Assembly (NCBI GenBank): GCA_000388065.2
Contig: KB932207.1
DNA length: 17,985 nt
Strand: one strand, 5' to 3'
DNA from: Fonticula alba ATCC 38817
Taxonomy: Eukaryota; Protista; Nucleariida
Both the position numbers and the translations under genes were made by a program. The notes beneath the pieces are model-generated. The model saw only the letters and a program-made list of their open reading frames with translations, did no database searches and was not told the origin of the DNA. Positions within the stretch are counted from its first letter, which is position 1. Each line of letters starts with the position of its first letter. Positions 1-17,985 of the stretch are shown here, piece by piece.

Positions 1-1
1 G

Positions 2-373
2 TGCTACTTCATCGGCGCCACCGATGACGCGGCCACCTCCATCCTTCGGACGTCGGTGGCCACGCCGCTCGCGTCGCACCTCCCGCACACCCTGGTGTGC
101 GAGCGGCTCAAGAAGACCGACAGCCAGATCTGCGAGCTGTCGTACACCTCCTTCACCGGCACCGGCGGCGGCGGCGAGGGCGATGCCAATGGCACCGGCG
201 AGGGTGGCTCCATCTCCCTCAAGGACATGACCGACGACAAGATGAAGAAGATGCGCGTGCGCGACATCCGCCGCGCCGCCGCCGCCCTCGGCGTCAAGTG
301 TGAGGGCTGCCTCGAGAAGGGCGACTACGTCAGCGCCATCCGCGCCCAGCGCGACAAGAAGACCGAGCTCTGA
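2..373 (+). CDS. MANF: MANF/ARMET/CDNF-family ER-resident protein, 5'-truncated by the window edge (C-terminal 123 aa)
   Basis: Frame 2 reads [48 protein letters not shown]...KKMRVRDI...[10 protein letters not shown]...KTEL*. This closely matches human MANF [47 protein letters not shown]...KKLRVKEL...CKGCAEKSDY...RTDL. CxxC at 299-310; KDEL-like KTEL at 359-370; stop at 371-373. The ORF-track start at 56 is not the real start. Confidence 0.93.
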   Translation, partial: [123 protein letters not shown]

Positions 374-683
374 GCAGGCGAGACTCCCTCCTCTCCCACG
401 GCCGGGGGGGGGGCCCATCTCCACCCCGCGGCCCGCGGCCGGCGGCCAAGCCAAACGGGGGAGTTTGTGTCCGCATATACGCGAGACGCGGGCAACCTCC
501 CCGCTTTGTGCTCCCCCAGCTGTCTTTCCCTGCGCGAGAAATACACCACTCCCTTGCCTCTCCCTCTCCCTCTCCCTCTCCCTCCCCCATGCCCGTGTGC
601 TCGCGCGTGTTGCGTCTGACTCACAAGGACAGCTGTTTCCATTGCCGGCACGGAGGCCCATCACGGCCACCCCTCCCCCACAC

Positions 684-1100
684 TCAGGGGGAGTTGTTTT
701 CGGCCATCGAGCGCAGGCGGGCCTCCACGGCCAGACGCCGGCGTTCGCGCTCTTCGGGCGAGTTGGCACTCGGCCGTGCAGGGGCCGGGGCCGGGGCCGG
801 GGCCGGAGACGGGGTGGGGCTCGGGGCCGGGCCTGGCCGCGGGGTCGGCCGCGACCCGGGCGGCTTCGCGGCGGTCGGCCGCGCCGGCGCATATCCAACG
901 GGCTCGTCCAGGCGCTGGCCCACCAGCGGCGACCCCTGAGCACGGAGGTTGGTCCGTCGGATGCGGTCCCGGATGTCCTTGGAGGACAGGCGCCCGAGCT
1001 CGGAGCTGCGTGGCCCGGGGGCTGACCCGCCGGCCGGGCGCAGGAGCAGCGCCGACTGGATGAGATCCACATCGGCCGCCGGGGTGGTGGTGGTGGTGGT

Positions 1101-1133
<33 letters not shown>

Positions 1134-2917
1134 ACCCGTAGCGGAGCCTGGCCCTGGCGGCGGGGGAGCCACCGCCTGCAGGTACGACTGGCGATCCAGC
1201 GGCCCCGGAGACACGCGGCCCGCGCGCGCCCAGTCCCACCGGCCCGGGTGCCGGGCCCAGGCCCGGCAAAAGGCCGCGCGCACCTCCTCCGATGCTGCGT
1301 CCTCGAAGGGGGTCTGGCGGCGAAGGTCAGTTAGAACAGGCCGAGGACATTGGGATCGTGGGGGTCTTCCGCCTGCCCCGGGCCCCACGCGCCCTGCACC
1401 TGGCTTCGGCCGTGTGATGGGGGGGGGGGGGGAGAGGCCATGCGGGCGAAGGGCGACATGCGCAGGCGGCAGATGAAACGCACCACGCGGGCACTGGCAC
1501 CGGACGCGCGGGTCATGCGCGGATCAAAGCCGACTTCCAGCAGGATGGAGCACACCTGGTGCGAGGATGAGGAGGCCGCCTCATGCAGGAGATTCTGGGA
1601 AATGGAGCCAAAAGTACACACACACACACACTCGGAGTCAGACAAAAGCCAAGGAGAGGGCAGGGGGATCCGCCAAGCCGAGGGGGGGAAAGAGGGGCCG
1701 GCACACAGCCGCCGGCCAGCACGCACCCCACCATCAGGCTCGCAGTGGGCAAGGAGGCGGTCAAGCAGGGCGGCCTGCTCCGGGGTCCGGGTCGGGGTCA
1801 CTCGGGCCACGAACTCCTCGGCCGCCAGCTCCGCATCTTCGGCGGGCGCCTTGACAACCTCTATCCCGAGGGCCAGAAGCTCGGAGCGCAGGACACCGGT
1901 GGACTTGCGCGCCACTGCCCGACGCAGCCGGCGGACAATCTGCTGGACCTTGGCCAGGAGCGGATCCGCGGGGGTTTCAGCCGATGCCGGGGGCTCAGCT
2001 GTCACAGGGGCCGCCGCCACCGCCACAGGCAGAGGACCGGCGGGCTCGGGGGCAGCGGGCTCCGGTGGCGTCCGGGACACGGTCACCACCGCCAGCTCCT
2101 CCGCAATGCGCTGGAGCTCGTCCACCTTCGGCCGACTGGTGGACATCGGTACCGGGAGGATATTGTCTACCATGCCACCAGGGGAGGGGGGGAGGAGCGT
2201 GTGTCAGGAGTCAGCTTGGCGGAGGTGTGTGTGTGTGTGCGTGTGTCTGTGGGTGTGCGCGTGCGGGACCGTGCAGGCCCCCGCGAGGGCAGTCACACTG
2301 CCCCAGACGGAAGGTGCGCAGAGAGACAGGCAGGAGGGGACAAGAAAAAGAAAAAGGAAAGAGGGCGGCAACATTCGCACCAAATTGCCCGAGCAGCGAG
2401 TGCGCCATCCGTCGATAGTCCCCGAGAGCCACTAAAAAGAGGCCAACTTCCGGCTTGACCGCCGACCAGGCACTTCCCGGCCCGGTCAGGTACTGGGCCA
2501 CGTCTGCGCGCCAAAGGCGCTCATTTTCACGGCGCATCTGCGCACCGGCACTCTGCGCGGCCGAGCCCTTGGCATCGTGCGCCAGCTGCGAGCCACCCTG
2601 CTTGCGCCGGGTGGTGTAACGCACAAAGGTACAGGGGGCCGGCTGCCGGGACACCGCCGGGCCGTTGAAGGCCGCCGACGCATAGCGCCCACTCTGCATC
2701 ATCATCACGGCGAACCGGTGCGTCTGCGGGTCGCGCGTTGCCGCCAGGAAGGCTCGCACCAATTGCATCTCAAAGTATTGCACGGCCCCGGGCAGGCCAT
2801 GGGCCTCGGCATGCGCCAGGAGGTCTGAAAAGGGGGCGGGGGGAGAAGGAGGAGGAAGAAGCCGCGCATCTTGGTCGTCAGCGACAGCAGCAGCAGCAAC
2901 AGTAGCAACAGTAGCAG

Positions 2918-2992
<75 letters not shown>

Positions 2993-3005
2993 CAGCAGCA
3001 GCAAC

Positions 3006-3048
<43 letters not shown>

Positions 3049-4160
3049 ATAGAAGCACAAAGAAGCGCATGCCCCTCCCCATCCTCACCGAGGCACGACA
3101 ATGGAGAAAGAAAAATGCAGGCCACCAGCTGACCGACACGCACCGGCATAGGAGCGGGACTTCGGCGAGAAGCGTGGCTCCACGAGGAAGCGATACAGTG
3201 TGATGTAGTGGCGGTCGCCGGGGGTGCCGTCCGGCGGGCGCACTGCCAGTGTGATTTTCGGCGACCGAAGAAGCCCCCGGAACCAGTAGTGATTGTCCCC
3301 CGGGTCGCCGTCGGCCGTGGGGACCGGCAAATTGGACGCCTGGAGCGAGGTGCGGCCGAAGTGCTCATCATCCCCGGCGGCATGGTCCTCCTCGTCCTCT
3401 TCGGCCTCCTCGTCGTCGTCCTCTTCGTCGTCGTGATCCAGCGAGGCGTCCGAGCCGTCACTATTCTCATCGGCCGAGGAGGAGGATCCCGTCATGAGGT
3501 GGTCACTCGCCGGTCCATCGGAGAGACCGTCGTCGCCGGACAGCGAGCCCCGGGGCTGCGTATCGTCTGAGGAGCGCGGCCGGCGTCAGCCATGGGGCGC
3601 ACTTTGCCCGGCATGTGGGCAGATCAAAGGCACAGGGCAGTGCCGGAGGCGGGAGAGGCACAGCAGCGCGGGTAATCAGGCTGCCCGGATCGACACGCAC
3701 CAGGGTTTCCCACCAAGACAGGCGCCAGGCCATGGCGCTTGCGCTGCATGTTGGCCAGGTGCACTGGGTCCCGGGAGAAGTGCATCCGCTGCTCGGCCAC
3801 CGAGGAGAACTCCTCGACGCCGCACAGGAGGCACGAGAGGGCCGCCATCTCCGGGTGCCGGGGGGCAGCCGCCGGGGAGATGGCCGCCGGCGGAGCGGCC
3901 ACGGGCGGGGCTCTCGTCGCCGATGAGGCCGGCGTGGGGACCTGGTCCGCGGCCAGGCGCGCTGGCAGGTGGCCGAGCTCAATGCGCTGGTCATACTCGT
4001 GGATGGTGACCAGGGAGGCGGCGTCGCGATGCGTCAACGCCGAGACCACGGCCAGGCGGTCGTGGTCGTGCATGCGTGGCGATCGCTTCGGCGGCTTGAC
4101 CATCTCGAAGATCGACATCCGGAAGGTCGTCCTCGGCGGCTGTTCGAGGGGGGGAGCCAT
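684..4160 (-). CDS. ANKZF1: VMS1/ANKZF1 (ribosome quality-control peptidyl-tRNA release factor, Cdc48/p97 cofactor); 6 exons: 4160-3701, 3566-3144, 2824-2381, 2166-1727, 1594-1484, 1313-684; 2508 nt, 835 aa
   Basis: C2H2 finger CLLC...EQRMHFSRDPVHLANMQRKRHGLAPV (3759-3833). VLRF1 domain FAVMMMQSGRYASAAF...TFVRYTTRRKQGGSQ...QSAGAQMRRENE (GGSQ at 2586-2597). NILPVPMSTSRPKVDELQRI resembles human DIPLATRRPTFQELQRV. Ankyrin repeat LLHEAASSSSHQVCSILLEVGFDP, then TPFEDAASEEVRAAFCRAWARHPGRWDWARA and a C-terminal VIM-like RERRRLAVEAR. All five GT-AG introns join in phase (1,1,1,0,0). Confidence 0.92.
1314..1483 (-). other. ANKZF1 intron 5 (170 nt, phase 0)
   Basis: Donor G|GTGCGT at 1483, branch CTAAC/CTGAC at about 1326-1334, acceptor CAG at 1316-1314; joins GASARV-TPFEDAA. 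Confidence 0.85.
1595..1726 (-). other. ANKZF1 intron 4 (132 nt, phase 0)
   Basis: Donor G|GTGCGT at 1726, CTGAC branch candidate, acceptor CAG at 1597-1595; joins EPDGG-NLLHEAA and restores the ankyrin repeat. The length is a multiple of 3 and has no in-frame stop, so retention would keep the frame. Confidence 0.75.
2167..2380 (-). other. ANKZF1 intron 3 (214 nt, phase 1)
   Basis: Donor G|GTGCGA at 2380, two CTGAC branch candidates at about 2202-2214, acceptor TAG at 2169-2167; joins ...LLGQF-D-NILPVP. Confidence 0.8.
2825..3143 (-). other. ANKZF1 intron 2 (319 nt, phase 1), containing a triplet microsatellite
   Basis: Donor G|GTGCGT at 3143, branch CTGAC at 2881-2877, pyrimidine tract, acceptor CAG at 2827-2825. 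An alternative in-frame AAG lies at 2872-2870. Confidence 0.78.
2885..3046 (+). repeat. Compound (CAG/CAA/TAG)54 triplet microsatellite; CUG/UUG-rich on the ANKZF1 transcript
   Basis: 162 nt of cag/caa triplets with occasional tag, lying inside intron 2. Confidence 0.95.
3567..3700 (-). other. ANKZF1 intron 1 (134 nt, phase 1)
   Basis: Donor G|GTGCGT at 3700, branch CTGAC at 3589-3585, acceptor CAG at 3569-3567; splicing restores the frame. Confidence 0.85.
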
Positions 4161-4166
4161 GCTGTG

Positions 4167-4192
<26 letters not shown>
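4167..4192. repeat. (GT)13 microsatellite directly upstream of the ANKZF1 ATG
   Basis: Perfect GT run ending 6 nt from the start codon (CA-rich 5' leader on the minus strand). Confidence 0.9.
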
Positions 4193-4197
<5 letters not shown>

Positions 4198-4521
4198 TGT
4201 GTGTGGATGGGACCAAGGTTGGTGGCAGGGAGAGAGGGGGGAGGGGAGGGGGGAGGCGGGTGTGTTTGTCGGGGCCGAAGGCCGGATGCCAGGGCGCACG
4301 AGTGCACAGGTCGGTCCGAGCAGGTCCCCTTATGTGGTTCACGTGCGGGGGGGGGGGGGGGGCGGGGGCCGCGCAGGTCGATTCGGCAAAGGGGCTTTTG
4401 GGCGGGGGTTTTTGGGGGGGCCCCCCCCCCCCCCCCGCCGCGGCCCCTCGACGGATGGCCCCGGTCCAGCGGGCGCCCCTCCCCGGCCCAGCCGCGTTGC
4501 GTCATGCAGGCGACGGCCGGA

Positions 4522-4615
4522 CGCAAGAGCAATGCGTGATTGGTCTCCCGGCGGGACCAATGCNNNNNNNNNNCGCAAGAGCAATGCGTGATTGGTCTCC
4601 CGGCGGGACCAATGC
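4522..4615. other. 10-N scaffold gap (4564-4573) flanked by an exact 42-bp duplication (4522-4563 = 4574-4615), probably an unmerged contig overlap
   Basis: Identical CGCAAGAGCAATGCGTGATTGGTCTCCCGGCGGGACCAATGC abuts both sides of the Ns. Confidence 0.85.
4539..4561. promoter_or_regulatory. Imperfect palindrome with two inverted CCAAT boxes, candidate promoter element
   Basis: ATTGGTCTCCCGGCGGGACCAAT: the arms ATTGGT(CT)CCCG and CGGGACCAAT are complementary apart from a 2-nt bulge. It lies about 380 bp upstream of the ANKZF1 ATG. Confidence 0.35.
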
Positions 4616-5809
4616 TGTTTGTCTTCGAGCCTCCTCCGCCCCCCCCCCGGGTGGTTTTCCCCCCCCCCCCCCCCCCCCGCCGCCCCCCTCGCCGTGCCCG
4701 CCGCGCCCGCGTCCACGTCCGTCGTCAGGCTCCAATGGAGCGCCGGGCGCATGTGCGGAGGGAGCCGCGGTGCCCGATGGGCTACCAACGCATGGGCACA
4801 TGCAGGATTGCCACTTAATCGGAATACCATCAGTCCGATCCTAAAGGCCGCAGGCGGCATTGTGTTACCCCACAACCCGCAGCGCCGCGGATCGTGGTCG
4901 GCGTCGCGGGTGGCGGGCCGCGTGCCCCGCCTCCCTCCGCCCCCCTGTGTGGTCGCCCCTCGGACCTCTGGGTCACCTGGCCTTCCCGAATCGCCTGCCT
5001 CAGCATTCCCCGACTTATGGTGCTTTCCCCCGGTCTCTGCAGGGGCAAGGGCCTGACTAGGATCCCCGCCAAAGGCCGAGCCTCCGTGCCACTGTCCAGC
5101 CAGCCACGCTTTCTATCGCACACGCGCACACGGGGCCCACCTGCCTGCCGCTGTGTCCCCCTCGCCCTCTTTCACTGGCTCTACCTGTTGGGCGCTGTCC
5201 GGCGAAAAAAAAGAGCAGCGCGTTGTTCACATGGTGATATCTATTGTGCTTGTTATGGCGCGCGGTGGCGGTAGGACGCGTGCATGCCCCTCCACCCCCC
5301 GAGGCCGGGCGTTTGCTCGCCTTGGCGGCCTGGTGCGTATATCGCAGGAAAGAGACAAGAGGGGGCATGCGCGAGAGAGGGCGGCTCCGCCCGGCCCCTA
5401 AAGCGGTGGCATCACAGGACCAGGGGTGGCTCCGCCTCCCCCCCCCCCCCCCCCACCCCCCCCCCCGCCCCCGTTTTGATGGAAAAGTGCTCGCTAGCCA
5501 CGGGCCCCGGAGGGAGAGAAGCAAGGGCCGAGGGGCAACTCGTGCACCCAGCAGCCCGGGAAGTTCTGCCGAGTGGCAAGTCCCTTGGCCAGAGAAGGGC
5601 TCCGGGGAGAGCTCAGGGAACGAGGAGCATCAGCATGCTGCCTTTGCCTGTCCCCCGGCCCCCGGCAGTTGGCGGCATCGGGGGAGGGAGGGACAAGCGC
5701 GGCGATCTCCACGTCCGGCCAGTAGTGGCAGGGAGGGGGAGATGCCGTGTGCGTGTATGCGTCCGCGGCGCGCCGCATGCACCCGCATATGTGTGTGTCC
5801 CCCCCGCCT

Positions 5810-5810
<1 letters not shown>

Positions 5811-5848
<38 letters not shown>
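5811..5848. repeat. C38 homopolymer
   Basis: 38 consecutive C, counted. Confidence 0.95.
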
Positions 5849-5849
<1 letters not shown>

Positions 5850-5953
5850 CTCGTCCCCCCAGATCGCCCCTGGGATCCGGCCGAGCGTGATGGGAATCGA
5901 GATACATGGCAAGGACAGACACACACATACCCCCTGTCTCTGGGGACCGCGCC

Positions 5954-7072
5954 TCAAGAGAGCGGCTGAGTGGGCCCCAGGTCCAGGGCCGACACGTCGG
6001 GGTCGTGCCACAGCCAGGCCCGGGGGATGGGGGTGACCCCGTCCAGTCCGGGGCCGCTCATGAGGATGAGGGCCGACGTGTCGCCCCGAAGGATGTCCTC
6101 GCCGCGGCTGGCCGGCTCGACGGTCAGGTCGCGCCGGGGGAAGTTCCGCCAGGTGGAATGCCGAATGGGCAGCTCGGCCCGGAGCCCGGCGTCGGGGGTG
6201 CACACCGGCTGCCTGGCGCCGCCGGGGGTGGCGTCGGTGTTCCCCCCTGCCGGGGGCTGGGGGGTGGCCGCGTCGCCGCCGCCGCCGCCGCCGGGCCCGG
6301 GGGCCGACTCGCCGGGGCCGTCGTCGGTGTGGTCCTCGCCGAAGGTCGGGCCGGCTGGCGGCTTTTCGACCTTGGCATTGGAGGGGCATGCGGTGACGGC
6401 CCCGGCTCGGCCGTCCATGTAGGCCACACGCAGACGGTGCCACCCCCGGGCCAGGCCGACGGTCCAGCTGCCCCAGCCGGACCGCGTCAGGGTCCACGGG
6501 TCGGCCTCGATGCAGGAGGCCACCGGGATGCCGATGGCCGTGTCGGCCGTGTGCAGGGGCATCCACCCTTCGCGATCGGCCCGGTCGGAGTAGCCGGTCT
6601 CGGGGAAGCGCTCCAGCGGGGTGAAGATGTCCTGGTTGTTGCCGGTCCCGCCGCGGGCCACCTCGTCGATGGTCGGGTCGCCGCGGTGACGAACGGACTT
6701 GGCCCCGCCGGAGGCCGCGTCCGGGAGCTGGAACCCCGGGCTCATGCGGTACAGCCAGAGGCGGATGTGCTCGGCCGACCCGGCATCATGGGGGTTCAGC
6801 AGGGACGGGTCGAAGTGGAAGGTGTACAGCCCGGCTTGGGGGATGGCCAGCATGCCGTCCATGACATACAGCACGGCCGGGGCCTGGTCCAGCGGGAACT
6901 GCCACCGGGTGGCCAGCATGTCGAAGCGGTCCGGGATGAAGGGATTGGCGGCCTCGGGCTCGGCGCGTGGCTGCTTCGCCTGCGCCGGCGGCCGGTGGCC
7001 CTGGGGCCGGTCGTCGTCGGCCGCCGATGCGCCGGTGGCGGCCGTCATCAGCTTCTTCTTGTGCCCCTGCGG

Positions 7073-7111
<39 letters not shown>

Positions 7112-8122
7112 GGCGCGCAGCAGGGCCGCCGCGTCCGACCGCACACTGACCCCATTGGCGGGCGGGGTGTCGAGGTCCGGCCGGGTGGTCGGCCGGATGT
7201 AGGTGTCCGGCAGGGTGATGGCCGGTGGCTGGCCCTCGCCGCCGATCCCCTGCGGCAGGGGGAGGTCCGGGTCCCGGCGACCGAGCCACCGGGTCTCCAC
7301 GGCCCGGCGCAGGGCCCCGTCCAGGGGGGCCGGGCTGCTGGTGGCCCACCCGGGCCCGAGGACCAGCCCGTGCGTGGCCGGGGCCAAGGGGTCCAGGGCC
7401 GCCGCGCGGAGGAAGTCCTCCTGGTGGACCCCCTCGCCGACGAGCCGGACGCCCGGCTCGCCGAGGGTCATGATCCGGCTCTCAAAGCCAAATAGCGCCC
7501 GCGCGGCCAGGCCCTTGCGCAGGCCGGCCTTCGTGGCGTCCGACTGGATGAGCTTGGCGTCCTTCTCGCGCTGGGCCGCCTCGCGCGTCAGCGGCCCGGG
7601 GGCCGGGGCCACCTCGGCCGAGGCGGCCACAGCCATGGCGCCGTGCGGCTGCTGCGGCTGCTGCGGCTGCTGCTGCTGCTGCTCCTCATCTTCCGCTTGC
7701 TCCTCGGTCCGCCGGGCAGCCGGGCCTGTGTCCGGCCGGAGCGGGGGCATTTCCCTGTGCGCGACCAGCAGCGGGGACAGATCGGCCCCCCTGCCGGGGC
7801 CGGCCATGGCGGCAGATGCGACGGCGGCCGGGCGCCCGCGCGGCGGCGAACCCGGCGCCGCCGGCACCGGCGACCACGCCGACACCGGCACCAGATCCGG
7901 GCTCAGGAGATCGGTCAGATGGTCGAAGTCGCTTGGCTGCCGGGAGAAGCGCCCGGCGGTGCCCGGCTCCTCGGGCCCCGGGGCCCGGGCGGGACATGGC
8001 GTCGGCGTCGAGGACGGGTGCCCGGGCCGGCCGCCGCCGGCCGGCATCTTCGGCACCAGCGCCAGCCAGGGGGACGACGGGGCCGACTGGTCGCCGGCCA
8101 AGTCGGCGGCCACCGCTGCCGG

Positions 8123-8153
<31 letters not shown>

Positions 8154-10511
8154 GCCCCCCCATGCTCGTGGGGTTCGTCGGCCAGCGCACGAGCCGACGT
8201 GCCCTGCCCCGGAGGGGGCAAGCGCCGGACCGGGGCCCGAGCATACCGCCGGGCCTGGAAGAAGGACAGGGCCTCGGGGCCGGCGCGCGTGGACGACCGG
8301 TCGGCCGGCAGGGCCAGCGAATTCCGACCCAGGGCCGACCGGCGGAAGGCCCGCGCCCGGATGATGACCGTGCGCGGCTGCAGCCGGAGCCCGGTCAGCC
8401 CGGCCGAGTAGAGCGGGCTGGTGGAGGTGGGCTCCGACCCGTCGATGGTGTAGCGGATTTCGATGTCCCCGCCATCGTCATCCTCCATGCCGGGGCCGGG
8501 GATGAAGACCGGGCCGCCGCCGGTCGGAGCGCCGGGCTCCCGGCCGAAGGCCGCCGGGCCGTAAAACAGCGCCCGGTGGGGATAGGTCGAGCTGCCGGGC
8601 GAGTCGACGTCCGGCTCGGCGTCCAGGGCCATGACCACGCGCAGGTCCCGGATGCCGGAGGCAAAGCACGTCCCGGCCACGAAGGTGGTGGAGGTGGTCG
8701 GCTGCAGGGTCTCCTCGCCGGGGTAGTCGGCCTGCCGGTCGGCCGGCATGCGGCTCCGGCCGAGATGCCAGTCGCCGCTGAGCCACACCCGCACCCGGGG
8801 CAGCGGGGTCAGCACCCCGCGCAGGGCCTCGACAGTGGTCGGCTGCAGCAGGACCTCGGCGTCCCACAGGTGGGCCATTTGCCCCAGCCACAGGGGATTG
8901 CGCCGGTCCCGGATGAAGGGCGGCTGCGGGCAGCCCAGCACCAGGCCCGTCCAGTCGGCCGACCGGTCGTCCGCGCTCCAGATGGGCTGCAGGGTGTTGG
9001 TGGCTCGGCGGTCGCGCTGCAGCGCCTCCGGCCAGGGGTTGGGGTCGGTGCCGGGCCCGGACCCGGCGGCGGGGGCCTTCTTCCGGCCACCGCCGCCGCC
9101 GCCGCCGCCGGTGGACCCGGCCGGCGGCCCGGCCGGTTCCAGCACCCGGGTCGAGGTGCCGCCGGTGTCGGCCACCCGTCGCGGCTCCTGGGTCAGCTCC
9201 AGCAGCTCGGCCCGCGACAGGGCGGCCCCCCGGCGCGTGAGCAGGCACGCCTCGGCCCGCAACTTCAGCCGGCCATCCACCAGGCTGTGGTGGCATGCGG
9301 CATCGAAGCGAGCCCGGCCGTAGCTGGCATTCGGGTCCAGCCGCAGGAGGGCTTCACGATTGTCGGCCAGCGACAGGACCGCCCGGTGCCCGGACAGGCG
9401 ATCGTGCAGCGTCAGCAAGTGCGACCCGAGCAGCGAGGCGGTCGGCCCGGCGGCCGGGCCCTCGGCCCCCGGCAGCTGGGGGAAGAACTCCATCAGGAAG
9501 CGCGCGCTGTCCACCCGCCGGGCCTGCTCGTAGGCCCGGTGGTCGCCGGCATGCGACCAGGCCCGGACGAATTCCGCATCGCGCTTGGCCAGCGTGGCCA
9601 CCGGCCGGGTGATGAGCCCATGCGACACGGACAGCAGCTGGGCCCGCGTGCCGAAGTCCAGCAGCTGGCGCACCCGGCCGCGGAAGCCCCGGCGGATGTC
9701 CTCCGACCGGAAGGTCCGGTGCAGGTGCGTGCGGGCCCCATCGCGCGGGGTGTACACCGACACCACCTGGCAGAGGGTCATCTCGGCGGCCTCCAGCCCG
9801 GGGGTGGTGTACCCGGCGGCGCCGCCCTTCGGCGGCAGGACAAACCCCAGCCGCAGGCGATAGGACATGTACCGGGTGCGAGCCCACCGCCGGGGGGCCG
9901 ACCGGGACATCAGCATCGACGAGGGAGCGCCCTCGGTGATGGGCGTCTCCTCGACCACCATCATGGAGATGGGCTGCGTGGTGAACACCCGGACGCTGTG
10001 GCCGGCCATGCCCGGGGCGTCGAACGACACGATGACCTCATTGGGGCCGAAGCGCCGGACGCGCCACTCGGCCGCCATGCGGCTCGGGTCGCCATCCGGC
10101 ACATCCTCATACCCGGTGTCGTAGGCCGGCAGGCGCTTGTACACGCGCTGCCGCGGCAGCCCGGCATCCGGCGCGTCGATGTACATGTCGTCCCACTCGT
10201 GGAAGAGACACAGGCTGTCCAGCACCCACTCGTACACGCGGGTCAGGCCGCCGCCGGGTGGCTGGCGCTCGTCCGGCCCGAGGACCCCCTGGCCAATGCG
10301 GTCGACCACGACAAAGGCGCCGGAGCTGCCGCCGCCCACCCGGCCGCCGGCCGTCGGGTCGACATTGGACTCCTGGCCGAAGTCCTTCAGGAAGAACACC
10401 TGCCGGGTGTGGGACAAATCGCGCATGATGTTGTCCTCGGACACGCGCGGCGGGGTGTCCGGCATCGGCCGGATCTGGGGCTCCGACGGGGGGATGACCT
10501 CGGGGCTGGCC

Positions 10512-10555
<44 letters not shown>

Positions 10556-13500
10556 CGGCGGCGGCCCGGCGCCCGGGTGCGCATGGCGCCGGGACCGGAC
10601 CCCGGCGGGGGGCCCCTGCCCGGCCGGCCCCATGCCGGTCGGAGTGGCCAGGATGCGCGCGGCCCCGGTCTCCACCCGCCGGCCCAGCAGCTGGTAGAGG
10701 CTGGTGCTGTCGGCCCCGCGGCCCGAGTGGCCGAAGCCGATCTCGTAGGAATTGCGCGAGGACAGGAAGTTCAGCGTGACCGGGGTCCAGGGGGACCCCC
10801 GGCGCCAGGCGCACTCGGCCAGCTCCACGCCGGCGGTGGCGTGCGGGGCCGCGTGCCAGCGCATGTCCCGGGCACAGCTCGGCAAGCTGCCCAGGGCCGA
10901 CACCAAAGCCACGGTCTTCCCGCCGGGCGTGAGCGACCGCATGGCCAGATGCCGCTCCGGCATGAAGGTCGGCCGGCGCAGCATGTCCGGCGTCACCACC
11001 GACCCCGGGGCAATCTCCGGCATGTTGGGGGTGCTTTGGATTTGGCGAATGCGCGGGCCCATGAGGATGATGGCCGGCCGGCCGCGCAGGTGCACCATGA
11101 ACATGTGCTCGTCCACGCGCTCGCCATTGGTGCTGGCCCGCGGCCGGCCGATCAGCGAGGCGAAGGTGAAGTCCCGCTGGGGGTCCCAATCGCCGACGAT
11201 GTTGTCCTCATTGTCCATGATGACGTCGGTCGGCGGGGGGACCGTGGACCCGGGGTCCGAGTCGTCCGTCAGCCGGCCGGCCCCCCCTCCGGGGGTGGCG
11301 GCCTCCTTGCGGGCCGCCTTCCCCCCGGACGACTTGGGCTGCTGGACCTCGTGCGTCGGCCGGGGGTAGTCCTCGGACCCCGGGCCGGAGGTCGGCAGCC
11401 ACCGGTCCCGGAAGAGGAACTCCCCGGCATACGGGGCCGCGTCCGACAGGAAGTGGTCATTCAGCGCGCGGTCCAGATCGCGGCCGCTCTCGGCCACCGG
11501 CAGCCAGCCGTCAATCTTCCACGGGGGGGTCGTGCCGATGACGGCCTTCATCGAGGGGCCGAGATCGGCTTGCGGGTCCCTGCCCTTGTTAGAGCGGACT
11601 GGCTCCGGCAGGCGCCGGCGCGCCTCGGCATCCTGGAAGTCCAGCGGCAGCAGGTGCATGTGCAATCTGCCGACCACGCTCCGGGCCACGGCCTTCTCCG
11701 GGAATTGGCGGAAAACCTCCGGCGTGGTGCTCAGCGCACAGCCCAGGGCCATGGGGATCGGGTCGGCCAGTGTCGAGCCCAGGGGGACCGGGTACCGGAC
11801 GGGCAGGTTGTTCTTCAGATCCTCCTCCTCCGGGTCCACCGGGGGGGTGTCGTCATCGCCATCGCCCGGGTCCGGGGTCTCGGGGTCGGTGCCGGGATTC
11901 GGCCCCTCGGGCTCGGTCTCGCCGCCGCCATCTCCTTGACCGGGGTCGGTGCCGGGGTCGGTGCCGGGGTCAGGCTTGGTGCCGGGGTCGGTGCCGGGGT
12001 CAGGCTTGGTGCCGGGGTCGGTGCCGGGGTCAGGCTTGGTGCCGGGATCGAGTTCACCGCCGGAATCGGGCTTGGTGCCCGGATCGGGATCGGGCTCAGG
12101 CACAGTGCCAGGATCGGGCCCCGGATCGGGCTCAGGCACAGTGCCAGGATCAGGACCGGGATCAGGACTGGGATCAGGACCGGGATCAGGACCGGGATCA
12201 GGACCGGGATCAGGTCCCGGATCAGGACCCGGATCAGGTCCCGGATCAGGTCCCGGGCCCGGACTCGGCTGCTCGGGCTCAGTGTCCCCACCAGTATCGA
12301 CGTCGCCTCCGCCGGTGCCCGGCTCGAGCCCGGGCTCGGTGTTCTTCTTCTTGCGCTCCTTGCGGCCCTCGTTGCCGGTTTCCGGCTCCAGGACCTCGGG
12401 GAGGGGATTGATCTTTTTGCGGACCTTGTCCGGGTTGCGAGTCTTCTTGCCGGTCAGCGCCTGGACCTCGTCCGCGGCCGAGGACAGCCCCCCGGCCGCG
12501 TCCGCCATGGCCAGGGCGCCGACCGTGCCGGTTGCTGGCGGCCGGGCACCCAGGAAGCCGAGCATGCGCTGAACCAGGGCCGGCGGCGCGCCGGTGGTGG
12601 CCGGTGGCGGGGGACACGCGCGGTTCCGCCGCGGCACGCCCGGCCCCACAGCCGTCAAGGCAGCCGGCACACCCAGCCCGGCGGGGTCCTCACCATCGAG
12701 CAGCATGCCCCGGCGAATGCCCCGCCCCCCGGCCGCGGCCGCGGCCGCTGCCTCATGGTAGCCGAGGAGCTCGCGATCGCGCTGGCGCCGGAGCCTCGGG
12801 CACATCCACCGGGAGCTGGCGCGCCGGGGCTCCCGGGAGGCCCCGCCGGCCGAGGCCTCGGCCACCGCGGGCGCCAGCACACAGGCGGCCGCCTCGTGGC
12901 CCTGCTCATCCGGCAGGACGGTCAGGCGCCCCTCGCCGGTCCACTCCTCCCGGGCCAGGTGCTCGGGGGCCGGGTCTTCGTCGGTGGTGTGCTGGTCGTG
13001 GCCCGGGGCCGGGTCCGCCGGGAGGACATGCTCCCGGACCCAGCGCCGATACTCCGGATTCAGCTCCAGCCACACGCGGGCCTCCTCCAGGAGCTCCTGC
13101 GTGACGCGCACATAGTCCGGCCGCTTGAGGCTGTACGGCGAGACGATGGTCTGCGGGACCAGGTAGTAGCGCTGGCGCCACTCGACCTCGCGGGCGATGC
13201 CCTCGCGCCCGGGGCGGGGCATGTCGGCAATCATGTTGCGCAGGTCCACGCATATTTGCTGCACCGACAGCAGCACCGTGGCATCCACATGGGGGCCCCC
13301 GACGCCGGGACCGCCGCCGGCGTCGGCGAAGCACACCTCGCCGATGAAGGCCGAGTGCAGGCAGCGCGCCTGGCCGCTGGTGTTGCCGGCCCGGTGGCTG
13401 AAGCCATCCTGCTTGATGCGCCGAAGCAGGGAGCTGGTGTAGGCCAGCCGGCGGATGGACTCCACCTGGAGCCAGGCCGGCGCCGCGGCGCCGCGCTGCT

Positions 13501-15262
13501 GCGGATCCAACGGCCCGTCGGCCGTCACGCCGCCCAGGTCATCGCCCTCGTACAGGTCGTCCACCGGCTCGCCGGCGCCGAACCCATGGGGCACGGCCGC
13601 CGGCGGGGCGTCCGCAATGCCGATGGGCCCGGCGTCGGCGGCCGTGATGCGTGCCAGCTGGCCGGCCCCGGCGGCCTGGGCCTCCGGCTGCGGGGGGTAT
13701 GGCCGCTGCCGGGGCGGCCGGATGAAGCTGGCATCCCGGCCACAGGGACACCAGAAGGTGCACCGGCGGCCATCATCCCCAAAGGGACACACCTTCGGCG
13801 GGGGCTCCGGGGCCGTGGGCCACGGGTCCCCCTCGGCCGGCGTGGCATCGGCCCGGGCCGCGGCGGCCCCCTGCCCGGGCACCACCACCCTCGGCAGCCG
13901 GTCGCCGGCGGCATGGTCCTGCGTGCCGATGAGGAAGTCCCGCGGGGGCCGGACAAACCACCCGACCAGGGCCGGGTGGCTCAGGGAAAAGAGCCACAAC
14001 CGGCGAATGAGATTCCCCAGGTACAGGTTGTCCATGGCCTCGTGGGCATGGTCATTCCACTCGAGCGGGGCGCCGTCCAAATTCAGCCGGCCCGTGGTCC
14101 AGAGGGCCATCCAGTGGCGGCGGGCTTCGCGAATGGCCCAGCGCCCGATGCGCAGCTCGTCGAACATCAGCCCGACCATGGTCAGCGAGGCCAGGGCCGC
14201 GGACCGGTGGTTGGCGGCCGTCTGGCGCATTTGCATGACCGTCACGCCGACCAGCTCCTCCAGGGCCGTGATCATGGCCAGGGTCAGGGCCTCGGCCGGC
14301 AGCTGGGCCTCCGGCTCCGGCCGGACGGCCGCAATGCGCGTCAGCTCCCCGAGGAAGCCCAGCAGCATGCTCAGGGTGCAGGTGATGAAGTAGAACCGCG
14401 GGTTGGTGGCCGTCCGGGTGGCCTGGGCCGGCATGCGGGTGGCCCAGTCGACCGTGATGTCGGCCCATGCCTGGAGCAGGGCCCGGTCGGCGGCCGCCTG
14501 GCCACCGAGCACCCCGGACAGGGCCTTGGTCTCGTAGGCCCGGAGCAGCGGCCCGGCCGCGTAATTCAGCGTCACCACCGCCCGCGAGAAGGCCATGTCC
14601 TCCTCGGCGCTGGGCACGCTGGAGGGGACGGTGTTGGCCGGGGGCTGGACCCCGGCCGACCCGGCCAGCGGCACGGCGCACCAGTTCCACCGGCCGCGCG
14701 GGCCCATGCGCGCGCGAGTCACCCCGCCGATTTTCCGCGCTGCCCGGTCGGCTCCCGGCTGGGCCAGCCCCCCATGGTCGCAAGTGACCACGTCATCCTG
14801 CAGCAGGCGCAGCACATCGCGCCGGATGCATGAGGCCACCTCGCTGGCCCAGCGGGCCTGGTTCAGGATCCACAATGGCTCGGGCTCATCCTCGCGTGGC
14901 CACCGGGCTGGCGGGTCGTCCACCGACGGCTCCGGCGTGGTGGTGGGCGGCTCGGTCGGCGTCGGCACGGTGCTGGTGGGGGGCGGCTGGATGGGGGCGG
15001 TCGGCCCGCCCGGGGGGGTGCTGCCGGCCGGCAGCGGCGGCGCATGGCTCCCATCATACCGGAAGGGCAGCTGGTGGTAGTTGAAGTTGTTGCGCAGCCG
15101 GCGGAAGATCAGGTCCCGGAAGGTAGTGGCTGCCAGGGCCGGGTCCCCGGAGGCCAGGGACTGGTGCAGCAGGCGGATCTGCGGGCTGGCGTTGGGCCGC
15201 GGCGGGGCCACCGCCGCACGCAGCCGGTCCGCCGTGAACTGGCCCAGCTTCTCCGGGTCCAT
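5954..15262 (-). CDS. Giant (3102 aa from M-DPEKL) heparinase II/III-like protein with Fn3-associated (CHB_HEX_C_1) and PA14 domains; probably catalytically degenerate
   Basis: 9309-nt stop-free frame with strong GC3 bias and many globular-looking segments. Recognisable motifs are listed in the domain features below. The ATG at 15262 directly follows a CAG acceptor with a CTGAC branch, so the 54-aa extension in the ORF track is probably intronic. Confidence 0.85.
5998..6870 (-). other. PA14-like carbohydrate-binding domain interrupted by low-complexity insertions
   Basis: YVMDGMLAIPQAGLYTF...IRLWL...GWGSWTVGLARGWHRLRVAYMDG...ILMSGPGLDGVTPIPRAWL follows the PA14 order W.G.L.VP..G.YTF...RLW(I/L)...G.V.L..G.H.I.V.Y....L.WSGPG.....IP...L. 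Confidence 0.75.
8345..8467 (-). other. Fn3-associated / chitobiase-beta-hexosaminidase C-terminal (CHB_HEX_C_1) domain
   Basis: DIEIRYTIDGSEPTSTSPLYSAGLTGLRLQPRTVIIRARAF matches the hallmark IRYT(L/T)DGSEPT..S..Y..P.......T.(V/I)KARAF. Confidence 0.9.
9740..11435 (-). other. Heparinase II/III C-terminal beta-sandwich-like domain
   Basis: PYAGEFLFRDRW resembles FPYAGYYVMRSGW. WDPQRDFTF...GERVDEHMFMVHLRGRPAIILMG resembles WD....YL.F..GP...H.H.D..SF.L...GR.LLVD.G. AFVVVDRI...VYEWVLDS resembles Y.VVVD.....H.YEW.LH. Boundaries are approximate. Confidence 0.65.
11941..12254 (-). repeat. Coding tandem repeats giving a Pro/Gly/Asp/Thr linker: 9 x 12 bp (GPDP-type; 12147-12254) and 3 x 30 bp (DPGTKPDPGT-type; 11961-12050)
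   Basis: Units GGATCAGGACCG (with variants) and GTGCCGGGGTCAGGCTTGGTGCCGGGGTCG, read directly; both unit lengths are multiples of 3. Confidence 0.92.
14042..15175 (-). other. Heparinase II/III N-terminal (alpha/alpha toroid)-like domain
   Basis: TLNYAAGPLLRAY...LQAWADITVDWATRMP resembles the family pattern LNR...L..AY..TGD..Y...W.....DW...NP. NHRSAALASLTMVGLMFDELRIGRWAIREARRHW...LNLDGAPLEWNDHAH resembles NH.......L...G..FPEF.....W...A........Q..PDG...E....YH. Patterns recalled from memory; no HMM was run. Confidence 0.7.
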
Positions 15263-15264
15263 GG

Positions 15265-15304
15265 CTGGGGCGCGGGCCCGGGGGGGGCAGGCAGTGCGTG
15301 TCAG
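15265..15304 (-). other. 3' end of a putative intron immediately upstream of the giant ORF (branch CTGAC 15304-15300, acceptor CAG 15267-15265)
   Basis: Minus strand reads C38-GCCTCCCTCGCCA-CTGAC-ACGCACTGCCTGCCCCCCCCGGGCCCGCGCCC-CAG|CC-ATG. This is the same signal set as the five ANKZF1 introns. The donor is not resolved. Confidence 0.6.
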
Positions 15305-15316
15305 TGGCGAGGGAGG

Positions 15317-15317
<1 letters not shown>

Positions 15318-15355
<38 letters not shown>
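15318..15355. repeat. G38 homopolymer
   Basis: 38 consecutive G, counted. Confidence 0.95.
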
Positions 15356-15624
15356 CTTCGTGTTCCGGCTGTTTGCCGGGCTCCGGGCATATGCGCTTTC
15401 CCCCGCCCCCGTGTGCGTGCGCATGTCCCTCGCCCACCTTCTCCGGCGCCCTCACTCGCCTTCCTCCATCCTTCCCGTGCACTCTTCTCGCATCAGTGGG
15501 TCTTTCTCCTGCCTGCTCAAATCGATGGGCAGGGAGAGGGCGCGTGGATGCTGAATGGTCCCTTGCTTTCGGGCGTGGCCAGGCGTGCCAGCACACCGGG
15601 ACGCGCTCGCGCGCAAGCGAACAG

Positions 15625-15666
15625 ACAGCCGCACAAGCATCGACAGCCGCACAGGGATCGACAGCC
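15625..15666. repeat. Degenerate 18-bp tandem repeat (about 2.3 copies)
   Basis: ACAGCCGCACAAGCATCG / ACAGCCGCACAGGGATCG / ACAGCC. Confidence 0.8.
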
Positions 15667-16059
15667 ACCAACGGCCATAGACAGGCGCGGACACCGGGCC
15701 CCGGGCGATCTTGGCCGGGGTCCGCTGGTCCAGGCACCAACCCATTACCCACAAGTAGTTTGTTTGACCCGGATTCATGCGTACTCGGTGGTCCGAAAAG
15801 GCGGGCGCCCGGTCGAGCAACGACTTCGAGTCTTCGCCGGGGTGGGACAGCGGCAGGGCCAAAGGCACAGGGTCACAAGGCAGCAGGCGAGCAAATGCAA
15901 AGGACAATGGAGGCGGGGAAAGGGGAGGCGGTGGGAGGGAGTTGGACTGGCGCACGGCAAGGCGGACCGGCACCCAGGGACTGCCTATTATAGTGGTGGT
16001 GCCCCCCCCCCCCCTCTTCCCCGCTCCTTGCCCTGCATCGCCGGGGTCCTGCCAGCACG

Positions 16060-16107
16060 CGTTTGCTCACGGGCGCGTTTGCTCACCGGCACGTTTGCTC
16101 ACAGGCA
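16060..16107. repeat. 3 x 16-bp tandem repeat CGTTTGCTCACNGGCR
   Basis: CGTTTGCTCACGGGCG / CGTTTGCTCACCGGCA / CGTTTGCTCACAGGCA, then a partial CGTT. Confidence 0.9.
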
Positions 16108-16395
16108 CGTTGGCCGCCAGAGCGGTCAGGCCGCCGCCCCAGACGCGGCGCAGAGGCACGACAAGGCGACGCACGCGGGCGGCAGCCCTCCCCCGCCCCC
16201 GCTCCCGCCCCATGCCTTGGGCTTCCTCGCGGCCGGACGACCGCCCGACACCGGCCGGCGCTGGCATGCCTGGCAGGCGCGCCAAGGCCGTGGCATCCCA
16301 ACGAATGATATTGCCCATGGGCGCCAGCGCCGCTCATCAAGCCCCCTCGCGCCCCCCCCCCCTCCTTTTGAGCGTCCGAGGCTGGGGCGAAGCCG

Positions 16396-16576
16396 NNNNN
16401 NNNNNNNNNNNNNNNNNNNNNNNNNNNNNNNNNNNNNNNNNNNNNNNNNNNNNNNNNNNNNNNNNNNNNNNNNNNNNNNNNNNNNNNNNNNNNNNNNNNN
16501 NNNNNNNNNNNNNNNNNNNNNNNNNNNNNNNNNNNNNNNNNNNNNNNNNNNNNNNNNNNNNNNNNNNNNNNNNNNN
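16396..16576. other. Assembly gap (181 N)
   Basis: Run of N. Confidence 0.99.
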
Positions 16577-17066
16577 CCCCCCCCGCGGGAGACAAGGCAT
16601 TGCGCAGGTGCGCCCGACGGTTTAGGCTGGCCTACGCCCAGGGCTTCTCCTTCTCCGCCCCCGGCCTTTGTCTCGCACGCCAAAGGGGTCGAAGGCAAGC
16701 TGGCCGGAATGAGCCGCGCGAGTGGCCCCGGCGAAGCTCGCCTCCGGGGCCCGGAGCCTGGCTGGGCAAAATCCCCCGCCATCGTCCCGAGACTTAATCG
16801 TCCCCAAGCAGAAGAGCAAGTGCCGCGCAGGCTGGCGACCGCGCCGGGACAACACCCAAATGCACCCCCTCGGGTAGCAGGAGGGCGGCCAAGGGAGGCG
16901 GCAGGGGGGTCGGGGAGGAGGAGCCGAGACATTCCGCGTGAGAGCGCAGCAGAGAGCGAGCGAAGGAGCCGCCATAGGCCAAGCGCCCCGGCCGGTCGGG
17001 GGGAAGGCAAGACACAGCCCGCGGGCCAGGAGAGGTGGCGCCGTTCGGGCGAATCCTTGGCGCTTC

Positions 17067-17552
17067 ATGGGAGGCGCGCTCGAGGCCATCGCGCGTGCCC
17101 TGGCGACGCTCGATGCCATGTCCGTGTCCCCCTCTACCCCGGCCCCCGGGTCCGTGGAGCTCGGCTGCCCCGATGGCCTCGAGGTATTGCCCGGCGCCAG
17201 GGCACGGGCGGCACGGTCGTCGGCCCGGGGCCGAGACGATGCCCGGCCAGGCGCCGGCGCCGGCACCCCCCGAGAGCGCGCCCTCGCGGGCTTCGGCACC
17301 GGGGGCGCCGGAACTGCACTCGACCCGATGCGAGCAGACCAACGGCAAACCCCCTCCCTCGCTGGTCCGGGTGCCGGGGCCGGAGGGCTGCAGCCCGGCC
17401 GCCAGCCCCTCGCGGCCTGGGCCTCGACCGTGGACGCAAGACGGCGAGGCTCCCCGGCTGCGCCCGGGGCCCGCATGGCCAGCAGCAGGTCATGGTTAAC
17501 ACTGGGGCCCGGTCTCGAGGAAAATATCTCCGCCGCCGGGCCCGGCCGATGA
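17067..17552 (+). CDS. Possible hypothetical protein or terminal exon (161 aa from MGGALEAIARALATLDAM)
   Basis: The first ~40 codons have strongly G/C third positions, and the overlapping minus frame looks like a Ser/Met-rich shadow. No recognisable domain. Confidence 0.28.
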   Translation: MGGALEAIARALATLDAMSVSPSTPAPGSVELGCPDGLEVLPGARARAARSSARGRDDARPGAGAGTPRERALAGFGTGGAGTALDPMRADQRQTPSLAGPGAGAGGLQPGRQPLAAWASTVDARRRGSPAAPGARMASSRSWLTLGPGLEENISAAGPGR

Positions 17553-17644
17553 GTGGCCCTCTAGCCGGCCAGGACTCACGCCCGGCGCATGGTGCTTCGC
17601 GCCCATCCCACAAGGGGCGGGCGGGCCCGGAGGCGTCCGTCCAC

Positions 17645-17985
17645 CGTCCGCGGGGGAGGGCGGGGGGGGGCCGAGGGAAAACGGCCCGCAATTCGCGGGG
17701 TGAGCCCAGGAAAACGGGGTCAGAACAAACACACCCACTCCCACAGGTGCGCGACGGGGGGGCCGCTTCATTTGCGCACCCATTCGCACCTTCGCCAGGT
17801 GGGGGGGGGAGATCGGAAGAGCACACGTCCGCGGGGGAGGGCGGGGGGGGGCCGAGGGAAAACGGCCCGCAATTCGCGGGGTGAGCCCAGGAAAACGGGG
17901 TCAGAACAAACACACCCACTCCCACAGGTGCGCGACGGGGGGGCCGCTTCATTTGCGCACCCATTCGCACCTTCGCCAGGTGGGG
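17645..17985. repeat. 160-bp direct duplication (17645-17804 / 17826-17985) around an adapter; artefactual
   Basis: The two copies match at an offset of 181 nt and are separated by GGGGGAGATCGGAAGAGCACA. Confidence 0.9.
17810..17829 (+). other. Illumina TruSeq adapter fragment (contamination)
   Basis: AGATCGGAAGAGCACACGTC is an exact 20-nt match to the start of the TruSeq adapter AGATCGGAAGAGCACACGTCTGAACTCCAGTCA. Confidence 0.97.

What the first reader, a model, noticed from the sequence alone, without database searches (positions are those of the whole stretch)
5954..15262. 3102-aa eukaryotic protein built on a bacterial-type heparinase II/III lyase plus Fn3-associated and PA14 modules
Seen: a single 9.3-kb frame with, in order, heparinase-III-like toroid motifs, heparinase II/III beta-sandwich motifs, a clear YTIDGSEPT Fn3-associated domain and a PA14 domain. 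Known: PL12-type heparinase II/III lyases and the Fn3-associated/PA14 accessory modules are typical of bacterial glycan-degrading enzymes, and such lyases are usually well under 1000 aa. Inferred: this is an unannotated glycosaminoglycan- or uronan-recognising machine in a microbial eukaryote. Automatic pipelines would probably label it 'hypothetical' because insertions break the profile hits.
Basis: partly seen in the sequence, partly recalled or inferred. Interest (0 to 1): 0.8.

Follow-up and report, generated by a model that had tools for sequence, protein, structure and literature searches.

The report
Bacterial-type heparinase-like giant protein in Fonticula
A slime-mould-like relative of fungi carries an intact gene of an uncharacterised, mostly planctomycete family of sugar-chain-handling proteins, probably acquired from bacteria; the protein is 2.5 times the usual size because of floppy inserts and lacks two catalytic residues of the enzymes it resembles, so its chemistry is unknown.

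Summary
Window 5954-15262 (minus strand) is one intronless frame, annotated as a 3102-aa product with no Pfam family on record. Third-position GC is about 0.92 along nearly all of it.

Pfam sees only the Fn3_assoc/CHB_HEX_C_1 domain directly. An exhaustive search found an uncharacterised family of about 1250-aa secreted bacterial proteins, mostly Planctomycetota. Their layout is signal peptide, discoidin-like domain, heparinase-III-like toroid, beta-sandwich, Fn3_assoc, PA14. The Fonticula protein matches this family collinearly from toroid to PA14.

- Family profiles hit only heparinase III among lyases in the PDB (E 3e-13 toroid, 2e-7 sandwich).
- A model of the Fonticula middle part aligns with lyase-type sandwiches at Z 17-21.
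- About 1,880 extra residues sit in many codon-adapted inserts.

The only other eukaryotic member is an intron-bearing gene on a metagenome contig. It is sister to the Fonticula gene (100/98), and both lack the signal peptide and discoidin domain.

The lyase reading is not supported. The whole family lacks the PL12 catalytic Tyr and His (Fonticula has Ala460) and keeps only the Asn. Fonticula also lost two residues invariant in bacteria. Function is inferred, not shown. Scan note s1-065911 had already suggested the Tyr/His loss on this same stretch.

The parts
5954..15262 (-). Annotated intronless CDS (3102 aa plus stop). The open frame extends upstream to an ATG at 15424 (3156 codons). Residue numbers in this report count from that ATG; subtract 54 for the annotated protein.
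   Evidence: ORF list; exact product on record in GCA_000388065.2; GC3 0.91; in-frame stop 9 codons upstream of the first ATG.
13955..15262 (-). Heparinase-III-like (alpha/alpha) toroid, first part (aa 55-490). It holds Asn405-His406 (the 'NH' motif) and the motif LDGAPLEWNDHAH, where Ala460 replaces the PL12 catalytic Tyr.
   Evidence: Family HMM E 1e-43 for aa 235-476; 36.6% identity to the eukaryotic orthologue over aa 178-490; profile A6 hits only heparinase III in the PDB, E 3e-11; language-model neighbours are all toroid-lyase N domains.
13505..13954 (-). Pro/Ala/Gly-rich insert of about 150 aa inside the toroid (aa 491-640), with a Cys cluster CPFGDDGRRCTFWCPCGRD at aa 546-564.
   Evidence: Absent from L001sp and the bacterial members; GC3 0.90, so it is coding.
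13325..13504 (-). Last toroid helices (aa 641-700). PAWLQ...LLRRIKQDGFSHR keeps family columns P511, W513, R535, G541 and R545.
   Evidence: Weak collinear BLASTP match aa 619-685 to L001sp 336-405; the motif match to the family consensus was read by eye.
11465..13324 (-). Toroid-to-sandwich linker region, hugely expanded (aa 701-1320). It has some ordered stretches, a low-complexity block, a Lys-rich NLS-like patch (aa 993-1028) and PDPG/DPGTKPDPGT tandem repeats (aa ~1041-1165).
   Evidence: Composition scan; tandem repeats 11940-12250; GC3 0.58 in the repeats against ~0.9 elsewhere; 9 of the protein's 48 Lys lie in aa 980-1030.
8615..11461 (-). Heparinase II/III-type beta-sandwich (aa ~1322-2270), interrupted by at least 12 inserts of 20-88 aa. 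It keeps family residues S1327, D1328, P1331, Y1332, G1334, R1339, W1342 and others.
   Evidence: Collinear HMM pieces; alignments A2/A4 place the family-invariant Arg and Phe; A2 profile against heparinase III 4mmi, E 6.5e-6; AF2 model plus VIA-align Z 20.6 (PL39), 19.2 (exoHep), 17.7 (HepC, 18% identity, model residues 98-942), with unrelated sandwiches at about 11.5; Foldseek top hit exoHep, E 6e-4.
8234..8467 (-). Fn3_assoc / CHB_HEX_C_1 domain (aa 2320-2397), including YTIDGSEPT at aa 2325-2333.
   Evidence: Pfam E 4.4e-7 and 5.5e-7, above the curated cut-offs; family HMM E 1.6e-12.
6950..8233 (-). Low-complexity insert of about 430 aa between Fn3_assoc and PA14 (aa 2398-2825), with poly-Ala, poly-Gln and poly-Pro runs.
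   Evidence: Translation; GC3 0.92; the bacterial members have about 60 columns here.
6002..6949 (-). PA14-type domain (aa 2826-3141), split by inserts of about 90 and 80 aa. Signature pieces are GLYTFHFD (2865-2872), WGSWTVGLARGWHRLRVAYMDGR (2984-3006) and LILMSGPGLDGVTPIPRAWLWH (3119-3140).
   Evidence: Family HMM pieces, E 4.7e-7 and weaker, all collinear; all 100 language-model neighbours are PA14 clusters, score 0.91 with 177 shared features; 18 of 42 family C-terminal pieces hit Pfam PA14, best 4.9e-6; C-terminal profile hits PDB 6qdi PA14 at E 9e-4 and 9s8a at E 1.4e-9. Pfam PA14 does not hit the Fonticula piece itself.

Best explanation
The gene encodes a eukaryotic member of an uncharacterised bacterial family found mostly in Planctomycetota. 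The bacterial proteins are about 1250 aa, secreted, and laid out as discoidin-like domain, heparinase-III-like toroid, beta-sandwich, Fn3_assoc, PA14. The gene most likely entered a eukaryotic lineage once, by horizontal transfer, as a complete gene. It then lost its signal peptide and discoidin domain. In Fonticula it gained about 1,880 residues of low-complexity inserts, mostly in surface loops, while keeping the folded core.

Shown here: the collinear homology, the fold, the integration in a eukaryotic scaffold, the sister relation to a second intron-bearing eukaryotic gene, and the missing Tyr/His.

Inferred: the toroid-sandwich cleft still binds a polysaccharide, probably acidic, and the PA14 and Fn3_assoc tail adds glycan affinity. 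Any catalysis cannot be the classical PL12 Tyr/His beta-elimination. It would need other conserved residues: Asn405-His406, Glu455, Asp458, His461, and sandwich residues such as Tyr1332 and a conserved Lys-Thr (family columns 708-709). I favour retained processing of a glycan from prey bacteria or from the organism's own matrix, by the family's unknown reaction.
For: - Family discovery and domain content.
- Collinear HMM matches over the whole length.
- Family profile to heparinase III in the PDB: E 3e-13 for the toroid and 2e-7 for the sandwich. Profiles that include the Fonticula pieces give E 3e-11 and 6.5e-6.
- The P0010 model (pLDDT 81, pTM 0.84) aligns over ~580 residues with PL39, PL15, PL40 and PL12 lyases at Z 23-30. 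The Fonticula central model gives Z 17-21 against the same sandwiches.
- 64 of 80 aligned family-conserved columns are kept, and the 9.3-kb frame is intact with GC3 0.91, which argues for purifying selection.
- The gene sits in a 2.16-Mb scaffold between eukaryotic genes (VPS9, bVLRF1, ARMET_C).
- The L001 orthologue has a GT-AG intron and an SPA/DENND11 neighbour. Fonticula plus L001sp is supported at 100/98.
- Bacterial members have signal peptides and neighbours such as NAGLU/GH89, sulfatase, fucosidase, GH32 and Laminin_G_3 proteins.
Against: - No biochemical data exist for any member of the family.
- The PL12 catalytic Tyr294 and His424 equivalents are absent.
- Fonticula has also replaced two residues that are invariant in all 65 bacterial members, D357 to Val and R414 to Leu or Met, whereas the other eukaryotic orthologue keeps both.
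- No signal peptide or transmembrane segment was found, and a Lys-rich NLS-like patch is present. An extracellular or phagosomal glycan may therefore never meet the protein.
- No expression evidence could be obtained.
- The donor lineage and the rooting are unresolved: 61/29 support at the deep nodes.
Confidence: 0.5

Rival explanations
1. It is a binding-only pseudo-enzyme. The Fonticula protein has lost whatever catalysis its bacterial ancestors had and now serves as a giant glycan-binding or scaffolding protein. Its cleft and PA14 domain act as lectin modules, and the disordered inserts act as spacers.
For: The Tyr and His of the lyase triad are absent. Two residues invariant in bacteria (D357, R414) are lost only in Fonticula. 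60% of the chain is low-complexity insert. There is no signal peptide. Scan note s1-065911 proposed the same idea.
Against: Most conserved polar cleft residues are kept: N405, H406, E455, D458, H461, and the S/D/Y/R/W block at 1327-1342. The Tyr/His loss is a trait of the whole bacterial family, whose gene neighbourhoods look enzymatic, so that loss alone does not show inactivity.
Confidence: 0.33
2. It is a genuine PL12-type heparan-sulfate or uronan lyase working by Tyr/His beta-elimination.
For: The fold and the closest sequence relatives in the PDB are heparinase III. The neutralising Asn, followed by His, is conserved. One bacterial homologue lies beside a GH89/NAGLU gene.
Against: The column aligned with Tyr294 is Gly in 59 of 65 bacterial members and Ala460 in Fonticula. 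The spacing from the Asn is 54 columns, as in heparinase III, so the alignment is secure. The column aligned with His424 is not His. No Pfam Hepar_II_III_C hit was found in the members scanned or on record.
Confidence: 0.07
3. It is a decaying relic of a transfer: an unexpressed or functionless ORF that stays open only because the genome is very GC-rich.
For: GC-rich DNA gives long chance ORFs; the 2396-aa antisense ORF here is one. No reads were recovered (not a valid test). Inserts are numerous and some invariant residues are lost.
Against: 3102 sense codons without a stop, with strong codon-position bias in the conserved blocks and in all inserts except the PDPG tandem array. From this composition I estimate about 0.009 stops per codon, so an open frame of this length is very unlikely by chance. 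64 of 80 conserved columns are kept after a divergence deep enough to leave only 39% identity to the other eukaryotic copy.
Confidence: 0.07
4. It is bacterial contamination or a misassembly in the Fonticula genome.
For: All close relatives but one are bacterial.
Against: The gene lies inside a 2.16-Mb scaffold, flanked by eukaryotic genes. Its GC3 and low-complexity style match the host. The nearest bacterial identity is only about 30%. It lacks a bacterial signal peptide.
Confidence: 0.01

Closest known systems
Heparinase III / heparan-sulfate lyase, CAZy PL12 (PDB 4MMH/4MMI Pedobacter HepC; 5JMD/5JMF and 4FNV Bacteroides)
   Same: Both have an (alpha/alpha) toroid followed by an antiparallel beta-sandwich. 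These are the only lyases that the family profiles reach by sequence in the PDB (E 3e-13, 3e-11, 6.5e-6). They also give the highest structural-alignment identity, 15-18% at Z 17-23. The neutralising Asn, the following His, the DG..E motif and the His after the catalytic Tyr are conserved.
   Different: The catalytic Tyr294 and His424 equivalents are missing. Pfam's PL12 models do not score the protein. It carries Fn3_assoc and PA14 tails and is about 5 times longer. It is eukaryotic and has no signal peptide.
Unnamed family of ~1250-aa proteins, mostly from Planctomycetota, annotated 'chitobiase/beta-hexosaminidase C-terminal domain-containing protein' (for example MDP6354265.1; session proteins P0006-P0093)
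   Same: Homology is collinear from the toroid to the C-terminal PA14. The non-canonical active-site motifs are the same: NH ... DG..E..D..H without Tyr. 64 of 80 conserved columns are shared.
   Different: The bacterial proteins have a signal peptide and an N-terminal discoidin-like domain. They have no long inserts, and D357 and R414 are invariant in them. The Fonticula protein is 2.5 times longer.
L001sp, a 1277-aa orthologue on an ENA metagenome scaffold from an unidentified eukaryote
   Same: It is the sister of the Fonticula gene (100/98), with 36.6% identity over the toroid. It has the same N-terminal truncation: no signal peptide and no discoidin domain. Its context is eukaryotic, with an intron and an SPA/DENND11 neighbour.
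   Different: It is of normal family length with no giant inserts. It has one 156-nt intron. It keeps D357 and R414 but has Gln at E465.
Other toroid-plus-sandwich lyases and dermatan-sulfate epimerase 1 (PL39 6JP4, PL15 exoHep 6LJA, PL17 Alg17c, PL21 heparinase II, PL40, PL33, PL35; human DS-epi1 6HZN)
   Same: Same two-domain fold, Z 16-30.
   Different: There is no detectable sequence relation. All of the lyases use the Tyr/His/Asn triad (PMC12088678), which this family lacks. That DS-epi1 also uses a Tyr/His set is from memory.

Membership tests
CAZy PL12 / heparinase III | N-terminal (alpha/alpha) toroid homologous to Hepar_II_III_N | tested here: met
   Met through profiles. The family HMM matches Fonticula aa 235-476 at E 1e-43. 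Profile A6, led by the Fonticula piece, hits 5jmd at E 3e-11 and 4fnv at E 1.9e-10. Family members score 22-29 bits on PF16889, cut-off 22.
CAZy PL12 / heparinase III | C-terminal antiparallel beta-sandwich of the heparinase II/III type | tested here: met
   A2 profile against 4mmi, E 6.5e-6. VIA-align of the Fonticula model: HepC Z 17.7, PL39 Z 20.6, unrelated sandwiches about 11.5. The model itself is poor (pLDDT 47.6).
CAZy PL12 / heparinase III | Neutralising Asn (Asn240 of Pedobacter HepIII) | tested here: met
   Asn405 in Fonticula; family column 437 is Asn in 63 of 65 members.
CAZy PL12 / heparinase III | Catalytic Tyr (Tyr294), 54 residues after the Asn | tested here: not met
   The aligned column is Gly in 59 of 65 bacterial members, Gly in L001sp and Ala460 in Fonticula (HAH in place of HYH). 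Triad taken from PMC12088678.
CAZy PL12 / heparinase III | Catalytic His (His424) at the start of the sandwich | tested here: not met
   In the profile-to-4mmi alignment, His400 of the chain (= His424) faces a non-conserved Ser/Gly column. No His is conserved in columns 652-675.
CAZy PL12 / heparinase III | Scores above threshold on the curated family models (Pfam Hepar_II_III_N and Hepar_II_III_C; dbCAN PL12) | tested here: not met
   No Pfam or NCBIfam hit, even at E<=10, on the whole protein or its pieces. dbCAN was not available.
CAZy PL12 / heparinase III | Beta-eliminative cleavage of heparan sulfate | not testable with these tools
   This needs an enzyme assay.
Mostly planctomycete discoidin-toroid-sandwich-Fn3_assoc-PA14 family (unnamed) | Collinear homology over toroid, sandwich, Fn3_assoc and PA14 | tested here: met
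   Eight collinear HMM blocks. The orthologue L001sp matches the HMM end to end, E 3e-95 and 3e-58.
Mostly planctomycete discoidin-toroid-sandwich-Fn3_assoc-PA14 family (unnamed) | Family-conserved residues (columns conserved in at least 85% of members) | tested here: inconclusive
   64 of 80 aligned columns are kept, but the strictly invariant D357 and R414 are replaced.
Mostly planctomycete discoidin-toroid-sandwich-Fn3_assoc-PA14 family (unnamed) | N-terminal signal peptide and discoidin-like domain | tested here: not met
   The Fonticula protein and L001sp both start at about HMM column 253. No hydrophobic N-terminus was found.
PA14 domain (PF07691) | Homology to PA14 | tested here: met
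   Indirect. 18 of 42 family C-terminal pieces hit PF07691, best 4.9e-6. The profile hits PDB 6qdi PA14 at E 9e-4. Language-model neighbours of the Fonticula piece are all PA14 clusters, score 0.91. The Fonticula piece keeps the invariant W, L, G, H, D and R. Pfam itself gives no hit on the Fonticula piece, and no structure of it was predicted.
Fn3_assoc / CHB_HEX_C_1 (PF13287 / PF13290) | Pfam hit above the gathering score | tested here: met
   30.4 bits (cut-off 23) and 29.9 bits (cut-off 22) at aa 2320-2362.

The most novel reading that the evidence does not exclude
The family, mostly planctomycete with two eukaryotic members, is a new enzyme class on the heparinase fold. It would have a catalytic apparatus other than the universal Tyr/His/Asn triad, for example a hydrolase, an epimerase or a His/Glu-based eliminase. 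In eukaryotes it would have been re-deployed inside the cell, since there is no signal peptide and an NLS-like patch is present, to act on an intracellular glycan or glycoconjugate.
Probability: 0.12. Interest if true: 0.75.

Novelty: new variant of a known kind. Interest (0 to 1): 0.45.

Why it matters
It gives a real annotation to a 3102-aa 'hypothetical protein' of Fonticula alba, a key outgroup for fungal origins that feeds on bacteria and builds a matrix-rich fruiting body.

It defines an uncharacterised heparinase-fold family that breaks the otherwise universal Tyr/His/Asn rule of toroid-plus-sandwich lyases, making it a candidate for new glycan chemistry. Compact bacterial members of this family could be expressed and assayed directly.

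It is a clean case of whole-gene bacterial-to-eukaryote transfer. It also shows how far a folded multi-domain core can be inflated by loop inserts (2.5-fold) while keeping its hallmark residues.

Tried and rejected
- Direct Pfam and NCBIfam scans of the whole protein and six pieces gave only Fn3_assoc.
- phmmer of the N- and C-terminal pieces against the PDB gave nothing meaningful.
- Word-based homologue searches of the central part found only Fn3_assoc repeats or nothing.
- Language-model search of the central piece was uninformative.
- Reads from four RNA runs listed under 'same species label' gave zero reads on 10000-15999. That is no test, and the single read-laying run is spent, so there is no expression or 5'-end evidence.
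Those rows were dropped, not resent.
- MAFFT misaligned the first half of the Fonticula PA14, so I ran no further search on it.
- The search for related loci found no usable conserved stretch in A7 and no genome relative of P0010. A8 gave eight loci: seven Planctomycetota MAGs and one MAG labelled only 'bacterium'.
- Rejected: the + strand 2396-aa ORF is an antisense shadow.
- Rejected: inserts as unrecognised introns. Their GC3 is 0.89-0.96, like the conserved blocks.
- Rejected: contamination.
- Rejected: an upstream signal-peptide extension in frame, because a stop lies 9 codons above the first ATG. An upstream spliced exon was not excluded.
- Rejected: other short hits as further eukaryotic members. 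They all fall in bacterial clades.
- The ulvan dehydratase paper was checked as a possible non-lyase analogue and found irrelevant.
- No paper links Fonticula with heparinase.
Full report
**Observation.** The minus strand carries one open frame, 5954..15424 (3156 codons). Its codon-position GC is 0.74/0.58/0.91. GC3 stays at 0.88-0.97 in every conserved block and every insert. The only exception is a PDPG/DPGTKPDPGT tandem array (11940-12250, GC3 0.58). The 2396-aa ORF on the + strand is the antisense shadow of this frame and has no Pfam match. The product starting at Met55 (15262) is exactly the 3102-aa protein on record for assembly GCA_000388065.2, scaffold KB932207.1. It has no introns and no Pfam hit on record. 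It is flanked by eukaryotic genes (VPS9-like, bVLRF1, ARMET_C). Earlier scan notes name the genome as Fonticula alba (lineage). A stop lies 9 codons upstream of the first ATG. No signal peptide or transmembrane segment was found.

**What standard tools see.** Pfam finds only Fn3_assoc/CHB_HEX_C_1 at aa 2320-2362 (E 4e-7, above cut-off). No heparinase or PA14 model scores, even at E<=10, on the whole protein or on six pieces. phmmer against the PDB is empty.

**The family.** An exhaustive phmmer search with aa 55-860 found 25 proteins.
- Most are bacterial proteins of 1000-1550 aa. The named ones come from Planctomycetota MAGs and are annotated 'chitobiase/beta-hexosaminidase C-terminal domain-containing protein'.
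- Of the eight scanned with Pfam, three carry weak Hepar_II_III_N hits, seven carry CHB_HEX_C_1 (six of them also Fn3_assoc), and two show sub-threshold PA14 hits.
- A profile search enlarged the family to about 45 clusters.
- A genome scan returned eight loci: seven Planctomycetota MAGs (Pirellulales, Planctomycetales and others) and one MAG labelled only 'bacterium'.
- Members have signal peptides followed by a discoidin-like 'GRYVR' domain.
- They lie among glycan-degrading genes: GH89/NAGLU, fucosidase, sulfatase, GH32 and Laminin_G_3 proteins.

A family HMM matches the Fonticula protein in eight collinear blocks:

| Fonticula residues | HMM columns |
|---|---|
| 236-475 (E about 1e-43) | 293-505 |
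| 1324-1344 | 626-646 |
| 1491-1528 | 695-729 |
| about 1790-1990 | 826-860 |
| 2320-2392 | 1030-1094 |
| 2855-2871 | 1155-1171 |
| 2973-3011 | 1190-1231 |
| 3113-3141 | 1249-1275 |

By eye, aa 649-678 also keep columns P511, W513, R535, G541 and R545.

**Fold.**
- The family profile hits heparinase III in the PDB for both domains: 5jmd at E 3e-13 for the toroid, 4mmi at E 2e-7 for the sandwich.
- Profiles led by the Fonticula pieces do the same: A6 gives only heparinase III entries, E 3e-11, and A2 gives 4mmi at E 6.5e-6.
- AlphaFold2 of Fonticula aa 1225-2400 is poor overall (pLDDT 47.6, pTM 0.58). Its strands still align with lyase-type sandwiches: PL39 Z 20.6, exoHep 19.2, HepC 17.7 (18% identity, model residues 98-942 against chain residues 386-665), DS-epimerase 17.7. 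Unrelated super-sandwiches score about 11.5. The Foldseek top hit is exoHep at E 6e-4.
- A confident model of bacterial member P0010 (pLDDT 81, pTM 0.84) aligns over about 580 residues with PL39, PL15, PL40 and PL12 lyases at Z 23-30. It also matches heparinase II/III clusters in AFDB and the ESM Atlas.
- The Fn3_assoc-PA14 tail is a cassette also found on bacterial alpha-L-fucosidases.
- PA14 evidence: 18 of 42 family C-terminal pieces hit PF07691. The profile hits PA14 entry 6qdi at E 9e-4. All language-model neighbours of the Fonticula piece are PA14 clusters, score 0.91.

**Active site.** Toroid-plus-sandwich lyases share a Tyr/His/Asn triad. In heparinase III these are Tyr294, His424 and Asn240 (PMC12088678).
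- The Asn is kept: column 437, Asn in 63 of 65 members, Fonticula Asn405. It is followed by His.
- The column 54 positions later, the same spacing as in heparinase III, is Gly in 59 of 65 members, Gly in L001sp and Ala460 in Fonticula (HAH in place of HYH).
- The column facing His424 is not conserved and is not His.

This agrees with scan note s1-065911, but it is a trait of the whole family rather than a Fonticula-specific decay. Fonticula keeps 64 of 80 aligned conserved columns, including E465, D481, G482, E486, D489 and H492. It has replaced D357 and R414, which are invariant in the bacterial members.

**Evolution.** The best hit is a eukaryotic gene on a 14-kb metagenome scaffold, L001 (GC 56%).
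- The coding frame is interrupted by a 156-nt GTACGC...TAG intron.
- A neighbouring gene has an SPA/DENND11 domain.
- The spliced 1277-aa product matches the family HMM from column 253 to the end (E 3e-95 and 3e-58).
- Like the Fonticula protein, it lacks the signal peptide and discoidin domain.
- Fonticula and L001sp are 36.6% identical over the toroid and are sisters at 100/98 support (98 in the quick trees).
- Their position among three bacterial groups is unresolved (61/29). All other short hits fall in bacterial clades.

With dozens of bacterial lineages and only two eukaryotic copies, a single bacterium-to-eukaryote transfer is the economical reading. Without an outgroup, this direction is inferred.

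**Inflation.** Fonticula has about 1,880 more residues than L001sp. They form many inserts of 20 aa or more, including:
- aa 491-640 in the toroid;
- much of the expanded aa 701-1320 toroid-to-sandwich linker region;
- at least 12 inserts in the sandwich;
- about 430 aa before PA14;
- two inserts inside PA14.

Most map to loops or strand edges of the P0010 model. Apart from the PDPG tandem array, they show the coding GC3 signature, so they are not missed introns.

**Mechanism (inferred).** The conserved cleft residues, the PA14 and Fn3_assoc tail and the bacterial gene neighbourhoods point to polysaccharide binding or processing. The chemistry cannot be the classical Tyr/His beta-elimination. 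I favour retained, non-canonical processing (0.5 for the overall explanation). The alternatives are a binding-only pseudo-enzyme (0.33), a classical lyase (0.07), a relic (0.07) and contamination (0.01). The absent signal peptide and an NLS-like Lys patch (aa 993-1028) leave the protein's location open. No expression evidence was obtained: zero reads in four runs of unverified origin.

**Verdict.** The architecture reading is supported and the 'lyase' reading is not. This is a new variant of a known kind: a heparinase-fold family lacking the Tyr and His of the triad, with two eukaryotic members, one of them grossly inflated. No paper links Fonticula with heparinase. Interest is moderate.

Noticed in passing
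window 15318-15355: A 38-nt G homopolymer on the + strand (C38 on the coding strand) lies between the first in-frame ATG (15424) and the annotated start (15262). It would encode a run of 15 Pro if translated, and otherwise sits in the 5' UTR.
   Followed up: partly
window 11940-12250: Tandem arrays of 12, 30 and 36 nt encode PDPG and DPGTKPDPGT repeats. Their GC3 is 0.58 against about 0.92 in the rest of the gene, which suggests a young repeat expansion.
   Followed up: partly
window 12341-12448 (aa 993-1028): A Lys-rich patch KKTRNPDKVRKK...GRKERKKKN lies here; aa 980-1030 around it hold 9 of the protein's 48 Lys. It looks like a bipartite nuclear-localisation signal.
   Followed up: no
window 13733-13789 (aa 546-564): A Cys cluster, CPFGDDGRRCTFWCPCGRD, sits inside the toroid insert. 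It could be a small metal-binding knuckle.
   Followed up: no
window 7643-14833 (+): A 2396-aa ORF antisense to the gene. GC at codon position 1 is 0.90 and it has no Pfam hit, so it is a composition artefact of the GC-rich frame opposite.
   Followed up: yes
window ~684-4160 (-): The downstream neighbour is an intron-containing gene annotated with an 879-aa product. It has a bVLRF1 (Vms1/ANKZF1-type peptidyl-tRNA hydrolase) domain, E 9e-19 on the 2211-3470 exon.
   Followed up: partly
L001 8773-12762: A metagenome scaffold from an unidentified eukaryote carries the only other eukaryotic member of the family. The gene has a 156-nt GTACGC...TAG intron at 9672-9827, which the prokaryotic gene caller split into two proteins (P0005 and P0007).
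   Followed up: yes
P0010 model; ESM Atlas rows 8-10: The Fn3_assoc plus PA14 C-terminal tandem is a recurrent cassette, also attached to bacterial alpha-L-fucosidases in Bacteroidota and Planctomycetota.
   Followed up: no
family columns 438 and 490 (P0010/P0017 subclade): One bacterial subclade has NW in place of NH and carries a Tyr one position before the canonical Tyr column (ELTNYLH). This may be an alternative active-site solution.
   Followed up: no
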